From an uncultured Gemmatimonadales bacterium (lineage in GTDB: Bacteria > Gemmatimonadota > Gemmatimonadetes > Gemmatimonadales > GWC2-71-9): 64,000 nucleotides of DNA. Location: assembly GCA_965651715.1 (NCBI GenBank), contig CBFGTB010000001.1, positions 26,938 to 90,937 on the forward strand. Reading direction: 5' to 3'. Positions within the stretch are counted from its first letter, which is position 1, and each line of letters begins with the position of its first letter. A program made the translations under genes and the position numbers. Below, one piece after another: positions 1-64,000 of the stretch. The notes beneath the pieces are model-generated. The model worked only from the letters and a program-made list of their open reading frames with translations, was not told where the DNA came from and searched no databases.

Positions 1-443
1 ACGACCTCGCCCCGCGATGTCACCCGGAGGTCGCTGCCCTGAGCAAAGCGTCCCGGCCCCTGCCCCCTCCCACCGACAGTCCAGCGGAGATGACCGTCGG
101 GCTCGAAACGACGCACCGTCATGTCGCCGTAGTCGAACAACACGAATCCGCCGTCGCCGGTGGCGCGCAAATGGATCGGACGCTCCAGCAGCACCCCATC
201 GTCCTCGCCCACCACCCGTGGCTCAACCAGGCGCGACGTGAAATACCGCCGACTCGGCCTCGACTGGGACCGCTGTACTGTCCGAACGGGAGGTTCAGCG
301 ACTGCATCGTGCCGCGCTCCGCCGACAATGGCCGGGGACGCTGCGGAGTCATTGGCCACGTCATGAGTTCCGCCCCCTCCGGCCGCGCCCGGCCGGAGCA
401 GCGCCAGAGCAATCAACGGGATCACTGTCAGGCCGCGGCGCAT
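1..443 (-). CDS. N-terminal fragment (gene runs off the left edge) of a secreted beta-propeller (NHL / 6-bladed-propeller-like) family protein; paralog of the genes at 50584, 51969 and 60661
   Basis: Absent from the ORF track because no stop lies inside the window. Hand translation of the minus strand from ATG 443-441 gives MRRGLTVIPLIALALLRPGAAGGGG (signal-like) ... FEPDGHLRWTVGGRGQGPGRFAQGSDLRVTSRGEV. This carries the same G-x-G-x-GPG-x-F blade motif as the other three paralogs. Confidence 0.55.
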   Translation of the reverse strand, partial: MRRGLTVIPLIALALLRPGAAGGGGTHDVANDSAASPAIVGGARHDAVAEPPVRTVQRSQSRPSRRYFTSRLVEPRVVGEDDGVLLERPIHLRATGDGGFVLFDYGDMTVRRFEPDGHLRWTVGGRGQGPGRFAQGSDLRVTSRGEV

Positions 444-444
444 G

Positions 445-1017
445 TCACTTCCCAAACCGATACGGATACCCCGCCTCGGCCAGCACCTGCAGCACCAGCC
501 CCACCGGCAACCCCATCACCCCGAAGAAGTCGCCCTCGATCTTCTCCACCAGCGCGGCGCCATAGCCCTGGATGCCGTAGGACCCGGCCTTGTCCCGCGG
601 CTCGCCGGTCGCGACATAGTCGCGCAGCAGCGCCGGATCGGCCGGGCGGAAGGTGACAGCGGTGCGGTCATGCGCAACGCGCTCCGTCCCATCAGCCAAC
701 AGACACACCGCCGAGATGACGTGATGGGTCCGTCCCTGCAACCGATTCAGCATCGCCAGGGCGTGATCGTCGTCGGTGGGCTTTTCCAGAATCTGCTCGT
801 CGAGCACCACAATGGTGTCGGCTCCCAACACCAGACGCCCCGGCACGGCCCGCGCCTTGTCCCGCGCCAGCCGCCGCGAATACGCCTCGGGCCGCTCCCG
901 CGGCAGCGGAATCTCCTGCACATCGGCCGGCTGTACGATCGGCGCGAAGCCCAGCATCTCCAGCAACTGCTTGCGCCGCGGCGATGCCGAGGCCAGTACA
1001 ATCGACGGCAGACTCAC
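445..1017 (-). CDS. maf: Maf-like nucleotide pyrophosphatase (septum formation inhibitor family)
   Basis: 190 aa. N-terminal IVLASASPRRKQLL motif, later GAYGIQG-like 'GSYGIQGYG'. GTG start overlaps the dtd stop (GTGA at 1014-1017). Confidence 0.9.
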   Translation of the reverse strand: MSLPSIVLASASPRRKQLLEMLGFAPIVQPADVQEIPLPRERPEAYSRRLARDKARAVPGRLVLGADTIVVLDEQILEKPTDDDHALAMLNRLQGRTHHVISAVCLLADGTERVAHDRTAVTFRPADPALLRDYVATGEPRDKAGSYGIQGYGAALVEKIEGDFFGVMGLPVGLVLQVLAEAGYPYRFGK

Positions 1018-1460
1018 GCGGCCTCCCGTTCGAGCATCAACGTCACCGGACCATCGTTGACCAGTTCCACCGCCATGTCGGTGCCGAAAACGCCCTGCTC
1101 CACCCGATGCCCCCGGGCCTCAAGCGCGGCAATGAACTGCTGATACAACGGAATGGCGGTCTCGGGCCGCGCGGCGCCGATGAACGAGGGGCGGCGGCCG
1201 CGGCTGGCATCGCCATATAAGGTGAACTGCGACACCACCAGCAGCGCGCCTCCGGCATCACCCAGATCGCGGTTCATCAACCCGGCCTCGTCGGGAAACA
1301 GGCGCAGACCCACCACCTTCTCGGCCATCCACTCAACCTGGGCCGATGTGTCGCCCGGGGCAAAGCCGACCAGCAGCAGCAATCCCCGCTCAATCGCGCC
1401 GACTGCGTCGCCCGCAATCCGGACCGTGGCCGAACTGACCCGCTGCACCAAGACCCGCAT
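1014..1460 (-). CDS. dtd: D-aminoacyl-tRNA deacylase
   Basis: 148 aa. MRVLVQRV N-terminus and the SQFTLYGD...GRRPSF signature of DTD. Confidence 0.9.
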   Translation of the reverse strand: MRVLVQRVSSATVRIAGDAVGAIERGLLLLVGFAPGDTSAQVEWMAEKVVGLRLFPDEAGLMNRDLGDAGGALLVVSQFTLYGDASRGRRPSFIGAARPETAIPLYQQFIAALEARGHRVEQGVFGTDMAVELVNDGPVTLMLEREAA

Positions 1461-1575
1461 GTTGGTCCTCTCGATCGCTGGTTGGGAACTCGCAAGATAT
1501 CATACAGTCCTGACCGATTTGAGGCATGGTTGATCCCCGCTCTGTTGCTTGTGGCACCTCAACCGGGAGACCCCC

Positions 1576-2178
1576 ATGTTCCGAGCGCCGCTGTCGCTGT
1601 TGCTGCTGATCCTTCCCGCCGTCCTGCCCGCCCAGTTCGATATCGGCCTCCGCCTTGTCGATCGGCGCAGTTCCGCCCATGCCGACGCCCCCCGTCTGAC
1701 CGACAGCCCCGGCATGAGGCCGCAGCCGGCGCTGGGGGTCGGCGTCGACCTGGGCTGGCAACGCGGCCCGTGGCGCTTCGGCCTGAGCGGGGCGCGCGCC
1801 GGGCACGACCTGGCCGTCGCCGGCGGTGGCAGCGGCGTGTTGAGCGAAGGCCTGCTGCGTTCGACGAGTGTCACGGTCCGCGGAGGTCGAGCGCTGCTGC
1901 GCCGCGGCGGCGGCGAGCTGGCCTGGGCCGTCGGTGTCACCGGCATCCACTGGAGCTTCCCCGGTGTCGAGGAGCCGGCCCGCTGGCGCTGGGGCGCCAC
2001 CGGCCTGCTCGAAGCCACAGCGCCGGTATCGGCACGCTGGCAGGTGGTGAGTCAGCTCGCGGTGACCCGAATGGCCAGCCTGTTTACCGATCAGGAATTG
2101 CCCGAAGGCTACCATCGTCGCGGCGCCATGATGTTCGAGCTCAGCATCGGGCTGCGCTACAGCGGCCACCCCCGCTGA
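1576..2178 (+). CDS. Hypothetical secreted / outer-membrane beta-barrel-like protein
   Basis: ORF 1549..2178. An internal ATG at 1576 is preceded by GGGAGA and gives signal peptide MFRAPLSLLLLILPAVLPAQ. The body is Gly/Ala/Arg-rich with alternating pattern. No family recognised. Confidence 0.5.
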   Translation: MFRAPLSLLLLILPAVLPAQFDIGLRLVDRRSSAHADAPRLTDSPGMRPQPALGVGVDLGWQRGPWRFGLSGARAGHDLAVAGGGSGVLSEGLLRSTSVTVRGGRALLRRGGGELAWAVGVTGIHWSFPGVEEPARWRWGATGLLEATAPVSARWQVVSQLAVTRMASLFTDQELPEGYHRRGAMMFELSIGLRYSGHPR

Positions 2179-2224
2179 CCATGACGCGGCAGCGGGGGAC
2201 GGGGGGTCCGCCTAGATTGCCGTG

Positions 2225-3388
2225 ATGATCTCGCGCTCCCTCGTCACCCCGCTCCTGCTCCTCGCCGGCGCCACCACGGCGGCACCCGCCCAGATGACCA
2301 CCTGGCAGCAGGCCACGGCGGCGATGGACAGGTATGTCGCATCGGACCGGATCGTCGGCAGCGCATTGGTGCTCGTCGATGATGGGCGGATCGTGGCCGA
2401 ACACTACACCGGCTTCGCCGACCGGGAGCGGAATCGCCCGGCCGAGCGCAGCACCATCTGGCATTGGGGATCGATCACCAAAACGCTGACGGCTGTTGAC
2501 CTGATGCAGCTCGACACCGCGGGCAGCGCGGCGTCGCTGCTCGACCAGCCGGCTGTCAGGTTCGTCCCCGAGCTGGAACGAATCCACAGCGACTTCGGCG
2601 GCATGGATCGGGTCACCCTCCGAACCCTGCTGTCGCACTCGTCCGGGCTCCAGGCCGGCACCTGGCCGTGGACCCGGGGCCAGGACTGGGAGCCCTTCGA
2701 GCCCACCGAATGGGCCCAACTTGTCGCGATGATGCCCTACATGAAGTTGGCCTTCGCACCCGGCAGCCGGTACTCATATTCCAATCCGGGCTTCGTCTAT
2801 ATCGCGCGCACGATCCGGGCGATGACCGGCGACCCGTGGCAGGGGCGGATCTACAAAACGCTGTTCGTTCCGCTTGGCATGACTGCCAGTTACTTCGGCG
2901 GGACACCGGTCCAATGGCGCGACCAGCGCTCCCACAACTATGCCATCGACCGCGACGGCGTCCACGATCGCGGTGCCGATTTTGATCCCGGCGTGACAAT
3001 CCCCAACGGCGGCTGGAATGCGCCGGTGAGCGACCTGGCCCGCTGGATCGGCTTTCTCGCCGGTTCGTCAGATTCGGCGCGGCAGGCCGGTTACGACCGG
3101 TTGCTTCCCCGCACCGTGCTTGAGTCGATGTGGCAGCCGGTGGTCCGGGCCAGCGACGAGGAGATGATGGGGTTGTCGTTCTTTCTCCGGCAGCAGGACC
3201 GTCGTCGGCTGGTGGGACATACCGGCACCCAGGCCAACTTTCGCTCCTTCTTCTGGCTCGACCCCGACAGCCACCGCGGCGTGATCGGGGTGGTCAACAC
3301 CAGCAGCGACATCGACGGCGCGGCCTCGGATCGCCGCTACCAGGTCGTGATGGCCGCTGCCCGGGCGGCGCTCCGCAATCCGTCCTGA
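2225..3388 (+). CDS. Serine hydrolase, beta-lactamase (class C-like) / PBP family
   Basis: Signal-like N-terminus, S-x-x-K motif 'GSITKTL' and Y-x-N motif 'YSYSNPGF'. Confidence 0.8.
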   Translation: MISRSLVTPLLLLAGATTAAPAQMTTWQQATAAMDRYVASDRIVGSALVLVDDGRIVAEHYTGFADRERNRPAERSTIWHWGSITKTLTAVDLMQLDTAGSAASLLDQPAVRFVPELERIHSDFGGMDRVTLRTLLSHSSGLQAGTWPWTRGQDWEPFEPTEWAQLVAMMPYMKLAFAPGSRYSYSNPGFVYIARTIRAMTGDPWQGRIYKTLFVPLGMTASYFGGTPVQWRDQRSHNYAIDRDGVHDRGADFDPGVTIPNGGWNAPVSDLARWIGFLAGSSDSARQAGYDRLLPRTVLESMWQPVVRASDEEMMGLSFFLRQQDRRRLVGHTGTQANFRSFFWLDPDSHRGVIGVVNTSSDIDGAASDRRYQVVMAAARAALRNPS

Positions 3389-3406
3389 GCGCCGCCCGCG
3401 CCGCGA

Positions 3407-5233
3407 CTATTCGACGGTGACGCTCTTGGCGAGGTTGCGGGGCTGATCGACATTGCAACCGCGCCGGAGCGCGACGTAATACGAGAAAAGCTGCAGCGGA
3501 ATAATCGTCAGCACCGGTGAGAGCAGGTCCAGCGTTTCGGGGACCGTGAAGGTGGCCTCGGCCAAGGCGCTGATCTCCTCATCGCCGGGATTGGTGATCG
3601 CGATCACCCGCCCGCCGCGCGCCCTGACCTCCTGCACATTCGACACGATCTTGCCATAAATGGCGTCCCGCGGCGCCACCACGATCACCGGCATGTTCTC
3701 GTCGATCAAGGCAATCGGCCCATGCTTCATTTCGGCCGCCGGATACCCCTCGGCGTGGACGTAGGAGATTTCCTTCAGCTTGAGCGCACCCTCGAGCGCG
3801 GTGGGGAAGTTGACCCCGCGCCCCAGGTAGAGCGCGTTCGTCGCGTCGGCGAATTGGTCGGCCAGCTCCTTCACCTCGTCGGCGCGCGACAGAATCTCCT
3901 CGATCTGTCCCGGCAGTCGGGCCAATGCCGCCACCCAGCGCCGGCCGTCGAGCAACGACATCTGCTTGAGCCGGGCGAAACGCAGCGTGATCATCGCCAG
4001 CGCCACCACCTGTGAGGTGAAGGCCTTGGTGCTGGCCACGCCGATCTCGGGACCACAGCGCAGGTAGAGACCACCGTCGACTTCGCGCGCGATGGTCGAC
4101 CCCACCACGTTCACCAGACCAATACTCCGGGCCCCGCGCTGCTTGGCTTCGAGCAGTGCGGCCAGCGTGTCGGCGGTCTCGCCCGACTGCGAGATCGCGA
4201 TTACCAGCGTGTCGTCGTCGACGATCGGGTTGCGGTAGCGGAACTCCGAAGCGTACTCGACCTCGGTCGGCACCCGCGCCAATTCCTCCAGCATGTACTT
4301 GCCGATCAGGCCGGAATGCCATGAGGTGCCGCAGGCGGTGATGATCACCCGCTTGATCGACTTGATCTGCTCGTCGTCGAGCTTGAGACCATACACCCGG
4401 ACATTACCGGTCTCTTCCAGCAGGTGTCCCCGCATAGTGTTTTCGACACTCTCGGGCTGCTCGAAGATTTCCTTGAGCATGAAATGCTCGAAGCCGCCGC
4501 GCTCGATCGTCTCGAGATCCCACTCGATCTCGTTGATCGGCTTGTCCACCCGCCGGGAGCGCAGGGTGCGCACCCGGTAACCGTCCCGGGTCAACACCGC
4601 CATCTCGCCGTTGTCGAGGTAGATCACCCGGCGGGTGTGTTCCACGATGGCCGATTGATCGGAAGCCACCAGGTACTCGCCGTCGCCGATCCCCAGAATG
4701 ATCGGCGAGCCATTGCGGGCGGTGATCAGAGTGCCCGGTTCATCGGTGCTGACGACGCAGATTCCGTAGGCGCCGTCCACGTCGCGCAGCGCCGCCGCGA
4801 CAGCTTCTTCGAGACTGCCCTGATACAGGGCCCCGATCAGATGGGCCAGCACTTCGGTGTCGGTTTCCGAACTGAACTGGTGCCCGCGGGCGATCAACGC
4901 CTGACGCAGATCTGAGGCGTTTTCGATGATGCCGTTATGGATGATTGCGATCCGGCCCGACTGATCGGTGTGCGGATGGGCATTGGGCGTGGTCGGCGCC
5001 CCGTGGGTCGCCCAGCGGGTATGCCCGATGCCGATGGTGCCCCGGGGCAATGCCTCGGCGAGTTCGTCGACCAGCACCGACAACTTGCCGGCCGCCTTGC
5101 GCACCGCCAGACCGTCAGGCGTCAGGACGGCAATCCCGGCCGAGTCATAGCCCCGGTACTCCATCCGCTTGAGGCCGTCCAACAGAATCGGCGCGACATC
5201 CCGCGGTCCCACATATCCGACAATACCGCACAT
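3407..5233 (-). CDS. glmS: Glutamine--fructose-6-phosphate aminotransferase (isomerizing)
   Basis: 608 aa. N-terminal MCGIVGY (Ntn-Cys amidotransferase), two SIS domains, canonical C-terminus ...NLAKSVTVE. Confidence 0.95.
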   Translation of the reverse strand: MCGIVGYVGPRDVAPILLDGLKRMEYRGYDSAGIAVLTPDGLAVRKAAGKLSVLVDELAEALPRGTIGIGHTRWATHGAPTTPNAHPHTDQSGRIAIIHNGIIENASDLRQALIARGHQFSSETDTEVLAHLIGALYQGSLEEAVAAALRDVDGAYGICVVSTDEPGTLITARNGSPIILGIGDGEYLVASDQSAIVEHTRRVIYLDNGEMAVLTRDGYRVRTLRSRRVDKPINEIEWDLETIERGGFEHFMLKEIFEQPESVENTMRGHLLEETGNVRVYGLKLDDEQIKSIKRVIITACGTSWHSGLIGKYMLEELARVPTEVEYASEFRYRNPIVDDDTLVIAISQSGETADTLAALLEAKQRGARSIGLVNVVGSTIAREVDGGLYLRCGPEIGVASTKAFTSQVVALAMITLRFARLKQMSLLDGRRWVAALARLPGQIEEILSRADEVKELADQFADATNALYLGRGVNFPTALEGALKLKEISYVHAEGYPAAEMKHGPIALIDENMPVIVVAPRDAIYGKIVSNVQEVRARGGRVIAITNPGDEEISALAEATFTVPETLDLLSPVLTIIPLQLFSYYVALRRGCNVDQPRNLAKSVTVE

Positions 5234-5257
5234 AGTGTGGTGTACTCCTCTGGCGCC

Positions 5258-6604
5258 TCAGGCGGCGCGTGCCGTTGCGATCAATGCTTCAGCCTCGGGC
5301 CTGGTGGGCGCCTCGGCAATGAGACGAACAATCGGCTCGGTCCCCGACGGCCGCACATGCAACCACCGATCGGACCAGCCGAGCCGCAAACCATCGCGTT
5401 CATCGCGTTCGGCATCAGGAAACGCCGCCCGAAGCGCCGCATAGGTGGCCGGCAGATCACCACCGCGGGGCGCCTTGTCCTTGACGATGACGTAGCGCGG
5501 GGCCGCCGCCACCACCTGCGAGAGCGGCACCTGCTGCTGCGTCAGATATTGCAAGATGAGGGCCGCAGCCAGCGGAGCGTCCCGGCCGACGTGCAGTCCG
5601 GGATACATCACCCCGCCGTTCCCCTCACCACCGATCAGGGCCGATTCGGCAAGAATCGCCCGGGCGACATTGGCCTCGCCCACCGGAGCCCGCAGCAGCG
5701 TGGCCCCGTGAGCATGAGCCGCATCGGCGACGACCAGCGAGGTCGACAGATTCACAACCACCCGGGCCGTTGCCGCCGCCGGCCCCGCCTGAGCCAGCAC
5801 CGCCCGTACCGCCAGGGCCAGGGTGTAGTCCTCGCCGATCGGGGTGCCGGTCTCGTCCACCAGCGCCAGCCGGTCCACGTCGGGATCGACAGCCATCCCC
5901 ACCTGGGCCCCGGTGGAACGCACCAGTTCGCCCAGTTCCGCCAGACTGGCAGGAGTGGGCTCGGGCGGACGGGGGAAGCGGCCGTCGGCCTCCAGATGGA
6001 TACCATGCATCGTCACCCCGAGCCGGTCGAACAGCGCCCGCATCGGCGGACCGCCCGCGCCCCGCACCGAATCCAGCGCCACCACCGGCCTGGCCCGCTG
6101 AATCGCCGCGACATCGATCAGATCGAGAGCCATGATGGCATCGAGATGCCGGGCCACGGCGTCGCCGTCCTCCCGGTGCCTGCCGATCCCGTCCCAGCCC
6201 ACCCGGGTCGGGCCGGCATCGGCCAGGGCCCGGACCCGGGCACCGGCCTCGGCATCGAGAAAGATGCCGTCGGGGCCGACAAACTTGAGAGCGTTCCACT
6301 CGATCGGATTGTGGCTGGCGGTGATGATCAGCCCCGCTCCGGCCCGGTGGTGCTCGACGGCCATCTGCACCGTCGGCGTCGGGACCACCCCGATGTCGAT
6401 CACATCGACGCCCACCGATGCCAGCCCAGCCGCCGCCGCCCCGGCAAACATCGCCCCCGAGGTGCGGGCATCACGACCGATCACCACAGTGGTCCCACCG
6501 GCTTCGCGCACCCATTGTCCCAGGGCCGCCGCATAGCGCGCCACCAGTTCGGGCGTCAGGTCGATGCCCACCAAGCCGCGCATTCCTGACACCGACACCA
6601 TCAT
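5258..6604 (-). CDS. glmM: Phosphoglucosamine mutase / phosphohexomutase
   Basis: ORF 5258..6742, trimmed to the MMVSVSGMRG start at 6604, which clears the upstream gene. Phosphoserine loop 'ITASHNP'. Lies immediately upstream of glmS. Confidence 0.8.
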   Translation of the reverse strand: MMVSVSGMRGLVGIDLTPELVARYAAALGQWVREAGGTTVVIGRDARTSGAMFAGAAAAGLASVGVDVIDIGVVPTPTVQMAVEHHRAGAGLIITASHNPIEWNALKFVGPDGIFLDAEAGARVRALADAGPTRVGWDGIGRHREDGDAVARHLDAIMALDLIDVAAIQRARPVVALDSVRGAGGPPMRALFDRLGVTMHGIHLEADGRFPRPPEPTPASLAELGELVRSTGAQVGMAVDPDVDRLALVDETGTPIGEDYTLALAVRAVLAQAGPAAATARVVVNLSTSLVVADAAHAHGATLLRAPVGEANVARAILAESALIGGEGNGGVMYPGLHVGRDAPLAAALILQYLTQQQVPLSQVVAAAPRYVIVKDKAPRGGDLPATYAALRAAFPDAERDERDGLRLGWSDRWLHVRPSGTEPIVRLIAEAPTRPEAEALIATARAA

Positions 6605-6638
6605 TGTATCCGTCACGTCGTGCGTACGCCTTCCCTGT

Positions 6639-7700
6639 TCAGGGTTGAGAGTCGCCCCACTTCTCGTCTGCATGCACCGCCAGAAACACCTCGACCACCC
6701 GGGCATCGAAGGAATGCCCGGCACAGCGTCGCAATTCCTCAAGCGCCCAGGTCACCGGCTGCTCGGCCCGATAGGATCGGGTGGTGGTCATCGCATCGTA
6801 GGAATCGCTCACCGCCACAATCCGGGCCGCCAGCGGGATCTGCTCGCCCGCCAGCCCGTCAGGAAATCCCGATCCATCCATCCGCTCGTGATGCGATCTC
6901 ACGATCTCCAGCACCAGCGGATGCTCGGCGCGGAGGACCGCCAGCATCTGCTCGCCATCGACGGTGTGGCGCTTGATTTCGTCGAACTCTTCGGCGGTGA
7001 GCCGTCCCGGCTTGTGCAACACCGCATCGCGGGTGCCGATCTTGCCGATGTCATGAAGTTCACCACCCAGGTGCACTTCCTGTACATCGCGTTCGGTCAT
7101 GCCCAGCCGATGCGCTACCGCCCGGGAGTAGCGGGCCACCCGGGTCGAATGGCCCCGGGTATAGCGATCCTTGGCTTCCAGCATCCGGACCGCCATCTGC
7201 ACCTGCCCCAGAAACATTCCCTCATTGCGGCGCGACAACTCCCGCACCTGCTGTTCGAGATCCGACTGATAGGATTGCTGCAAGCGCCGCAGTTCCAACG
7301 CCATGCGCCGCTGGGCAATCGCGCTGGCGGACCGGGCCTGCACTTCACCCGCCAGCACCGGTTTGGCCAGATAGTCCGCGGCACCCAGCTTGAGACAGGA
7401 CACCGCAGTGGCGATGTCGGCGTTGCCGGTCAGCATGATCACGGGAACGTCGGGTTGGACCGTCTGCACCTCACGCAGCAGCCAGGTGCCATCGTGACCC
7501 GGTGGCATGTGCAGGTCGCTGATCACCAGATCGATGCCGGGATCGGGCAGCATCGCCACCGCCGTTTCGGCATCGGGGGATTCGTGGACCGCGTAGCCAC
7601 TGCGTTCAAGCACTCGCCGGAGAGCGCGCCGGACACTGGTGTCGTCATCGACGACCAGGACTGTCATATCCGCGGGTGAGGCTGGATCGCGCGTCGTCAT
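6639..7700 (-). CDS. Response regulator with HD-GYP (c-di-GMP phosphodiesterase-type) output domain
   Basis: N-terminal receiver (VLVVDDD...DLVISDLHMP...K) followed by an HD domain with 'HDIGK' and 'HHERMDGSGFPDGL'. Confidence 0.85.
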   Translation of the reverse strand: MTTRDPASPADMTVLVVDDDTSVRRALRRVLERSGYAVHESPDAETAVAMLPDPGIDLVISDLHMPPGHDGTWLLREVQTVQPDVPVIMLTGNADIATAVSCLKLGAADYLAKPVLAGEVQARSASAIAQRRMALELRRLQQSYQSDLEQQVRELSRRNEGMFLGQVQMAVRMLEAKDRYTRGHSTRVARYSRAVAHRLGMTERDVQEVHLGGELHDIGKIGTRDAVLHKPGRLTAEEFDEIKRHTVDGEQMLAVLRAEHPLVLEIVRSHHERMDGSGFPDGLAGEQIPLAARIVAVSDSYDAMTTTRSYRAEQPVTWALEELRRCAGHSFDARVVEVFLAVHADEKWGDSQP

Positions 7701-7789
7701 GATCGCTCAAAGGTAAGAGGGTCACGCCAATGCTTGCCGGCTCCGAGGGGGGGCTCTATGCTTCCGCCAGCCAGGAGAACAAACTTGCC

Positions 7790-8959
7790 ATGACGAATCG
7801 TCAGACGGAATCCACGCACCACCGCCTCGCGACCACCGCGGTCCACGCCGGCAGCATCGCCGATCCGCTCGCCGGCGCCGTCATGCCGCCGATCTATCAG
7901 ACATCGACCTACATTCAAGACGGGCTCGGCCTTCCGCACAATGGCTACGAATATGCCCGCACCCGCAATCCCACCCGCGAGGCCCTCGAAGCTGCACTCG
8001 CGGCACTCGAAGGCGGCCGCCACGGCTTCGCCTTCGGCTCCGGCCTCGCGGCGCTGGACGTGGTGCTCAAGCTGCTCGCCAGCGGTGATCACGTCGTGGC
8101 CGGCAGCAATCTCTACGGCGGGTCCCATCGGCTGATGGAACGGGTGATGCGCCCGTTCGGCCTCGACTTTGACTTCGTCGACCTGCGTGATCCGACGGCA
8201 CTCGATGCCGCTATCACGCCGGCCACCCGGCTGGTCTATGTCGAAACGCCGACCAACCCGATGATGTTCCTCACCGATCTCGCCCGCGTCGGCGCGATCT
8301 GTCAGGAACGCCAGGTGTTGTTCGTGGTCGACAACACCTTCGCCACGCCGGTGTTGCAGCGCCCCCTCGCGCACGGCGCCGACATCGTCTTGCATTCCAC
8401 CACCAAGTACATCAACGGCCACTCCGACATGGTGGGCGGCGCGCTGGTGACCTCCCGGGACGACCTGGCCGAACGGATCGGATTCCTCCAGAATGCGGCG
8501 GGAGCCATCCCCGGACCTTTCGATTGCTGGCTGGCCCTGCGCGGCCTGCGCACCCTGCCGCTCCGGATGGCACAACACTCCGCCAGCGCGCTCGCCATCG
8601 CCACCTGGCTGACTCAGCGCGGCGATCTGCCTCGGGTCTACTACCCCGGCCTCCCCGACCACCCCCAGCACGAGCTGGCCGTCCGCCAGATGAGCGCCTT
8701 CGGCGGTATGGTCTCGGTCGAGGTCGGCGATCCCGAGCGGGCCCGTCGGCTGGTCGAACGGGTTCGCCTCTTCGCCCTGGCCGAGTCGCTCGGCGGCGTG
8801 GAATCGCTGATCGGACACCCCGCCTCGATGACCCACGCCTCGGTTCCCGTCGCCATGCGCGAGCAGATGGGACTCACCGACTCGTTGGTCCGACTGTCGA
8901 TCGGCATCGAAGACCCCGCCGACCTGATCGCCGACCTGGATCAGGCCCTGGCCGACTGA
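7790..8959 (+). CDS. Cystathionine gamma-synthase / beta-lyase family PLP enzyme
   Basis: ORF 7730..8959; the ATG at 7790 follows AGGAGA. PLP-lysine motif 'STTKYINGHSD' and C-terminal 'LVRLSIGIED'. Confidence 0.85.
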   Translation: MTNRQTESTHHRLATTAVHAGSIADPLAGAVMPPIYQTSTYIQDGLGLPHNGYEYARTRNPTREALEAALAALEGGRHGFAFGSGLAALDVVLKLLASGDHVVAGSNLYGGSHRLMERVMRPFGLDFDFVDLRDPTALDAAITPATRLVYVETPTNPMMFLTDLARVGAICQERQVLFVVDNTFATPVLQRPLAHGADIVLHSTTKYINGHSDMVGGALVTSRDDLAERIGFLQNAAGAIPGPFDCWLALRGLRTLPLRMAQHSASALAIATWLTQRGDLPRVYYPGLPDHPQHELAVRQMSAFGGMVSVEVGDPERARRLVERVRLFALAESLGGVESLIGHPASMTHASVPVAMREQMGLTDSLVRLSIGIEDPADLIADLDQALAD

Positions 8960-9028
8960 CGATGCATCATGAAACAGGAGACCCTCCCCCGCCGTATGGT
9001 CGGATGACACTTCAACCGTGAGATTCCG

Positions 9029-10069
9029 ATGACATCGCTTCCCGCTCCTCGCCCCCGCGTGGCCCTGCCCGACATTGCGCCGGTGGCCTGGGAACATCCG
9101 GCCGATCGGGCCGCCCTGCAGGCGCTCCGCGCGCTGCCCGGTGTCGATGAGATCATTCGCAAGATCCTCGGCGTGCTGGGCGGAGAAGCCGGCATCCGGA
9201 TGCTGTTCCAGGGCAATGCCGTTCGGGTCGGACCGACCCAGTATCCGCTGCTCTGGGGACTCCATATCGAGAACTGTGCCACCTTCGGGTGGACCGAGAT
9301 TCCCGAGTTGTACGTGACCCAGACGCCGGTGTTCAACGCCGGCGCCTACGGGGTGGACCATCCCTTCATCGTGGTCCATTCCTCAGCGCTCGAGATCCTC
9401 GATGCCGACGAGCAGCGGGTGCTGCTGGCCCATGAGCTGGGGCATGTCATCAGCGGGCACGCGCTCTACAGCACCATCGCCGAGATCATGCTGCTGGTTT
9501 CGCTCGGTGTGCTGCCGGTGCTGGCCAGCATCGTGTTGCTGCCGGTGCGGCTGGCCTTCCTGGAGTGGTATCGCAAGTCGGAGCTGTCAGCCGACCGCGC
9601 CGGTCTGTTGGGCAGCCAGGATATGGCGGCGTCGATGCGACTGTTCATGAAGATGGCCGGCGGCGGCAATACGGCAGTGGTGCGCCCGGGCGATCTGAAT
9701 CTTGAGCCGTTCCTGCAGCAGGCGAATGAGTACGCCAGCAACAAGGAGGGGCTCAACGTGATCTGGAAGATTCTCAACACGCTGGCCCTGACGCATCCGA
9801 TGAATGTGGTGCGCGCCGCCGAAATCCAGGTCTGGATTCAGTCGGGTGCGTACGACCGGATCATTGCCGGCGACTATCCCCGCCGCGGCAGCGACGACGC
9901 CACCCGCCCGCTGGGCGATGACGTGCGCGAAGCCGGTGCCTATTACCGGCAGGAGATGAAGGAGGCCGCGGCCAATATCGCCGACGCCGCCAAGCGGGCC
10001 GCCCGTCAGGCCCGCGAGGCGTTCGGCCAGGCGTTCGAGGACCGCGACAAGGGACCGGGTGCCGCGTGA
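9029..10069 (+). CDS. M48-family zinc metallopeptidase
   Basis: HExxH 'HELGHVISGH' followed by hydrophobic helices. 346 aa. Confidence 0.75.
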   Translation: MTSLPAPRPRVALPDIAPVAWEHPADRAALQALRALPGVDEIIRKILGVLGGEAGIRMLFQGNAVRVGPTQYPLLWGLHIENCATFGWTEIPELYVTQTPVFNAGAYGVDHPFIVVHSSALEILDADEQRVLLAHELGHVISGHALYSTIAEIMLLVSLGVLPVLASIVLLPVRLAFLEWYRKSELSADRAGLLGSQDMAASMRLFMKMAGGGNTAVVRPGDLNLEPFLQQANEYASNKEGLNVIWKILNTLALTHPMNVVRAAEIQVWIQSGAYDRIIAGDYPRRGSDDATRPLGDDVREAGAYYRQEMKEAAANIADAAKRAARQAREAFGQAFEDRDKGPGAA

Positions 10070-11340
10070 GGATTCTGGTCGTCGGGAGCGGCGGACGTGA
10101 ACATGCAATCATCGCCGCGCTGCATCGTGATAATCCCGACCACGAGTTGCACGCCGCACCAGGCAACCCCGGCACGGCTGAGCTGGCGACGAATCACTCG
10201 GTCGCCGCCGATGACCTCGACCGGCTGACCGACCTGAGTGACGCCTTCGGGATCGACCTGGTGGTGATCGGGCCGGAAGTTCCGCTGGCCCTGGGCCTGG
10301 CCGACCGGCTCCGGGCCGAAGGGCGGGCGGTGTTCGGTCCCGGTCAGGCCGCCGCGCAGATCGAGGCGTCCAAAGCCTTCGCCAAGGATGTGATGCACGC
10401 GGCTGCGGTGCCGACAGCAGCCAGCGCAACATTCGACGACCTCGATACCGCGCTCAGCTACATCGACGCCCATGCTGAGCCGCTGGTGGTCAAGGCCTCG
10501 GGTCTGGCGGCCGGCAAGGGCGCCGTGGTCTGCTCCAGTCGCGTCGAGGCGCGCGAGGCGGTGACTGCCATGCTCGCACAGTCCCGCTTTGGCGACGCGG
10601 GACGCACAGTGGTGATCGAGCAGTATCTCGAAGGCGAGGAATTGTCGATCTTCGCCGTTACCAACGGCGAGACAGTTCGTCTGCTCCCGGCGGCGCAGGA
10701 TCACAAGCGGATCGGCGCGGGAGATACCGGTCCCAACACCGGCGGCATGGGGGCCTATGCGCCGGTGGCGCTGGCCACACCGGCACTGCTGGCGCGGGTG
10801 GAGCGCGAGGTGCTGCTGCCCACGCTGGCAGAGCTGCGCCGGCGCGGCGCACCGTTTCGCGGCGTGCTGTATGCCGGTCTGATGATCGCACCGGACGGCA
10901 CGCCCAATGTGATCGAGTTCAATTGCCGCTTCGGTGACCCCGAAACGCAGGTGGTCCTGCCGCTGCTCCGACCGGGGCTCACCGCACTGCTCGATGCCGC
11001 GGCCCGCGGCGCGCCGCTCCCCGCGATCGAGGTGAGCGACGCGGCGGCTGTTACCACGGTGCTGGCCAGCAGCGGATATCCGGAATCGTCACACCGCGGT
11101 GATGTGATCACCATTCCCGATGCACTGCCGCCGGGCACAGTGGTTTTTCATGCCGGCACGGCGCGGCAGGGTGAGGAGCTGGTCACCGCCGGCGGGCGGG
11201 TACTGGCCGTCACCGCCGTGGCTCCGACGTTCGCCGCAGCGCAACAGGCGAGTCGCCAGGCGGCAGCGGCGATCGGCTTTGCCGGCAAGCAGTACCGCAA
11301 CGACATCGGCTGGCGAGAGGCGGCCCGGCTGGCGCAGTAG
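10066..11340 (+). CDS. purD: Phosphoribosylamine--glycine ligase
   Basis: MRILVVGSGGREHA N-terminus, ATP-grasp core, 424 aa. GTGA overlap with the upstream stop. Confidence 0.95.
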   Translation: MRILVVGSGGREHAIIAALHRDNPDHELHAAPGNPGTAELATNHSVAADDLDRLTDLSDAFGIDLVVIGPEVPLALGLADRLRAEGRAVFGPGQAAAQIEASKAFAKDVMHAAAVPTAASATFDDLDTALSYIDAHAEPLVVKASGLAAGKGAVVCSSRVEAREAVTAMLAQSRFGDAGRTVVIEQYLEGEELSIFAVTNGETVRLLPAAQDHKRIGAGDTGPNTGGMGAYAPVALATPALLARVEREVLLPTLAELRRRGAPFRGVLYAGLMIAPDGTPNVIEFNCRFGDPETQVVLPLLRPGLTALLDAAARGAPLPAIEVSDAAAVTTVLASSGYPESSHRGDVITIPDALPPGTVVFHAGTARQGEELVTAGGRVLAVTAVAPTFAAAQQASRQAAAAIGFAGKQYRNDIGWREAARLAQ

Positions 11341-11349
11341 ATTGTCGCC

Positions 11350-12174
11350 ATGCCGGAACTCCCCGAAGTTGAGACCATGGTCCGCGAGCTGCGTCCGCGG
11401 CTGATCGGGCGAACGATCGCTGCCGTCACACTCAGTCACGACAATCTGCTCGCCGGCGTGACGCGCCGGACCCTGGTGAGTGGTCTGCGCGGCCGACGGA
11501 TTCATGCGATCCATCGCCGCGCCAAGCACGCACTGATCGAGACCGATCGCCGCATTCTCGATGTCCAGCCGGGTATGAGCGGCGGCCTGCTGCACCTGAG
11601 TGCACCTCGCCAGGGCGAGGCCGCTCGCTACGACGTGCTCACCTGCCGCCTCGACGACGACAGCGTGTTGATCTACCGCGACGTGCGCCGGATCGGGACG
11701 CTGCGCTGGCTCAGTCCCGACGAGTGGGACGCTTACGCCGCGCGCCTGGGTCCCGAGCCGCTCGATCCACACCTGACGCCGTCGGCCTTCGCCGCTCGGC
11801 TGGGTCGGTCGCGCGCCGCGATCAAGAAGGTGCTGATGGATCAACGCCAGGTGGTGGGTGTCGGGAACATCTACGCCAACGAGGCGCTCTTCGCCGCCGG
11901 CATCGACCCGTCGCGCTCCGCCAACACCGTGCCGGCCGACAAGCTTCATGCCCTGCATGGTCACATGGTGCGGATTCTCGCCCAGGCGATTGCGAGCGAG
12001 GGCACCAGCTTCCGTGACTACGTCACGTCGACCGGGCAACCGGGCCACTTCCAGCTCGCCCTGATGGTCTATGGTCGGGCCGGTGAGCCCTGTCGTCACT
12101 GCGGCACAGTACTCGCCGAGACTCACGAAATCGACGCCCGCCAAACCGTGTTCTGCTGGCGCTGCCAGAGCTAG
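11350..12174 (+). CDS. mutM: Formamidopyrimidine-DNA glycosylase
   Basis: MPELPEVE N-terminus (catalytic Pro2/Glu3). C-terminal zinc finger CRHCG...CWRCQ. Confidence 0.9.
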   Translation: MPELPEVETMVRELRPRLIGRTIAAVTLSHDNLLAGVTRRTLVSGLRGRRIHAIHRRAKHALIETDRRILDVQPGMSGGLLHLSAPRQGEAARYDVLTCRLDDDSVLIYRDVRRIGTLRWLSPDEWDAYAARLGPEPLDPHLTPSAFAARLGRSRAAIKKVLMDQRQVVGVGNIYANEALFAAGIDPSRSANTVPADKLHALHGHMVRILAQAIASEGTSFRDYVTSTGQPGHFQLALMVYGRAGEPCRHCGTVLAETHEIDARQTVFCWRCQS

Positions 12175-12225
12175 CGACGGCTCCTAAGCCGGAGCGCCCG
12201 CTGCCGCTCAGGATATCTTGAAACG

Positions 12226-13311
12226 ATGGGGACCCTGTCGCTCGCCCTGCCCGCCACCGACCTCGAGGCCCTCCGGTTCCGCATCCGGCGCCTGGCTCCC
12301 GAGCGGCCGGGCACCTACCGGATGCTCGATCCGGCCGGGCGGGTGCTGTACGTCGGCAAGGCCAAGCGCCTGCGGACCCGACTGCTTTCCTACTTCCGGG
12401 CGCGCTATCCCGACGACAAGGCGGCGCGCATCCTCCACGCCGCAAGCGACATCAGATTCGACCCCGGGCCGAGTGAATTCGCGGCGTCGCTGGCCGAACT
12501 TGAGCTGATTCGGCAACACCGGCCACCGTTCAACGTGGCGATGAACCGCAACCGCCGCCACAGCTTTCTGATCGTGACCGACGAGAGTGCCCCGCGCCTG
12601 CTCGCCACCACCAGTCCGGAACGCCACAGCGGCCGGATCTACGGCCCGCTGCGCTCACCGGCGCGGGTCGCCACCGCGGCCCGAACCCTCAGCGACGTGC
12701 TCGGCCTGCGCGACTGCCGCGCCGACATGCCGATGCACTACGCCGAGCAGGCTGAGCTGTTCGTGACGCCGCGACGGGCGGCCTGTCCGCGGTTCGACTT
12801 CGGCACCTGCGCCGGGCCCTGTGCCGGTGCCCTGACCACCCACGCCTACCGCCAGCGGGCCGAACTGGCGGCCGCCTTCTGCGAAAGCCGCACCGTGACG
12901 CCGATTGCTCCGGTGATCGAGGCGATGACGGTCGCCAGTGACCGGGGCGACTTCGAACGCGCCCTGCACTGGCGCACCAAGTTCGAAGCACTCGAATGGC
13001 TGATCGCGGCGCTGGCCCGATCGCGCGCCGCCATCGACGCGCTCTCGTTCATCTATCGCGATCCGGGCGAGCGGGGCGATGCCCGGGCCTACCTGATCAT
13101 CAGAGGGGAAGTCCGGGCCTGCTACCCCGATCCGGTGACCCCGCTGGAACGCGAGGCGTTCGACGCCGTCATGCGCCAGGAACTGGCCGCCCCCGAACCT
13201 GCCCCCGGCCGGCACGACCCCGGTCGGCTCCAACAGCGGCTGCTGGTGACCTCGTGGTTCCGAACCCACCCCGATGCCTGGCGACGCACCACACCGCTGC
13301 CGACCGACTGA
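12226..13311 (+). CDS. UvrC-N-terminal-like GIY-YIG nuclease (Cho-like, lacks the UvrC C-terminal half)
   Basis: GIY-YIG region 'GTYRMLDPAGRVLYVGKAKRLRTRLLSYF' and Cys-rich block 'CPRFDFGTCAGPCAG'. Only 361 aa, and no HhH region is seen. Confidence 0.7.
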   Translation: MGTLSLALPATDLEALRFRIRRLAPERPGTYRMLDPAGRVLYVGKAKRLRTRLLSYFRARYPDDKAARILHAASDIRFDPGPSEFAASLAELELIRQHRPPFNVAMNRNRRHSFLIVTDESAPRLLATTSPERHSGRIYGPLRSPARVATAARTLSDVLGLRDCRADMPMHYAEQAELFVTPRRAACPRFDFGTCAGPCAGALTTHAYRQRAELAAAFCESRTVTPIAPVIEAMTVASDRGDFERALHWRTKFEALEWLIAALARSRAAIDALSFIYRDPGERGDARAYLIIRGEVRACYPDPVTPLEREAFDAVMRQELAAPEPAPGRHDPGRLQQRLLVTSWFRTHPDAWRRTTPLPTD

Positions 13312-13364
13312 GGGGTCGAGCGGCAGTCGTCTCATTTTGAAACAATAGCGCACCCTACGCCGTC

Positions 13365-13865
13365 ATGTCCTCCACCTCTTACGTGGAGTCGATCATGGGG
13401 CGCAGCGCCCGCGCAGTACTCCGTTTCACAGTTGCCAGCGCGATGGTGGTCCTGCCGCTGGCGGCTCAAAGCAGCCCGGCCGACTCCGCGACGGATTCGG
13501 CCGGGTTCTCGCCCGCCGATCAGCAGCGCTACATGGAACTGGGCCGTCGAGTGACACGGTGGTTCTTCGGCGGCTCAGCCGACTCGATCTATGCCATCGC
13601 CAGCGACGAGGCACGCCGCGCGATGGGCGGTGTGGACGGGATCGCCGAACAGATGCGGCAGATTACCGAACACACCGGTGAGGAAGCCCTGGTGCTGGTC
13701 GAGAAGATGACCCGTCGCGACGGTCGGCCTCAGTTCTGGCATGAGGCCTACTTCACAGACTTCACCGATGATTCGGTGGTGTTCCGCGTCATCTTCGACC
13801 CGGCGGGTCGCCTGATCGGCCTCGGCATCAGTCCTGCCGGTCAGGCGCCCGCCGATGGAACGTAG
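13365..13865 (+). CDS. Hypothetical secreted protein
   Basis: 166-aa ORF with signal-like 'VLRFTVASAMVVLPLAAQSS'. High third-position GC. No family recognised. Confidence 0.5.
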   Translation: MSSTSYVESIMGRSARAVLRFTVASAMVVLPLAAQSSPADSATDSAGFSPADQQRYMELGRRVTRWFFGGSADSIYAIASDEARRAMGGVDGIAEQMRQITEHTGEEALVLVEKMTRRDGRPQFWHEAYFTDFTDDSVVFRVIFDPAGRLIGLGISPAGQAPADGT

Positions 13866-13910
13866 CGGCGCATCGGTCGCCCGGAATCCCCGCGGGGCCG
13901 GTGACCGCCC

Positions 13911-14786
13911 TCAGCCGAGGCGGCGACGCCGCCGGGTCGCCGCCAATCCGGCAAGACCGGTCGCCATCAGGGTCATCGTGGCCGGTTCGGGGACGGTGCT
14001 GCTGCCGCTGCCGCTGTCGTCGCCGGCGACTTCGAAATTGAAGTTGCCCGACGTGCCGTCGCTGAAGGAGAAGGCGACGTTGTCCACCGCCCCGGCAAAC
14101 TGGCCGTTCCAGCCGCTGCCGAAGCCGACATTGATGCCGTACACCCGCGTCTCGGCCGACAGCGGATTGGAGGTGGTGTTGTCGCTGCAGGTCGCGGTAT
14201 CACCGCTCGCCCACTCCGCCACGGTATTGGTGCCGCCGTGGACTCCGTCGTAGAAGCAATTGACGCCGTACTGCCGCAGCCAGAAGCCCCGTCCGGTGAG
14301 ATCAATACTCTGCCAGCTATCGGTCGGCGCCGTGTAGCCGGGCGTGTCGTAGATGGGCTCGAACACCAGGTAGCCCGCCGTGCTGGGTTCGTCGGGGTTG
14401 ATGATCATCAGGCGGAAGACCGGAAGCAGCGAGGCCCCAACGGTGCTGGAACCGTCACGATAGGCATCGTACGAGGCGCTGACGAAGCTCGACAGCAGCG
14501 GCATGTCGCCATCGAACCAGTACTCCAGATCGGCCTTGGAGCCTGCGCCGCTGCCGGTCATCAGCAGCGACCCGTTGCCGCTGCGGGCAAAGGTGCCATC
14601 AATCCCGATGCTCGAGCCCGAGCGGACCTCGCGCCGCACCCACTGACCCGGCACCACGGGATCGTTCTGGGTGGCTCCGGCCGGAGCCGTGGTCAGCACG
14701 CCGGGCGACGTGACCACCTGGGCACCGAGCCCGGTCGCGGGAATGATAAAGGCAGCCAGCGCGGCCGCAGCAACGACAGAACGCAT
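13911..14786 (-). CDS. PEP-CTERM sorting-signal protein (exosortase substrate)
   Basis: ORF 13911..14879, trimmed to MRSVVAAAALAAFIIPATGLGAQ (ATG 14786). The C-terminus 'VPEPATMTLMATGLAGLAATRRRRR' is PEP motif + TM helix + Arg cluster. Confidence 0.8.
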   Translation of the reverse strand: MRSVVAAAALAAFIIPATGLGAQVVTSPGVLTTAPAGATQNDPVVPGQWVRREVRSGSSIGIDGTFARSGNGSLLMTGSGAGSKADLEYWFDGDMPLLSSFVSASYDAYRDGSSTVGASLLPVFRLMIINPDEPSTAGYLVFEPIYDTPGYTAPTDSWQSIDLTGRGFWLRQYGVNCFYDGVHGGTNTVAEWASGDTATCSDNTTSNPLSAETRVYGINVGFGSGWNGQFAGAVDNVAFSFSDGTSGNFNFEVAGDDSGSGSSTVPEPATMTLMATGLAGLAATRRRRRLG

Positions 14787-15016
14787 CGTACCGCTCCTTG
14801 AGTGGAAGAGTGTCAACACTGAGGGTCGGGCCGCATCGCGGCGGCGACAGCGGCGAACGATGCAGATTTCATACGTCAATATTCGGCGTCGTCATTCACA
14901 CGCAAACTGCGTGATGGCATGCAATTGGGGCATCGGGTCCCGCGCAGGAATTCTCGCGCGGCTGTGGCTCGACTCCGCCAGAGTGTCACGCGCTCGCCAC
15001 ACCGACGCTGAGGGAA

Positions 15017-15511
15017 TCAGTCCTCGTCGGCCGCCGTGAGCGGCACCAGTCGCGCCCGCGGGGGGATCCCCGTCTCCAGTTCCATGATTCCCGCCGAGGC
15101 GGGGATGTCGAACCGCCGCGGCCCGGCGCCGCCGGGATTCATCACAGTCACCACCACATCCACGATCTCCAGCTTGGGAATGTGAGTATGGCCATGGATC
15201 AGGATGTCCGCCGTGGGGTAGGCGGCATGAAAGGCTTCGCTCGGCACGCTGCGGCCGAACTGGTCGCCGTGGGTGACGACGATATCGAAGCCGTCGAGCC
15301 GCAGTTGCTGCACGCGGGGCAGCCGGGCCCGCACCTCACTGCCATCGGTATTGCCATAGACCGCGGTGACCGGTGCAAGAGCTTCCAGCTCGGTGAGCAG
15401 ATCGAGCGGCCCGATATCGCCGGCGTGGAGGATGTGATCCACCCCGGCAAACAGCTCGAACACTTCGGGGCGGAGCAGCCCGTGGGTATCTGAGATAATG
15501 CCGAGGCGCAT
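15017..15511 (-). CDS. YfcE/MJ0936-type metallophosphoesterase
   Basis: MRLGIISDTHG, 'HAGDI', 'GNTDG', 'HGHTH' motifs. The ATG at 15511 shares one base with the ubiX stop (TGATG). Confidence 0.8.
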   Translation of the reverse strand: MRLGIISDTHGLLRPEVFELFAGVDHILHAGDIGPLDLLTELEALAPVTAVYGNTDGSEVRARLPRVQQLRLDGFDIVVTHGDQFGRSVPSEAFHAAYPTADILIHGHTHIPKLEIVDVVVTVMNPGGAGPRRFDIPASAGIMELETGIPPRARLVPLTAADED

Positions 15512-16098
15512 CAGCCGTTCCACCGCGGTACGAGTTCCGTCGGCAGCTCGACATCGAGCTGATCAACAATCCGCTGTACCACGAAATCGACAAGCTGTGC
15601 GACAGTGGTCGGTCGATGGTAAAAGCCCGGCATCGCCGGCAGCACCAGCGCACCCGCCTCGGTCAGCGTCGTCAGATTGCGCAGATGCACCAGTGACAGC
15701 GGCGTCTCGCGCGGCACCACGATCAGCGGCCGGCGTTCCTTGAGCGTCACGTCGGCCGCGCGCTCGATCAGCGACCGGGAACTGCCCATCGCAATGGCTG
15801 CCACCGTCCCCATCGAACAGGGGCAGATCACCATGCCGCCGTGGCGATATGATCCCGAGGCCGGTGCGGCCCCGCGGTCATCGACCCGATGACAGGTGAC
15901 AGTGGACCAATCGCCGCCGGTCGCTCGCCGCAGCGCCGCCTCGTCGGCCACGCCCATTTCGGTGTCGAGCAGCCGCCAGCCATGAGACGAGATCATCAGG
16001 TCCACCGGGACCCGACCGCCCGCGAGCACACTCAGCAGGCGGACGGCGTAGGGGGCACCCGACGCTCCGGTCACCGCGAGCAGCACCGGGCGTGTCAT
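15511..16098 (-). CDS. ubiX: Flavin prenyltransferase UbiX
   Basis: 195 aa with 'LAVTGASGAPYA' flavoprotein N-terminus. ATGA overlap with the upstream UbiA-family gene. Confidence 0.9.
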   Translation of the reverse strand: MTRPVLLAVTGASGAPYAVRLLSVLAGGRVPVDLMISSHGWRLLDTEMGVADEAALRRATGGDWSTVTCHRVDDRGAAPASGSYRHGGMVICPCSMGTVAAIAMGSSRSLIERAADVTLKERRPLIVVPRETPLSLVHLRNLTTLTEAGALVLPAMPGFYHRPTTVAQLVDFVVQRIVDQLDVELPTELVPRWNG

Positions 16099-16994
16099 AC
16101 CAGCCGGTCCACCAGGGCACAGAGAAACACCGTCACGCTCATCACCCCGTTCATGGTAAAGAATGCCGCATCCAGCCGGGAGAGGTCGTCGGGGCGCACC
16201 AGGCGATGCTCCCAGACAAGGATCAGCGCCGCAGCCGCGACACCCACCGCGTACCAGATCCCGAATCCGGCCGCCCAGCCGAACAGCGCCAGCGCCGGCA
16301 CTGTGATCCCGTGCAGCAGCTTGGCCAGCAGGATGGCCCGGCGCCGGCCCAGCCGCACCACGGCACTGCGGAGACCGGCGTCGCGATCGAATTCCTCATC
16401 GGGCAAGGCGTAGAAGATGTCGAATCCCGCCACCCAGGTGAGCACCGCCACCACAATCGCCGGCAGCACCCACCACGGTTGACTCCAGCTCCCGGTGACC
16501 GCCAGCCAGCCGCCCACCGGGGCAATCGCCAGCGAGAGCCCGAGCCAGAGATGCGGCCACCAGGTGAAGCGCTTGGCGTACGAATAACCCAGCACCCAGA
16601 GCAGCGCCACCGGCGCCAGCGCCAGGCAGAGCGGGTTGAGTCGGGCCCTGGCCAGGATAAAGACTATCGCCGCCACCACGACCGATCCGCTCGCCGCCGC
16701 CACAGTGATCCGTCCGGTGGGGATCTCCCGACTGCTGGTGCGCGGATTGCCAGCATCGAAGTTCCGATCGACAATCCGATTGAATCCCATGGCGGCAAAT
16801 CGCGCCGCGGTAAATGCCACCACGACCCAGACCACAGTGTCGAGCGCGAGCGGCTGCTGCCACGAGGCTCCCAGCACGCCCAGCAGGGCGAACGGCAGCG
16901 CGAACAGCGTGTGCGGCAGCTTCACGAAGCTGGCCCACCGCGCCCACGCCCCGGGTCCGGCGAAGGTCTGGCCCTCCCGTGCGCTCAGCCCCAC
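16095..16994 (-). CDS. ubiA: UbiA-family aromatic prenyltransferase (4-hydroxybenzoate / naphthoate polyprenyltransferase type)
   Basis: Multi-TM protein with Asp-rich motif 'NRIVDRNFD' and a second 'DEEFD' motif. Confidence 0.85.
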   Translation of the reverse strand: MGLSAREGQTFAGPGAWARWASFVKLPHTLFALPFALLGVLGASWQQPLALDTVVWVVVAFTAARFAAMGFNRIVDRNFDAGNPRTSSREIPTGRITVAAASGSVVVAAIVFILARARLNPLCLALAPVALLWVLGYSYAKRFTWWPHLWLGLSLAIAPVGGWLAVTGSWSQPWWVLPAIVVAVLTWVAGFDIFYALPDEEFDRDAGLRSAVVRLGRRRAILLAKLLHGITVPALALFGWAAGFGIWYAVGVAAAALILVWEHRLVRPDDLSRLDAAFFTMNGVMSVTVFLCALVDRLV

Positions 16995-17000
16995 GATCGC

Positions 17001-18485
17001 TCACTCACGGGCGCCGATCCCCAACTCATCCCAGAAGCCATCGACGGCGCGACGGGTGGCATCGTCCATCACGATCCGTTCGGGCCATTCCCGGGTAAAT
17101 CCTTCCTCGGGCCACTTGCGCGTGGCGTCGATCCCCATCTTGCTGCCGAAGGTGAAATGACTGGAGGCGTGGTCCAGCACGTCGACCGGGCCGCGCGCAA
17201 ACTCGATGTCCCGCTGGGGATCGATGTTGTTGAGAGCAATCCACCAGCATTCGTCGGGATCCTGCACGTTGACATCCCGATCGACGACCACCAGCACCTT
17301 GGAGAGCGCCATCAGCCCCTGCCCCCAGAGCGCATGCATCACCTTGTAGGCCTGGCCGGGATACTGCTTGTCGATGCTGACAAACACCAGATTGTGGAAG
17401 ATGCCGACAGCCGGCATGTGATAATCCACGATCTCGGGCACTGTCAGCCGGAGCAGCGGCAGGAAGATCCGCTCGGTGGCATGGCCCAGCCAGTAGTCCT
17501 CCATCGGGGGACGCCCGACGAGGGTGGCCGGATAGATCGGTTGCCGCCTCATGGTGACAGCGGTGACCTGCATCCGGGGATACAGATCGGCAAGTGAATA
17601 AAATCCGGTGTGGTCGCCGAAGGGGCCCTCCATCACCAGCTCTTCCGCGGGATCGATCACTCCCTCAATCACAATGTCGGCCGCGGCCGGCACCTCGAGA
17701 TCAGAGGTCAGTGCCCGGACCAGTTCCACCGGCTGTCGTCTGAGGAAGCCGGCGAAGAGAAACTCGTCGATCCCCGGCGGCAGCGGCGCCGAAGCCGAAT
17801 AGATCGCCGCCGGATCACCGCCCAGGGCGATCGCCACCGGCATGGTCTCCCCCCGCTTCGCCATGGCGCGCCAGTGGGCGGCGCCCGACTTGTGTCGCTG
17901 CCAGTGCATCGCCAGATCGCGCGGGCCGCGCACCTGCACCCGATACATCCCGACGTTGCGTCCCCCGTGAACCGGATCCCGGGTGATCACCATCGGCAAG
18001 GTGAGATAGCGGCCGCCGTCACCGGGCCACGTTGTCAGAATGGGTACCGTGTCGAGATCGACATCCTCCCCGCGCCAGACGACCTCCTGGCAGCGCGCGG
18101 TGCCGCTGGTGAGCCGCGGCGGATACTTCGCCACTTCGGCCAGGCGCGGCAGCAGCGCCAACTTGGCCATCAGACCACTGGGAACCTTCAGCTCCAGCAG
18201 TTCGGCGATCCGGTCGCCAATCCCGTCGAGGCTGTCACAGTCCAGCGCCAGTTCCATCCGGCGCCGCGATCCGAAGGCGTTGATCAGCACCGGCATCGCC
18301 GCAACCTGGCCGTCGGCCAGCACCGGTCGGGTGAACAGCAGCGCCGGACCGCCGCCGGGCAGCTTCATGGTGCGATCGGCGATCTCGGCAATTTCGAGAT
18401 GGCAGTTGACCGGTCGGTCGATCCGAACCAGTTCACCGATCCGCTCGATGGCGGCGATGAAATCGGCGAGCGAGTCGAGACTCAT
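17001..18485 (-). CDS. ubiD: UbiD-family (prenyl-FMN dependent) decarboxylase
   Basis: 494 aa, typical UbiD length and sequence blocks (e.g. 'ITRDPVHGGRNVGMYR'). Sits in a cluster with ubiX. Confidence 0.9.
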   Translation of the reverse strand: MSLDSLADFIAAIERIGELVRIDRPVNCHLEIAEIADRTMKLPGGGPALLFTRPVLADGQVAAMPVLINAFGSRRRMELALDCDSLDGIGDRIAELLELKVPSGLMAKLALLPRLAEVAKYPPRLTSGTARCQEVVWRGEDVDLDTVPILTTWPGDGGRYLTLPMVITRDPVHGGRNVGMYRVQVRGPRDLAMHWQRHKSGAAHWRAMAKRGETMPVAIALGGDPAAIYSASAPLPPGIDEFLFAGFLRRQPVELVRALTSDLEVPAAADIVIEGVIDPAEELVMEGPFGDHTGFYSLADLYPRMQVTAVTMRRQPIYPATLVGRPPMEDYWLGHATERIFLPLLRLTVPEIVDYHMPAVGIFHNLVFVSIDKQYPGQAYKVMHALWGQGLMALSKVLVVVDRDVNVQDPDECWWIALNNIDPQRDIEFARGPVDVLDHASSHFTFGSKMGIDATRKWPEEGFTREWPERIVMDDATRRAVDGFWDELGIGARE

Positions 18486-19216
18486 CAGGCGAGACGTTCT
18501 CCGGTGTGAATGGCCACGATCCCGCCCCAGCGGGTCTGCCAGGTAACGTTGCCGAATCCGGCGGCTTCGAGCCGCGCCGCCAGCGCCGGCGGCTCGGGAA
18601 AGGCCAGCACCGAGGCCGGCAGATAGTCATAAGCGCTGCCGTGACGCGACACCAGTCGTCCGATGCGCGGCAGAATCCGACGAAAATACCCCAGGTATAA
18701 TCCGCGCAGCGGTTGACGCCGCGGCGTAGTAAATTCGAGGATCACCAGTCGCATCCCGGGGCGGAGCACACGCGCCAGCTCCCGCAGTCCCGCATCGAGG
18801 TCCATGAGATTGCGCACCCCGAATCCGACCATCGCTCCGTCGAACACACCATCACCAAATGGCAGGCGCAGGGCATCGGCCGCCGTGGCAAGCACAGCCG
18901 CGCTCTTGTCCCGCCCCTGGTGCAGCATCTCAGGCACCAGATCCGCCGCGATGACCCGCCCCCGAAACGCCTCGCGCTCGGCCAGCTCAGCCGCCAGATC
19001 AAGCGTCCCGGCGCAGCAGTCGAGGTACCGCCCCTCCGGCCGCTCGGGCCAGCCCAGCCGGTCCACAGCCGTCCGCCGCCACCGGGTGTCGGCCCCCAGG
19101 CTCAAGACCCGGTTCAGCAGGTCGTAACGCGGCGCAATGGCGGCAAAGACTTCGCGGACATACTCCCGCTTCGCATCGCCTCCGGCCAGCGGCAGGGCTG
19201 TCGGTCTCGGTGACAT
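18485..19216 (-). CDS. ubiE: Demethylmenaquinone/ubiquinone C-methyltransferase (UbiE/MenG family)
   Basis: ORF 18485..19378, trimmed to ATG 19216 (MSPRPTALP...). 'YDLLNRVLSLG' and SAM motif 'YLDCCAGTLD'. Confidence 0.85.
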   Translation of the reverse strand: MSPRPTALPLAGGDAKREYVREVFAAIAPRYDLLNRVLSLGADTRWRRTAVDRLGWPERPEGRYLDCCAGTLDLAAELAEREAFRGRVIAADLVPEMLHQGRDKSAAVLATAADALRLPFGDGVFDGAMVGFGVRNLMDLDAGLRELARVLRPGMRLVILEFTTPRRQPLRGLYLGYFRRILPRIGRLVSRHGSAYDYLPASVLAFPEPPALAARLEAAGFGNVTWQTRWGGIVAIHTGERLA

Positions 19217-19255
19217 GATCACCAAAGCTACCGGCAGCGGCACGCTGGGGCCATC

Positions 19256-19879
19256 ATGGCGGCGATCATGACGCATCCCACGCCGCCCGACTGGCGGGCT
19301 CTGACCGATCAGGAAGTGGTCCGTCACGCAGTGGCCGGGCGCGAAGCGGCCTACCGCGAATTGATCCGCCGCTATCAACGGCCGGTCTTTTCCTTGATCT
19401 ACCGCATGGTCCGCGACCGCGAACTGGCCGAAGATCTCGCCCAGGAGACCTTCATCAAGGTGCTCGGCGCGATTGAGTCCTACCGCCCCGAGTTCCGCTT
19501 TTCGAGCTGGATTTTCAAGATCGCCAACAACGCCGCCATCGATCAGCTCCGCCGCCGCGGCCTCAAGACGCTCTCGCTCGATGGCTCACCCCACGCCGAA
19601 ACCGCCGAGGCGATCGAAGCCACCACGCTGCAAATCGGCGATGATGCCGAATCGCCGCTCGACGAGGTCACCAACCGGGAACTGGGCCAACAGATCGAGA
19701 CCGCCATCGCCCAACTCCGTCCCGAGTATCGCAGTTGCATCCTGCTCCGCCACGTCGAGGGCCGACCCTATGAGGAAATCGCCGAGATCCTCGATCTGCC
19801 GCTCGGCACAGTCAAGACCTACATCCACCGCGCCCGACACGAACTGCGCCTGCTGCTGCAGGACAGCTACCTGACATGA
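19256..19879 (+). CDS. ECF-type RNA polymerase sigma factor
   Basis: Sigma-70 region 2 ('LAEDLAQETFIKV') and region 4 HTH ('LPLGTVKTYIHRARHEL'). Confidence 0.9.
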   Translation: MAAIMTHPTPPDWRALTDQEVVRHAVAGREAAYRELIRRYQRPVFSLIYRMVRDRELAEDLAQETFIKVLGAIESYRPEFRFSSWIFKIANNAAIDQLRRRGLKTLSLDGSPHAETAEAIEATTLQIGDDAESPLDEVTNRELGQQIETAIAQLRPEYRSCILLRHVEGRPYEEIAEILDLPLGTVKTYIHRARHELRLLLQDSYLT

Positions 19880-19916
19880 AACACAGAGCCGACCCGATCC
19901 GTACACGGAGGGTACT

Positions 19917-20510
19917 ATGACTTCGGTTGTTGCCGCGCACCTCAGTGCCGATGAACTCGACAGCATTCATGAGGCCCGACCCGCTGCGCGGGCAATGTCC
20001 CATCTCGAAACGTGCCCCACCTGCCGCGCGATGGTGAGGCATGATGCCCAGCTTATCGCAGCCTTGGCGGCGCTGCCCACCTGGCAGCCCTCCGCCGAAT
20101 TTCCGGCGACGGTGCTGAGCCGCCTCGCGGCGAATCGCGCCGCTGCCCGGGTCGCTCCGACAGTGCAGCCAGGGGATCGGGTCGTCGCGGCGCGGCGGCG
20201 GATGGTCGTCGGCGGAGCGCTTGCCGGCAGCCTGGTGGCAGCCGGCTTCGTCTGGGCGATTCTCGACCCGGCGGCGGCCCAGCGACTGGCGGGGCCCGCC
20301 CTTGATGATCTGAGCACCCAACTCTGGCTCACTCTCCAGGCGCTGGTGGCAAACACCACCGAGCAGCCCTGGTTCGCCGCCGTGTGGGACAGCGTGGCCT
20401 CTCCGGCCCGCGCCGTTCCGGTCCTGGCGGCGGCGGCGCTCGGGTATGTGGCCCTGCTGTCGGGATTCCGTCGGCTGCTGACCCGGTCTGCGACCGATGC
20501 GACCTGGTAA
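19917..20510 (+). CDS. Anti-sigma factor (zf-HC2 type, membrane-spanning)
   Basis: Directly downstream of the ECF sigma gene. H-x3-C-x2-C motif 'HLETCPTC' and a central hydrophobic helix. Confidence 0.7.
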   Translation: MTSVVAAHLSADELDSIHEARPAARAMSHLETCPTCRAMVRHDAQLIAALAALPTWQPSAEFPATVLSRLAANRAAARVAPTVQPGDRVVAARRRMVVGGALAGSLVAAGFVWAILDPAAAQRLAGPALDDLSTQLWLTLQALVANTTEQPWFAAVWDSVASPARAVPVLAAAALGYVALLSGFRRLLTRSATDATW

Positions 20511-21714
20511 CCGCGCGGTACTGGTTGCCCTGCTCCTCGCCCTGATCCCGGGTACCAGTTCCGCCGAGCCACCTCCCGGCAACTCGGGATTGGTCGACCT
20601 GGCCGCGCAGGTGCGGGAGCTGGTGCCGTTCCTGCTGCCCGCGGCCGTCGCGCCCCAGGCCGTGGCGACGGGCAATGACACCGACCCCAGCGTCGATCCT
20701 GGGCACCTCGAAACCCCTGAGCTGCTCGAGCACGACCTCCGGGCGGCTCTTGCAACGCCGCTGAGCCGAACCCGGCTGACTGTGGTGGGCGGCATCGCCC
20801 GGCTCGGCGACTACACTCTCGGCTCGGCCGAAGTCCACCACGGTCATGTGGTCGTGCTGGAGGGCGACGCCGACATCCACGGTCGGCTCGAGGGCAATCT
20901 TGTCACGCTCGACGGCAACATCATCATCCATCCCGGCGGCCACGTTGTCGGCGACGTGCTCGCCATCAACGGCACGGTGCGCGATCCCGACGGTACCATC
21001 AGCGGCGTGACCAGCACCTTGGAACCGCGCCAGGTGGCGCCGGCCCCCCGGGCACTGCCGCAACTCGCCGGACGGCTGGCCGGCCTGGCGGGACTGCTGC
21101 TCACCTTTGTGGCGCTGGGGTTCGCCCTTGTGACATTCGGGCGGCCCAATCTCGAGATCGTCTCCGACACCGTCAGTCACTCCTTCGGACGCGCCTTCCT
21201 GGCCGGCATCCTGGCGCAGGTTCTGCTGCTGCCCACCTTCGGCATGCTGGTGGTCGGACTGGTCCTCACTGTGGCCGGCGCGCTGCTGGTCCCGTTCGCG
21301 GCCCTTGTCTATCTGATTCTGGCGGTGACAGCCGTGGTGGGCGGCCTGCTCGACGTCGGCCACGCCATCGGCGAAACCATGACCCGGCGACAACTGGCCC
21401 GCGGCGTGGTGGTCTCTCCCAATTCCTACCGCTACGTCCTGGTGGGCATGCTCGCGATGACGGTGCCGTGGCTCGCCTGGGCACTGATCGGTTGGGTGCC
21501 GGTCGCCGGCGCGCTCTGCTTCGTGATTGCCGCGCTGGCGACCTGGCTGGTGGCCACGGTCGGGTTCGGCGCCGCGCTGCTGTCGCGCGGCGGCATCCGT
21601 GAAGAATTCTCCGGTCGGCTGCTGCCGCCGGCGATGATGACTGATGAGTATCTCTGGGCCACACCCCAGCTCGGCGTTCCCGCCGTGACCCGTCCCCCCA
21701 AGTCGCCCGAATGA
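20497..21714 (+). CDS. Membrane protein with N-terminal bactofilin-like (polymer-forming beta-helix) repeat region
   Basis: Signal peptide, then 'GHVVVLEGDADIHGRLEGNLVTLDGNIIIHPGGHVVGDVLAINGTV' repeats, then several TM helices. Confidence 0.6.
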   Translation: MRPGNRAVLVALLLALIPGTSSAEPPPGNSGLVDLAAQVRELVPFLLPAAVAPQAVATGNDTDPSVDPGHLETPELLEHDLRAALATPLSRTRLTVVGGIARLGDYTLGSAEVHHGHVVVLEGDADIHGRLEGNLVTLDGNIIIHPGGHVVGDVLAINGTVRDPDGTISGVTSTLEPRQVAPAPRALPQLAGRLAGLAGLLLTFVALGFALVTFGRPNLEIVSDTVSHSFGRAFLAGILAQVLLLPTFGMLVVGLVLTVAGALLVPFAALVYLILAVTAVVGGLLDVGHAIGETMTRRQLARGVVVSPNSYRYVLVGMLAMTVPWLAWALIGWVPVAGALCFVIAALATWLVATVGFGAALLSRGGIREEFSGRLLPPAMMTDEYLWATPQLGVPAVTRPPKSPE

Positions 21715-22571
21715 TCCCGGCTGTCACTCTGCGGTTGGCGGCGGCGCTGCTTGCGGCAGCATCGCCGCTTGCCGCCCAGACGATGCGCACCTACTCCGCC
21801 CACCGGCCGTTGGGCAGTGCGGCGGTCCCGCTGCGGGTCACCCTCGACTTCGGCGCCGGCCGACTCGCCGTTCAAGCCGGCGATTCCACCGAACTGTACC
21901 GCACCCTGATGCGCTACGACGCGGAACGCTTCACCCCGGTTCAGCGCTACGACAGCCGGACCGGTCTGCTCCGGATCGGGCTCGAAACCGTCGGCCACAG
22001 CGGCCTTCGGGTCACCTCGCGCGACCACCTGGGGCAGGCGGCCCGGTTCAGCTTCGCGCCCACTGTGCCGCTCTACCTCGACGCCAACCTCGGCGCCAGC
22101 GATGCCGCGCTCGACCTGGCCCGCCTTCAGCTTCGTGGGATCACAGTCAGTTCCGGCGCCACCATGGGAACCATCGACGTCTCAGCGCCGACCACCGGCG
22201 ACTGCGAACGGGCAGTGTTTCGGATCGGCGCCGGTGAGTTGCGGGTGCGCCATTTTGCCAACGCCGGTTGCGCCAGCATCACGCTCGATGGCGGAGCGGG
22301 GCGTCTGGTGATGGGGATGGACGGGACCTGGCGCCGGGATACCCACCTGGTGGTCTCGCTTGCCATGGGCACCCTGACCCTGCAACTGCCGCGGGACATC
22401 GGCCTCCGGATCCGCGCCACCGATGCATTCCTGGCGCGGGTCGCCGCCGACGGTCTTGTCGATCGAAACGGCGGACGGGAGTCGGTCGGGTTTGATCAGG
22501 CCCGCCATCATCTGACAGTGGATCTGACGGCCAACGTCGCCGACATCACTGTCGAACGGCGGGATCCCTAG
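21711..22571 (+). CDS. Hypothetical secreted beta-rich protein (last gene of the ECF module)
   Basis: ATGA overlap with the upstream gene. Signal 'LRLAAALLAAASPLAAQ'. No motif recognised. Confidence 0.5.
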   Translation: MIPAVTLRLAAALLAAASPLAAQTMRTYSAHRPLGSAAVPLRVTLDFGAGRLAVQAGDSTELYRTLMRYDAERFTPVQRYDSRTGLLRIGLETVGHSGLRVTSRDHLGQAARFSFAPTVPLYLDANLGASDAALDLARLQLRGITVSSGATMGTIDVSAPTTGDCERAVFRIGAGELRVRHFANAGCASITLDGGAGRLVMGMDGTWRRDTHLVVSLAMGTLTLQLPRDIGLRIRATDAFLARVAADGLVDRNGGRESVGFDQARHHLTVDLTANVADITVERRDP

Positions 22572-22595
22572 CCGCCTCGCACCCGCCTGAGCCGA

Positions 22596-23687
22596 TCAGG
22601 AAATTTCCGGCAGTCGCACACCCACTTCGGCGACCCGGGCCATGATCCGCGTCGCGGCTTCGGCCAGCATGACAGCAGCCGCCGTCCCCGGCGCGGCCAC
22701 CACCACCGGCTCGCCCCGGTCGGCCGCCTCGGTCAGCCCGGCCTGGAGCGGGACTTCGCCGAGCAGCGGAACCGCCAGTTCTTCGGCCAGACGCTGACCG
22801 CCGCCGCTGCCGAAAAGGTCATGGCGCATGCCGGTCACCGGATCGATGAAGCCGCTCATGTTCTCGACCACGCCCAGCACCGGCACGTTGACCCGATCAA
22901 ACATCCGGGCGCCCCGCAGCGCATCGCCCACCGCCACTTCCTGCGGCGTGGTCACGATCACCGCGCCGCTGACCATCACCTGCTGCACCAGCGAAAGCTG
23001 CGCATCGCCGGTCCCCGGCGGCATGTCGACAAGCAGCACATCGAGTTCGCCCCAGGCCACGTCGTGCAGGAACTGCTGCAACACCTTGGTGATGATCGGG
23101 CCGCGCCAGATCGCCGGCGCGTCGCGGTCGACCAGAAATCCGATCGACATCAGCTTCACCCCGTAGGCATCGAGCGGCACGATCCGCTTCTCGGCATCGA
23201 CGCCCGGACGCTCAAACACTCCCATCATCCGGGGAATGTTGGGGCCGTAAAAGTCGGCGTCCATCAGTCCGACCCGCAGGCCCTGCGCCGCCAGCGAAAT
23301 CGCGGTATTGACCGACACCGTCGACTTGCCGACGCCGCCCTTTCCCGACGAGATCGCGATCACCTTGTCGATGCCCGGTACGGCCATCGGTGTGGGCGCC
23401 GGAATACCGGCCCGGGCACTCTGGGGCGCCGCATGAGTGGTCGGCGCCGGTCCGTCGGGATTGCGCACAGTGATTCGGGCCGGCGGCAGATCCAACGCCT
23501 CCAGCGCCTGACGCGCCTGGCGCACCAGGGTGGCCGGATCGTCGCGGCGCAACAGGAAGGTGAACACCGGCACGCCGTCGTCGATCACCAGATCGTCGAT
23601 CATCCCCGACGCGACAAGACCCTGGCCGGTGCGGGGAGTCACAACGCCGTCGAGAGCGGCACGGATACGGGCACTGAGGTCAGCCAT
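22596..23687 (-). CDS. apbC: Mrp/ApbC/NBP35-family Fe-S cluster carrier ATPase
   Basis: Deviant Walker A 'SGKGGVGKST', N-terminal DUF59-like domain. 363 aa. Confidence 0.9.
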   Translation of the reverse strand: MADLSARIRAALDGVVTPRTGQGLVASGMIDDLVIDDGVPVFTFLLRRDDPATLVRQARQALEALDLPPARITVRNPDGPAPTTHAAPQSARAGIPAPTPMAVPGIDKVIAISSGKGGVGKSTVSVNTAISLAAQGLRVGLMDADFYGPNIPRMMGVFERPGVDAEKRIVPLDAYGVKLMSIGFLVDRDAPAIWRGPIITKVLQQFLHDVAWGELDVLLVDMPPGTGDAQLSLVQQVMVSGAVIVTTPQEVAVGDALRGARMFDRVNVPVLGVVENMSGFIDPVTGMRHDLFGSGGGQRLAEELAVPLLGEVPLQAGLTEAADRGEPVVVAAPGTAAAVMLAEAATRIMARVAEVGVRLPEIS

Positions 23688-23693
23688 GATGTC

Positions 23694-23960
23694 TTAAATC
23701 GATTCGATGTGAAGAACTTCGGGCACCGTCTCGCGGAGCCGGACTTCGATGCCCATCTTGAGAGTCATCGACGCGGCGGCGCAGCCGTGACAGCTTCCGC
23801 CCAGGCGGAGGAACAGTCGGCCCTCGGTCGGGTCGAAATCGATGACCTCGACATGCCCGCGATGGGAAGCGATATAGGGCCTGATCCGATCGAGCGCCTG
23901 CTCGATGCGGGTCAGCACTTCCTCAGCCGAGCCGACAGCGGTCGGATGAGCTGACATCAT
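23694..23960 (-). CDS. NifU-like (Nfu C-terminal domain) Fe-S scaffold protein
   Basis: 88 aa with 'GGSCHGC' CxxC motif. Confidence 0.85.
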   Translation of the reverse strand: MMSAHPTAVGSAEEVLTRIEQALDRIRPYIASHRGHVEVIDFDPTEGRLFLRLGGSCHGCAAASMTLKMGIEVRLRETVPEVLHIESI

Positions 23961-24973
23961 GCCACCTCAGCGGCAAGGGTTTCCCGGGCGGCGCGGAGCA
24001 CTGCCGTCTGCACCGCGTCGAGACTTCCCACAATCGCGGCCCCCGCGGCCTTGGTATGACCGCCGCCGCCGAACTGGCGCGCCAGCGCCGCGACATCGAC
24101 CGATCCGACAGATCGGAACGACACCTTGATCCGGCCGGCCGACACCTGGCGAAACAACAGCGCCAGCCGGACTCCACCGATGGCACGGGCATGCTCGACC
24201 ACACCATCGAGATCGTCGGAATCGACACCATGACGCTCCAACGCCCCTTCCGGCACAGTGAGCCATGCCAGACCGGGCTCGGCTTCGTGCACCAGCGTGT
24301 CGAGCACCTCGGCCAGCAAGCGGGGCCGACCGACCGTCCCCGAGGCGTAGACGTCGCGGTAGACGGCCTCGGGATCGGCACCGCACTCGATCAGATGAGC
24401 GGCAGTGCGCAGCGTGGCCGGTGTGGTATTTGAGAATCGGAACGAGCCGGTATCGGTCACCAGGGCCACGTACAGGGCATGCGCCGCCGACGGGCCGATC
24501 GGCCAGCCCAGCTCACCGGCGATCCGATGGATCAGCTCGCCGGTGGCGGCGGCAGTCGAATCGATATACCGCGGCCCGTCGGGCAGTGCGCCCGGACTGA
24601 CATGGTGATCGATGCAGATCACCGGCACGCCGCGCTGGGCGACGGTCTCCGCCAGACCACCCAGGCGCGACAGCTCGCTGATGTCGAGCACCACTATCAC
24701 GTCGGCCCGGCGCAGCTCCACCACGGCCTTGCTGGTCCGGTCCACCCCGGCGAGATCGCGGAACAGAAAATCGAACCGCTCCGGCGTCGGGGTCGGGTTG
24801 CAGATGCTGACGTTGACGCCGCGCGCCCGCAGCAGATGGGCCAGGGCGACCTCGCTACCCAGGCCGTCCCCATCGGGGTTCACGTGGGTGGTCAGGCAGA
24901 CGCGGCTGCCGGACACAAGGAGCGCCGCCAGCTTATGGGCGGCGCTCCCTGAGGCTACCGAAGTGCTGGTCAT
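23957..24973 (-). CDS. nrnA: DHH-family oligoribonuclease / pAp phosphatase NrnA
   Basis: DHH motifs 'HVNPDGDGLGS', 'CIDHH' and DHHA1 'GGGGH'. Confidence 0.85.
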   Translation of the reverse strand: MTSTSVASGSAAHKLAALLVSGSRVCLTTHVNPDGDGLGSEVALAHLLRARGVNVSICNPTPTPERFDFLFRDLAGVDRTSKAVVELRRADVIVVLDISELSRLGGLAETVAQRGVPVICIDHHVSPGALPDGPRYIDSTAAATGELIHRIAGELGWPIGPSAAHALYVALVTDTGSFRFSNTTPATLRTAAHLIECGADPEAVYRDVYASGTVGRPRLLAEVLDTLVHEAEPGLAWLTVPEGALERHGVDSDDLDGVVEHARAIGGVRLALLFRQVSAGRIKVSFRSVGSVDVAALARQFGGGGHTKAAGAAIVGSLDAVQTAVLRAARETLAAEVA

Positions 24974-24986
24974 GCCGGGAAGGTAA

Positions 24987-26543
24987 TCAGTCGGCGCGAT
25001 TCTCCGACCGACCCAGCACTGAATGGTGGCGGCCGTAGCCGAAGTACACCGCGAGGCCGATTGCCATCCAGACCGCCAGACGAATCCATGTGTCGAGCGG
25101 TAGCCACGCCATCAGGCCGCCGCAGACCAGGATGCCCAGGATCGGCACCAGCGGCACCCACGGCGTCCGGAACGGCCGCGGCAGGTCGGGCTGGGTCCGG
25201 CGCAGCACCAGAATGCCGCCGCAGACGATCACGAAGGCCAGCAGGGTGCCGATCGACACCAGCTCGCCCAGCAGGTTGATCGGGAAGAAGGCAGCAATCA
25301 GCGCCGCCGTGCCACCGGTGATCACCGTGGCCACCCAGGGCGTCTGGAAGCGGGGATGGACCTTGCCGAACACCGGCGGCAGCAGGCCGTCGCGCGACAT
25401 GGCGTAGAAGATCCGCGGCTGGCCCATCAGCATCACCAGCACCACCGAGCTGAGGCCGGCGATGGCACCGATGTTGACGAGATAGCCCAACCACGCCAGG
25501 GCCGGTCCGGCGGCGGCAATGGCGACGAACACCGGATGCGGCACGTCGAGCGTCTGGTAGTGGGCGATACCGGTCATCACCAGCGACATGGCGATATACA
25601 GCACGGTACAGATGGCCAGCGATCCCAGAATACCGATCGGCAGATCGCGCTGGGGATTCTTGGCCTCCTGCGCAGCGGTGGACACCGCGTCGAAGCCGAT
25701 GTAGGCGAAGAAGATCACTCCGGCGCCGCGCACCACACCGCTCAAGCCGAACGAGCCGAAGGTGCCGGTGTTGTCGGGGATGAAGGGGTGCCAGTTGGCG
25801 GTGTCGACATACTTGATGCCGAAGCCGATCACCATCAGGACGATCGCGACCTTGATGAAAACGATGATGTTGTTGAACCGGGCTGACTCACGGATGCCGA
25901 GGATCAGCAGACCGGTGAGCAGCAGAACCAGCAGCATCGCCGGCAGATTGATCACGCCCGACACGATAGTGAACCCGCCGGCGACGCAGTTGGCGAGTTC
26001 GACGGCGCCGTGATTCACAGCATCGACCGCCATGCCGCCGGTGGCCGGATCGACGCAGATCTGGCTCCGCACCAGCGTGTGGGTTCCCACCACATCCAGC
26101 GGCGCGCCCGCCAGCGTGGGCGGCAGATGGATCCCCAACTCGGCAAGGAATGCCACGAAGTAGCCCGACCATCCCACCGCAACCGTCGAGGCCGCGAACA
26201 GGTACTCCAGGATCAGGTCCCAGCCGATGATCCAGGCGATGAACTCGCCCAGCGTGGCGTAGCCGTAGGTGTAGGCGCTGCCGGCCGCCGGAATCATCGA
26301 CGCGAACTCGGCATAGCAGAGTCCGGCGAAGAGACAGCCTGCGCCCGCGAGGATAAACGACAGCGAGATCGCCGGTCCGGCATACTGTGCCGCCGCCGTT
26401 CCGGTCAGCACGAAGATGCCGGCGCCGATGATGGCACCGATGCCGAGCAGAACGAGATTGGTCGCGGTGAGGGTGCGGGCCAGTTGCGGCTCGCCCTCCC
26501 CGGGCATAAAGGCTTCGAGGGCCTTGGTGCGGAACAGACTCAT
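24987..26543 (-). CDS. APC-superfamily amino acid permease (cationic amino acid transporter-like)
   Basis: About 12 TM helices, 'GAIIGAGIFVLTG' motif. ORF trimmed to the MSLFRTKALE start. This coordinate is derived from the ORF track; my base counting of the printed sequence differed by 1 nt. Confidence 0.85.
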   Translation of the reverse strand: MSLFRTKALEAFMPGEGEPQLARTLTATNLVLLGIGAIIGAGIFVLTGTAAAQYAGPAISLSFILAGAGCLFAGLCYAEFASMIPAAGSAYTYGYATLGEFIAWIIGWDLILEYLFAASTVAVGWSGYFVAFLAELGIHLPPTLAGAPLDVVGTHTLVRSQICVDPATGGMAVDAVNHGAVELANCVAGGFTIVSGVINLPAMLLVLLLTGLLILGIRESARFNNIIVFIKVAIVLMVIGFGIKYVDTANWHPFIPDNTGTFGSFGLSGVVRGAGVIFFAYIGFDAVSTAAQEAKNPQRDLPIGILGSLAICTVLYIAMSLVMTGIAHYQTLDVPHPVFVAIAAAGPALAWLGYLVNIGAIAGLSSVVLVMLMGQPRIFYAMSRDGLLPPVFGKVHPRFQTPWVATVITGGTAALIAAFFPINLLGELVSIGTLLAFVIVCGGILVLRRTQPDLPRPFRTPWVPLVPILGILVCGGLMAWLPLDTWIRLAVWMAIGLAVYFGYGRHHSVLGRSENRAD

Positions 26544-26724
26544 GCGGCAACTCCTTCGGTGGCGGCGACGAGGAAAATCCTGAACGAGCCGGGACGTCGC
26601 CCGGTCGAATGGCACCGCGCGCCACCGATCGAACGGGAGTACACAACGAGTCGTTGGGCCAGCGGCACACGGCGCGTCATATCACGTCCAGACGAAGAGG
26701 AACAACCGGAAACAGCACCTGCGG

Positions 26725-26745
26725 GGGCCGGGCGTCACCCGGCCC
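26725..26745 (-). terminator. Possible intrinsic terminator hairpin after guaB
   Basis: Perfect 8-bp GC stem GGGCCGGG / CCCGGCCC with a 5-nt loop, 20 nt past the guaB stop. The downstream U-tract is poor (..GCUGUUUCCGGUUGUU..). Confidence 0.3.
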
Positions 26746-26764
26746 GTCTTTCACCTACCTGCAC

Positions 26765-28222
26765 TCACACACTGTAGTTCGGCGCTTCGCGGGTGATCGT
26801 CACATCGTGCGGATGCGACTCCCGCAATCCCGCCGCACTGATCCTGACGAACTCGGTATCGCGCCGAAGCTCGGCCAGATCAGCGACCCCACAATATCCC
26901 ATCCCGCTGCGCAGACCACCGGTCATCTGGAACAGGACATCGCCCACCGGTCCCTTGTACGGCACCCGTCCCTCGATGCCCTCGGGCACCAGCTTACTGG
27001 GTGAGACCTCGCCGTCCTGGAAGTAGCGATCGGCCGAGCCATCCTGCATCGCAGCCAGCGACCCCATGCCGCGGATCATTTTGAACCGGCGCCCTTCGGC
27101 CAGGATGCTCTCACCCGGGCTCTCCTCGGTGCCGGCCAACATCGATCCCATCATCACGCTTTCGGCGCCGGCCGCAAGGGCCTTGACCACGTCGCCGCTG
27201 TACTTGATCCCACCGTCGGCGATCACCGGGACGCCGTCGGCCCCCTCCACCGCTTCCATCACGGCGGTGAGCTGGGGCACGCCGACCCCGGTGACCACCC
27301 GGGTGGTGCAGATCGATCCGGGACCGATCCCCACCTTGATCGCATCGACACCGCGTTCCACCAGTGCCCGCGCGCCGGCGGTCGTCGCCACGTTGCCGGC
27401 GATCAGTTGGATATCCGGCAGCGCCTCACGCAACTGTGCCACGGTGTCGAGCACACCGACCGAATGACCATGGGCCGAATCCACTACGATTACGTCGGCG
27501 CCGGCGTTGGCGAGAGCCGTGGCGCGCTGGAACGCCTCGCGCCCCGCCCCCACGGCGGCGGCGACCCGCAGCCGCCCGTGATCGTCCTTGTTGGCGTCGG
27601 GATGCTGGCGCCGCTTGAAGATGTCTTTGACGGTGATCAACCCGGTCAGGACGCCGTCCTCGTTGACCACCGGCAGCTTTTCGATCCGGTGACGCGCCAG
27701 GATAGCCTCGGCTTCGGCCAGGGTGGTGCCCACCGGCGCGGTAACCAGACCACTGCGGGTCATCGCCTCGGCGACCGGGCGATCCATGCCCGCCTCAAAC
27801 TGCAAGTCGCGATTGGTGATGATCCCGATCAGGCGGCCGGCTCCATCGACGATCGGCACACCCGAAATCCGGAACCGCCGCATCAGGGCATGCGCCTCCC
27901 GCACCGGCCGATCGGGACCGAGTGTGATCGGATTGAGGATCATGCCGCTTTCGCTGCGCTTGACCCGATCGACTTCGGCCGCCTGACGATCGATCGACAT
28001 GTTCTTGTGAATCACGCCGATGCCGCCGGCCCGAGCCATGGCGATGGCCATGTCCGATTCGGTGACGGTATCCATCGCCGCCGAGAGCAGCGGCAGCTTG
28101 AGCTGAATGGTCCGGGTCAGACGACTGGTGATATCGACCTGACTGGGATGCACAGTGCTGTATCGCGGCAGCAACAGGACATCGTCGAAGGTCAGGCCCG
28201 GATAGTCGCGGACGCGACTCAT
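26765..28222 (-). CDS. guaB: IMP dehydrogenase
   Basis: [19 protein letters not shown] start, CBS pair, catalytic loop '[11 protein letters not shown]'. Confidence 0.95.
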
Positions 28223-28294
28223 CGGATCGACACCCGAGGGGTGCGGCAGGGAACGGGGTACATCTCCCAAACTACTCCCTGCACCGCGCGGGGA

Positions 28295-29764
28295 TCAACC
28301 CGACGCCCCCGCGCGGTTCTGCCCCCGACGCCACAGCAGGTAGACCGGAATCCCCAGGGCCACCAGCACCAGACCCGGCCAGGTGTAGAGCGGCTTGCGG
28401 ATCAGCAGCACAATCATCAGGCCGGTCAGCGCCGCGATATACAGCCCCGGCACCACCGGATAGCCGAAGGCGGTGACCGGTCGGGGCAGGTCAGGCTGGC
28501 GGCGGCGCAACATGAACAGGGCGATGGTGGTCAGGGTGTAGAACAGCACCGAGGCGAAGATGACATAGTCGAGCAACTGATTGTAAGTGCCCGAGAGGCA
28601 GAGCACGCTGGCCCAGAGCGCCTGAGCCCACAGCCCGAAGACGGGAGTCCGCCGCACCGGATGCAGCTCGCCGGCCTTGCGGAAGAACAGCGCGTCGCGG
28701 GCCATGGCGTAATACACCCGCGGTCCCGCGAGGACCAGGCCGGCGTTGCAGCCGAACGTCGAAATGACGATCAGCCCCGCCATGGCCATGCCGCCGATCG
28801 GCCCCAGCATCGCCTCCACCGCCGCCGCTCCGACCCGTCCCTCGCTGGCGTGGGCGATGCCCTGCGTCAGCGCGGTGGTTCCCGCCGGGTCACCCTGATA
28901 GGGCAGCACGCTCAGGTAGGCCACGTTGGCCAGGATATAGAGCACTGTGACGCCCAGCGTGCCCAGGGCGAGGGCCCGCGGCAGGTTGCGGGTGGGATCG
29001 CGCACTTCGGCAGCGGCGAATGTGACGTTGTTCCACGAATCGCTCGAGAACAGCGAACCGACCATCGCCGCCCCGACCACCGGCAGCATGGCCAGGGTCC
29101 AGTCACCGGTGCCCCAGAAGTTGCCGAAGTTGGCGGCCGCGATGTCGCCGTTACGAAAGATCGCGATGCCGAGCACCACCAGCAGCGCCAGCGCCAGGGT
29201 CTTGATCGCGGTGAGTGCTGTCTGGATCCCGGCGCCGAGGGTCACGCCGCGGGCGTTGATGGCGGTGAGCAGCAGCACCGAGGCGATGGCCACGATCCGC
29301 TGGGGCGAGGCACCGATCGGAATTTCCGCAGCAGCCCCCGGGAGGTGCAGGCTGCCGAAGGAGAGGAAAATGGTGTCGGTCAGCGCCGGAAAGAACACGC
29401 CGAGGTACTTGGCCATGGCCACGGCCACGGCCGCGATGGTGCCGGTCTGAATGACGGTGAACAGCGTCCAGCCGTACAGGAAACCGGCCGCCGGTGTGAT
29501 GCCTTCGCGCAGGAAGACATACTGCCCTCCCGCCCGGGGCAGCATCGCCGCCAGCTCGGCGTAGCAGAGCGCGCCGGCCACGGTGAGCAATCCGGTGAGC
29601 AGCCAGACCAGCAGCAGGCCGCCCGGTCCCCAGGGGCCCATCTCCACCGAGATGGCAGCCGAGACGATGAAGATCCCCGAGCCGATCATCGTCCCGACGA
29701 CCAGCGAGGCGGCTTGCCACGGCCCGATGCCGCGGACGAAGTCGATCTTGTCTGATGAGTTCAG
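28295..29764 (-). CDS. APC-superfamily amino acid permease (probable CTG start)
   Basis: The ORF track begins at MIGSGIF (29689), but the frame stays open to 29845 and encodes the conserved N-terminal helix '..DKIDFVRGIGPWQAASLVVGTMIGSGIF'. The only start-like codon there is CTG at 29764-29762, forming CTGA with the upstream stop. Confidence 0.75.
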   Translation of the reverse strand: MNSSDKIDFVRGIGPWQAASLVVGTMIGSGIFIVSAAISVEMGPWGPGGLLLVWLLTGLLTVAGALCYAELAAMLPRAGGQYVFLREGITPAAGFLYGWTLFTVIQTGTIAAVAVAMAKYLGVFFPALTDTIFLSFGSLHLPGAAAEIPIGASPQRIVAIASVLLLTAINARGVTLGAGIQTALTAIKTLALALLVVLGIAIFRNGDIAAANFGNFWGTGDWTLAMLPVVGAAMVGSLFSSDSWNNVTFAAAEVRDPTRNLPRALALGTLGVTVLYILANVAYLSVLPYQGDPAGTTALTQGIAHASEGRVGAAAVEAMLGPIGGMAMAGLIVISTFGCNAGLVLAGPRVYYAMARDALFFRKAGELHPVRRTPVFGLWAQALWASVLCLSGTYNQLLDYVIFASVLFYTLTTIALFMLRRRQPDLPRPVTAFGYPVVPGLYIAALTGLMIVLLIRKPLYTWPGLVLVALGIPVYLLWRRGQNRAGASG

Positions 29765-30120
29765 CGGGAAGACTCCGGGTCGGAAGGCGGAGCCGCCTCG
29801 GGCGGCGTCGGCGTGGCTGGCTTGGAAGTAGTCTGACTTGCACCCTCAACCACCGATTGGGCGGCGGCGGCCATTCCCCGCACCACCTTGGCGGCGCCGT
29901 CGAACAGTCCGACAGTCCCTGAGATCGCGCTGATCGGAGCCTTGCCGGCCCGCAGCGTGTCCTCGACCTTTTCGGTGATGCGGGTGAAGAAGTTATCGGG
30001 TTGGGTCCGCTGGGCATAGCGGCTCTCCAGGAACTCGACATAGTCGAGCACCTGATACCCCCGCTCGTCGGGAAGTTCCGCCAGGCGCCGCATGATACGT
30101 TCGCGCAGATGCTCTTCCAT
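29761..30120 (-). CDS. Hypothetical small protein with low-complexity Pro/Thr/Ser tail
   Basis: 119-aa ORF 'MEEHLRERIMRRLAELPDERGYQVLDYVEFLESRY...'. Its stop overlaps the permease start. No family confidently recognised. Confidence 0.45.
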   Translation of the reverse strand: MEEHLRERIMRRLAELPDERGYQVLDYVEFLESRYAQRTQPDNFFTRITEKVEDTLRAGKAPISAISGTVGLFDGAAKVVRGMAAAAQSVVEGASQTTSKPATPTPPEAAPPSDPESSR

Positions 30121-30129
30121 CGTCGCCTC

Positions 30130-31176
30130 TCAGTCGAGTCGTCGGACCAGCTCCAGCACCGGTATCGGAAGGTAGCGCGTTCGGCCCGCCGTGATGGTAG
30201 CCCGGACCCTGACTTCCTCCAGCGGGCCGAGCGAGCGCCAGGCGGCCACCTCGGCCGGCGGAATGATCAGGTAGACGAACCCGGTTTCCGGCAGCGGCCC
30301 CCGCGCCAGGACATAGGGCTGTCCCGCCGGCAGCTCGGGCCGCAGTTCGTCGGCAGTCTGTACCGCCAGCACCTGCAACGACCAGTCGACACTCTGCCCG
30401 ACAAACCGGTCGGGTGCCTCCCGTACCGCCCGGCCGGTGATGCCGTCAGGAGCCGGGGCTCCCGCCACGGCACCGTCGCGGACCCAGACGTCGAGCAGAA
30501 TCCGGCTCCAGCCGTCGCGCCGCTCCACCACTTCGGTGCGCCGGGTCGCCTCCAGTTGACCGATCGGCGCGCCATCGGGTTCAGCCGAGAAGGGATGGCC
30601 CGCCAGGACAGCCACAAATCCCGAATCGTTACCGACGGCAGCCCCCCCGGTCGCTCCGCTGTCGCCGGCAGCCGCCGGCGCCGGTGGCGGAGGGGGCGGT
30701 GGCGGCGGAGGCGCCGGCGTGGCCGCGGCCTTCGCCGTGTCGATCCGGGTCCAGGCGGTGCGGCGCACCTCGGTCCAGCCGCTGCGGGTCGTCAGTCGAT
30801 CGAAGAGCACGCCGAGCCGCACGGCGGCCCGGACCGGGGCATTGGCTTCGGGGGCTGTCCGTACCGGGGTATTGTCACCGGTCGCCGAGACGTCGAAGCC
30901 GTCCCGGGAATCGGAACGAAGAGAACTGGTCTCGACCCAGCCCCGCAGTGTCACTTCGCGCCAGCCGGAGCGGCTCCGACCGAAGCTCACAGCAGCGTTG
31001 CGCGACAGGGTCCCGAGCGGGGTGCCGAGCGGCTCATTATAGAAGTCGGCAGTGGCCGGCATGCGGTCGGCGGCCTGCCCGATCACGGGGCTGGTCGACA
31101 GCAGCAGCAGAGCGACGCGGACGAATCCGGTTGGAACGCGGCATCGCGGCGGGGTAGATTGACGAACGAGGCTCAC
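30130..31176 (-). CDS. Secreted protein with three SH3b-like repeats and a poly-proline linker
   Basis: Signal-like N-terminus. Three 'GW.E/RV....W(V/T)' blocks (GWREVTLRGWV, GWTEVRRTAWT, GWSRILLDVWV). 'PAPPPPPPPPPPAPAAAG' linker. Confidence 0.55.
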   Translation of the reverse strand: MSLVRQSTPPRCRVPTGFVRVALLLLSTSPVIGQAADRMPATADFYNEPLGTPLGTLSRNAAVSFGRSRSGWREVTLRGWVETSSLRSDSRDGFDVSATGDNTPVRTAPEANAPVRAAVRLGVLFDRLTTRSGWTEVRRTAWTRIDTAKAAATPAPPPPPPPPPPAPAAAGDSGATGGAAVGNDSGFVAVLAGHPFSAEPDGAPIGQLEATRRTEVVERRDGWSRILLDVWVRDGAVAGAPAPDGITGRAVREAPDRFVGQSVDWSLQVLAVQTADELRPELPAGQPYVLARGPLPETGFVYLIIPPAEVAAWRSLGPLEEVRVRATITAGRTRYLPIPVLELVRRLD

Positions 31177-31206
31177 GCATCGGGAGTGTAGGCGCCACGG
31201 GGGATC

Positions 31207-32760
31207 ATGTCAAACAGCACAAGTAATCGCCGACCGGTCGTGCTGGTCGTCCTCGACGGCTGGGGATGGCGGCCGGAGCAGCAGGGCAACGCCATCGCGA
31301 TGGCCGACACCCCCACCTGGGATCGGTTGATCGCGCGCAGTCCGCGGACCCTGCTGGTGGCCAGCGGCACCCGGGTCGGTCTGCCCGAGGGCCAGATGGG
31401 CAACAGCGAGGTCGGCCATCTCAACCTGGGTGCCGGCCGGGTGGTGCCCCAGGATCTGGTCCGCATCAACGAGAGCATCGCCAGCGGCAGCTTCGACCAC
31501 CTGCCGGCCCTTGTCGACCTGGCGCACCATGTCCGCAGCACCGGTGGCACGCTCCATCTTGTCGCGCTGCTGGGCGCCGGCGGGGTTCACGCCATCGACA
31601 GCCACCTGAGCGCAGCGCTCAGGGCCTTCGTCGCACTCGATGTCCCGCGCATCGCGATCCACGGCTTTCTCGATGGCCGTGACGCCGCTCCCACCGCCGG
31701 CGTGGCGGTGCTCGAACGGTTGCAGCAGGACATCGCGCGCCTCGGCGCCGGGCGTGCAGTGCTGGCCTCACTGATCGGTCGCTACTACGCCATGGACCGC
31801 GACCGGCGCTGGGATCGAACGGCACTCGCCTGGCGCCTGCTGGTCCACGGTGAGGGTGCGCCGACCAGTGACCCGATCGCAGCGCTTCGCGAGGCCTATG
31901 CCGCCGGCGAAACCGACGAATTCGTCAGACCGATCGTGGTCACCCGCGATGGCCACCCGGTGGCTCCGATGCGTGACGGCGACGCGGTGTTCTTCGGTAA
32001 CTATCGCTCCGATCGCATGCGTCAGATCGTGGCGGCGCTGACCCAGGCCGATTTCACCGGTTTTCCCGTACCGGATCGGCCCCAGCTCGCCGCCGCCAGC
32101 ATGACCCAGTACGATCAGACCTTCACCCTGCCGCAGGCCTTCCCGCCGTTCTCGATGGCACGCATCCTGGCCGAAGAGCTGAGCCGGGCCGGTCGCAGCC
32201 AGTTCCGCACCGCCGAGACCGAGAAGTATCCCCACGTGACCTACTTCTTCAATGGCGGCTACGAACCGAGCTGGCCCGGCGAAGAACGCGAGTTGGTGGC
32301 GTCGCAACAGGTGGCAACCTACGATCTGCGGCCCGAGATGAGCGCTGTCGGTATCACCGACACTCTGATCGCGGCACTCGACCGACGCGATCATGATTTT
32401 TATCTCTGCAACTACGCCAACGCCGACATGGTGGGGCATACCGGCGTGATCCCGGCGGTGCGCACGGCGGTGGAGACTGTGGATCGCTGTCTCGGTCGGC
32501 TGCTGCCGGCGCTCGAACGCAACGGCGCACGCTTGCTGCTGACAGCCGATCACGGCAACGCCGAACAGATGATCGATCCGCTCACCGGCGGGCCGCATAC
32601 CGCGCACACGACCAACCCGGTCCCCTTCCTCGCGCTGGCCGAGGAGGTCGATCAGTTGCGCGTCGGCGGTGCGCTCTGTGACGTCGCCCCCACTATTCTG
32701 CATCTCCTTGGCCTGTCTCAGCCGGCGGAGATGACCGGCCGTACCCTTCTTCCGGATTGA
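31207..32760 (+). CDS. gpmI: 2,3-bisphosphoglycerate-independent phosphoglycerate mutase
   Basis: 517 aa with 'VVLVVLDGWG', 'MGNSEVGHLNLGAGR', 'ADHGNAE' motifs. Confidence 0.95.
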   Translation: MSNSTSNRRPVVLVVLDGWGWRPEQQGNAIAMADTPTWDRLIARSPRTLLVASGTRVGLPEGQMGNSEVGHLNLGAGRVVPQDLVRINESIASGSFDHLPALVDLAHHVRSTGGTLHLVALLGAGGVHAIDSHLSAALRAFVALDVPRIAIHGFLDGRDAAPTAGVAVLERLQQDIARLGAGRAVLASLIGRYYAMDRDRRWDRTALAWRLLVHGEGAPTSDPIAALREAYAAGETDEFVRPIVVTRDGHPVAPMRDGDAVFFGNYRSDRMRQIVAALTQADFTGFPVPDRPQLAAASMTQYDQTFTLPQAFPPFSMARILAEELSRAGRSQFRTAETEKYPHVTYFFNGGYEPSWPGEERELVASQQVATYDLRPEMSAVGITDTLIAALDRRDHDFYLCNYANADMVGHTGVIPAVRTAVETVDRCLGRLLPALERNGARLLLTADHGNAEQMIDPLTGGPHTAHTTNPVPFLALAEEVDQLRVGGALCDVAPTILHLLGLSQPAEMTGRTLLPD

Positions 32761-33473
32761 TCATCGTGCTCCGTTCGCTTGTCCCGGCCACAGCTCTGCT
32801 GCTGATCGCCGCCCCGGTGGCAGCCCAGGTGGGCAGTGCTCCCACGGCCTCGCCCTATCACGACATCCGGATGGCCACCGCCTGGGAGTTGGCGGTCGGC
32901 TCGATCAAGGGTTCCGGCGGACCGGTCCCGGTCGGCCCGCGCGACGGATCGTTCGCCAGCTTCCGCGCGCTGATCCGCGCCGAGAACTCGCTCTCGCTCG
33001 GGCTGGGCATCTGGGCCAGCCGGACCCAGCGCACAGTGCTCAATCCCAATGTGGCGCCCGAGGATCAGGTGGTGGGAACCCGCGATGCCCATCTGCTGGG
33101 CGGCGAACTGTTGGTGCAGCTCAATCTGACAGGTGGCAAGCGGTGGCACCGGCTGGCACCGTTCCTCGGCGTCGGGGTCGGGGTGGTGCGCAATACCTCG
33201 GGTGATGAAGGCGATCCGGGTGGATACGAGTTCGGCACCAAGTTCTATTTCGCTCCCTTGATCGGCACCCGACTGTTCCTCGCCGATCGGCTCTATCTGC
33301 GCGCCGAAGCGCGCGGCTACGCCTGGAAGCTCAAGTACCCACTGCTCTACGGCGTCGAGCCGACGCAGTCTCCCGGCACCGCCGATGATCCCCACGCCAT
33401 CGACCCGGTGGGACACGACGGCCAGTATGCCTTCACGCCGGCGCTGTCGGTTGGCATCGGCATCGCCTTCTGA
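32757..33473 (+). CDS. Hypothetical outer-membrane beta-barrel-like protein
   Basis: Signal 'LVPATALLLIAAPVAAQ'. Alternating-pattern strands and a C-terminal aromatic residue (..GIGIAF). Confidence 0.5.
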   Translation: MIIVLRSLVPATALLLIAAPVAAQVGSAPTASPYHDIRMATAWELAVGSIKGSGGPVPVGPRDGSFASFRALIRAENSLSLGLGIWASRTQRTVLNPNVAPEDQVVGTRDAHLLGGELLVQLNLTGGKRWHRLAPFLGVGVGVVRNTSGDEGDPGGYEFGTKFYFAPLIGTRLFLADRLYLRAEARGYAWKLKYPLLYGVEPTQSPGTADDPHAIDPVGHDGQYAFTPALSVGIGIAF

Positions 33474-33899
33474 ATGCCGCCGCGCTGCCGGCTGACCCGA
33501 CGGATCAGCTTCCATGCCCGCCATCGGATGGCACGGAACGACTGGAGCGACGCCGAAGCTGAGCGGCGCTTCGGCTGGACCGCCCGGCGGCCCGGCCACG
33601 GTCATCTCTATCAGATCGCTGTGACAGTCGCCGGCGATCCGGCGCCCGACACCGGCCTGCTGGTCGACCTCGGATTTCTCGATGCGTTGCTGCACAGTCG
33701 GGTGATCGAGCGCTTCGCCGATCAGGATCTCAATCGGGCTCTCGAACCCGTCGCCCGCGGCGACGCCCTGCCCGGGTGCGAGGTGCTGGCTCGCGAAATC
33801 TGGCGCTCGCTGGCCGAGGAGCTGCCGCCCGGTGTGGAACTTGTGCGGGTCATTGCCCGCGAAGACGACACCCTCGAAGCGGAGTGCATCGCTCCGTGA
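33474..33899 (+). CDS. queD: 6-carboxytetrahydropterin synthase / 6-pyruvoyl-tetrahydropterin synthase family
   Basis: 141 aa with 'FHARHRM', 'GHGHLYQIAVTV', 'TGLLVDLGFLD' motifs. Confidence 0.8.
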   Translation: MPPRCRLTRRISFHARHRMARNDWSDAEAERRFGWTARRPGHGHLYQIAVTVAGDPAPDTGLLVDLGFLDALLHSRVIERFADQDLNRALEPVARGDALPGCEVLAREIWRSLAEELPPGVELVRVIAREDDTLEAECIAP

Positions 33900-33927
33900 G
33901 CACCCCTTGACCGCCGGGAGGTTCCCC

Positions 33928-34725
33928 ATGGCGCGCGATCGCATCGGATTTCTGCTGTGTGCCATTGCCTGCCTGACGCCGACGCTGTCGGCGCAGCGCA
34001 CCAACGACGAGGCCCGCCTCGCTGTCGGCCTCAACGTCGGCTACATCGGCGGCGGTGACCTCTGGCAGACCGATCAACCGGTAGCCACCAACAGCGCGAC
34101 GCCCGACCTGTTCCGGCTGCACCGCACCCTGCGCAGCAACATCACGCTGAGCGGGCACCTGAGCTACTTCCCCCGGCCGACCTTCGGCATCACCGGTGAG
34201 GTGGGCTACCTGGGCCTCGGTACTGTCGACAACTGTGACATCATTTCCGAACCGACACCCGATCCCTTCAATGCCATCGGCTGCCGGGCGCTGGACTACA
34301 AAAAGCGTGCAGCATCGGCGGTGTCAGCCATGGGGGGCGTGATCTGGCGACCGCAGCCCCGCGGCGCGGTTCAGCCCTATCTCAAGGCGATGGCCGGCCT
34401 GTCACTGGTGCCGCGCAGCACGACCACAGTGACGGCATTCTTCACCCGCGACTTCCAGGATTTCGCGCTGCCGGTCTACGCCGAAGACGGCTCGAAGACC
34501 GTGACACCCACCGGAGCGCTGGCGATCGGCTTCGCCACAGCACCCAACAGCGGCTATCAGTTCTCGGTCGAGTTCCGCGCCACGGCCGTCCAGCTTCAGG
34601 TGGTCGACGGCCCGGCCCCGGTCGGCGACCTCCACCCGCCGATCGGGTCGCATTGGATGCTGCTGCCCACCATCACCGCCGGCTTCGATATCGTGCTGGA
34701 GAAGCGCCGCGGTCGGCGGTACTGA
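33928..34725 (+). CDS. Hypothetical outer-membrane beta-barrel protein
   Basis: ORF 33832..34725, trimmed to MARDRIGFLLCAIACLTPTLSAQ (ATG 33928). Beta-strand-like alternation. Confidence 0.5.
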   Translation: MARDRIGFLLCAIACLTPTLSAQRTNDEARLAVGLNVGYIGGGDLWQTDQPVATNSATPDLFRLHRTLRSNITLSGHLSYFPRPTFGITGEVGYLGLGTVDNCDIISEPTPDPFNAIGCRALDYKKRAASAVSAMGGVIWRPQPRGAVQPYLKAMAGLSLVPRSTTTVTAFFTRDFQDFALPVYAEDGSKTVTPTGALAIGFATAPNSGYQFSVEFRATAVQLQVVDGPAPVGDLHPPIGSHWMLLPTITAGFDIVLEKRRGRRY

Positions 34726-34731
34726 GCGGCC

Positions 34732-35952
34732 ATGACACCGCTGTCGGTCGCCGAGGCGCGCGCCGCTGCCATCGGTGCCATGCCGGCGATGCCGGCGGTG
34801 CGACTGCCGCTCGAGCGGAGTGTGGCCCACCGGTTGGCGACGGCGGTCGTCGCCCCGTGGCCGTTGCCGCGCTGGACCGCGGCGTCGATGGACGGCTGGG
34901 CGGTGCAGAGCGCCGACCTGGATCACGACGGCGCGGTGCTGTCCGTGGCCGGTGGCGGCGATGCCGGAGACGGCCCACCGCCGCCGCTCGGCCGGGGATC
35001 GGCCTGGCGGGTCGCGACCGGCGGCCGGGTTCCCGAGGGCGCCGACAGCGTGATCCGCCAGGAAGACGCCACGCTGCTGTCCCAGCGCGAGCAGCCCGCC
35101 GTCAGGATCGATGATCGTCGCGACCTGCGCCGCAACGTCCGCCCGCTCGGCGGCGATATTGCGGCGGATCAGGTGGCGCTTCCGGCCGGCAGCGTCATTA
35201 CCCCGGGAACCGTCGCCCTGCTGGCCGCGCTGGGAGTGGCATCGCCGCAGGTGTTCCGGAAGCCGCGGGTGGCGCTGCTGTGCTCGGGGAATGAGGTTGT
35301 GGGGTTCGACCGATCAGACGACCTCGCGTCGGGTCGCCGGATCGCCGACGCCAACACGCCGATGCTCACCGCCCTGATACAGCAATGCGGCGCCGAGCCA
35401 CTGCCATTGGGGCTGGTGGCCGACGACCCCGAGGCCATTGCCACCGCGGTGGCCTCGGCCCAGGCCGCCGATCTTGTCATGACCGCAGGCGGGATTTCGG
35501 TCGGCCGACAGGACCATATCCCTGCCGCGATGGAGCGCCTGGCGGCTCGGCTCGTCTTCCGGCGGGTCAGAATCCGGCCGGGCGGACCCACCACGCTGGC
35601 CCTGCTGCCCGATGGCCGCCCCTGGTTGGCGCTGCCGGGGAATCCGGTGAGTGCCTACGTCACATTTCGTGTCTTCGCTGCGGCGATGCTCGACCCGGAC
35701 CCCGCCGGGACCGGCGCGACCACCCGATACACCGACCGGGGCATCCTTGCCGAACCGGTGGATCGCGACCCGACGCTGGATCTGTATCTCCGGGTCAGAC
35801 TGGACCATCGGGCCGACGCCCTGCCGCTGGTGCGGCGCACCGGCGATCAGGGATCGTGGCTGACCAGCTCGATCGCCCAGGCCGACGCGCTGATGCCGAT
35901 TGAGGCCGGAGCGGGAACTGTCGCGGCCGGCACCGAAGTCTCGCTCCTGTGA
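34732..35952 (+). CDS. moeA: Molybdopterin molybdenumtransferase
   Basis: 406 aa. MoeA domain order with 'SAMDGWAV' and 'GGISVGRQD' motifs. Confidence 0.9.
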   Translation: MTPLSVAEARAAAIGAMPAMPAVRLPLERSVAHRLATAVVAPWPLPRWTAASMDGWAVQSADLDHDGAVLSVAGGGDAGDGPPPPLGRGSAWRVATGGRVPEGADSVIRQEDATLLSQREQPAVRIDDRRDLRRNVRPLGGDIAADQVALPAGSVITPGTVALLAALGVASPQVFRKPRVALLCSGNEVVGFDRSDDLASGRRIADANTPMLTALIQQCGAEPLPLGLVADDPEAIATAVASAQAADLVMTAGGISVGRQDHIPAAMERLAARLVFRRVRIRPGGPTTLALLPDGRPWLALPGNPVSAYVTFRVFAAAMLDPDPAGTGATTRYTDRGILAEPVDRDPTLDLYLRVRLDHRADALPLVRRTGDQGSWLTSSIAQADALMPIEAGAGTVAAGTEVSLL

Positions 35953-36193
35953 GCCGGACCGGCGGGACCGGGGATGGCGGCGACGGCGGGGCCCGGATAC
36001 CTTTCCCGCCAGAAGGGGAGTAGCCCAGCCGCCGAGACAGGCGGCCGGCGGCATCGTCAAGACTGTTCGCGGCAGCGAACACGGTGCCATCGAGACGCAT
36101 CAGCGTTTCAGGCGAGACCTTCGTCGATGACTCGGGCCCGGGAGGCCGCGAGAGCGACGAGGGCTCGCCTTTTCTGTTTTCGGGGAGGATGAC

Positions 36194-37027
36194 ATGGTCA
36201 ACAACGTGAAGACATTTGTTCTGCTCTCGGGATTGCTGGCCCTGTTTCTGGCCGGTGGTCAACTGCTGGGCGGCGCCCAGGGTCTCCTGATCGGCGGCTC
36301 GATCGGGGTGATCATGACAGTGGTGTCGTTCTGGTTTTCCGACAGCATGGTGCTCAAGGGCTATCGGGCCCGGGTCGTCACCGCCGACGACGCGCCCGAG
36401 CTGTATCACCTTGTGGATCAACTGCGCCAACGGGCCGGTCTGCCGATGCCCCGCGTGGCGATCACGCCGGCGGCGCAACCCAATGCCTTTGCCACCGGGC
36501 GCTCACCCCGCCACGCGGTGGTGGCCGTCACCGAGGGGATGCTGAAGACGCTCCCCCGGGATGAGTTGGCCGGCGTCCTGGCGCACGAACTGGCCCACAT
36601 CAAGAATCGCGACCTGCTCACGTCGACTGTCGCGGCCGGCATCGCGTCGTTGATCGGCTACCTGCCTTACGCGCTGATGTTCTTCGGTCGGCGCGACGAC
36701 GACGACAACGGTCTGGTGGCGATCGGCTTTGCGATCCTGGCCCCGGTCATCGCGATGATCCTCCAGTTCGCCATCTCGCGCCAGCGGGAATTCGCCGCCG
36801 ATCGCACCGGCGCGGAAATCCTGGGCGAAGCCCGCCCGTTGGCCCAGGCGCTCACCCGGATCGACGCGCTGGCGCGACAGATCCCGCTGCCGGTGGCCCC
36901 GGCGCTGGCGCCGCTGGCCCAGGTCAATCCGCTGGCCGGTGCCGGCGGCGTGATGAAGTTGTTCAGCACCCATCCGCCCACCGCCGATCGGGTCGCAGCG
37001 TTGTTGGCGCTCGACGCGGCGCGGTGA
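36194..37027 (+). CDS. htpX: Membrane zinc protease HtpX (M48 family)
   Basis: GGGGAGGA 5 nt upstream of the ATG. TM helices and 'HELAHIKNRD' HExxH. Confidence 0.9.
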   Translation: MVNNVKTFVLLSGLLALFLAGGQLLGGAQGLLIGGSIGVIMTVVSFWFSDSMVLKGYRARVVTADDAPELYHLVDQLRQRAGLPMPRVAITPAAQPNAFATGRSPRHAVVAVTEGMLKTLPRDELAGVLAHELAHIKNRDLLTSTVAAGIASLIGYLPYALMFFGRRDDDDNGLVAIGFAILAPVIAMILQFAISRQREFAADRTGAEILGEARPLAQALTRIDALARQIPLPVAPALAPLAQVNPLAGAGGVMKLFSTHPPTADRVAALLALDAAR

Positions 37028-37989
37028 ACGTGGAACTGGCAGGCCACCCGCCGGGGGTCTGGATCGGCTTCGGGCTGATCATCACGGTATTGCTGATCCT
37101 CGACCTCGGCGTCCTCAACCGCCGCAGCCATGTGCTGTCGACCCGCGAGGCCGCAAGCTGGAGCGGTGGCCTGCTGGTGCTCGCCATGGTGTTCGCCGCC
37201 TGGCTCTGGGACCGCGAAGGCCAGCACGCGGCGCTGGAGTTCGTGACCGGCTATCTGATCGAGCTGTCGCTGTCGATCGACAATCTGTTCGTCTTCATTC
37301 TGGTCTTCCAGTTCTTCGCCGTCCCCGCACGGCTGCAACCCAAGGTGCTCAAATGGGGCATCCTGGGTGCCCTGGTGATGCGCGGCATCATGATCGCCGG
37401 CGGGGCTCTGCTGCTCAACCGGTTCCATTGGATCATCTATCTGTTCGGCGGCATCCTGATCATCACCGGGCTGAACATGTTCCGCGGCCAGGAAGCGCAT
37501 CGGGTGGAGCCCGACAAGAATCCGCTGGTCCGGCTGGCGCGACGTGTCGTTCCCTTCTCCAAGAGTTACGACGACGACCGCTTCATCACCCGGACCCGCA
37601 CCCGCTGGTTGGCGACCCCGCTGCTGCTGGTGCTGTTGGTGATCGAATGGACCGATCTGGTGTTCGCCATCGATTCCATTCCGGCGATCTTCGCCGTCAC
37701 CCGCGATCCGTTCATCGTGTATTCGTCGAACATCTTCGCGATCCTGGGGCTCCGGGCCCTGTTCTTCCTGCTCGCCGGCATGCTCGATCGGTTTGTCTAC
37801 CTCCAGGCCGGGGTGGCCCTGATTCTGGTGTTCGTCGGCATCAAGATGACGCTCTCGGGTTTGTTCCACATTCCCACGCTGCTGTCGCTCGGCGTGATCC
37901 TGATGGTCCTCACCATCGCCATCCTGGCGTCGCTGGTGCGCGCCCGTCGTCCCGAGCAGTCGCCGCTGCCTCCCGCGACCCCGTCATGA
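37024..37989 (+). CDS. TerC-family integral membrane protein
   Basis: 321 aa, multi-TM, with 'LSIDNLFVF' and 'DSIPAIFAVT' TerC motifs. Confidence 0.85.
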   Translation: MNVELAGHPPGVWIGFGLIITVLLILDLGVLNRRSHVLSTREAASWSGGLLVLAMVFAAWLWDREGQHAALEFVTGYLIELSLSIDNLFVFILVFQFFAVPARLQPKVLKWGILGALVMRGIMIAGGALLLNRFHWIIYLFGGILIITGLNMFRGQEAHRVEPDKNPLVRLARRVVPFSKSYDDDRFITRTRTRWLATPLLLVLLVIEWTDLVFAIDSIPAIFAVTRDPFIVYSSNIFAILGLRALFFLLAGMLDRFVYLQAGVALILVFVGIKMTLSGLFHIPTLLSLGVILMVLTIAILASLVRARRPEQSPLPPATPS

Positions 37990-39032
37990 GCCGCCTCCCG
38001 GTCGCGGTCCTGGGGGCCAGCGGGACGGTGGGGCAACGACTGCTGGCGCTGCTGAGCGACCATCCGATCTTCACTGTCAGTCAGGTGGTCGCCTCGACCG
38101 GTCGGATCGGGCAGCGCTACGGCGACAGCGTCGCATGGCGCGAAACAACAGCGCTCGATCCACAGATCGCCGCGCTCCGCTTCACGGCGGCCGAACCCGC
38201 CGCCGGGGTGCGGCTCGCCTTCAGCGCGCTGGACGCCGACGCCGCCCGGGCGGTGGAGCCGGTCTTCGCCGCCGCCGGCGTGATGGTGGTCAGCAACGCC
38301 TCGGCTTTTCGGGCCGAAGCCGACGTCCCACTCGTCATTCCGGAAATCAACCCCGATCACCTCGGCCTGCTCGAGCGCCAGCGGCGGCAGCGTCACTGGT
38401 CGGGCGGCATCGTCACAAATCCCAACTGCGCCACCGCCGTTCTGGCGCTGGCACTGGCTCCGCTGGACCGGGCCTTCAGCCTGCGGCAGGCCGTGGTGAC
38501 CACCTTGCAAGCCGCCAGCGGCGCCGGCTATCCCGGTGTCGCCTCACTCGATCTGCTTGACAACGTGATCCCGTTCATCGCCGGTGAGGAAGCCAAAATC
38601 GAGCAGGAATGCACCCGCCTGCTGGGACGCTGCCAGGGCGACGCGATCACGCCGACTGCGGCAACGGTGAGTGCCATGGTGCATCGGGTCCCGGTGACCG
38701 ACGGCCACCTGGTGTCGGCCTCGCTCGCCTTTGCGTCGCCGCCATCGCCCGAGGCCGCCGCCGAACTGCTGCGCACCTGGCGCGGCAGCGAGATCAGTCG
38801 CACCCTGCCCAGCTCGCCGGCGACGCCGATCGTGGTGGACCCGCGCGATGACCGGCCGCAACCCCGGCACGACCGCAACCGCGGCGGCGGCATGACCGTC
38901 ACTGTCGGACGGCTGCGCCGCTGCCCGGTCCATCATCTTCGCCTGGTGGCGCTGGGTCATAACCTGGTGCGGGGCGCAGCGGGAGCCGCGCTGCAGAATG
39001 CCGAGCTGCTGGTGGCCAGCGGTCGACTCTGA
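37986..39032 (+). CDS. asd: Aspartate-semialdehyde dehydrogenase
   Basis: Start MSRLPVAVLGASGTVGQ at ATG 37986 (ATGA overlap with the TerC stop). Active-site 'NPNCAT'. The 559-aa track ORF 37353..39032 is this gene plus an upstream out-of-context extension. Confidence 0.9.
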   Translation: MSRLPVAVLGASGTVGQRLLALLSDHPIFTVSQVVASTGRIGQRYGDSVAWRETTALDPQIAALRFTAAEPAAGVRLAFSALDADAARAVEPVFAAAGVMVVSNASAFRAEADVPLVIPEINPDHLGLLERQRRQRHWSGGIVTNPNCATAVLALALAPLDRAFSLRQAVVTTLQAASGAGYPGVASLDLLDNVIPFIAGEEAKIEQECTRLLGRCQGDAITPTAATVSAMVHRVPVTDGHLVSASLAFASPPSPEAAAELLRTWRGSEISRTLPSSPATPIVVDPRDDRPQPRHDRNRGGGMTVTVGRLRRCPVHHLRLVALGHNLVRGAAGAALQNAELLVASGRL

Positions 39033-39035
39033 CCC

Positions 39036-40205
39036 TCAGGGCCGCAGCAGGACGGCGGCTTCGCGATCGCCGGGCCCCAGCGTCCGATTGCGGCCGGCTT
39101 CTTTGGCGGCATAGAGTCGGGCATCGGCGGCGTCGAGCAGCTCATCGAGAGTCCGACCGTCACGTTCCAGCGCCGCCACCCCCATCGACACAGTCATCCG
39201 CGCCGTGCCGCCGCGGGGCAGCGGAATCTCGGTCAAGCCGACCCGGACCCTGAGATCATCAAGCTTTTCCATGGCGCGCTGAATGGTGGTGGCCGGCATC
39301 GCAATCAGCAGCTCCTCGCCGCCGAACCGGGCCACCACGTCACTGCGGCGGAGTCCCGCCCGCAGCGTCTGGCCCAGGGTGCGCAGCGCGGCGTCTCCGG
39401 CGGCATGCCCGTGGGTGTCGTTGAACTGTTTGAAGTGATCGACGTCGAGCATGGCCACGGCCATCGGTTCCTTCTCGCGCGCGGCGCGCACCAGCTCGTG
39501 GCTGAGATACTCCTCGACATAGGCGCGGTTGAACAAGCCGGTGAGCCGGTCGAATGTCGACAACCGGCGCAGCCGGACCGCCCGCGAGACGATCGCCGAG
39601 GCCAGCACCGTCGCCGCAGCCAGCATCACCAGGCGACCGAACTGAGCCACCCAATCGAAGTGGCCGTACCCCTCGCCGGCCCGGGCGATGGCGGTGTCCG
39701 ATGCGAAGCGCCAGACCACGACCGACAGCGCCAGATACTGAAGGATCGCGGCCATACCCGCCACGCTGCAGATGCGCGGCGAGTAGCGCAGCGCCGACGC
39801 CGCGATGGCCACGAAGTAGGCCTCGAACACGACCCGGGAATTGACAGTCACGATCGGCAGATCGATCACCCAATACGCCGCCAGCGCCAGGGTCACTATC
39901 GACACGTCGGCCAGCGAGGTCGCCAGCGACAGTGCCGGATGGTAGAGGCCGCGGCGCACCGCCCGGTCCAGCGCCGCGGCGCCCGCCACCACCAGCAACA
40001 CCAGCGCGAACCCCAGCCAGTGCTCGGGTGCTGTCGGTTGGATCGCGAGGGCGAACAGCGGAATCAGCAGAATCAGCAGCGCCAGCCACGTCCGCACCCG
40101 CGCCACCAGCATTTCGCCGTCGCGGGCCGCGTCGGCCAGCGTCTCGTCGGTCGGAGCCGTCAGCCACCGCCAGAATCGCTGGACCGGCGTCGCGAGTCCC
40201 GCCAT
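39036..40205 (-). CDS. Membrane-anchored diguanylate cyclase (GGDEF)
   Basis: N-terminal multi-TM region and a C-terminal GGDEF domain with 'RFGGEELLI'. The ATG at 40205 shares one base with the ETF-QO stop. Confidence 0.85.
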   Translation of the reverse strand: MAGLATPVQRFWRWLTAPTDETLADAARDGEMLVARVRTWLALLILLIPLFALAIQPTAPEHWLGFALVLLVVAGAAALDRAVRRGLYHPALSLATSLADVSIVTLALAAYWVIDLPIVTVNSRVVFEAYFVAIAASALRYSPRICSVAGMAAILQYLALSVVVWRFASDTAIARAGEGYGHFDWVAQFGRLVMLAAATVLASAIVSRAVRLRRLSTFDRLTGLFNRAYVEEYLSHELVRAAREKEPMAVAMLDVDHFKQFNDTHGHAAGDAALRTLGQTLRAGLRRSDVVARFGGEELLIAMPATTIQRAMEKLDDLRVRVGLTEIPLPRGGTARMTVSMGVAALERDGRTLDELLDAADARLYAAKEAGRNRTLGPGDREAAVLLRP

Positions 40206-41860
40206 CACATCAGCCGATAACGCGGTCCGGACCCACCTTCCCGCGGCAGCCACCGCGGCCCGATGACATCGGTCGCCTTGCAATCGATGCAGTTGGGCGG
40301 ATTGACCCGCAGCACGCCGTCGTTGACTTCGTACACCCCCGCCGGACAGATCCGGGCATAGAACTCGGCCACGTCCTGCGGGACGTCGGTGCCCACCACC
40401 AGATGCGACGGGACATCATCCCGCGTGGCATTTCCCGACTTGAACACGGCGTCGACCTTGCTGAAGGTGAGCACATTGTCGGGAGTGAACGGCGCAACGG
40501 GAGTGGCCCGGCGCGGTGCCTCGGCATCACGATGCATGGCGATCCTGCCGCCCGGGAATGCGCCGCCGGTGAGGGTCATCATGGCCGCCTTGATGCCGCC
40601 GGTCACGAAGCCGTCCTTGAACGCCAGCCGCATGTTGCGGGTCCGATGCAGATCCCGACCGATCCGCGACGCGCGTACCGCCCGGTCATAGGCCATCAGG
40701 CGCTCGGTGTCGGCCTGGCCGCCGTCAGCGAGCACATCGGCCAGCGTTGCGGCGGCCAGCATGCCCGATTCGATGGCATAGTGGATCCCCTTGAGCGACG
40801 GTACGTCGACCAGCCCCGCCGTATCACCGACCTGGACCAGGCCGTCGCCCACCAGGCGGTCGGGAATGGCGTACCAGCCGCCTTCGGGAATGGTCTTGGC
40901 GCCCCACTCCAGCAACGTCCCGCCCCGCAGCAGATCGCGGAACAGGGGATGGCCCTTGAGCCGCTGCAACGATTCATGCACGTCGAGCGACGCGTCGGCA
41001 GCATCGAGCCCGGCCACCAGGCCGATCGAGACCTGCTCGGGGCCCATCGGATAGCACCACGATCCGCCGAAGGTGTCGCGCGCCAGGGGCCACCCCAGAG
41101 TATGAATCACCCGATCGAGCGACTGAGTGACCTGCCAGACTTCCTTCACGCCGAGTGCGAAGATTTGCGGATTGGGACTGGTGATGCCCTGCCAATCCCG
41201 CCACGCCTGGCCCAGCGGCCCCCGGGTGCCTTCGGCAAGGACCACCGCCCGTGCTGTGAGATCGGTCGGCTCCTGGTAGCCCTCGCCCGGCGTACCGTCG
41301 CGATTCAACCCGGCGGCAACGGTCCGGACGCCGACCACTCGACTGCCCTCGACCAGCAGCGATTCCACCGGGAACCCCGGCAGCAGATTGATCCCCAGCG
41401 CCTCGGCCTGCTCGCCCATCCAGCGCACCAGCTCCGACAGCGACACCACCATGTTGCCGTGATTTTTCATGGTCGGCGGCGTCGGAATCCGAAGCGCCCG
41501 CTGCTCGCCCAACAGATAGACAGCCTCGCTGCCCACCGGCTGGCGGAAGGGGAAGTCGGCATCTGTCAGCTCGGGGAACAGGGCCCGCAGCGACACCGGA
41601 TTGATCACCGCTCCCGACAGCGAGTGCTCGCCCAGACCGGCCGCCTTCTCGAGCACCGCGATGGCCAGATCGGGCGCCTGCCGGGCGAGCTGAATCGCCG
41701 CAGCCAGGCCGGCCGGTCCCGCCCCCACGATGACGACGTCCATCTCGATCGCCTCGGCCGAGGGGGCCGATTGCTCGATCAAAGCGGCAGGCAAGTTCGG
41801 TTGATGGCGAATCGGCAGCACAACACCCACGGGACGGCTCCGCGTCAAAGGAATGGCCAA
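40205..41860 (-). CDS. Electron-transfer flavoprotein:quinone oxidoreductase (ETF-QO)
   Basis: FAD fold 'DVVIVGAGPAGL'. C-terminal 4Fe-4S region 'CPAGVYEV...NCIDCKATD'. 551 aa. Confidence 0.9.
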   Translation of the reverse strand: MAIPLTRSRPVGVVLPIRHQPNLPAALIEQSAPSAEAIEMDVVIVGAGPAGLAAAIQLARQAPDLAIAVLEKAAGLGEHSLSGAVINPVSLRALFPELTDADFPFRQPVGSEAVYLLGEQRALRIPTPPTMKNHGNMVVSLSELVRWMGEQAEALGINLLPGFPVESLLVEGSRVVGVRTVAAGLNRDGTPGEGYQEPTDLTARAVVLAEGTRGPLGQAWRDWQGITSPNPQIFALGVKEVWQVTQSLDRVIHTLGWPLARDTFGGSWCYPMGPEQVSIGLVAGLDAADASLDVHESLQRLKGHPLFRDLLRGGTLLEWGAKTIPEGGWYAIPDRLVGDGLVQVGDTAGLVDVPSLKGIHYAIESGMLAAATLADVLADGGQADTERLMAYDRAVRASRIGRDLHRTRNMRLAFKDGFVTGGIKAAMMTLTGGAFPGGRIAMHRDAEAPRRATPVAPFTPDNVLTFSKVDAVFKSGNATRDDVPSHLVVGTDVPQDVAEFYARICPAGVYEVNDGVLRVNPPNCIDCKATDVIGPRWLPREGGSGPRYRLM

Positions 41861-41910
41861 ATATAGGCCGATACCGCCCCCGGACCGCCCCGCCCCGGGT
41901 ATTTTTCGCC

Positions 41911-42534
41911 ATGGCCGACCCGTCGCGCTATCGCATCCCCGCCGCCGTGCATTGGGTCGAACAGACCATCAGCCGGAGCCGGTTTCGCTGCACCATCGCG
42001 CCGGCGCCCCGGGTGAGCGACGCCCAGGCCGTGATCGCCCGGGTCGCGGCCGAGTCGCCCGAATGCAACCATCATGCGACTGCATGGTTGGTCGGCCCGC
42101 CCGGCACCACCAGCCACATCGGCATGAGTGACGACGGTGAGCCTCACGGCACGGCCGGGCGCCCGATGTTGCACGTGCTGCTCCACTCGGGACTCGGCGA
42201 TATCGTGGCGGTGGTGAGCCGCTGGTTCGGCGGCGTCAAGCTCGGGACCGGTGGGCTGGCCCGGGCCTACAGTGGCACCGTCGAGCTGGCCCTGGCGACC
42301 CTGCCCACCACCGAATGGGTCGACTCGGTCACGATCGATGTCACGGTGAGCTATCCGCACGTCAATGCTGTGCAACACCTGCTGCCGACATTCGAAGCGC
42401 GGGTGGAACACGAATCGTACGACAGTGTTGTCACCTTCCGCATTCACCTTCCGACGGCGCAGCGCGATGCGCTGATCGCCACCCTGGCCGACGCCACCCG
42501 GGGCGAAGCGATCGTCGTCGCACCGGTCGACTGA
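41911..42534 (+). CDS. yigZ: YigZ / IMPACT-family (UPF0029) protein
   Basis: 'DDGEPHGTAGRPML' and 'VVSRWFGGVKLGTGGLARAY' signature blocks. Confidence 0.8.
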   Translation: MADPSRYRIPAAVHWVEQTISRSRFRCTIAPAPRVSDAQAVIARVAAESPECNHHATAWLVGPPGTTSHIGMSDDGEPHGTAGRPMLHVLLHSGLGDIVAVVSRWFGGVKLGTGGLARAYSGTVELALATLPTTEWVDSVTIDVTVSYPHVNAVQHLLPTFEARVEHESYDSVVTFRIHLPTAQRDALIATLADATRGEAIVVAPVD

Positions 42535-42619
42535 GGCCCGTGCCCCCCTATCTTGTTTCGCAATCGTCATCCCCTGCCGACGCTCTGCTCCGGCGCCGGG
42601 TTCTGTGTGAGGGCCTGCC

Positions 42620-44146
42620 ATGAAGCGCATCGTTCTGCCGATCACCATCTCTCTCGCCATCGCCCTGGCCATCGCGGGGTATTTCGTCACGCCGCTGTGG
42701 TGGCTGCTCCTGATCGTTCTGCCGCTGGTCGGACTCGGCCTGATCGACAGATTCCAGGTAAACCACGCCATTCGGCGCAATTTTCCGGTGGTGGGCAACG
42801 TGCGCTACCTGCTGGAGGAGATCGGCCCGGAGCTGCATCAGTATTTCATCGAGAACGCGACAGACGGCACGCCGATCGATCGGACCCGGCGACGCTACGT
42901 CTATTCCCGCGCCAAGCGCGAACATCAGTTGCACCCGTTCGGCACCGAACTGGACCTGCGGCAGGATGGCTTCAGCTTCATGGCGCATTCGATCTACCCG
43001 GCTCCGGTCATCTCCCCGGCGCCGCGGATCCGGATCGGCGGCGCGGAATGCCGGCAGCCTTACGACGCCAGTGTCTTCAATATCTCGGCCATGTCCTACG
43101 GCTCGCTCAGCCGACAGGCCATCGAGGCGCTCAACATCGGCGCCCGCGAAGGCGGCTTCTGCCACTGCACCGGCGAAGGCGGTATCTCGCCCTACCATCT
43201 CCAGGGCGGTGATCTCACCTTCCAGGTCGGTACCGGATATTTCGGGGCCCGCACACCCAGTGGCGAGTTCTCGCCGGAGCACTTCCAGGTCAACGCCGTG
43301 CGACCGACAGTGAAGATGATCGAACTCAAGCTGTCGCAGGGCGCCAAGCCGGGCCATGGCGGCATTCTTCCCGCTGCCAAGAACAACGAAGAGATCGCAG
43401 CGATCCGCGGCGTGGTCCCCCATACCGAGGTCGACTCGCCGCCCTATCACACCGCCTTTCGTGGGGCGGAGGGTCTGCTGCGATTCATCCACCAGTTGCG
43501 CGAGCTGTCGGGCGGCAAGCCCACCGGTTTCAAGCTCTGTGTCGGCTCACGTCAGGAGTTCATCGACCTCTGCGCCACCATGCGCGCGACCGGACTCCGG
43601 CCGGACTTCATCACCGTCGATGGGGCGGAAGGCGGCACCGGCGCCGCACCTGTCGACTTCTCCAACCATGTCGGCATGCCGCTCGACGACGGCCTCGTCT
43701 TCGTGGTGGATGCCCTTGAGCGCTTCGGGCTGCGGCAGGATATCCGCGTGATTGCCGCCGGCAAGGTGATCACATCATTCGACATCTTCCGCACGCTCGC
43801 CATGGGCGCCGATCTCTGCAACTCGGCTCGCGGCATGATGCTCGCCCTGGGGTGCATCCAGGCGCTGGAATGCCACCGCAACACCTGCCCGACCGGGATT
43901 ACCACAAATGACCCCCGGCTGACCCGCGGTCTGGTGGTGGCCGACAAGTGGCAGCGGGTGCGCAATTACCATCACGAGACGGTCAAGGATTTTCTCGACC
44001 TGGTCGCGGCCGCCGGTATCACCGATCTGACCCAGCTCGATCGCAGCCGCCTCTACCGTCGGATCAGTGCCGATGAGATTCGGCGCTTCGATGAACTCCA
44101 CCCGCTCGGCGCGGGTGCCAGCCACTGGGCGCCGACGATCTCCTGA
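42620..44146 (+). CDS. FMN-binding glutamate synthase-family protein (GltB domain-2-like, membrane-anchored)
   Basis: Two N-terminal TM helices, then 'ISAMSYGSLS', 'TGEGG' and 'KLSQGAKPGHGGILP' blocks typical of the GltS FMN domain. Confidence 0.85.
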   Translation: MKRIVLPITISLAIALAIAGYFVTPLWWLLLIVLPLVGLGLIDRFQVNHAIRRNFPVVGNVRYLLEEIGPELHQYFIENATDGTPIDRTRRRYVYSRAKREHQLHPFGTELDLRQDGFSFMAHSIYPAPVISPAPRIRIGGAECRQPYDASVFNISAMSYGSLSRQAIEALNIGAREGGFCHCTGEGGISPYHLQGGDLTFQVGTGYFGARTPSGEFSPEHFQVNAVRPTVKMIELKLSQGAKPGHGGILPAAKNNEEIAAIRGVVPHTEVDSPPYHTAFRGAEGLLRFIHQLRELSGGKPTGFKLCVGSRQEFIDLCATMRATGLRPDFITVDGAEGGTGAAPVDFSNHVGMPLDDGLVFVVDALERFGLRQDIRVIAAGKVITSFDIFRTLAMGADLCNSARGMMLALGCIQALECHRNTCPTGITTNDPRLTRGLVVADKWQRVRNYHHETVKDFLDLVAAAGITDLTQLDRSRLYRRISADEIRRFDELHPLGAGASHWAPTIS

Positions 44147-44998
44147 TCAGACGGCCAGCTCGAGTCCCAGGTCGGCGCTCGGTACGCTGTGGGTCAACAG
44201 GCCAAGGCTGATGTAATCCGCCCCGGCTGCGGCGTAGTCCGCCAGGTCGGCCAGGGTGATGCCCCCGGTCGCTTCGATCTCAATGCCGGGGGCGCGATCC
44301 CGCGCCCGGCGACCCCAGTCGGCCACCACCTGGGCCGACTGGTTGTCAATCAGCAGCCGAGTCGCACCGGCGTGTACCGCCTGATCGAGTTGCTCAGCCG
44401 ATTCGACCTCGACATACAGCCCCGTCACGCCGCGGTCCCGCGCCTGCTGGAGCGCCGTCGCGAGACTCAGACCGTTCGCCGCCATCGCCTGCCAATGGTT
44501 GTCCTTGATCATCACTGTATCGCTCAGGTCGACCCGGTGCCTCATTCCCCCGCCGGCCTCCACCGCCGCCACCTCAAAGTGGCGCAGCCCCGGTGTGGTC
44601 TTGCGGGTGTGCAGGATGCGACAGCCGGTGCCGGCGACTGCCGCGGTGGCCCGGTGGGTGAGCGTCGCAATGCCGGCGGCGCGTTGCAGCATATTGAGCA
44701 GCGGACGTTCGGCCCGCAGCATCGCCCGCAGCGAGCCGCTGACCTCGCCGATCACCATCGGCCGGTCCACGACGGTGCCCTGCCGCACCCGCCATCTGAT
44801 CGGCGCGAGTCCCACCGCGCTGACCACCGCGTCGGCATAGGCGAGGCCGGCCATGACCAGGGCGCTGCGGGCCTCGATCCGCGCCGTGCCCTGCTGGGTC
44901 TCGACCACGCTGATCCGCGAGGTGATGTCGTCATCACCATCTTCGGCCAGCGCCAGCATTGCCAGGCGGATCGGATCGTCGGTCTGCGGCTCAGGCAC
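44147..44998 (-). CDS. nadC: Nicotinate-nucleotide pyrophosphorylase (carboxylating)
   Basis: 'LALAEDGDDDITS', 'HTRKTTPG' and 'IKDNH' motifs. The start is uncertain: GTG 44998 or ATG 44959. Confidence 0.85.
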   Translation of the reverse strand: MPEPQTDDPIRLAMLALAEDGDDDITSRISVVETQQGTARIEARSALVMAGLAYADAVVSAVGLAPIRWRVRQGTVVDRPMVIGEVSGSLRAMLRAERPLLNMLQRAAGIATLTHRATAAVAGTGCRILHTRKTTPGLRHFEVAAVEAGGGMRHRVDLSDTVMIKDNHWQAMAANGLSLATALQQARDRGVTGLYVEVESAEQLDQAVHAGATRLLIDNQSAQVVADWGRRARDRAPGIEIEATGGITLADLADYAAAGADYISLGLLTHSVPSADLGLELAV

Positions 44999-45986
44999 CC
45001 AGCGCCACCATCCGCTCGATCGCCCCGCGCGCACGCTGCTGGATGTCGAGCGGCACGTCGATCACATGCTGGGTGTGCCGCAGCGCGTCGCGCAGATCGA
45101 GCAGACTGATGGTCTTCATATAGGCGCATTGCGCCGCCCGATCGGCCGGCACGAAGCGCTTCTCAGGTGCCGCCTGCGCCATGCGGTGAATGATCCCGGT
45201 TTCGGTCGCCACGATGAAGGTGTCGGCCTCGAGTTCGCGGGTCAGGTTGATCATGCCCTCGGTGCTGGCAATGTGAATCCCGTCGGGCGGCAGGTCGCCG
45301 TCGGCCATGCGATACAGCAGTCGCGAGGCGCAGCCGCACTCCGGATGGACCAGCACCGCGCTGCCGGGATGGGCCTCGCGCGCGGCCTGTAACGTGTCGA
45401 CATCGATGCCGGCATGGACATGGCATTCGCCCATCCACACCTCGACCCGACGCTCGGGTCGCATCCGGCGCACATGCGCGCCGAGGAACATATCGGGCAG
45501 GAAAAGAATGCCGCGGTCGGCCGGAATGGCATCGATCACGGCGAGCACATTGCCGCTGGTGCAGCAGTAATCGAGTTCGGCCTTCACCGCCGCCGTCGTG
45601 TTGACGTAGCCGACCGCGACGTAGTCGGGAAACTCGCGCCGCCAGCCCCGGACCTCGTCGGCGGTGATGGTGTCGGCCAGCGAGCAGCCGGCCGCCAGAT
45701 TGGGCAGCAGCACCGTCTTGGTCGGTGCCAGGACCTTGGCGGTCTCGGCCATGAAATGCACACCGCAAAAGGCAATCACCGCCTCGTCAACAACCGCCGC
45801 GCGGCGGGACAGGCCGAGCGAATCGCCGACGAAGTGGGCGACATCCTGCACTTCGGCCCGCTGATAGTTATGGGCCAGAATGATCGCGTTGCGCTCGGCG
45901 GCGAGCGCGCGGATTTCGCGCTGTAATTCGGGGATCTCCTCGGCCGTGTAGGGCTGGGGGTCAATCACCGGTAGTTGACTGGTCAT
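44991..45986 (-). CDS. nadA: Quinolinate synthase
   Basis: Trimmed to MTSQLPVIDPQ. NadA blocks 'ILAHNYQ', 'VHPEC', 'TETGI'. Confidence 0.9.
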   Translation of the reverse strand: MTSQLPVIDPQPYTAEEIPELQREIRALAAERNAIILAHNYQRAEVQDVAHFVGDSLGLSRRAAVVDEAVIAFCGVHFMAETAKVLAPTKTVLLPNLAAGCSLADTITADEVRGWRREFPDYVAVGYVNTTAAVKAELDYCCTSGNVLAVIDAIPADRGILFLPDMFLGAHVRRMRPERRVEVWMGECHVHAGIDVDTLQAAREAHPGSAVLVHPECGCASRLLYRMADGDLPPDGIHIASTEGMINLTRELEADTFIVATETGIIHRMAQAAPEKRFVPADRAAQCAYMKTISLLDLRDALRHTQHVIDVPLDIQQRARGAIERMVALGA

Positions 45987-45990
45987 CGGA

Positions 45991-47493
45991 TCATCTCTCC
46001 GTCCTCGCATGGGGAAAGTCCACCCGGCGGTGGCCTCCCCGTGATTCACGTCGTCCCCGGGCCGCCCGAGCGATCATCGCCGCGACCCGGAGTTGGTCGC
46101 TGGTCTGCCACGCCCCGGAGGGGGCCCGTGCCAACAGGTCGGCCAATGCCAGCTCCGCTTCGGCCAGGCCCGGTTCGGTCCGTACCACACCGGCTTCCCG
46201 GGTGAGAATCGAACGCATCCGCGCCAGCAGGGCAAGCGCCTCGGGTCGGCGATCGACCCCGCCATCGAGGTCACTGGCCAGCGGAGCAACCGTTGCCACC
46301 GGATGTCGGGTGGCAGCCAGATCGCGATCGATCTCGCGCCCGGTGCGATCGGCGAAGACCAAACCCTCGAGCAACGAGTTGGACGCCAGCCGATTGGCAC
46401 CATGGACACCGGTGTTGGCACACTCCCCGGCGGCGTAGAGGCCCGCGACACTGGAACGTCCCGCCAGGTCGGTATGGATCCCCCCCATGGCGTAGTGCAT
46501 CGCCGGTGCGACCGGGATCAGATCGTCGGCCAGTGACAGATTGTGCTCGGCGAGCAATGCCGACACGCCCGGAAAGGTGGCTGTCACATCGGGAATGTGA
46601 CGGGCGTCGAGCCAGGCATCGCCTCTGAAGGCGCGAATCGCCACCGCCCGGGCGACCACGTCGCGCGGAGCCAGCTCGGCGCGGGGGTCGACCTCCTGCA
46701 TGAAGCGCTCTCCCTTGCCGTTCACCAACCACGCACCGGCGCCGCGCAGCGCCTCGCTCAGCAGCGGCGCCGGATTGATGCCCGGCATCCGCAGCGCGGT
46801 GGGGTGGAACTGGAGAAACTCCAGATGCGCCAGCTCGGCCCCCACCGCGTGGGCCACCGCCCACCCGTCACCGGTCGCCACCGGTGGATTGGTGGTGATC
46901 TCGAAAAGCTGCCCCACACCGCCGGTGGCCAGCACCACAGCCGGGGCGCTCACTGCAAACGGCTCGCCGCTGTCATCGATCAGGATGGCACCCACGACCC
47001 GGTCGTCATGCCTGACCAGACGACGGATCCGGGTGCGTTCCAACAGCTCAATCCGGGAATCGGCCAGCACCACTCGCGACAGGGTGGCCACCAGCGCCGC
47101 GCCGGTGCGATCGCCCTCGGCGTGGATGATCCGGGCGCGGGAGTGGGCGGCTTCGAGACCGAAACGGAGTTCGCCGTCGGGGCCGCGATCGAAATCGGCG
47201 CCGAGTTCGAGCAGTTCCCGCACCCGCGCCGGTCCCTCGGTGACCAGCACATCGACAGCGCGGGGGTCGGCCAGCCCGTCACTGGCGGCGATGGTGTCGG
47301 CGGCGTGCAGCGCGGGCGAGTCGCCGGGATCGAGGGCCACGGCGATGCCGCCCTGGGCCCAGGCGGTATTGGAATCGCGCAGCGTCGCCTTGGTGACCAA
47401 CAGCACCTCACGCCCTTCCGAGGCGAGGCGCCAGGCAGTCCAGAGCCCGGCAATCCCGGTGCCCACCACGAGAGGGCGGTCGCTGCGTATCAC
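45991..47493 (-). CDS. nadB: L-aspartate oxidase
   Basis: 'LVVGTGIAGL' FAD fold, 'AQGGIAVAL', and C-terminal 'RRESRGGHRR'. Confidence 0.9.
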   Translation of the reverse strand: MIRSDRPLVVGTGIAGLWTAWRLASEGREVLLVTKATLRDSNTAWAQGGIAVALDPGDSPALHAADTIAASDGLADPRAVDVLVTEGPARVRELLELGADFDRGPDGELRFGLEAAHSRARIIHAEGDRTGAALVATLSRVVLADSRIELLERTRIRRLVRHDDRVVGAILIDDSGEPFAVSAPAVVLATGGVGQLFEITTNPPVATGDGWAVAHAVGAELAHLEFLQFHPTALRMPGINPAPLLSEALRGAGAWLVNGKGERFMQEVDPRAELAPRDVVARAVAIRAFRGDAWLDARHIPDVTATFPGVSALLAEHNLSLADDLIPVAPAMHYAMGGIHTDLAGRSSVAGLYAAGECANTGVHGANRLASNSLLEGLVFADRTGREIDRDLAATRHPVATVAPLASDLDGGVDRRPEALALLARMRSILTREAGVVRTEPGLAEAELALADLLARAPSGAWQTSDQLRVAAMIARAARGRRESRGGHRRVDFPHARTER

Positions 47494-47562
47494 AGCAGAG
47501 AAAATAGTCGCGCCGGGACAGGAGAGAAGCGCTGACCCGGCGCTGTCACACTACGTCGGGTA

Positions 47563-48528
47563 CTACCCCCGCGCCTGCCGCACCGCCGCGGCCAACGCCG
47601 GCACGATCTCGAACAGATCACCGACGATGCCGTAGTCGGCCACCTTGAAGATCGGCGCGTCCTTGTCACGGTTGATCGCCACGATCACGCGCGAGGTCCG
47701 CATCCCGGCCAGGTGCTGAATCGCACCCGACACGCCGATGGCCAGATACAACTCAGGCGCAACAGTTTTGCCTGTCTGGCCGACCTGCGCGCCATGACCG
47801 ATCCAGCCGGCGTCGACCACCGCCCGACTGGCACCCACCGCCGCGTCGGGACCGAACGCCGCTGCCAGGTCCTCCAGCAGCGCAAAGTTCTTGGGGTCGC
47901 CGAGCCCGCGACCGCCGGCCACCACCACCCGCGCCTCGGCCACGTCGATGCTGGCATGTTCGGGAGCGCTGACGCCGGTCACCTCGAGCCGACGCGTGAA
48001 CGCCGCCACCGGCACAGATACCACAGTACCCGGTCGCCCGACCGGTTGGGCCTCGATCGCCCCCGGGCGCACCGCGATCACTGCGGTGCCGCTCAGATCC
48101 CGCGTCTCGATCAGCTTGCCCGCGTAGACCGGACGGGTGACCCGAATGGTTTCGCCGGTGAGCGACAGGTCGGTCACATCCATGCCGCAGGGCGCACCGA
48201 TCCGAGCCGCGATCCGCGGCGCCAGGTCCTTGCCGGTGGCGCTGGCCGCGATGACGATGGCGCGGTAGTCCGCCGCCATCCCCGCCACCGTGGCGACCAT
48301 CGCGTCGGGACAGTACTGCTCGCTCTCGGCGTGGGTCACGGTGAGCACCCGATCGGCGCCCGCCGGCCCCAGCGCATCAAGACCGCTCACCTCACCTGCC
48401 GCAAAGACGATGGCATCCACACTGCCGCCGTCGGCGTCGGCCAGCCGCCGCGCCGCTGCCAGCAGTTCGGCGGCGCCCTTGCGCACCATGCCGCCACGCT
48501 GTTCGATAATCGCCAGAATCGCTGCCAT
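47563..48528 (-). CDS. etfA: Electron transfer flavoprotein alpha subunit
   Basis: C-terminal FAD signature 'PELYLAIGVSGAIQHLAGM'. Confidence 0.9.
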   Translation of the reverse strand: MAAILAIIEQRGGMVRKGAAELLAAARRLADADGGSVDAIVFAAGEVSGLDALGPAGADRVLTVTHAESEQYCPDAMVATVAGMAADYRAIVIAASATGKDLAPRIAARIGAPCGMDVTDLSLTGETIRVTRPVYAGKLIETRDLSGTAVIAVRPGAIEAQPVGRPGTVVSVPVAAFTRRLEVTGVSAPEHASIDVAEARVVVAGGRGLGDPKNFALLEDLAAAFGPDAAVGASRAVVDAGWIGHGAQVGQTGKTVAPELYLAIGVSGAIQHLAGMRTSRVIVAINRDKDAPIFKVADYGIVGDLFEIVPALAAAVRQARG

Positions 48529-48530
48529 GA

Positions 48531-49280
48531 TCAGAGCACCTTCGCTTCAGAAGTGAGAGCCGAGATGAGGTCGGCTACCGCCGCCGCCCCTTCCCCCACA
48601 ATCCGGCCAGCCGGCCGTTCCGGCGGCAGCGCCAGCGACACCACAGTCGCCTGGCCCGCGGGCACCGTCACCGGTACCACCTCCAGCGGCTTCTTCTTGG
48701 CCGCCATGATGCCCTTGAGCGACGGCAGCCGTGGTGTGTTAAGTCCCTTGTCACAACTGAATACCGCCGGCAGGGCACAGCGCGCGGTCTCGGTGCCGCC
48801 TTCGATCTCGCGTTCGACGGTGGCCACGCCATCCGCGACCTGAAGCGAGGTGATGGCGGTGGCCGACGGCAGTTCGAGCAGTTCGGCCAACATCGGGCCG
48901 GTCTGCTGGGCATAGTCGTCGACAGCCAGCTTGCCGCAGAGGATCAGATCGTAGCCGCCACCGCGCAACTGCTCGGCCAGCGCCCGGGCGTTGGCCAGAC
49001 CGTCGGTCGAGGGTGTGCCTTGCAGATGAATGGCGCTGTCGATTCCCATCGCCAGCGCGGTCCGCAACGTCTCCGCCACGCTGTCATCGCCCAGCGCCAG
49101 CACCACAGTCTCCCCCGCGCCGGCCGCTTCCTTGAGGGCGATCGCGGCTTCGACAGCGAACTCGTCGTAGGGGTTGAGAACGAACTTCACGCCAGCCGGA
49201 TTGACTGTCACGCCATCGGCGGCGATCGCCAGTTTGGCGGTGGTGTCGGCGGTGCGCCGAATGCAGACTGCAATTTTCAC
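48531..49280 (-). CDS. etfB: Electron transfer flavoprotein beta subunit
   Basis: 249 aa, 'MKIAVCIRR' N-terminus. Directly upstream of etfA. Confidence 0.9.
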   Translation of the reverse strand: MKIAVCIRRTADTTAKLAIAADGVTVNPAGVKFVLNPYDEFAVEAAIALKEAAGAGETVVLALGDDSVAETLRTALAMGIDSAIHLQGTPSTDGLANARALAEQLRGGGYDLILCGKLAVDDYAQQTGPMLAELLELPSATAITSLQVADGVATVEREIEGGTETARCALPAVFSCDKGLNTPRLPSLKGIMAAKKKPLEVVPVTVPAGQATVVSLALPPERPAGRIVGEGAAAVADLISALTSEAKVL

Positions 49281-49308
49281 GAAACCAGACTCCTTGCTGT
49301 TGCTGCTG

Positions 49309-50499
49309 TCAGTACGCGGCGATCCCGGTGATCTCCTGCCCCAGGATCAGCGAGTGCATGTCGTGAGTCCCCTCATAGGTATAGACGCTCTCAAGGTTGG
49401 CCAGATGGCGCATCGAGTGATACTCGATCAGAATGCCGTTGGCCCCCAGCAACCGGCGCGCCTCGCGGGCCACCTCGCAGGCCATGTCGACATTGTTGCG
49501 CTTGGCGAGCGACACCTGCTGCGGAGTCATGGTGCCACGGTCCTTGAGCCGCCCGAGCTGCAACACCAGGAACTGGGCCTTGGTGATCTCGGTGAGCATG
49601 GTCGCCAGACGGGTCTGCTGCAACTGGGTGGCGGCGATGGGGCGATCGAACATCACCCGGTTGGCCGCGTAGCGACGCGCCTCGTCGTAGCACGCCATCG
49701 CCGCGCCGACGCCGCCCCAGGCGATGCCGTAGCGCGCCTGGGTGAGGCACATCAGCGGCGACTTCATCCCGCCGGAGTGGGGCAGCAGGGCGTCCTTGGG
49801 AACATGCACGTCCTGCAGGTGCAGCTCGCTGGTGTCGCTGGCCCGAAGCGACAGCTTGCCCTTCTGGTCCTTGGCGGTGAACCCGGGAGTGTCGGTGGGC
49901 ACAATGAAGCCGCGCACACTCTTGGGGTCGGCGATGTCACCGGTCTTGGCCCAGACGATCGCCACGGTGGCCTGCGACCCGTTGGTGATCCACATCTTGG
50001 TGCCGTTGAGCACCCAGCCGTCGGCGGTCTCCCGCGCGGTGGTGATCATCCCGCCGGGGTTGGAGCCGAAATCGGGTTCGGTCAGTCCGAAGCAGCCGAT
50101 CTCCTCGCCGCTCGCCAACCGCGGCAACCAGTGCGCCTTCTGGGCTTCACTGCCGAAGGCGAAGATGGGATACATCACCAGGGCGCCCTGCACCGAGGCG
50201 AAGGAGCGAATGCCGCTGTCGCCCCGCTCCAGTTCCTGCATGATCAGGCCGTAGGCCACGTTGTTGAGCCCGGCACAGCCGTACTCTTCGGGCAGATTGG
50301 CGCCGAACAGCCCCAGCTCGGCCATGCCCGGAATCAGTTCCTTGGGAAAGCGCCCCTCGATGTAGGCCGGCCCGATGGCGGGCACCAGCGCGTCGCTGAC
50401 CCACTGACGCACCGTGTCGCGCACCGCGCGCTCTTCCTCCGACAACAACGAGTCGATGTCATAGAAATCGACGCCGGTGTATTCCGACGAACCCGCCAT
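49309..50499 (-). CDS. gcdH: Glutaryl-CoA dehydrogenase-type acyl-CoA dehydrogenase (copy 1)
   Basis: 396 aa with 'GCFGLTEPDFGSNP' and 'YTYEGTHDMHSLILGQEITGIAAY' at the C-terminus. Adjacent to etfBA. Confidence 0.85.
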   Translation of the reverse strand: MAGSSEYTGVDFYDIDSLLSEEERAVRDTVRQWVSDALVPAIGPAYIEGRFPKELIPGMAELGLFGANLPEEYGCAGLNNVAYGLIMQELERGDSGIRSFASVQGALVMYPIFAFGSEAQKAHWLPRLASGEEIGCFGLTEPDFGSNPGGMITTARETADGWVLNGTKMWITNGSQATVAIVWAKTGDIADPKSVRGFIVPTDTPGFTAKDQKGKLSLRASDTSELHLQDVHVPKDALLPHSGGMKSPLMCLTQARYGIAWGGVGAAMACYDEARRYAANRVMFDRPIAATQLQQTRLATMLTEITKAQFLVLQLGRLKDRGTMTPQQVSLAKRNNVDMACEVAREARRLLGANGILIEYHSMRHLANLESVYTYEGTHDMHSLILGQEITGIAAY

Positions 50500-50546
50500 G
50501 CGTACCCATCCCCGGTAAAAGTCCGCCGGGAAGATAACAACGGGGT

Positions 50547-50569
50547 CGGGGCGGCCCCGCGACGCCCCG
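50547..50569 (-). terminator. Possible terminator hairpin after propeller gene P1
   Basis: 7-bp stem CGGGGCG / CGCCCCG with a 9-nt loop, 15 nt past the stop. Followed in gene sense by ACCCCGUUGUUAUCUU. Confidence 0.3.
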
Positions 50570-50583
50570 CGCCGGGCCGATGA

Positions 50584-51630
50584 TCAGCGCCCCGGGGCCG
50601 CCGCCCACCAGCGCAAGCCAGTCACCGTGGGCACCGGGTCATGACTCTCAAGGATGAACCGTTCACCATCGTAGGCCATCGCTGCAAAACGGCCCGGCAG
50701 TGCCATGCTGCCGCGGTAGTCACAGTCGGACAGGGCGTAACGGTCGAGGTGACGGCCCCGGTCCTCACCACCGCCGTTGGCCAGCACGATCACTGTGGAG
50801 TCGACAAGTGCGATGGCGCTGACCGAAAATGTCGGTTGGCTGACCGGTTGGGTGGGATAGGGTTGCCCGCTGACCAGTTTGCCGATGCAGCGATGGTCGA
50901 GTCCCTGGTACACCACCAGCAGATTGCCATAGGGATAGGCCATCGCCCATACCGCGCCACCATTCGAGGCCACCACGACACTGCGGGCAAAGTCGGGCAG
51001 CGCGCCCAAAGCGGCGAGTGGTGGCGGCCGGGATTCGACCACCGCACCAGTGGTACTCAGCCGGAGCAGCGTGGTCGTGGCGCCACTCGACACCACCACC
51101 GGTTCATTGTTGACTAATGCGAGGCCGGCGAGGCGCTCGGCGGCGAGCGGAATCAATGTCGCAGTACCGCCGGTGTCGTCGAGGGCGGTGAGCCGGACTA
51201 CATCGGGGTCGGCCGCCCAGGTCATCCCTCGCTGATCGAATTGGAGTCCGAAGTTGCCGCGGAACTCGCCCGGCCCCTCACCGGTCCCGCCCGACGTCCA
51301 GCGTAACTGCCCGGTGCTGTCGAACTGCTTGACCCGATCGTCGCCGTAGTCGTAGGTCGCGAACCGACCGCCGCCCCCCACCAGCGTCCGCGGCATCAAA
51401 AGCAGCGTGTCATCGGCGGAGCCGCCGATCACAAACGCCGTGTCCCACGTCCCCGCCAACAGGTGCCGTGTCGGCGTTGCCAGCTCGGGCAACGGGTCCC
51501 AGGTGGCGGCGCCATCAGCGGGCCCGCCGGACCGGCTACAGGCAAGAAGCCCGAATGCCAGCGCCGCGAACCGCAGAGGGGAGATACATGTGCGTGGCCG
51601 CCATCCCCCCTCGGGTTCATTGGCGCTCAT
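50584..51630 (-). CDS. Beta-propeller (NHL / 6-bladed-like) lipoprotein, paralog P1
   Basis: Track ORF 50584..51825, trimmed to ATG 51630, which lies 12 nt after GGGAGAGG. Lipobox 'FGLLAC' and blade motif 'GGTGEGPGEFRGNFGL'. The upstream 65 codons are translated repeat DNA. Confidence 0.65.
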   Translation of the reverse strand: MSANEPEGGWRPRTCISPLRFAALAFGLLACSRSGGPADGAATWDPLPELATPTRHLLAGTWDTAFVIGGSADDTLLLMPRTLVGGGGRFATYDYGDDRVKQFDSTGQLRWTSGGTGEGPGEFRGNFGLQFDQRGMTWAADPDVVRLTALDDTGGTATLIPLAAERLAGLALVNNEPVVVSSGATTTLLRLSTTGAVVESRPPPLAALGALPDFARSVVVASNGGAVWAMAYPYGNLLVVYQGLDHRCIGKLVSGQPYPTQPVSQPTFSVSAIALVDSTVIVLANGGGEDRGRHLDRYALSDCDYRGSMALPGRFAAMAYDGERFILESHDPVPTVTGLRWWAAAPGR

Positions 51631-51841
51631 TCGTGGTGTGCGCCTCTCCCACAGTGTGACCATCCGCGAATGGACGCGAATACACGCGAATACTGCCCCA
51701 GCTCCCCTTCGCACTCTTTCGCGTTCATTCGTGTTCATTCGCGGTTTGCGCCTCTCCCACAGTGTGACCATCCGCGAATGGACGCGAATGCACGCGAATA
51801 CTGCCCCAACCCCCCTGGCACTCATTCGCGTTCATTCACGG
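51626..51841. repeat. Two tandem 108-bp modules, each an imperfect ~27-bp inverted repeat (hairpin) + CACAGTGTG palindrome + GGGAGAGG
   Basis: 51641 and 51749 carry the same cgcctctcccacagtgtgaccatccgcgaatggacgcgaat[a/g]cacgcgaatactgcccca. Arms are 51664-51692 vs 51718-51744, and 51772-51800 vs 51821-51841. Confidence 0.9.
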
Positions 51842-51907
51842 ACCTCATTCGCGTCCATTCGCGTCCATTCGTGGACCTCATTCGCGTCCATTCGCGTTCA
51901 TTCGTGG
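51842..51907. repeat. Two in-phase 33-bp tandem units (acctcattcgcgtccattcgcg[t/t]ccattcgtgg), each three ~10-11-bp CATTCG[CT]G subrepeats
   Basis: Units 51842-51874 and 51875-51907 differ at one position. Confidence 0.9.
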
Positions 51908-51968
51908 ACCCGCATTCTCCAAGCGAGGGGATCATCCACCAATCCAGCCGGGGCAACTCCATCGTCGA

Positions 51969-53084
51969 TCATCGTTTCCCCACAATCTCATACAGCACGA
52001 CATCCTGGAGGCCGTCCGCATCTTCGTCCGTCAGGAGGAGATGATTGCCGCCAAACCAGCGCAGCGACTGAGTGGTCTTCATGGGCAGCATGGACACAGT
52101 AGGGCTACCGCTCCGGAGCACGGCAAGGCGTCGTTCGGCCGCCGGACCAGTCACGACATCAACGACAACATCCCCCGCATCCGACACACGCAGATCCACG
52201 ACCGGGGAATAGACCCGAGGGACCAGGTCCCGACGATCCATCGCCTGATACAGTTCGTGCAGCACACGCCCTGCACGCCCAAGTCGGAAATTGATCGCAC
52301 TGTCACGAACCGATCCGGGAATTGGACTGGGCGTCAGCGCGAGCCGCCGGTTGAACACCGTATCACCGTTCACTGACACCACAACGACCCGGATCTCACT
52401 GTTCCCATCAACAGGCATCATGGGGACTGCCTCCGCGCCGAATTTCCCATTGGCTGAAAACGCGATCCGCGGCGTGTGACAGTACGGCACAAAGATCGAG
52501 ACACTTCCCTTCTCGGTTGGCCGCCGCAGCGAGCATGAGGCCTTGGGCCACAGTAGAACAGTCGTCGGTGGTTCGCCCTCCTCGCGACGTATGGAGTAGA
52601 TCGTCGACCCGCTGTCGCCGCGTGACTGCCACCAGCTCGCCCCTCCTGCTGGTGCGGCAGCCCGGAGACGAGGTGACGCGAGACCCGCCGGCGCCCGAAT
52701 CGTCGCAGTGGAATCCACTCGGCCGGACGCATCGAAAGACGTGCTCCGCTGCAGGGTCCAGTCGACAACCCACAGGCCGTTCGGGCGAACGAACAACTGC
52801 GCCACATTGCGAATATCGCCCGGCCCGGCCCCCGAAGCCCCAACGGTCCGCGCCTTGGTCGCCCCCGGAACAAAGCCGACAATGACACCATCCTCCGGCT
52901 GCCAGATCCAGATGGCGCCATCGGCGCCAACACCCGCTTCGGCCACACGGCTCAGATCGTTGGCGGTGGCCGAGATGCGGCGCAATTCCCTGAGAGTGCC
53001 CTCTTGGGCCGACATATGTGGTGGGACCGTCACACATAACAGTGCGGCGCCAACCATCACGCGGACAATCAGCGCGAGCCCCAT
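51969..53084 (-). CDS. Beta-propeller family secreted protein, paralog P2
   Basis: Track ORF 51969..53204, trimmed to ATG 53084 (MGLALIVRVMVGAALLCVTV...). A later ATG is also possible. Motif 'GASGAGPGDIRNV'. AT-richer than its neighbours. Confidence 0.6.
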   Translation of the reverse strand: MGLALIVRVMVGAALLCVTVPPHMSAQEGTLRELRRISATANDLSRVAEAGVGADGAIWIWQPEDGVIVGFVPGATKARTVGASGAGPGDIRNVAQLFVRPNGLWVVDWTLQRSTSFDASGRVDSTATIRAPAGLASPRLRAAAPAGGASWWQSRGDSGSTIYSIRREEGEPPTTVLLWPKASCSLRRPTEKGSVSIFVPYCHTPRIAFSANGKFGAEAVPMMPVDGNSEIRVVVVSVNGDTVFNRRLALTPSPIPGSVRDSAINFRLGRAGRVLHELYQAMDRRDLVPRVYSPVVDLRVSDAGDVVVDVVTGPAAERRLAVLRSGSPTVSMLPMKTTQSLRWFGGNHLLLTDEDADGLQDVVLYEIVGKR

Positions 53085-53154
53085 CCGCGAATGGACGCGA
53101 ATACACGCGAATACTGCCCCAACTCCCTTGACACTCATTCGCGCAGATTCGCGG
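53085..53154. repeat. Third copy of the hairpin module, abutting the P2 start codon
   Basis: 53085-53113 ccgcgaatggacgcgaatacacgcgaata is identical to 51664-51692. The partner arm is 53132-53154. The CACAGTGTG/GGGAGAGG tail is replaced by P2 coding sequence. Confidence 0.9.
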
Positions 53155-53319
53155 ACCTCATTCGCGTCCATTCGCGTCCATTCGTGGATCCCCTTCGCAC
53201 TCATTCGCGTTCATTCGCGGACCTCATTCGCGTCCATTCGCGTTCATTCGTGGATCTCATTCGCGTCCATTCGCGTCCATTCGTGGATCTCGTTCGCGTC
53301 CCTTCGCTGACCCGTTCGG
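53155..53319. repeat. Five in-phase 33-bp tandem units of the CATTCGCG repeat (last unit degenerate)
   Basis: Units are 53155-53187, 53188-53220, 53221-53253, 53254-53286 and 53287-53319. The last two overlap the 3' end of the acyl-CoA dehydrogenase ORF. Confidence 0.9.
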
Positions 53320-54543
53320 ACCGGCCGGCGTGAACGCCGCCGTCCCGGTCACCGCCTGGCCCACGATCAGCGTGTGCATGTCGTGGGTACCTTCGTAGGT
53401 ATAGACACTTTCGAGGTTCGCCATGTGGCGCATGCTGTGCCATCCCCCCAGGATGCCGTTGGCACCCAGCAGACGCCGCGCTTCGCGGGCGACGTCGCAG
53501 GCCATGTCGACGTTGTGACGTTTGGCCAGCGACACCTGGGCCGGCGTCGCCTGGCCCGCGTCCATCAGCCGTCCCAGCCGCATCGCCAGCAACTGCCCGT
53601 TGGTCACCCGGGTGATCATCTCGGCCAGGCGTTCCTGCTGGAGCTGGGTCGCCGCCAGCGGGGCGCCGAACATCACCCGGGACCTGGCGTACTGAAGTGC
53701 CTCATCGTAGCACGCCATCGCCGCGCCGAGACTGCCCCAGACGATCCCGTAGCGGGCCTGGGTCAGACATTGCAGCGGTGACTTGACGCCGGCCGAGAGC
53801 GGCAGGATCGCATCGCGCCCCAGTCGCACCTGGTCGAAGGTCATCGCGCTCGACTCCGACACCCGGAGTGAGTGCTTGTCGTCGATCCGGTGCACCGTCA
53901 CACCCGGGGCGTCGGTCGGCACCAGAAAGCCGCGGATACTCCGTGCCTCGTCGCTGCCGTTGGTCTTGGCCCAGACCACCGCGACATCGGCCGATGGGCC
54001 GTTGGAGAGCCACTTCTTGGTGCCGTGCAGCCGCCAGCCGTCGGCGGTTTCGGTGGCATCGGTGATCATCCCCGCCGGGTTGCTGCCGAAGTCCGGCTCG
54101 GTGAGTCCGAAACACCCCACCACCTCGCCGCGCGCCATCGCCGGCAGCCAGCGGGTCTTCTGCTCCTCGCTGCCGAAGGCCCGGATCGGATACATCACCA
54201 GCGAACTCTGCACCGACGCAAACGACCGAATGCCGCTGTCACAGCGCTCGAGTTCCTGCATGATCAGCCCGTACATGGTCGCGCTGTGCTCGGGCCCGCC
54301 GTAGCGCGCCGGGGTGGTCGGCCCGAGGCAGCCGAGGGCGCCCAGTTCGGTGGCCAGTCCCTCGGGGAATACGCCGGCGAAGTACCACTCGCTGATCCGA
54401 GGCATCAGCCGCGCCTCGACCCAGCTCCGGACCCGATCGCGCAGCGCCCGTTCCTCATCGCTCAGCAAATCATCGAGCGCCAGAAAATCGGGGGCCGTGA
54501 AGGGCGGCAGCGGCGGCGGATACAACGCGGCAAGCGGCTTCAT
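53257..54543 (-). CDS. Glutaryl-CoA dehydrogenase-type acyl-CoA dehydrogenase (copy 2) with a repeat-encoded C-terminal tail
   Basis: Start MKPLAALYPPP at ATG 54543 (ATGA overlap with the SprT stop). Colinear with copy 1 through '...YTYEGTHDMHTLIVGQAVTGTAAF', then 24 extra residues. Confidence 0.85.
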   Translation of the reverse strand: MKPLAALYPPPLPPFTAPDFLALDDLLSDEERALRDRVRSWVEARLMPRISEWYFAGVFPEGLATELGALGCLGPTTPARYGGPEHSATMYGLIMQELERCDSGIRSFASVQSSLVMYPIRAFGSEEQKTRWLPAMARGEVVGCFGLTEPDFGSNPAGMITDATETADGWRLHGTKKWLSNGPSADVAVVWAKTNGSDEARSIRGFLVPTDAPGVTVHRIDDKHSLRVSESSAMTFDQVRLGRDAILPLSAGVKSPLQCLTQARYGIVWGSLGAAMACYDEALQYARSRVMFGAPLAATQLQQERLAEMITRVTNGQLLAMRLGRLMDAGQATPAQVSLAKRHNVDMACDVAREARRLLGANGILGGWHSMRHMANLESVYTYEGTHDMHTLIVGQAVTGTAAFTPAGPNGSAKGRERDPRMDANGRE

Positions 54544-55253
54544 GCGATCAATCCGGGACGAAGGGTGGTCGGAATCTCTGCCAGCGGAACCGTCGCCGCC
54601 GGGCGAATGCCGACCGCCCGCGCCTTGCGCCGGAAGGCGGCACCATGATCCAGCGGCAGCCCGGTCTCCGCCTGCCACTGGTGCACCATTTCGTGCAGCA
54701 GTGTGTCGGTCACCCCGGCCCAGCCATCGCGTCGGAGGTGGCGTTCAGAAATTGTAATCGCCACCGAGCGACCGTCGACTGCCGCTTCGAACTCACCCAG
54801 GCGCCGCTCCATCCGCCGGGACAGGCGGACCGGCACCGTGCTGAGTGCTCCATCAAAGTACCGCTCGTTGAGGATGGCGTGGAGCCGTTCCAGTCGGGCA
54901 ATCACGGCGAGCTGTTCCGGCGGTATCCGGGGCGGCCCGCGCCGCGGTCGCGCCGGCGCGTGCCGCTCGACCGGAAACGCGAGGAAGATCCGTCGCGCCC
55001 GCAGCCGCTCGGCCCGGCTGGTTCGTGGCGCCACGAAGCGCAGAATCGCCTGCAACACCGCATCAGGCGCCCAGGCGTAGCCGGCGTGCAGCCGCAGCGT
55101 CTGGCGAGGATCCCATGAGACCAGCACGGTTCGGTTGCGGGTCAGGGACACCCGCACCTCCGGCGCCAGACCGAGTCGGTGGAGCCGACGCGGCAGCTCG
55201 GCTTCGGGGCGGGCATCGAGCGACAGTTCAAGTTGTTGTGCTGCGGCGGTCAT
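54540..55253 (-). CDS. SprT-like zinc metalloprotease domain protein
   Basis: 'LLHEMVHQW' HExxH in a SprT-like context. The start is either ATG 55253 or TTG 55268. Confidence 0.7.
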   Translation of the reverse strand: MTAAAQQLELSLDARPEAELPRRLHRLGLAPEVRVSLTRNRTVLVSWDPRQTLRLHAGYAWAPDAVLQAILRFVAPRTSRAERLRARRIFLAFPVERHAPARPRRGPPRIPPEQLAVIARLERLHAILNERYFDGALSTVPVRLSRRMERRLGEFEAAVDGRSVAITISERHLRRDGWAGVTDTLLHEMVHQWQAETGLPLDHGAAFRRKARAVGIRPAATVPLAEIPTTLRPGLIA

Positions 55254-55257
55254 GATC

Positions 55258-56109
55258 TCAGGCGTCAACCGGCAGAGCCGTGCTCCGTGGCCGGGGAAAC
55301 GACACCGCCGGCGCGGCGGCGAAATGGCCTGCCGCTCGATCCCAGACGCGGTGGTGCACCCTGATGGTGCTGCTGTCGACCTCGATCACATTGCACGCCG
55401 AAGGCCGCTGCCCCCGGGTGCGCGAGGTATGCGTCCCACTGGTGGCTACCACGGTTCCGTTGGGGAGGGTGCCCACCGCCTCCTGATGGTCATGGCCGCA
55501 GAGCACCAGATCGACACCGGTCGCGATGACCTGCCGCCATGAGCGACGCCAGTGCGCCAACCCCATCCGCTCCGAAATGGCCCCCCGCATCAGGTTCTGA
55601 TGCATCACCATCACCCGGAGCAGCTCGACCGGTTCGGCCTGGAACCGGGCGGCGATCCGCTCGGTCTCGCTGGCCGGCAGATGACCCTTCACCGCCATGT
55701 CATTGAGATTGTAGGTCATCGAACCGGTCGCGACGCCGTAGCTGGTGAGCGCGCCGCAGAACACTGCGCCGTCGACCACCAGCTTGGGCGTCAGGTCGTC
55801 GCCGAAGTAGCGACGGTACTTCTCATACTTGGGGCCCGCGCCCACCAGATCAAACGGTGTCGCCCACCACTGCACATCGTGGTTCCCCGGCACCACGATG
55901 GTCGGCGCCACCGTCCGCATCTGCTGGACAAACACCAGCGCCCGCTGGAACTCCCCGTGACGGGCCCGCTGGGTCAGGTCGCCCGCGATCGCCACGGCAT
56001 CGGGCCGCAACTCGGCTGCCAGCGCCTCAAGCGCTGCGATCTGCTGCAAATCCGCGTCGCGACCGAAGTGCAGGTCGCTCATCTGCAAAATGGTGAGGCG
56101 TCGGTTCAC
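55258..56109 (-). CDS. Calcineurin-like metallophosphoesterase
   Basis: 'MSDLHFG', 'AGDLTQ', 'PGNHD' and 'CGHDH' motifs. The GTG at 56109 forms GTGA with the upstream stop. Confidence 0.8.
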   Translation of the reverse strand: MNRRLTILQMSDLHFGRDADLQQIAALEALAAELRPDAVAIAGDLTQRARHGEFQRALVFVQQMRTVAPTIVVPGNHDVQWWATPFDLVGAGPKYEKYRRYFGDDLTPKLVVDGAVFCGALTSYGVATGSMTYNLNDMAVKGHLPASETERIAARFQAEPVELLRVMVMHQNLMRGAISERMGLAHWRRSWRQVIATGVDLVLCGHDHQEAVGTLPNGTVVATSGTHTSRTRGQRPSACNVIEVDSSTIRVHHRVWDRAAGHFAAAPAVSFPRPRSTALPVDA

Positions 56110-57485
56110 CACACCACCCGAAGACGGTAGCTGAGCGTCGCCTCGCCCTTGGCCGGCACCGCGACCGCGAAGGTCGTCCGACTCGACGACCGGGTGACCG
56201 CCGGCACCGAACTCGAGATCACCGACCACTCGCCGCCGCGCGCCTCGACGACATCGACAGTCACCGGCTCATCCTTGGCATTGCGCAGCGTCACGGTATA
56301 GCCGAGCGTGGCGGTGGTGAGATTGGGGCGCTCGGTCCGCACTGTGCTGTACTCGGTCTGGACCCGCCGGGCCGAGACATCGAACGCCATCCCGGTCTCC
56401 ACCTCGACCGGTGCCCCGGGGGCGGTGTGTCCGACCGCGCCGCTGCCCACCAGTTGAATCCGGCCGGCGCCATCGGCGGTATACACGCTCACCTGACCGG
56501 CCGGCAGCGCCAGATCGCCGAATGCCGTGCCGTTCTCGTGCGGCAGGCTGTAACTGACCATCACCGGGACCACATCCTCATCACTCCGCTGCGCGATGCC
56601 TCCGAAAAACGGCAGCGCACCGCCGACCGTCAGCCGTCGCTCCGGCGCGATCGCGGTGGGGGCAAACAAGGGTGTCACCATCTGCATGTTGGGCGTGAAG
56701 CTGAGCCGCTCCGGCAGGGTATAGAGTCGGGCTTCTCCGACCGCCTCGTTGCTGGCCATCTCGCGCCCGGCATAGTCGGCCATGGCCATGGCCTTGCCCA
56801 TCTGGGGCATCGGCGCCCGCGCGCCGCGCATCCCGATCTCTCCGGCCAGCAACTGCACCTCGGCATCGGTCAGATCGAGACTGCCGCTGGCGATGCTGGC
56901 CACGCCCTCGATCCGGGGCGACGCACCGAGCATGACCCGATACTCCGCCTGCCAGGCTCCCCCCGGCGTCTGATACATGACGCTGAGCCGATCGCGCGCC
57001 TGGCGGCTGGTGAATGTCACGTCGGCCACCGGCTGCAGCGGGACCCACTCGGTCGGCCAGAGGATCCGACCCGGCCGCTCGAAGACCACGCCGGGCATGG
57101 CGGCTCCGCCCTCGTCCAGCAGCTCCCACCGTTCGGGATCGAGCGCCACCAGTCGACCGCGTACCGCCGCGCGTCCCTCTCCCGACTGGAGGGTGAAGGT
57201 GTCGCCGATGTGGCGCCGCAGCAGCGCTGCCTCGTTGAAGGCGGAATCATAGCGCAGCAGATCGACACTCACATCGGAATCGAGCACGGCGAAGGATGTC
57301 GGATCGAACCAGCCGAGCATCAGGGGATGAGTCGACGTGCCGCTCGGCAGATGGAGCGGCAGGACCCGGCGCACCAGGGTGGTGCCGGAGTTGAAAAGTG
57401 TCACCGACGGCGCCTGCTGCGCCATCAGCGGCATCGCCGCTGCGGCGAGCAGAGCGGGAGTCATCAAGGCACGGAATCCGGTCAC
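56106..57485 (-). CDS. Large secreted hypothetical protein (reminiscent of the DUF4139/MuiA-like family; recollection only)
   Basis: Track ORF trimmed to GTG 57485 (GTGA with the upstream stop) or ATG 57464. Signal 'MTPALLAAAAMPLMAQQ'. Beta-rich body. Confidence 0.55.
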   Translation of the reverse strand: MTGFRALMTPALLAAAAMPLMAQQAPSVTLFNSGTTLVRRVLPLHLPSGTSTHPLMLGWFDPTSFAVLDSDVSVDLLRYDSAFNEAALLRRHIGDTFTLQSGEGRAAVRGRLVALDPERWELLDEGGAAMPGVVFERPGRILWPTEWVPLQPVADVTFTSRQARDRLSVMYQTPGGAWQAEYRVMLGASPRIEGVASIASGSLDLTDAEVQLLAGEIGMRGARAPMPQMGKAMAMADYAGREMASNEAVGEARLYTLPERLSFTPNMQMVTPLFAPTAIAPERRLTVGGALPFFGGIAQRSDEDVVPVMVSYSLPHENGTAFGDLALPAGQVSVYTADGAGRIQLVGSGAVGHTAPGAPVEVETGMAFDVSARRVQTEYSTVRTERPNLTTATLGYTVTLRNAKDEPVTVDVVEARGGEWSVISSSVPAVTRSSSRTTFAVAVPAKGEATLSYRLRVVW

Positions 57486-57772
57486 GGCAGAACCTCCATC
57501 GCGATGCGGGCCACGATCAGGTGGACCAGCAGATAGGTGGCGGGCACGGCGATGATGCCGGCCCAATGGCCGGTAGGAGACGTCGTCGGTCGGGCCAGCA
57601 CCCACGCCGCCGCCAGGGCGGTGGCTGCCAAGGCCGCTCGCCGGGCGATCCGCGCCACCCGGCGGGCTCGGCGCCGCTGGCAGGTGCGACAGCGCTCGCC
57701 GAAGTCGATCCCTTCGACGAACGTCCCGCACTCGACACAGGGGACCTCACGCCACCCGGCGGGTGACGGCAT
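57482..57772 (-). CDS. Small zinc-ribbon membrane protein
   Basis: 'CVECG...CRTCQ' (two CxxC), an Arg-rich stretch, then two hydrophobic helices. The ATG at 57772 lies 26 nt inside the 3' end of the dehydrogenase gene. Confidence 0.45.
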   Translation of the reverse strand: MPSPAGWREVPCVECGTFVEGIDFGERCRTCQRRRARRVARIARRAALAATALAAAWVLARPTTSPTGHWAGIIAVPATYLLVHLIVARIAMEVLP

Positions 57773-58760
57773 CACCGAATTCCCGGGTGGTGGCATGCCC
57801 GCCGAGGTCCGGGGTGCGGACATTGTCGGCCACGATCGTGGCCACCACGGCGCGGCGGATCCGATCGCCCGCCGCCGAATGACCGATATGATCGCACAGC
57901 ATCGCGGCGGCGAGGATCAACGCCGCGGGGTTGGCGATGCCCTGTCCTGCGATATCGGGTGCCGACCCGTGGACCGCTTCAAAAATCGCGGCGTGCTCCC
58001 CGATGTTGCCGCCGGGTGCCAGGCCGAGGCCACCCACCAGGCCGCTGATCTCGTCGGACAGAATATCGCCGAACAAATTGGTGGTCACGATCACGTCGAA
58101 CTGTTCGGGATGCATCACCAGTTGCATGGCACAGTTATCGATGATCAGATCGTTACACTCGATCCGACCCGCGTAGCGCGCGGCAACCTCACGCCCCACC
58201 TCGAGGAACAGCCCCGAGGTATGCTTGAGGATGTTGGCCTTGTGGACCAGCGTCACCCGCTTGCGACCATGTGACAGGGCATAATCGAAGGCGTAGCGGA
58301 CAATGCGCTCCGCCACGGTCCGGGTCACCACCGCCACCGACTCGGCCCGGCCGTGCGGATCGTCGCCCACCGCGACCCAGCGCTCCTCGCCGATGTAGAG
58401 GCCCTCGAGATTCTCGCGCACCAGCACGATATCGATGCCGTGATAGCGGCCGCCCGGCACGATGGTCCGGGTGGGACGCAAGTTGGCGAAGAGCTGGAAC
58501 TCCTTGCGCAGCGCCACGTTGACCGATCGGTAGCCGCCACCCACCGGCGTGGTAAGCGGCCCCTTGAGCGCCAGGCGGGAACGACGAATTGAGGCAATGG
58601 TCGCCTCGGGCAGCGGATCGCCATGGTCCGCCACGGCGGCCATGCCCCCCAGTTGCCGGTCCCAGTTCCAGTCGAGCCCTGTCGCTTCGAGCACCTGCAC
58701 CGCGGCGGCGGTGATCTCGGGGCCGATCCCGTCGCCGGGAATGAGTGTCACATCAGTCAT
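57747..58760 (-). CDS. Isocitrate / homoisocitrate / isopropylmalate dehydrogenase-family enzyme
   Basis: 337 aa with '[11 protein letters not shown]', 'NLRP', 'VRENLEGLY' and 'NLFGDILSD' motifs. Confidence 0.85.
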
Positions 58761-58772
58761 CTTGAGGCATCA

Positions 58773-59408
58773 TCAGTCGAGGTCGGGAAGGATGTGCGCC
58801 ATCGCGGCGCGCAGAGCCGCGCGGGGCGTGTCGCCCAGCACTGTCGGATGACTGCGCCAGACCACCGCCCCGCTGCGGCTGTCGGCCAGCAACAGCACCA
58901 GTTCGGCCCGGACCGCTCCGCTGTCGGGCGCCAGCCGCGCGGCCGCCGGAATCATCACCAGGCGGGCATTGGTCATCGCCGACAACGCCCGCAGGTACGA
59001 GCGCAGCGGATCGGGAATCCGATCGAGGTTGGGAGCCCGCATCACCGCCTGCCCCATGCGGTCAGGCTCCGGCATCATGTTGGGAGCGCGCGCCGCCACC
59101 CGGCGGAGTTCGGGCGGCAAGACCCAAGTCACCTCCGGGCCATGCTCAAGCAGCATCTCCCCCACCAGCGAATCGACCCAGGCCAAACGCTCGGCGCGGT
59201 CGCCCGGGAGATACTCATCGGTCGGCGGCTCGGCAATCAGCATGGTGATCGGCAGCACCGGGATGGTCTGACCCGCCAGCGGTGCCACGGCCAGAGCCGG
59301 TGCCGCTGCGGCCGCCGGACGGGCGGCGGATTCGGTGCGCGACCCGGCCGAGCAGGCCAGCGACGCCAACCCGAGAACGGAGAGCAGAATGGCTTTCACC
59401 CGGGGCAA
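58773..59408 (-). CDS. Hypothetical lipoprotein
   Basis: Lipobox 'LASLAC' after a TTG (59408) or GTG (59399) start. No family recognised. Confidence 0.5.
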   Translation of the reverse strand: MPRVKAILLSVLGLASLACSAGSRTESAARPAAAAAPALAVAPLAGQTIPVLPITMLIAEPPTDEYLPGDRAERLAWVDSLVGEMLLEHGPEVTWVLPPELRRVAARAPNMMPEPDRMGQAVMRAPNLDRIPDPLRSYLRALSAMTNARLVMIPAAARLAPDSGAVRAELVLLLADSRSGAVVWRSHPTVLGDTPRAALRAAMAHILPDLD

Positions 59409-59409
59409 G

Positions 59410-60258
59410 CTATTCGAGCGACAGGCCGCCGTCTACGACCAGGGTCTGGCCGGTGATGTGGCGCGCCTGCTCCGAGCAGAGGAAGCTGACCACACTGGCG
59501 ATGTCCTCGGGTTCCGCCAGACGCCCCAGGACCGACCGCTTGCGGGCTCGCTCGATCACATCGGGAGGCAGGGCGTCGAGCCGTTCGGTGTGAACAAACC
59601 CCGGGGCAACAGCATTGACATTGACCTGGCTGGGGCCGAACTCGACAGCCGCCGCCCGGGTCAGCGCCTCAAGAGCCGCCTTGCTGGCGGCGTAGCTCGC
59701 CACCCCGAACCCGGGCCGGAGCGCCTGATGGGCCGAGATATTGACCACCCGACCACTGCGTTGACGACGGAAGTGGGGCGCGCAGGCGGCCATGCAATGC
59801 CACGCCCCTGTCACATTGGTATCGATCACCGCCTGCCAATGTTCGGCGCTGAGGCGCCAGAGGGCGCCGTCGTGGGCGATGCCGGCGTTATTCACCAGGT
59901 ATTGCACGCCGCCCCAGCGCTCGACCACTTCGGCCACGAATCGGTCCACCGCCGCTCGGTCGCGGACGTCACAGCGGCGCGACAGCACCGCTACGCCGCC
60001 GTGGCGGAGCGCCGCCTCGGTGAGCAGCGCCATCGACTCGATGTCGCGACCGGGCAGCGGGACCCAGCAGAACGCCACCCGGCAGCCCTGGCGACCGAAC
60101 TCCTGCACGATCGCGCGTCCCAGCCCGGTGGCACCGCCGGTGACGATCGCAACCGGCGTCGCCGCCGGATCGGTCGCCACGGGATCGGGCCGGGGGGCGG
60201 TGAGCGTCGCGGCACCCGGAGCCGGGGCGGCCTGCCACGAAAAGGGGGACAAATCCAT
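59410..60258 (-). CDS. Short-chain dehydrogenase/reductase (FabG-like)
   Basis: 'TGGATGLG' cofactor motif and 'YAASKAAL' catalytic YxxxK. The N-terminal ~35 aa may be over-extended. Confidence 0.85.
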   Translation of the reverse strand: MDLSPFSWQAAPAPGAATLTAPRPDPVATDPAATPVAIVTGGATGLGRAIVQEFGRQGCRVAFCWVPLPGRDIESMALLTEAALRHGGVAVLSRRCDVRDRAAVDRFVAEVVERWGGVQYLVNNAGIAHDGALWRLSAEHWQAVIDTNVTGAWHCMAACAPHFRRQRSGRVVNISAHQALRPGFGVASYAASKAALEALTRAAAVEFGPSQVNVNAVAPGFVHTERLDALPPDVIERARKRSVLGRLAEPEDIASVVSFLCSEQARHITGQTLVVDGGLSLE

Positions 60259-60660
60259 CCCGCGAAGCTACGGGCGGATCGGCGGGGCCACAAGCGAGCC
60301 GCCCGGCGGGCGGACCAGTTCAACGCATCGACCGGTTACCCCGCGCCGGACGCATCCGGGCCAGGACTATCCGGCGGGCCACGCCGTGGCAGTTGACACC
60401 CTGCGTGAAGCCGTCAGCAGCCCGATCCCGTGCGTCGGCCTCACCACGCGGCTCCCTGCCAGACCGGTGGCGGCACGGAATGCTCAGACAAGAGGACGTG
60501 CGATGCGGTTAACATCCGAGTCGGAGACAGCCACAGGTCAACCAGCGGACCGTGCCAGGTCCGGCAGTCCACCGGCCACAGCAGAAGTTCGCGAGTCGCG
60601 CGCGTATCCGATTGGCGCTCGCAAAGGCAGTTACCCCGTTGGCTGAAAAGGACGGATACG

Positions 60661-61788
60661 ATGCGTCACAATCGCCAGAGCGCCCTTTCCGACGTCCGGT
60701 GGACAGCAGTGCGACTCCCGCGCATGCTGTGCGGGATGCTCTGGATGGTCGTGATCGCATGCAGCGACACACACAGCTCCCGGGGGCCCCTCCTCGCGTC
60801 AGCCGGTAACACCGTTGCCGAAATGAGCCACGTCGATCTGCACCCGGATGACTTGATCGGTACCTTGGTCAGCGCAAGCCCTCTGTACGGGACGCTCGAC
60901 GGGATCGCCGCGACCACCAGTGCCCTGTGGGTTATTGATATGGCCGGCGATCCGTTTGTCCATCGAATCGACGTCGCGACCGGGTCCGTGACGTCATTTG
61001 GTCGACGCGGCGAGGGCCCCGGTGAGCTGCGTGGGATCTCATCCTTGCACGTCGCGAACGATTCGCTGTTCTTGTTCGACGAGACACAGGGTCGCCTGCA
61101 GATCATCGCCGACACGGCGACGAATTGGCGGAGTGCAGTGACCGTCGACCTCCGCACCATCGCGGGTCGGCTTCCTCTGGATATCCTGCCACTGCGCAAC
61201 GCGACAATGCTGCTCCAGTGGGCAGATACTGCCGTACCGTATGGGATTGCGACGCGCGGCGGCGACGTTCTGCACCGGATTCTGCTTGCCCCGCCCGGGC
61301 CCGAATCCGCCGACCTGGCGAGTCGCAAGGAGATCCTGTTTCAATCGCACTCCTGTCGTGGCGCGACGGGTGATCAGATCGCCATCGCCTACTTGAAGCT
61401 TGGTCGCCTCGACATCGTCAGTACCGCGGATGGCGACGTCCGCTCCGCCGACGTTCCCCTTGACGAAACGCCTGCCGTACGAACAGGGTCATCCGGGAAG
61501 ACTGTCCTTGATCGCCGTCGCGTCTACTATCGGGGGTGTACAGGAGTCGGGCAGAATTTCGCCGCGCTATTCTCGGGGCGCCACCTCGATTCATTCCCAC
61601 TCACCGAGGGGGCACTCGGCCGCTTTGTCCACGTCTTTGGTTCGAACGGACAGCTTCGTGGGGTACTCCGCCTCGATCATGCGGTCTCGGGAATTGCTAT
61701 CGCCCCAGGCGATTCCCTGCTGTACGCGCCGATCCGCGATCGGGGCGAGGTGTGGCGCTACTCCTTACCCGCGTGGGTGTCTCGATGA
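60661..61788 (+). CDS. Beta-propeller (NHL / 6-bladed-like) lipoprotein, paralog P3
   Basis: Track ORF 60430..61788, trimmed to ATG 60661, which is preceded by AAGGA. Lipobox 'VVIAC' and blade motif 'GRRGEGPGELRGISSL'. Confidence 0.65.
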   Translation: MRHNRQSALSDVRWTAVRLPRMLCGMLWMVVIACSDTHSSRGPLLASAGNTVAEMSHVDLHPDDLIGTLVSASPLYGTLDGIAATTSALWVIDMAGDPFVHRIDVATGSVTSFGRRGEGPGELRGISSLHVANDSLFLFDETQGRLQIIADTATNWRSAVTVDLRTIAGRLPLDILPLRNATMLLQWADTAVPYGIATRGGDVLHRILLAPPGPESADLASRKEILFQSHSCRGATGDQIAIAYLKLGRLDIVSTADGDVRSADVPLDETPAVRTGSSGKTVLDRRRVYYRGCTGVGQNFAALFSGRHLDSFPLTEGALGRFVHVFGSNGQLRGVLRLDHAVSGIAIAPGDSLLYAPIRDRGEVWRYSLPAWVSR

Positions 61789-61970
61789 AGCGGATCATTG
61801 ATCTGTCTACGCTCGTCGTACTCATTGCGGTCGGTCTCGGGACCGCCCGCCTGCCGAGGGCCATGAACGTCCAAACCGTCTCGGGGCACACGGTCGTGGG
61901 ACTCACCACCGACATCGATGGATTCGTCAATGTCGACATCCTCCATTCAACCGCCTGCCCCACCTGCTGA
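61785..61970 (+). CDS. Candidate 61-aa exported peptide ending in CPTC
   Basis: The ATG overlaps the P3 stop (ATGA), and its own stop is 1 nt before the next ATG. Sequence: MKRIIDLSTLVVLIAVGLGTARLPRAMNVQTVSGHTVVGLTTDIDGFVNVDILHSTACPTC. By hand count, 48 of 61 third positions are G/C. Confidence 0.4.
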   Translation: MKRIIDLSTLVVLIAVGLGTARLPRAMNVQTVSGHTVVGLTTDIDGFVNVDILHSTACPTC

Positions 61971-61971
61971 A

Positions 61972-63774
61972 ATGCGCCGCGCCCTGCTGCTGATCGTCGG
62001 GCTGTGTGCTGCGCTCAGCTCGGCAGCAGCCCAGGAGCGGCCGGTCATGGACCCCGACGGCAACCTGATTCAATACGACGAACGGCCGATCGGCATGACC
62101 CGCATCCGAGTCGCCTGCGCCAGCGACTCGGCAAATGATGTCAGCCACCTGAGAGACCGGCAGGTCACGCTCGCGGCCGCCGCCGCGGCCCACCCCGACG
62201 ACCGCCAGCTCTGGCACCGCCTCGGCTGCACCCGCGCGCTGCTCTTCACAGCACGCGACCTGGCAACCCCCGGATTCCTGATGCCGCTCGGCACGTCGTG
62301 GGCCGGCGGCGCAGTCGCTGTTTTACTTCGCGCCGTCGACCGCTGGCCCGATGACACCGATCTCTCCCAGCTCCTGGCGACACTGTCGCTGGAGACGCTG
62401 TCAGCCGCCCAGCTCGGAGCAAGTCGGGAGAACCACCGGACCCGGACCGATGACCAGTCGCCCGCCCCGGCTCACCGGCGCCTCTGGACGGCACTGCACA
62501 ACCGCGACGGCACCCCGATCGAATACCGCGCCTGCGTCTCGCTGGCACTTGAGCTGTCCCGAGCCGACGATGCGACCTGGTGCGCCCGCCGCGCTCTCTC
62601 CCTGGGCGTCGATTCGACCTGGCACCTGCTCCGGCTCTCCTACCTCGCCTTCCGTGACGACCGTCTGCTGGCCGGCAAGCTCAACTTCGATCTGGCAGTG
62701 ACCAGCGCCCACACGCCGGCAATGCGCGCCGAAATCGGCTGGCACCTGGTGCACCGCTCGGCGGGATTCTCGGGCAATCTGACGCACGCCCAGCCGTGGC
62801 AGATGATGAGCCGAGCGGTGAACGACTCGATCCTGACTCTTCCTGACAGCGTCTTTCCGGGATGGGTGGTCGCCCGGAACCATGCACTTCGGCGCCATGG
62901 CTGGCCCAGTGCGACGGTCCGGCTCTTCATGGCGTTTCATGACGTGGTCCATTCCGGCGGCGGATTCCGGGGGTGCCAGGCGGTTTACGGTGCTAACCCG
63001 TCGTGTCCGAACGTGCCCGCCGAGGACTGGCGTCGGTGGATCGGAATCCTTAACGCGGAATCGTACCGGCTCTGGAACGACTCGGGCCGGAGCGTCGTGG
63101 CGCTTATGCCGGTGCGGATCACGCCGCCATCATGCGACGACCGACCGGGAACGGCGCAGCAGACGACGCAGGTGATGTTCCGCCGCTGGGATGCCCGGAC
63201 CCGGCAATGGAGTTCCCGTGCTGTCGATGCACCATTTCGGCGTTTGCCGTCAGACGATCATGAGGGATGTGCCCGGGATGCGCTGTTCACCTTCGCCGGG
63301 CGCGCCGCTCCGGGAACCTGGGCGATCAGTGCCATCGCCGACTCAGGTGGGTGGACGGCCGACGACGACGGAGTGCTCCCGTCACTCGCCGATGCGCCGT
63401 TCGCACTGTCTGATCTGGTGATCGGCAGGCCCGGACACGACCCGGACCTGAGATTCAACGGCGAAACCGCGGCGGCATCGCCCACCGACCGCTTCCAGTC
63501 ACGCGATACGCTCAGCGTCTTCTTCCAGGTGAAATCGCAGCAGTCCAACGACAGCGCCACTGTCGCGCTGGAGATCATGACACTCAACAGTCAGCATCTC
63601 CCCGAGGAGTCACGAGTCCGGCTCACCTTCCCCACCCGTCTCACCGGCCGATTTACCCCGGTGCTCCGCGTGCTGTCACTCGGGCCGCTCGATCAGGGCG
63701 AGTACCTGCTCCGCGTCACGGTCTCAACAGCGACCCGGAGCGGCAGTGCCGAACGGCGGTTTACAATCGAGTAG
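61972..63774 (+). CDS. Large secreted hypothetical protein
   Basis: Track ORF 61918..63774, trimmed to MRRALLLIVGLCAALSSAAAQE (ATG 61972). No catalytic motif recognised. Confidence 0.6.
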   Translation: MRRALLLIVGLCAALSSAAAQERPVMDPDGNLIQYDERPIGMTRIRVACASDSANDVSHLRDRQVTLAAAAAAHPDDRQLWHRLGCTRALLFTARDLATPGFLMPLGTSWAGGAVAVLLRAVDRWPDDTDLSQLLATLSLETLSAAQLGASRENHRTRTDDQSPAPAHRRLWTALHNRDGTPIEYRACVSLALELSRADDATWCARRALSLGVDSTWHLLRLSYLAFRDDRLLAGKLNFDLAVTSAHTPAMRAEIGWHLVHRSAGFSGNLTHAQPWQMMSRAVNDSILTLPDSVFPGWVVARNHALRRHGWPSATVRLFMAFHDVVHSGGGFRGCQAVYGANPSCPNVPAEDWRRWIGILNAESYRLWNDSGRSVVALMPVRITPPSCDDRPGTAQQTTQVMFRRWDARTRQWSSRAVDAPFRRLPSDDHEGCARDALFTFAGRAAPGTWAISAIADSGGWTADDDGVLPSLADAPFALSDLVIGRPGHDPDLRFNGETAAASPTDRFQSRDTLSVFFQVKSQQSNDSATVALEIMTLNSQHLPEESRVRLTFPTRLTGRFTPVLRVLSLGPLDQGEYLLRVTVSTATRSGSAERRFTIE

Positions 63775-64000
63775 TCGGCCCCGCCTGCCGGCGTCGCCGG
63801 CGCGCCGCGGCACCCGCCATACCCACCAGACCGGTGCCCAGCAATGTCAGCGTGGTAGGTTCGGGAACCGTCGCGGCACTCACGTCATCGATGCCGCCGG
63901 TGACAGCAAAGGATTCGCTCACCGCGGCGCCATCGTCGAGCCCCGTGTCGCCCTGGGTATAGAGCATCATCACATACGCGCCGTGCACCTCGAGCCGATC
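63761..64000 (-). CDS. C-terminal part of a PEP-CTERM sorting-signal protein (gene continues past the right edge)
   Basis: C-terminus 'VPEPTTLTLLGTGLVGMAGAAARRRRR'. The frame is open to the window end. Confidence 0.7.
   Translation of the reverse strand, partial: DRLEVHGAYVMMLYTQGDTGLDDGAAVSESFAVTGGIDDVSAATVPEPTTLTLLGTGLVGMAGAAARRRRRQAGPTTRL

Follow-up and report, generated by a model that had tools for sequence, protein, structure and literature searches.

The repeat DNA that occurs in two patches beside the genes P1 and P2 of the window, by which we mean the whole 64-kb stretch of DNA that was analysed, is probably made up of gene-less, non-autonomous remnants of a widespread selfish nuclease cassette. 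These remnants resemble REPINs and MITEs, and in the window they would serve as substrates for recombination. The reading builds on what was seen of the repeat: (i) Its arms travel with a nuclease gene. (ii) Internal deletion leaves short hairpins of the type L-loop-R, and these are far commoner than the intact cassettes. (iii) The units nest in each other and are amplified in tandem. The association that holds is the one with genes encoding GxxExxY nucleases; an association of the repeat with the propeller gene family was tested and rejected.

The repeat patches of the 64-kb window

A named homologue and synteny suggest that the window belongs to a member of the Gemmatimonadales. Exact matches to CGCGAATG occur 19 times in the 64 kb, as compared to 6.8 expected by chance, and all of them are located at 51665-51896 or 53086-53275. 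None of 100 shuffles reached this count, which bears out the statement of an earlier note on this DNA that the element is confined to two places. In their full extent, the patches cover 51611-51910 (A) and 53081-53312 (B), and their parts are compiled in Table 1. The 108-bp tandem modules described before are real (TRF: 2.1 copies at 51611-51837, 90% matches), with the correction that the periodicity begins at 51611 and not at 51627. The 33-bp units reported further upstream in gene sense were found again (2.7 copies at 51823-51910, 92% matches), and a 33-bp unit is present in 5.2 copies at 53136-53307. The recurrence of the element at the second place holds as well: 53081-53223 is a second copy of 51768-51910, with 90% identity.

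The arms of the window contain three CGCGAAT or CACGAAT words at a spacing of 10 bp, and inverted partner arms are present within the distance of about 20 to 700 nt that defines the family (51664-51691/51718-51744, 51772-51799/51822-51842 and 53085-53112/53134-53155). The inverted repeats of about 27 bp that had been claimed are present: the pair 51664-51690/51718-51744 is 85% complementary and the pair 51772-51798/51718-51744 is 89% complementary, and there are numerous other cross-pairs. The second pair of the earlier note exists, except that its right arm (51822-51842) has two words only. On the minus strand, GGGAGAGG is indeed found 12 nt ahead of the ATG (51630-51628), at 51650-51643; the 9-bp palindrome CACAGTGTG has a 4+1+4 structure and is not perfect.

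All units of the window are gene-less and tandemly amplified, either as L-loop-R-spacer (the 108-bp module) or as tandem L arms (the 33-bp units), and the GxxExxY HMM did not match any of the ORFs of at least 40 aa in the 64 kb. In this respect, the window units are like most arm clusters elsewhere, of which roughly 90% have no gene. Spacer 1 is the counterpart of the junctions of R arm, purine-rich spacer and L arm that are found between tandem GxxExxY cassettes (L138, L150, L154). On the gene strand, both repeat regions are predicted to fold better than shuffled sequences, with -160.8 kcal/mol (z -4.3) and -134.6 kcal/mol (z -3.9), respectively, as the earlier note had anticipated. Scans for promoters and terminators gave nothing above the shuffle level, and no site with a GC-rich stem and a T run was detected within 50400-53500, so that intrinsic terminators can be dismissed. 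The same applies to an Rfam family such as a riboswitch, a small RNA or a leader: there was no match at the gathering score in the window, the repeat region gave chance-level matches only at E values up to 10, and nothing was found over the arms in 10 canonical loci. In line with the earlier note, which had not recognised the element, the literature searched with the arm sequence, the arm-encoded peptides, 'GxxExxY' or 'PDDEXK_3' did not yield a description of the repeat.

Table 1. Parts of the two repeat patches and the P2 gene, in window coordinates
Feature	Position	Strand	Sequence and basis
Degenerate L arm	51611..51637	(-)	Gene sense CCACGAATGAGCGCCAATGAACCCGA; aligns with the arm 51719-51744
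Spacer 1	51638..51663	(-)	SD-like GGGAGAGG at 51650-51643; CACAGTGTG at 51650-51658; ATG 51663-51661 abuts the R arm
R arm 1	51664..51691	(-)	Plus strand CCGCGAATGGACGCGAATACACGCGAAT, three words
C-rich loop 1	51692..51717	none	Sequence and predicted hairpin
L arm	51718..51744	(-)	Gene sense CCGCGAATGAACACGAATGAACGCGAA; inverted-repeat matches
Spacer 2, copy of spacer 1	51745..51771	(-)	GGGAGAGG at 51758-51751; 108-bp period
R arm 2	51772..51799	(-)	Plus strand CCGCGAATGGACGCGAATGCACGCGAAT
C-rich loop 2	51800..51821	none	Sequence
Tandem L arms, 33-bp period	51822..51910	(-)	Two words at 51822-51842; three words at 51843-51875 and 51876-51908
P2 gene	51969..53084	(-)	ATG 53084-53082 abuts the R arm
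R arm, repeat B	53085..53112	(-)	Word pattern and inverted-repeat matches
Loop, repeat B	53113..53133	none	Sequence and predicted fold
Six tandem L arms, 33-bp period, the last degenerate	53134..53312	(-)	TRF 33 bp x5.2

The triplet arm and the GxxExxY nuclease gene

The window arms fit the form of a unit that we call the triplet arm, in which CGCGAAT is present three times at 10-bp intervals and which mostly has an inverted triplet as the partner. A 25-mer of the arm is present in at least 120 stretches of species-representative genomes and is nearly unchanged across many phyla. Its hosts are chiefly Verrucomicrobiota and Planctomycetota, and in addition Chloroflexota, Acidobacteriota, Gemmatimonadota and others; the matches include isolate genomes of Luteolibacter, Pelagicoccus and Geminisphaera. 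Complete genomes with the element are those of Luteolibacter sp. Populi (CP161812), a member of the Thermoguttaceae (OY762224) and a member of the Pyrinomonadaceae (OZ243957). In 120 genome loci, the arms have almost always exactly three words, and the form of the word across the family is CRCNRAN (7 nt) with a spacing of about 9-11 nt. The arms are intergenic and have no orientation bias (36 tandem, 27 convergent and 22 divergent positions), they are located next to unrelated genes, and neither 5' nor 3' gene ends are favoured. Some loops contain nested hairpins that belong to other word families (L042, L054, L070, L119), and near-identical contigs differ in the copy number of the units. A link of the element to the propeller gene family had been proposed, and many scattered copies without such an association were the outcome that the earlier note itself had named as speaking against it. 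Exactly this was observed. The description as non-coding, homogenised repeat DNA of the mobile-element type has gained support from our analysis.

In other genomes, the arms tightly bracket a gene encoding a GxxExxY nuclease (PDDEXK_3) of about 125 amino acids with the PD-(D/E)XK fold. The full unit consists of the L arm, the nuclease gene and the R arm, with the arms inverted and abutting the ORF to within few nucleotides; in several sub-families the start codon is located inside the L arm. The bracketed ORF corresponds to TIGR04256 (E 1e-35) and PF13366. Complete ORFs are present between the arms in L020, L006, L062 and L012 and frameshifted copies in L036 and L094, and short hairpins often enclose truncated remnants of the gene (L029, L080, L065). 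Each of the 15 GxxExxY ORFs or remnants in the arm-containing loci is flanked by an arm on one side or on both; among the loci examined (at least 120), there are about 139 arm clusters versus about 15 with an ORF. The association is seen from the protein side, too: when loci were fetched solely by core peptide patterns, an array of at least three word copies was present in a flank of 50 of 54 GxxExxY genes, as compared to 7 of 364 control tiles (2%). Moreover, the word varies with the lineage of the GxxExxY protein. In most lineages examined, the word is shared by the L and the R arm of a gene (automated calling: 19 of 30 two-flank cases), and the nearest protein neighbour has the same word in 26 of 29 cases.

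The relation between the two arms bears on the idea that the cassette is an element acting at the level of RNA. Pairing of L and R would then enclose the ORF in a long stem, similar to the 23S rRNA intervening sequences that are cut out by RNase III, and the nuclease mRNA would be controlled in its processing or translation. The gene-less hairpins would be relics that act on mRNA stability or termination in the manner of REPs. There is precedent for this in the intervening sequence of Coxiella (PMC4990558), a selfish element of 428 nt that carries an ORF within a stem of the rRNA. The position of the arms, which directly precede or include the start codon and directly follow the stop codon, the joint change of the word on both arms between lineages, and the strong predicted folds are in agreement with this proposal. 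However, compensatory changes between partner arms were not found at the spacer positions or at word position 4, and the partner arms of the CGCNAAT group are, at the variable positions, no more complementary than shuffled partners. In addition, word 1 of the L arm is mostly CGCTAAT versus CGCGAAT in the R arm, resulting in a mid-word mismatch, a plain stem leaves three tandem words at 9-10 nt and the shared CRCNRAN signature unexplained, and U-tract terminators were not found within 50400-53500. It is the words, rather than the pairing, that are conserved, and we regard an RNA-level element as unlikely.

Conserved words might also be expected if they were arrayed sites of a conserved DNA-binding protein of the host, for example a nucleoid or topology factor, with the nuclease gene as just a frequent neighbour. 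The E. coli BIMEs, which bind IHF and gyrase, provide a model, and their architecture is similar to the window mosaic with its alternating orientations and fixed linkers. The spacing of the words at the helical turn would suit such an array, as would the conservation of the word sequence without a pairing constraint and the near-invariance of the arm across GxxExxY groups with only 45% identity. Yet cassette lineages of the same phyla have different words, in step with the phylogeny of the nuclease, which a single host factor does not predict, and the arms reach up to the nuclease ORF within few nucleotides. We regard this proposal as very unlikely. For the cassette, the direct words at one helical turn, which had been pointed out before and are supported here, may be recognised by a multimeric protein along one face of the helix, and the simplest candidate for this protein would be the cassette's own nuclease.

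In favour of a competent nuclease, the D, E and K residues of the PD..ExK motif are invariant. The AF2 model (pLDDT 89.6) has its best structural match in Cas4 SSO0001 (E 2e-4, TM 0.55-0.59), and the fold search leads to the group of Cas4 and lambda-exonuclease. By sequence, the PDB gave only T7 endonuclease I, as a non-significant match (E 0.19), and the idea of a junction resolvase is just a lead. The nuclease is tiny, and a separate DNA-binding domain could not be recognised in it. The family is very large, with at least 7995 clusters at 90% identity (E <= 1e-10), and the only survey entry for PDDEXK_3 / GxxExxY that we found lists its function as 'Unknown' (PMC3424549). It is tempting to speculate that the GxxExxY genes and their triplet-word arms form an unrecognised cross-phylum class of selfish elements, in which a minimal PD-(D/E)XK nuclease with Cas4 as the closest solved fold recognises three words at helical-turn distance in each inverted end and propagates both the cassette and the gene-less hairpins by homing or recombination without target duplication. 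We put this forward tentatively, as a possibility with somewhat less than even chances. The tie to a defined and highly conserved DNA motif provides a concrete, testable candidate substrate for the GxxExxY family, and the cassettes would explain hairpin repeats and spurious small ORFs (...IRVHSR..., MNANERE...) in Verrucomicrobiota, Planctomycetota, Chloroflexota and other phyla.

As to the route of spread, no excess of direct repeats of 2-8 nt was detected at 13 boundary offsets of 106 arm pairs in comparison to shuffled partners, nor was an empty or filled site captured, and transposition is putative only. The elements may move by a route without target duplication, for example of the homing or recombination type. 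Despite the distribution across phyla, no horizontal vector was evident from the searches of plasmids and viral contigs: plasmids had no DNA match to the arm and GxxExxY on only 3 of 72,556 records, and the 25-mer is present in 8 among 2.9 million viral contigs.

Gene boundaries and gene content at P1, P2 and DH2

The repeats of the window form gene boundaries: the start of P1, the start of P2 and the stop of DH2, the upstream gene encoding an acyl-CoA dehydrogenase. The start codon of P1 (51630-51628) is inside the degenerate L arm. As judged from the alignment of homologues, the ancestral start 'MRT' corresponds to 'PRT' of P1, 11-12 residues downstream of the arm-borne ATG, and the first 11-12 residues of P1 are derived from the arm. 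The stop codon of DH2, TGA 53259-53257, is located inside an arm, and the protein has an extension of 23 aa as compared to relatives that end with ...AAY(R/K)*. P1 owes its start codon to the repeats, and DH2 its stop codon.

We also considered that the repeats encode repeat peptides at the N or C terminus of the flanking proteins, for example as a leader of the MNANERE type or in the 413-aa ORF through repeat A. Both periods, 33 and 108 bp, are divisible by three, repeat A is traversed by an open ORF (50584-51825), and the GxxExxY proteins in the databases start with an arm-encoded MNANxRE. However, this DNA is found in either orientation and in every frame, the arm is part of the 5' UTR in other sub-families (L171, L180, L206), the R arms and the gene-less hairpins are non-coding, and the P1 homologues begin about 12 residues past the arm-encoded ATG with a short lipoprotein signal. 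That such peptides explain the repeats is hardly credible.

Another idea is that the repeat is a dedicated cis-regulator of the propeller genes. The 5' leader would switch between hairpins that mask or free the SD and AUG of P1 and P2, or the hairpins would determine how stable the mRNA is. Two partners are available in gene sense to each R arm, the upstream and the downstream L arm, of which the latter contains the ATG; the intervening spacer contains GGGAGAGG, the ATG of P1 is within an arm, and the predicted folds are stable on the gene strand. This has to be weighed against the presence of the same arms across phyla beside unrelated genes, at 5' and 3' ends alike, against the lack of the repeat at homologues of P1 and P2 in related genomes, and against the absence of both compensatory covariation between the arms and an Rfam match. 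The dedicated translational or mRNA regulator of the earlier note is not supported by these data; the repeat is unlikely to be a dedicated regulator of P1, and propeller-specific control in general appears quite improbable. A local side effect on the expression of P1 and P2 is possible via the donated SD and ATG and the predicted stable hairpins. For the nuclease-cassette remnants, such effects would be a by-product and not the purpose of the element. The two propeller proteins, which had been taken as paralogues, have marginal similarity only (35% over 51 aa, E 1e-3).

The gene content of the segment is variable. P2 is bracketed by inverted arms (51847-51875 and 53084-53112) that are 90% complementary and 1208 nt apart, and it is missing from a relative with 97% P1 identity (a contig of JGI 3300048101). 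More distant relatives, with 58-64% identity, have the P gene in inverted orientation and no repeat beside it. We suggest that the near-identical copies in the window act mainly as substrates for homologous recombination: recombination between them would account for the presence or absence of P2 between strains as well as for the inversion of the P gene versus the distant relatives. If the arms belong to the speculative class of selfish elements outlined above, the window would show how their hairpins alter the borders of genes and the set of genes that a strain has. Gene-specific regulation would be replaced by genome dynamics, with the repeats marking a strain-variable, rearranged segment.

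Likeness to described repeat families

Several known types of repeats were compared with the triplet arms. A CRISPR array was rejected since the 33-bp units abut without spacers. In the integron attC site, the R''/R' core sites (RYYYAAC ... GTTRRRY) end an imperfect palindrome that follows a cassette ORF; by inspection, this was rejected for the arms, which end with (A/T)(A/C)CCGCG ... CGCGG(T/A)(T/C) and have no GTTRRRY core. BIMEs are mosaics of REPs in E. coli. The window patches are likewise mosaics of arms in alternating orientation, with fixed linkers and between genes transcribed in one direction, but they have another sequence and a unit composed of words, and a binding protein for the arms is putative only. 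In the Foldback (FB) elements of Drosophila, the long inverted terminal repeats are arrays of short tandem sub-repeats of variable copy number, and these elements promote rearrangements. The sub-repeat arrays in inverted ends, their variable copy number and the promotion of rearrangements are features in common with the triplet arms; FB elements are, however, eukaryotic and much larger, and have no relationship to the arms at the level of sequence or protein.

MITEs and their parent insertion sequences share with the arm units the terminal inverted repeats and a small non-coding body, the nesting of units and the intergenic scatter. As with MITEs, the non-coding forms resemble internal deletions of a gene-carrying unit (L029, L065, L080). 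Gene-carrying units that have the same arms as the gene-less ones do exist, with the nuclease as a putative mobilising protein. The arm units differ from MITEs by the lack of a detected target-site duplication in the 106 arm pairs and of a DDE transposase, and by terminal repeats that are built of sub-repeats. The Coxiella intervening sequence with S23p (PMC4990558) is similar in that inverted repeats with the potential for a long stem enclose a small ORF of unknown role and in that it is regarded as selfish, whereas the arm units are outside of rRNA and the protein has a different fold.

The REPIN-RAYT system (Bertels & Rainey, PMC3337134) is distinguished from the triplet arms by several features. 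A REP is an imperfect palindrome with GTAG, whereas the window arms consist of three tandem direct words without a GTAG head. The gene flanked by the arms elsewhere encodes the PD-(D/E)XK nuclease GxxExxY, which is multi-copy, and not a RAYT, an IS200-like HUH tyrosine transposase. Finally, REPs are lineage-specific and the arm sequence is common across phyla. The likeness is in the organisation: both are short extragenic repeats whose inverted pairs form a hairpin, both have many non-autonomous copies and a presumed mobilising gene that is flanked by the repeats, and both can persist for long at a locus. For the cassettes, this is seen upstream of purA, where L020 and L096 share one site, which fits long vertical persistence rather than frequent movement.

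Layout of the repeat patches

The repeat core CGCGAATG is present in 19 exact copies in the 64 kb, and every one of them lies in the two patches that precede the propeller genes P1 and P2 on the minus strand; 6.8 copies are expected by chance, and 19 were reached in none of 100 shuffles. The layout and the confinement of the core described in the earlier note are thus borne out: TRF arrays and inverted pairs were recovered (see the table), and 53081-53223 is a second copy of 51768-51910 with 90% identity. The P1 and P2 proteins are barely similar, so similarity is indeed far higher between the DNA repeats than between the genes beside them. We call a run of CGCGAAT-type words the L arm and its reverse complement the R arm. 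From the order of the arms on the minus strand, it follows that the 108-bp module is one L-loop-R-spacer unit and the 33-bp unit one arm. In some comparison loci from other genomes, the loops contain nested hairpins of other word families.

Features of the P1/P2 segment (window coordinates)
Feature	Position	Strand	Remark
Acyl-CoA dehydrogenase paralogues (glutaryl-CoA dehydrogenase-like)	49309-50499 and 53320-54540		flank P1/P2 segment
108-bp tandem unit x2.1	51611-51837		TRF
33-bp tandem unit x2.7	51823-51910		TRF
33-bp tandem unit x5.2	53136-53307		TRF
Six tandem L arms	53312-53134	minus	after DH2, then loop
R arm	53112-53085	minus	directly before P2 ATG
Three L arms	51910-51822	minus	after P2 stop, then loop
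R arm	51799-51772	minus	then spacer with GGGAGAGG
L arm	51744-51718	minus	then loop
R arm	51691-51664	minus	then spacer with GGGAGAGG
Degenerate L arm	51637-51611	minus	contains P1 ATG; then P1, DH1

The CGCGAATGA word at 10-nt spacing with GAA/GAG spacers gives each of the three frames an overlapping ATGA (start plus stop), as seen in L arms generally (e.g. the comparison locus L036 3046-3082; window 51843-51908). The common CGCTAATGA variant adds TAA; several other word families lack this property.

Arms beyond the window and the GxxExxY nuclease gene

At least 120 stretches of species-representative genomes, some of them from isolates, contain a 25-mer of the arm, CGAATGRACGCGAATRNACGCGAAT. 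Among the matches listed, Verrucomicrobiota and Planctomycetota predominate, and others come from Kiritimatiellia, Lentisphaerae, Chloroflexota, Acidobacteriota, Armatimonadota, Nitrospirota, Proteobacteria and Gemmatimonadaceae. The window arms belong to a family whose members are, almost without exception, exactly three words long and usually have an inverted triplet as partner 20-700 nt away. Some MAGs carry many copies, and the element is rare in both plasmids and viral contigs. The sites are mostly intergenic, and with a crude gene model their neighbours show no preference (tandem 36, convergent 27, divergent 22). The earlier note had suggested from the hairpin next to the SD and start codon that the element controls translation or mRNA stability, and had itself named many copies scattered without association to this gene family as a refuting outcome; the distribution across many phyla weakens the idea of a P1/P2-specific regulator. 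No Rfam family covers the arms. Long unbroken tandem arrays of a 10-nt word (8-16 copies) were seen at L053 2254-2410, L059 1568-1704, L074 3820-3906 and L118 3191-3267, and in L053 CGCGAAT words grade into CGCGGAT.

In L020, L006, L062 and L012, two arms enclose a complete ORF of ~125-140 aa that encodes a GxxExxY protein (TIGR04256, E 1e-35; Pfam PDDEXK_3). Frameshifted copies are present in L036 and L094, and the short hairpins of L029, L080 and L065, derivatives of the cassette, contain a truncated remnant of the ORF. A search of the window for the GxxExxY gene revealed none, only gene-less units. The linkage is also evident in an independent test from the protein side, for which metagenome loci were fetched by two peptide patterns taken from the core of the protein, without use of the arms: a word array (at least three copies of a 7-nt word with a period of 9-11 in a flank) accompanies 50 of the 54 GxxExxY genes with enough flank vs 7 of 364 control tiles of the window. 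Close relatives have CGCGAAT, CGCTAAT, CGCCAAT or CACGAAT, and more distant genes CGCGAAG, CACGAAG, CGCGGAT, CACGGAT, CGCAGAT, CGCCGAT, CACGAAA or CACAGAC. Both arms of a gene have the same word in most lineages examined (19 of 30 two-flank cases by automated call), and the nearest protein neighbour shares it in 26 of 29 cases. The word thus tracks the protein phylogeny, which shows that ORF and arms are passed on together as a single unit. In L138, L150 and L154, cassettes follow one another in tandem, with an A-rich/GGAGG spacer linking the R arm of one to the L arm of the next; these junctions are the counterpart of the window spacers.

In human-gut metagenome contigs (L189-L209), the GxxExxY gene has on each side a direct array of 53-bp hairpin units (e.g. 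L189 985-1166 and 1554-1742, 97% identical over 182 nt), and the number of units varies among near-identical contigs of different samples. Arms on a CACAGAG/CTCTGTG word follow a divergent GxxExxY gene that shares ~29% identity with the main group (L017 3880-3995); the architecture therefore reaches distant family members.

Words, pairing and persistence

The minus (gene) strand of both patches folds far more strongly than shuffled sequences (z -4.3 and -3.9), and an RNA stem enclosing the ORF is a rival explanation for the paired arms. Complementarity between partner arms at the spacer positions and word position 4 is no better than with shuffled partners; the first L word is mostly CGCTAAT, and the R arm retains CGCGAAT. 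It is the words that are conserved, not the pairing. Conserved words are shared ground with another rival, an array of host-factor sites, which would have to accommodate the common inheritance of arms and ORF. The arm is nearly invariant across GxxExxY groups of only ~45% identity, unit copy number differs among near-identical contigs, and no target-site duplication was found at the arm-pair boundaries. In the GxxExxY protein, the catalytic D...ExK residues are invariant. Its confident structure model (pLDDT 89.6) is nearest to Cas4 SSO0001, followed by the lambda exonuclease, AdnAB and RecE nucleases; a PDB sequence search gave only T7 endonuclease I, non-significantly. Two different Verrucomicrobiota genomes (L020 2086-2526; L096 700-1091) have the cassette at the same site with the same upstream gene, and the downstream gene (N-terminus ...GLQWGDEGKGKIVDYL) is presumably purA. 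This suggests that the insertion has long resided at the locus and has persisted by vertical inheritance.

On the best supported interpretation, the window repeats are what is left of a selfish nuclease cassette: non-autonomous remnants comparable with REPIN-RAYT or MITE systems, which are amplified locally and would act as recombination substrates. The words may be read by the cassette's own nuclease, and the cassette may have spread by a homing or recombination route. The openly searchable literature yielded neither the arm sequence nor a discussion of GxxExxY function; in the only survey entry found, the function of PDDEXK_3 is given as 'Unknown', and its clades are described as mixed, with multiple transfers (PMC3424549).

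Gene boundaries in the P1/P2 segment

A named P1 homologue and the conserved synteny place the window in a Gemmatimonadales genome. In relatives whose P1 homologues are 58-64% identical, the neighbourhood DH2 - P - DH1 (DH, acyl-CoA dehydrogenase gene) is retained, the P gene lies on the other strand, and no CGCGAAT arms were found at these P loci. In a strain of 97% identity, the order is DH2 - 257 nt - P1 - DH1, with P2 absent and no room for the patches; P2 homologues elsewhere occupy three unrelated neighbourhoods, all without arms. The usual start 'MRT' of P1 homologues aligns with 'PRT' in P1 (window 51594-51630), indicating that the first 11-12 residues (MSANEPEGGWR) and the SD-like GGGAGAGG are derived from the repeat: 'PRT' is now at the ancestral start-codon position, and a degenerate arm encodes the P1 N-terminus. 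That the repeats are translated as peptides of the flanking proteins is a further, very unlikely rival explanation; the start of P1 homologues about 12 residues downstream of the arm-encoded ATG weighs against it. DH2 has lost its usual stop (relatives end ...AAY(R/K)*) and continues for 23 extra residues until a TGA that lies within an L arm (window 53257-53330). At three places, the DH2 stop, the P2 start and the P1 start, a gene boundary is thus made by the repeats, which mark a segment that varies between strains and is rearranged.

The two dehydrogenase paralogues are followed by etfB, etfA and nadB, an arrangement kept in relatives. In more distant relatives, the opposite-strand P1 homologue lies between other short-word inverted repeats, i.e. 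TCGTTGG x3 vs CCAACGA (L132 3725-3755, 4865-4890) or GGGGTGA/TCACCCC hairpins (L135 1290-1400, 2470-2560), and the slot between the dehydrogenase paralogues appears particularly prone to acquiring repeats and to inversion.

Follow-up and report, generated by a model that had tools for sequence, protein, structure and literature searches.

The repeats at positions 53085-53307 of the window, by which we mean the whole 64,000-nucleotide stretch of DNA that was analysed, are in our estimate (probability of about 0.78) a gene-less derivative of a palindromic cassette that normally brackets a small, nuclease-like GxxExxY gene, and they are sited on the stop codon of ACAD2. We show that the window hairpins belong to a family of palindromes with three decamers per arm (the tri-decamer family), that the arms of this family are linked to GxxExxY genes, and that elements of this kind can provide neighbouring genes with stop and start codons. 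The palindromic element is very widespread, and apparently it has not been described before: in the literature that we searched, we found no description of the arms, nor of any link between the arms and GxxExxY genes.

Hairpin and array between ACAD2 and P2

Two loci of the window carry the element, and all of the features given here lie on the minus strand. At the locus between ACAD2 and P2 (locus 2), a hairpin adjoins the P2 start codon and an array of period 33 lies upstream of the hairpin. The hairpin consists of a two-decamer 5' arm (53135..53154, gene sense CCGCGAAUCUGCGCGAAUGA), a loop of 21 nt (53114..53134) and a three-decamer 3' arm (53085..53113, gene sense GUAUUCGCGUGUAUUCGCGUCCAUUCGCGG) that abuts ATG 53084 of P2. 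As reported in a preliminary description of this DNA, GTCCATTCGCGG (gene sense) runs directly into this ATG and no Shine-Dalgarno sequence is visible: an AGGAGG-like sequence is absent upstream of ATG 53084, and P2 homologues have GGAAGGAGAA before their starts. We also confirmed that 53085-53113 is exactly identical to 51664-51692, the identity extending a further 4 nt leftward and to 37 nt in all rightward; a third copy of the arm begins at 51772. The start codon had further been placed at the base of the stem. This is correct in that the arm abuts the ATG, but the decamer adjoining it pairs only with a partner in an A unit upstream; the local minimum-free-energy fold (-37.2 kcal/mol, z -1.8) pairs the two decamers of the proximal arm with the inner two of the three-decamer arm.

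Tandem Repeats Finder reported the array at 53136-53307, with period 33, 5.2 copies, 83% matches and a score of 232. It had been described as five 33-bp units extending to 53319. We found that the proposed consensus fits only the units at 53155, 53221 and 53254 (type A), that the unit at 53188 is of a different type (type B), and that the one at 53287 is partial. The underlying period is 10 nt, the 33-nt unit being 10+10+13. The type A unit nearest the hairpin (53155..53187) is an extra copy of the 5' arm (CCACGAATGGACGCGAATGGACGCGAATGAGGT) and contains an ATG (53171-53169) in frame with P2, at which the public annotation starts this gene (P0121, 400 aa). The type B unit (53188..53220) comprises a two-decamer 5' arm and loop-like sequence without a partner arm; it is 97% identical to 51703-51731 and resembles the sequences at 53122 and 51809. 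Two further type A units follow (53221..53253 and 53254..53286), the second of which holds TGA 53259-53257, the stop codon of ACAD2, so that this gene terminates inside the array. A partial, degenerate unit (53287..53307) marks the outer edge of the insertion. The true end of the array is therefore near 53307 and not 53319, as the first ~12 nt of the unit at 53287 (53308-53319) are the last ACAD2 codons and lie outside the repeat. This gene-less copy thus amounts to a single hairpin and, in the form of 33-nt units, about 4.6 additional copies of one of its arms.

The reading frames of the array were also examined. Not every frame is open, contrary to what had been stated: each A unit carries one gene-sense TGA, and the B unit closes two frames. 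The A unit reads ATG GAC GCG AAT GGA CGC GAA TGA (MDANGRE*; PRMDANGRE* in the fuller translation). The repeat-peptide ORFs, which had been called spurious, are thus not all without meaning: this gene-sense MDANGRE frame is the conserved N-terminal coding frame of GxxExxY genes.

The other locus (locus 1) contains the same element, as had been proposed: a 143-nt stretch is 90% identical between the two loci, and all three window hairpins score 36-50 bits against a family model from other phyla. Locus 1 comprises two type A units (51842..51907), a complete hairpin (51768..51845; 45 bits; RNA fold -40.2 kcal/mol, z -3.8), a second complete hairpin (51662..51746; 50 bits; -42.4 kcal/mol) and a half element of 5' arm plus loop-like sequence (51605..51636), which holds the P1 start, ATG 51630 (MSANE...). 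A tandem duplication of 108 bp is made up of the second hairpin and a spacer of 27 nt. We considered whether this spacer is native ACAD2-ACAD1 intergenic DNA, and rejected this since its alignment score equalled that of shuffles. The heptamer ATTCGCG occurs 29 times in the window versus 17.3 +/- 3.7 times in shuffled sequences, and 25 of the 29 occurrences fall within the two loci. The number of arm units differs between the loci, in agreement with the preliminary description, and array expansion and contraction by slippage is plausible, although two near-identical assemblies carry the same arrays.

The element has altered the genes on both of its sides. The insertion begins at the ACAD2 stop codon (the relative L249 has a TGA stop at the position where the window has TCA), and ACAD2 therefore now ends on an arm TGA. 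This gene (53257..54543), a glutaryl-CoA dehydrogenase paralogue, continues into the array at its 3' end and for this reason encodes 428 aa here, against 411 aa in the relative without arms. P2 (51969..53084) is a secreted NHL-type six-bladed beta-propeller with a signal peptide and without a Pfam match; a Foldseek search with its AlphaFold2 model (pLDDT 87) returned Pizza6 and the Brat NHL domain at E 1e-8. It starts at the outer edge of the arm, and the in-frame arm ATG lies 87 nt upstream; the element has taken the place of its first ~15 codons and of the native Shine-Dalgarno sequence. P1 (50584..51630), a lipoprotein-like cargo gene, starts within an arm-derived stretch. Elements of this kind thus reshape genes, here with a stop codon for ACAD2 (+17 aa) and new translation starts for two secreted proteins. 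Searches of 51400-53500 found neither sigma-70 promoters nor intrinsic terminators (0 terminator-like sites).

In L249, whose ACAD1 is 99% identical, the gap between ACAD2 and ACAD1 is only 129 bp and contains no arms, P1 or P2; homology to this relative resumes just beyond the P1 stop, at about 50590. The block arms-P2-arms-P1 (50590..53307) is therefore lineage-specific. Thirteen homologues of P2 (40-66% identity) are found in other neighbourhoods; they possess Shine-Dalgarno sequences of their own and ~15 more N-terminal residues, and arms are absent at all of these sampled loci. The earlier view of the element as a leader of P2 is not supported by these comparisons. Because P2 homologues elsewhere and the close relative are both without it, we conclude that the window element is a relic, specific to this lineage, of a cassette that was mobile or recombinogenic, and that it is no conserved regulator of P2; in practice, the array is not to be taken as a P2-specific regulator.

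The arm family and its link to GxxExxY genes

Each arm consists of three phased decamers with the skeleton A-C-n-C-n-n-A-T-n-n and is 30-34 nt long, and the palindrome has the layout (AA)CC-[CRCNRAT-NNA]x3 ... inverted copy ...GG(TT), most family members starting with ..AAC and ending with GTT... Using the 18-mer ATTCGCGTYCATTCGYGG as a query, we found at least 120 arm loci in at least 12 phyla, and a complementary arm was present within 500 nt at 62 unique sites. Carriers are found in Gemmatimonadota, Verrucomicrobiota, Planctomycetota, Acidobacteriota, Nitrospirota, Chloroflexota, Pseudomonadota and Saccharimonadales. A covariance model built solely from these sites, with 59 hairpins of other phyla, recovered just the three window hairpins from the 64 kb (50.2, 45.1 and 35.8 bits; E 1e-12 to 3e-8), the last of these being the locus-2 hairpin (53081-53158, E 3e-8), while the next-best match in the window scored 12 bits.

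Most copies are gene-less, with 49 simple '><' arm pairs versus ~8 gene-enclosing loops. The hairpins are mostly intergenic, and a stop codon is often no more than ~20 nt away; a crude calling of ORFs placed 27 between convergent and 13 between divergent genes. One Verrucomicrobial genome bin holds at least 5 copies that are 91-97% identical and have unrelated flanks. Among 62 copies, direct repeats outside the palindrome were at chance level (none in 34, 1 nt in 21), that is, we found no target-site duplication; no transposase is known either, and the case for mobility therefore comes solely from the number of copies and from their presence in some relatives and absence in others. Viral contigs gave 29 arm matches, 5 of them with both arms, but no GxxExxY gene, so that a phage vector is not evident. 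The junction between two A units, which is specific to the window, had 0 matches in a scan of metagenomes. Rfam 15 returned no match at E<=1 on 50000-55000 and none at gathering score in the whole window, and the hairpins of eight canonical cassettes drew only sub-threshold eukaryotic miRNA-precursor models. The possibility that decamers are repeated three times to provide stop and start codons in all three frames was weakened, as many read ATGGAC (no stop) and a Gemmatirosa copy has a 9-nt period.

The copies with long loops enclose a ~125-aa GxxExxY gene (TIGR04256 / PF13366, PD-(D/E)XK fold); the ORFs within these loops match TIGR04256 at E 1e-34 to 1e-38. Here the 5' arm encodes the GxxExxY start codon and the first ~7 codons (MDANGRE / MNANERE), while the gene's own stop codon is either overlapped or followed by the 3' arm. 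The closest 120 homologues all start with M[DN]ANGREL or MNANEREL, and a start of the form M[ND][AT][NDK] was seen by eye in about a third of 150 representatives of 50%-identity clusters. The A unit of the window fits the GxxExxY N-terminus pattern M-[DN]-[AT]-[ND]-x-[RH]-x.

To search for loci we used a narrow GxxExxY alignment (A4), as the divergence within a broader one (A3) was too great. We picked 66 GxxExxY loci, all of one GxxExxY subfamily, via internal peptide motifs and blind to the arms. A 5' arm was present in 46/66 loci and a 3' arm likewise in 46/66 (70% each), with both in 37/66 (56%); overall, the skeleton brackets the gene in 56-74% of the sampled subfamily. In this sample the heptamer variants covary between the two arms of a cassette. 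In alignments of the arms, 86.4% of cells are paired, a percentage inflated by the choice of left arms in alignments A1 and A5 by best complementarity, and a compensatory change occurs in 20/34 pairs; 0/500 shuffles reach this. Base pairs flanking the arms covary too. Furthermore, a long upstream ORF ends inside the 5' arm in 19/43 cassettes versus 23/172 control windows (p = 2e-5), and at the carA-GxxExxY junction stop and start overlap as ATGA. GxxExxY genes can be stable residents: the carA-purA copy is in the same place in 9/9 contigs with DNA. They are multi-copy and exceed 9,000 cluster representatives at 50% identity, and only 5 plasmid records with such a gene were found. A sequence search of the PDB found no GxxExxY relative, and by fold the neighbours were only generic PD-(D/E)XK proteins (TM < 0.55). 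In the 64-kb window, tblastn with two GxxExxY proteins gave nothing better than E 0.4; the derivation from a full cassette therefore rests on family resemblance and not on a local parent.

One short skeleton (A-C-n-C-n-n-A-T, phased x3, inverted) thus recurs across phyla and brackets GxxExxY genes in the sampled subfamily, which bears on annotation. If true, the arms explain many junk ORFs of the 'MDANGRE / IRVHSW' type and mis-called starts in metagenome annotations.

Alternative explanations and proposed mechanism

Hairpin and array could instead form a dedicated translational control of P2, in which the hairpin masks the start and slippage in the number of 33-nt units tunes or phase-varies expression. 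The start codon abutting the arm, the missing Shine-Dalgarno sequence, the stable fold of the leader (-119.6 kcal/mol over 276 nt, z -3.5) and the unequal unit number at the two loci agree with such a control. We nevertheless regard it as improbable, as the element is absent from all sampled P2 homologue loci and from the very close relative of the locus, and the same arms lie behind or between unrelated genes in at least 12 phyla, though the hairpins may still have some role in P2 expression. In addition, two near-identical assemblies show no length difference: an independent assembly from another sample (ERZ23366319, NODE_592) has the same 13.2 kb apart from 11 substitutions, with no indel and none of the substitutions in the arrays. 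The identical arrays in this assembly, along with the same 400-aa P2 call in a third record, also make it highly improbable that the array is an assembly artefact of a repetitive region, even though short-read metagenome assemblies can collapse or expand tandem repeats. A ToxI-like RNA of a type III toxin-antitoxin system, placed ahead of its toxin gene, would likewise present tandem ~33-nt direct repeats with a hairpin and then a same-strand gene behind them. The repeats here, however, belong to a palindrome that is widespread and in most cases present as a single hairpin, of which they are the arms, and this reading is refuted for practical purposes because P2 is a signal-peptide beta-propeller and not a ToxN/AbiQ-type RNase. 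It is very unlikely, too, that the hairpins are integron-type attC sites with P2 and P1 as gene cassettes in an attC cluster. Imperfect palindromes do flank promoterless genes of one orientation at a spot with variable gene content among relatives, most family members begin with ..AAC and end with GTT.., and the phyla with arms include known integron carriers. The window hairpins, however, begin with GGTCC and end with GG|ATGG, without GTTRRRY / RYYYAAC cores; their three phased decamers do not resemble the R/L box layout, long-loop copies, unlike attC sites, have a gene within them, and the majority of copies stand alone behind housekeeping genes. A scan of the neighbouring genes (ACADs, SprT-like, metallophosphoesterase, ETF) revealed no integrase.

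The remaining alternatives concern the molecule on which selection acts. A selected function in RNA, modelled on REP elements or rRNA intervening sequences, would make the intercistronic stem-loop a terminator, a shield against 3'-exonucleases or an RNase III site, and we consider this unlikely while giving it some weight. It would account for the position of the mostly intergenic hairpins close to stop codons and for the strong stems with compensatory changes in pairs, and the arms are certainly transcribed where they carry the GxxExxY start codon. On the sense strand, however, G.U (36) equals A.C (37), and the wobble bias expected of RNA helices is therefore missing. Moreover, the U-tract signature of terminators is absent (51400-53500), no Rfam family matches, and a mere stem would not need a skeleton that is invariant across phyla. 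The phased heptamers might also be double-stranded DNA sites for an oligomeric host protein, in the style of iterons or operators, with the array as a regulatory or architectural loading region. The 10-bp period, which would place the sites on one helix face, the invariant A-C-n-C-n-n-A-T skeleton and the strand-symmetric constraint seen in the G.U and A.C counts point in this direction. Heptamer variants, on the other hand, differ between cassettes within environments and covary between arms, and therefore no single conserved host protein fits; the Gemmatirosa copy has its 9-nt period, and no candidate regulator was found among the neighbouring genes. Overall we think there is little prospect of such a host protein, and the idea of protein sites is compatible with putative binding by the element's own GxxExxY protein.

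We return to the derivation from a GxxExxY cassette. In the full form, the 5' arm often also supplies the stop codon of the host gene ahead. The arms would act at the DNA level as recombination or mobilisation sites; it may be through them that P2 and P1 came to lie between ACAD2 and ACAD1, and the tandem units could have arisen when arms exchanged unequally. As by-products, intercistronic transcripts would contain stem-loops of -37 to -42 kcal/mol and the downstream genes would depend on element-derived start codons, the element itself probably not having evolved as a regulator for P2.

More tentatively, and with the balance against it, GxxExxY genes and tri-decamer arms may together constitute a new class of autonomous selfish cassette. 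The small PD-(D/E)XK nuclease would recognise and mobilise its own palindromic arms as double-stranded, cruciform or single-stranded DNA, and would thereby correspond in function to RAYT/REPIN while using another enzyme fold. Insertion would occur at the 3' ends of host genes, with expression via translational coupling through stop and start codons built into the decamers. Leftover gene-less hairpins and arrays would rewire neighbours and seed rearrangements in more than 10 bacterial phyla, and the window would illustrate in detail how such relics capture genes and donate start codons. The arms are thus a testable candidate substrate for GxxExxY proteins.

Comparison with known systems

Several known systems share features with the element. 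Like ToxI arrays, locus 2 has tandem repeats (~33-36 nt), then a hairpin, then a gene; its units are palindrome halves and the gene downstream is not a ToxN-like RNase, no ToxN/AbiQ/CptN-type endoribonuclease having been found and P2 being a beta-propeller. As in attC sites and their cassettes, imperfect palindromes lie between promoterless same-strand genes in a region of variable content, with AAC...GTT family ends. In contrast to attC, the palindrome can enclose a gene, the layout is one of three decamers, and the cores 5'-RYYYAAC ... GTTRRRY-3' are absent in the window, whose bounds are GGTCC... and ...CGCGGATGG; the wider family shares only AAC/GTT with attC, RRRY after GTT not being the rule.

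Intervening sequences with a small ORF are known from the 23S rRNA of Leptospira and Coxiella. There too, a long inverted-repeat stem encloses a ~120-aa ORF with many paralogues, but their protein is a four-helix bundle (PF05635), and they sit in rRNA, are removed by RNase III and are without phased decamers. Modular MITEs such as pneumococcal BOX (boxA-(boxB)n-boxC) and Neisseria Correia elements likewise have a variable core between terminal inverted repeats, contain an internal or terminal module in varying copy number, and insert next to genes, whose ends and transcripts they affect. In our element, the multiplied module is the arm itself. Unlike a MITE, it has inverted repeats without a fixed-length target-site duplication (62 copies) and no known DDE transposase parent.

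The REPIN/REP elements of Pseudomonas and Enterobacteria, with their RAYT transposase, share the intergenic inverted pairs of short repeats that form long hairpins, the many gene-less copies per genome, the small nuclease gene that is itself repeat-flanked, the lack of target-site duplication and the frequent location between convergent or co-directional genes. REP/REPIN are defined by an imperfect palindrome of 20-40 nt, at one end of which a conserved GTAG or CGTC tag stays unpaired, and by an associated HUH/Y1 RAYT gene flanked by repeats (PMC3733652). We rejected an identity with REP, since the families described there (PMC3733652) do not fit in either tag or RAYT. The gene flanked by our arms is instead a GxxExxY gene of PD-(D/E)XK fold, which unlike RAYT is multi-copy, and the arm has three phased decamers, without a terminal GTAG or CGTC tag, and carries the start codon of the gene. 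Finally, REP sequences are species-specific, whereas the skeleton described here is common to at least 12 phyla.

An insertion between ACAD2 and ACAD1

All genes at this locus lie on the minus strand, and in gene sense a SprT-like gene is followed by ACAD2 (54543-53257), repeat locus 2 (53085-53307), P2 (53084-51969), repeat locus 1, P1 (51630-50584), ACAD1 (50499-49309), ETF beta and ETF alpha. ACAD1 and ACAD2 are 63% identical glutaryl-CoA-dehydrogenase paralogues. The ACAD1 matches carrying a source name are almost all from Gemmatimonadota, which places the window in a Gemmatimonadales genome bin. Among close Gemmatimonadales relatives the interval from the SprT-like gene to ACAD1 (window 50584-54543 against fetched loci L249 and L250-L255) is a hot spot where gene content varies. 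Nothing separates the two genes in L254 and L255; L250-L253 carry a reversed OmpW gene between ACAD2 and ACAD1, where one further contig has a 285-aa gene. In L249, whose ACAD1 is 99% identical, the SprT-like gene is followed by ACAD2 (411 aa), 129 bp and ACAD1, without arms, P1 or P2. Arms, P2, arms and P1 lie, in this order, between ACAD2 and ACAD1 in the window and in L121, a twin assembly nearly identical to it. Four of the 11 substitutions between these twins are clustered in 5 nt inside the metallophosphoesterase gene (window 55628-55632, L121 868-872) and look like one multi-nucleotide change, not independent SNPs.

In L249 the ACAD2 C-terminus is ...FAPATPRG, followed by TGA; in the window this codon is TCA, and translation continues across a partial arm until it meets the TGA belonging to the first complete A unit (a 33-nt extra copy of the 5' arm), which lengthens ACAD2 by 17 residues (...PRMDANGRE). 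Homology to L249 picks up again just beyond the P1 stop. Because L249 ends ACAD2 at the insertion edge and aligns again near 50590, the block at ~50590-53307 is lineage-specific, and its upstream edge is the ACAD2 stop codon, a position that such elements also occupy elsewhere.

Each arm is built of three phased decamers with the invariant skeleton A-C-n-C-n-n-A-T-n-n, and two inverted arms form a hairpin. The preliminary description had reported that 53085-53113 is identical to 51664-51692 and that the hairpin is butted against the P2 start; the identity is exact, with a third copy beginning at 51772, and GTCCATTCGCGG is followed at once by ATG 53084 in gene sense. The 33-bp array described there is recovered by Tandem Repeats Finder (period 33, 5.2 copies, 83% matches), but its basic period is 10 nt, the 33 nt being 10+10+13. 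Among the five proposed consensus units, those at 53155, 53221 and 53254 fit; that at 53188 differs in type, joining a two-decamer arm to loop-like sequence, and the initial 12 nt of that at 53287 are the final codons of ACAD2. Nor does every frame stay open, as had been claimed, since ACAD2 terminates on an A-unit TGA (53257-53259). Of the 29 ATTCGCG heptamers in the window, 25 fall inside the two repeat loci. In locus 1 a 108-bp unit (hairpin plus the 27-nt spacer ATGGTCACACTGTGGGAGAGGCGCAnACC in gene sense; 51611-51837) is repeated in tandem (2.1 copies, 90% identity), a second amplification mode distinct from the 33-nt arm units.

A palindrome family tied to GxxExxY genes

Scanning one genome per species (596 Gb) with the 18-mer ATTCGCGTYCATTCGYGG, a pattern that skews the sample toward one heptamer type, returned at least 120 loci against a chance expectation of ~69. 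The matches are not random, because 62 unique sites among those listed have a complementary arm within 500 nt; their consensus palindrome is nnAACCGCGAATGnACGCGAATGAACGCGAAT - loop (1-460 nt) - ATTCGCGTnnATTCGCGTCCATTCGCGGTTnn. Record titles of the matches listed name at least 12 phyla, including Verrucomicrobiota, Planctomycetota, Acidobacteriota, Nitrospirota and Chloroflexota, along with several classes of Pseudomonadota, Spirochaetia, Hydrogenedentota, Sumerlaeota, Marinimicrobia, Kiritimatiellae and Saccharimonadales. The two base pairs that lie outside CC...GG show covariation (AU 47, GC 4-6, UA 1-6; unpaired 0-2/59). A covariance model from foreign hairpins alone found exactly three hairpins in the 64-kb window (50.2, 45.1 and 35.8 bits) and no other match above 12 bits, which bears out the earlier view that both loci hold the same element. 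No Rfam family matches the hairpin, and no open-access paper or bioRxiv preprint containing the element's sequences was found.

Hairpins with 365-462-nt loops (L012, L038, L061, L085, L101 and L091, plus a frameshifted copy in L099) enclose a ~125-aa ORF matching TIGR04256, 'GxxExxY protein' (E 1e-34 to 1e-38), an arrangement we call a cassette. Here the 5' arm is the start of the gene: ATG-AAC-GCG-AAT-GAA-CGC-GAA encodes MNANERE and ATG-GAC-GCG-AAT-GGA-CGC-GAA encodes MDANGRE. All 120 closest homologues listed begin M[DN]ANGREL or MNANEREL, and, judged by eye, about a third of the best 150 of this large family's 9,113 representatives (50%-identity clusters, E<0.001) begin M[ND][AT][NDK]; among these are MNTNxHE and MDTDGHG, which the same arm encodes when its heptamer is CACGAAT or CACGGAT. 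The protein is predicted to have a PD-(D/E)XK fold (AlphaFold2, pLDDT 92), with Cas4 SSO0001 and a restriction-endonuclease-like protein as nearest structures (TM-scores <0.55) and no close relative among solved structures. One review lists PF13366 as of unknown function with 'multiple transfers' between divisions (PMC3424549).

We also drew GxxExxY loci of one subfamily from metagenomes via two internal peptide motifs, a selection independent of the arms. For 66 of these loci the flanks are long enough to judge: the 5' arm, in phased decamers, is present in 46, the 3' arm likewise in 46, and both arms in 37; the two flanks are complementary at >=17/20 positions in 49. The heptamer (CGCGAAT, CACGAAT, CACGGAT, CACAGAT, CGCAGAT or CGCTAAT) varies among cassettes and matches between both arms of each. 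Across 35 cassettes 86.4% of cells are paired, with compensatory change in 20/34 pairs (pair 10/63: AU 19, GC 16, unpaired 0), and none of 500 shuffles attained these values; left arms in hairpin alignments A1 and A5 were picked by best complementarity. G.U (36) and A.C (37) are equally frequent on the sense strand, unlike in a selected RNA helix, which points to a strand-symmetric constraint on the arms at the DNA level.

Gene-less hairpins outnumber gene-enclosing ones and can be multi-copy. In one Verrucomicrobial bin (L050, L053, L063, L076) a 94-120-bp hairpin element occupies at least five sites spread over four contigs, with 91-97% identity among copies and otherwise unrelated flanks; some copies share up to 232 bp, hinting at a larger composite repeat. 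Arms are duplicated in other loci too (by orientation, '>><' x4, '<<' x6, '>>' x5), and of the same-orientation runs seen, '><<<<<' in the window is the longest.

Several further loci deserve mention. A Nitrosomonas bin (L009, 10-720) has four to five hairpins head to tail (~174-bp period), 2 kb from a GxxExxY gene, with left arms CGCTAAT and right arms ATTCGCG giving the same T.C mismatch in each copy. In an uncultured bacterium (L026, 738-7608; contig coverage 467x) six solo arms on one strand flank three large genes, a cassette-like arrangement. In a Blastocatellia bin (L004, 1498-2317) three tandem YrlA (Y RNA-like) matches lie 4 kb from a hairpin, all below the gathering score of 69 (52, 37 and 31 bits). 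On plasmid 1 of Gemmatirosa kalamazoonensis, a cultured member of the Gemmatimonadota (L256, 1900-1985), the tri-repeat hairpin that comes after a GxxExxY gene has a period of 9 nt (GCGGATNNN), not 10. The GxxExxY representative P0215 (50% identity), from another organism, begins MDTNWEHEWTRMDTNELARMDTNMNADGK..., tandem 5' arms read through before the gene; arm arrays therefore also adjoin intact GxxExxY genes.

Start and stop codons within the arms

Start codons are present in the arms, and frequently stop codons as well. GxxExxY begins at the first decamer's ATG in 15 cassettes and at the second decamer's in 13. In 19/43 cassettes, versus 23/172 control windows (p = 2e-5), an ORF that comes from upstream and spans >=60 codons (crudely called in foreign loci) stops inside the 5' arm. 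One Verrucomicrobial lineage keeps the gene at a stable site between carA and purA; there the first decamer holds an ATGA in which the carA TGA overlaps the GxxExxY ATG, and the GxxExxY stop codon, TAG, is part of the 3' arm.

In the window, ACAD2 takes its stop codon from the element, and the P2 and P1 starts lie next to or inside it. P2 represents a genuine protein family, with 13 homologues at 40-66% identity. It has no Pfam match and is modelled as a secreted NHL-type six-bladed beta-propeller with signal peptide (AlphaFold2 pLDDT 87; Foldseek matches Pizza6 and Brat NHL domain, E 1e-8). Its homologues lie in unrelated neighbourhoods, are longer by ~15 residues at the N-terminus and carry GGAAGGAGAA as Shine-Dalgarno sequence; arms are absent from the homologue loci examined. 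This native leader is missing in the window, where the ORF opens with ATG 53084 on the arm's outer edge; public annotation uses the in-frame arm ATG 53171 (MDANEVRES..., 400 aa). The sole usable P1 start (MSANE..., 51630) lies within an arm-derived half element. P1 is lipoprotein-like, and its similarity to P2 is marginal (E 0.001). Judging from the sequence, ribosomes would have to initiate P2 at a position that derives from the element and lacks a Shine-Dalgarno sequence, and intercistronic stem-loops of -37 to -42 kcal/mol are predicted in the transcript.

Possible mechanism and known systems

The window locus belongs to the GxxExxY-linked palindrome family, and we infer with moderate confidence that the arms act in DNA as recombination or mobilisation sites. 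Exchange between dispersed copies may have fused 5'-truncated P2 and P1 into the ACAD2-ACAD1 spot, and unequal exchange would, with similar confidence, have multiplied one arm as 33-nt units and the hairpin plus 27-nt spacer as the 108-bp unit of locus 1. By analogy with RAYT and REPINs, the putative GxxExxY nuclease is the obvious candidate for moving or maintaining the arms. That the whole cassette represents a new class of selfish element is less likely than not, but a serious possibility.

The systems that the element works most like are REPIN/RAYT and modular MITEs such as BOX. However, it has neither the GTAG or CGTC tag nor the HUH transposase of REPIN/RAYT, and the palindromes show no target-site duplication, in contrast to such MITEs. 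It also differs from attC in lacking attC cores, from intrinsic terminators in lacking a U-tract, and from ToxN-type toxin-antitoxin systems in lacking a ToxN-type partner. With these defining features absent, we file the element as a previously undescribed variant among palindromic repeats.
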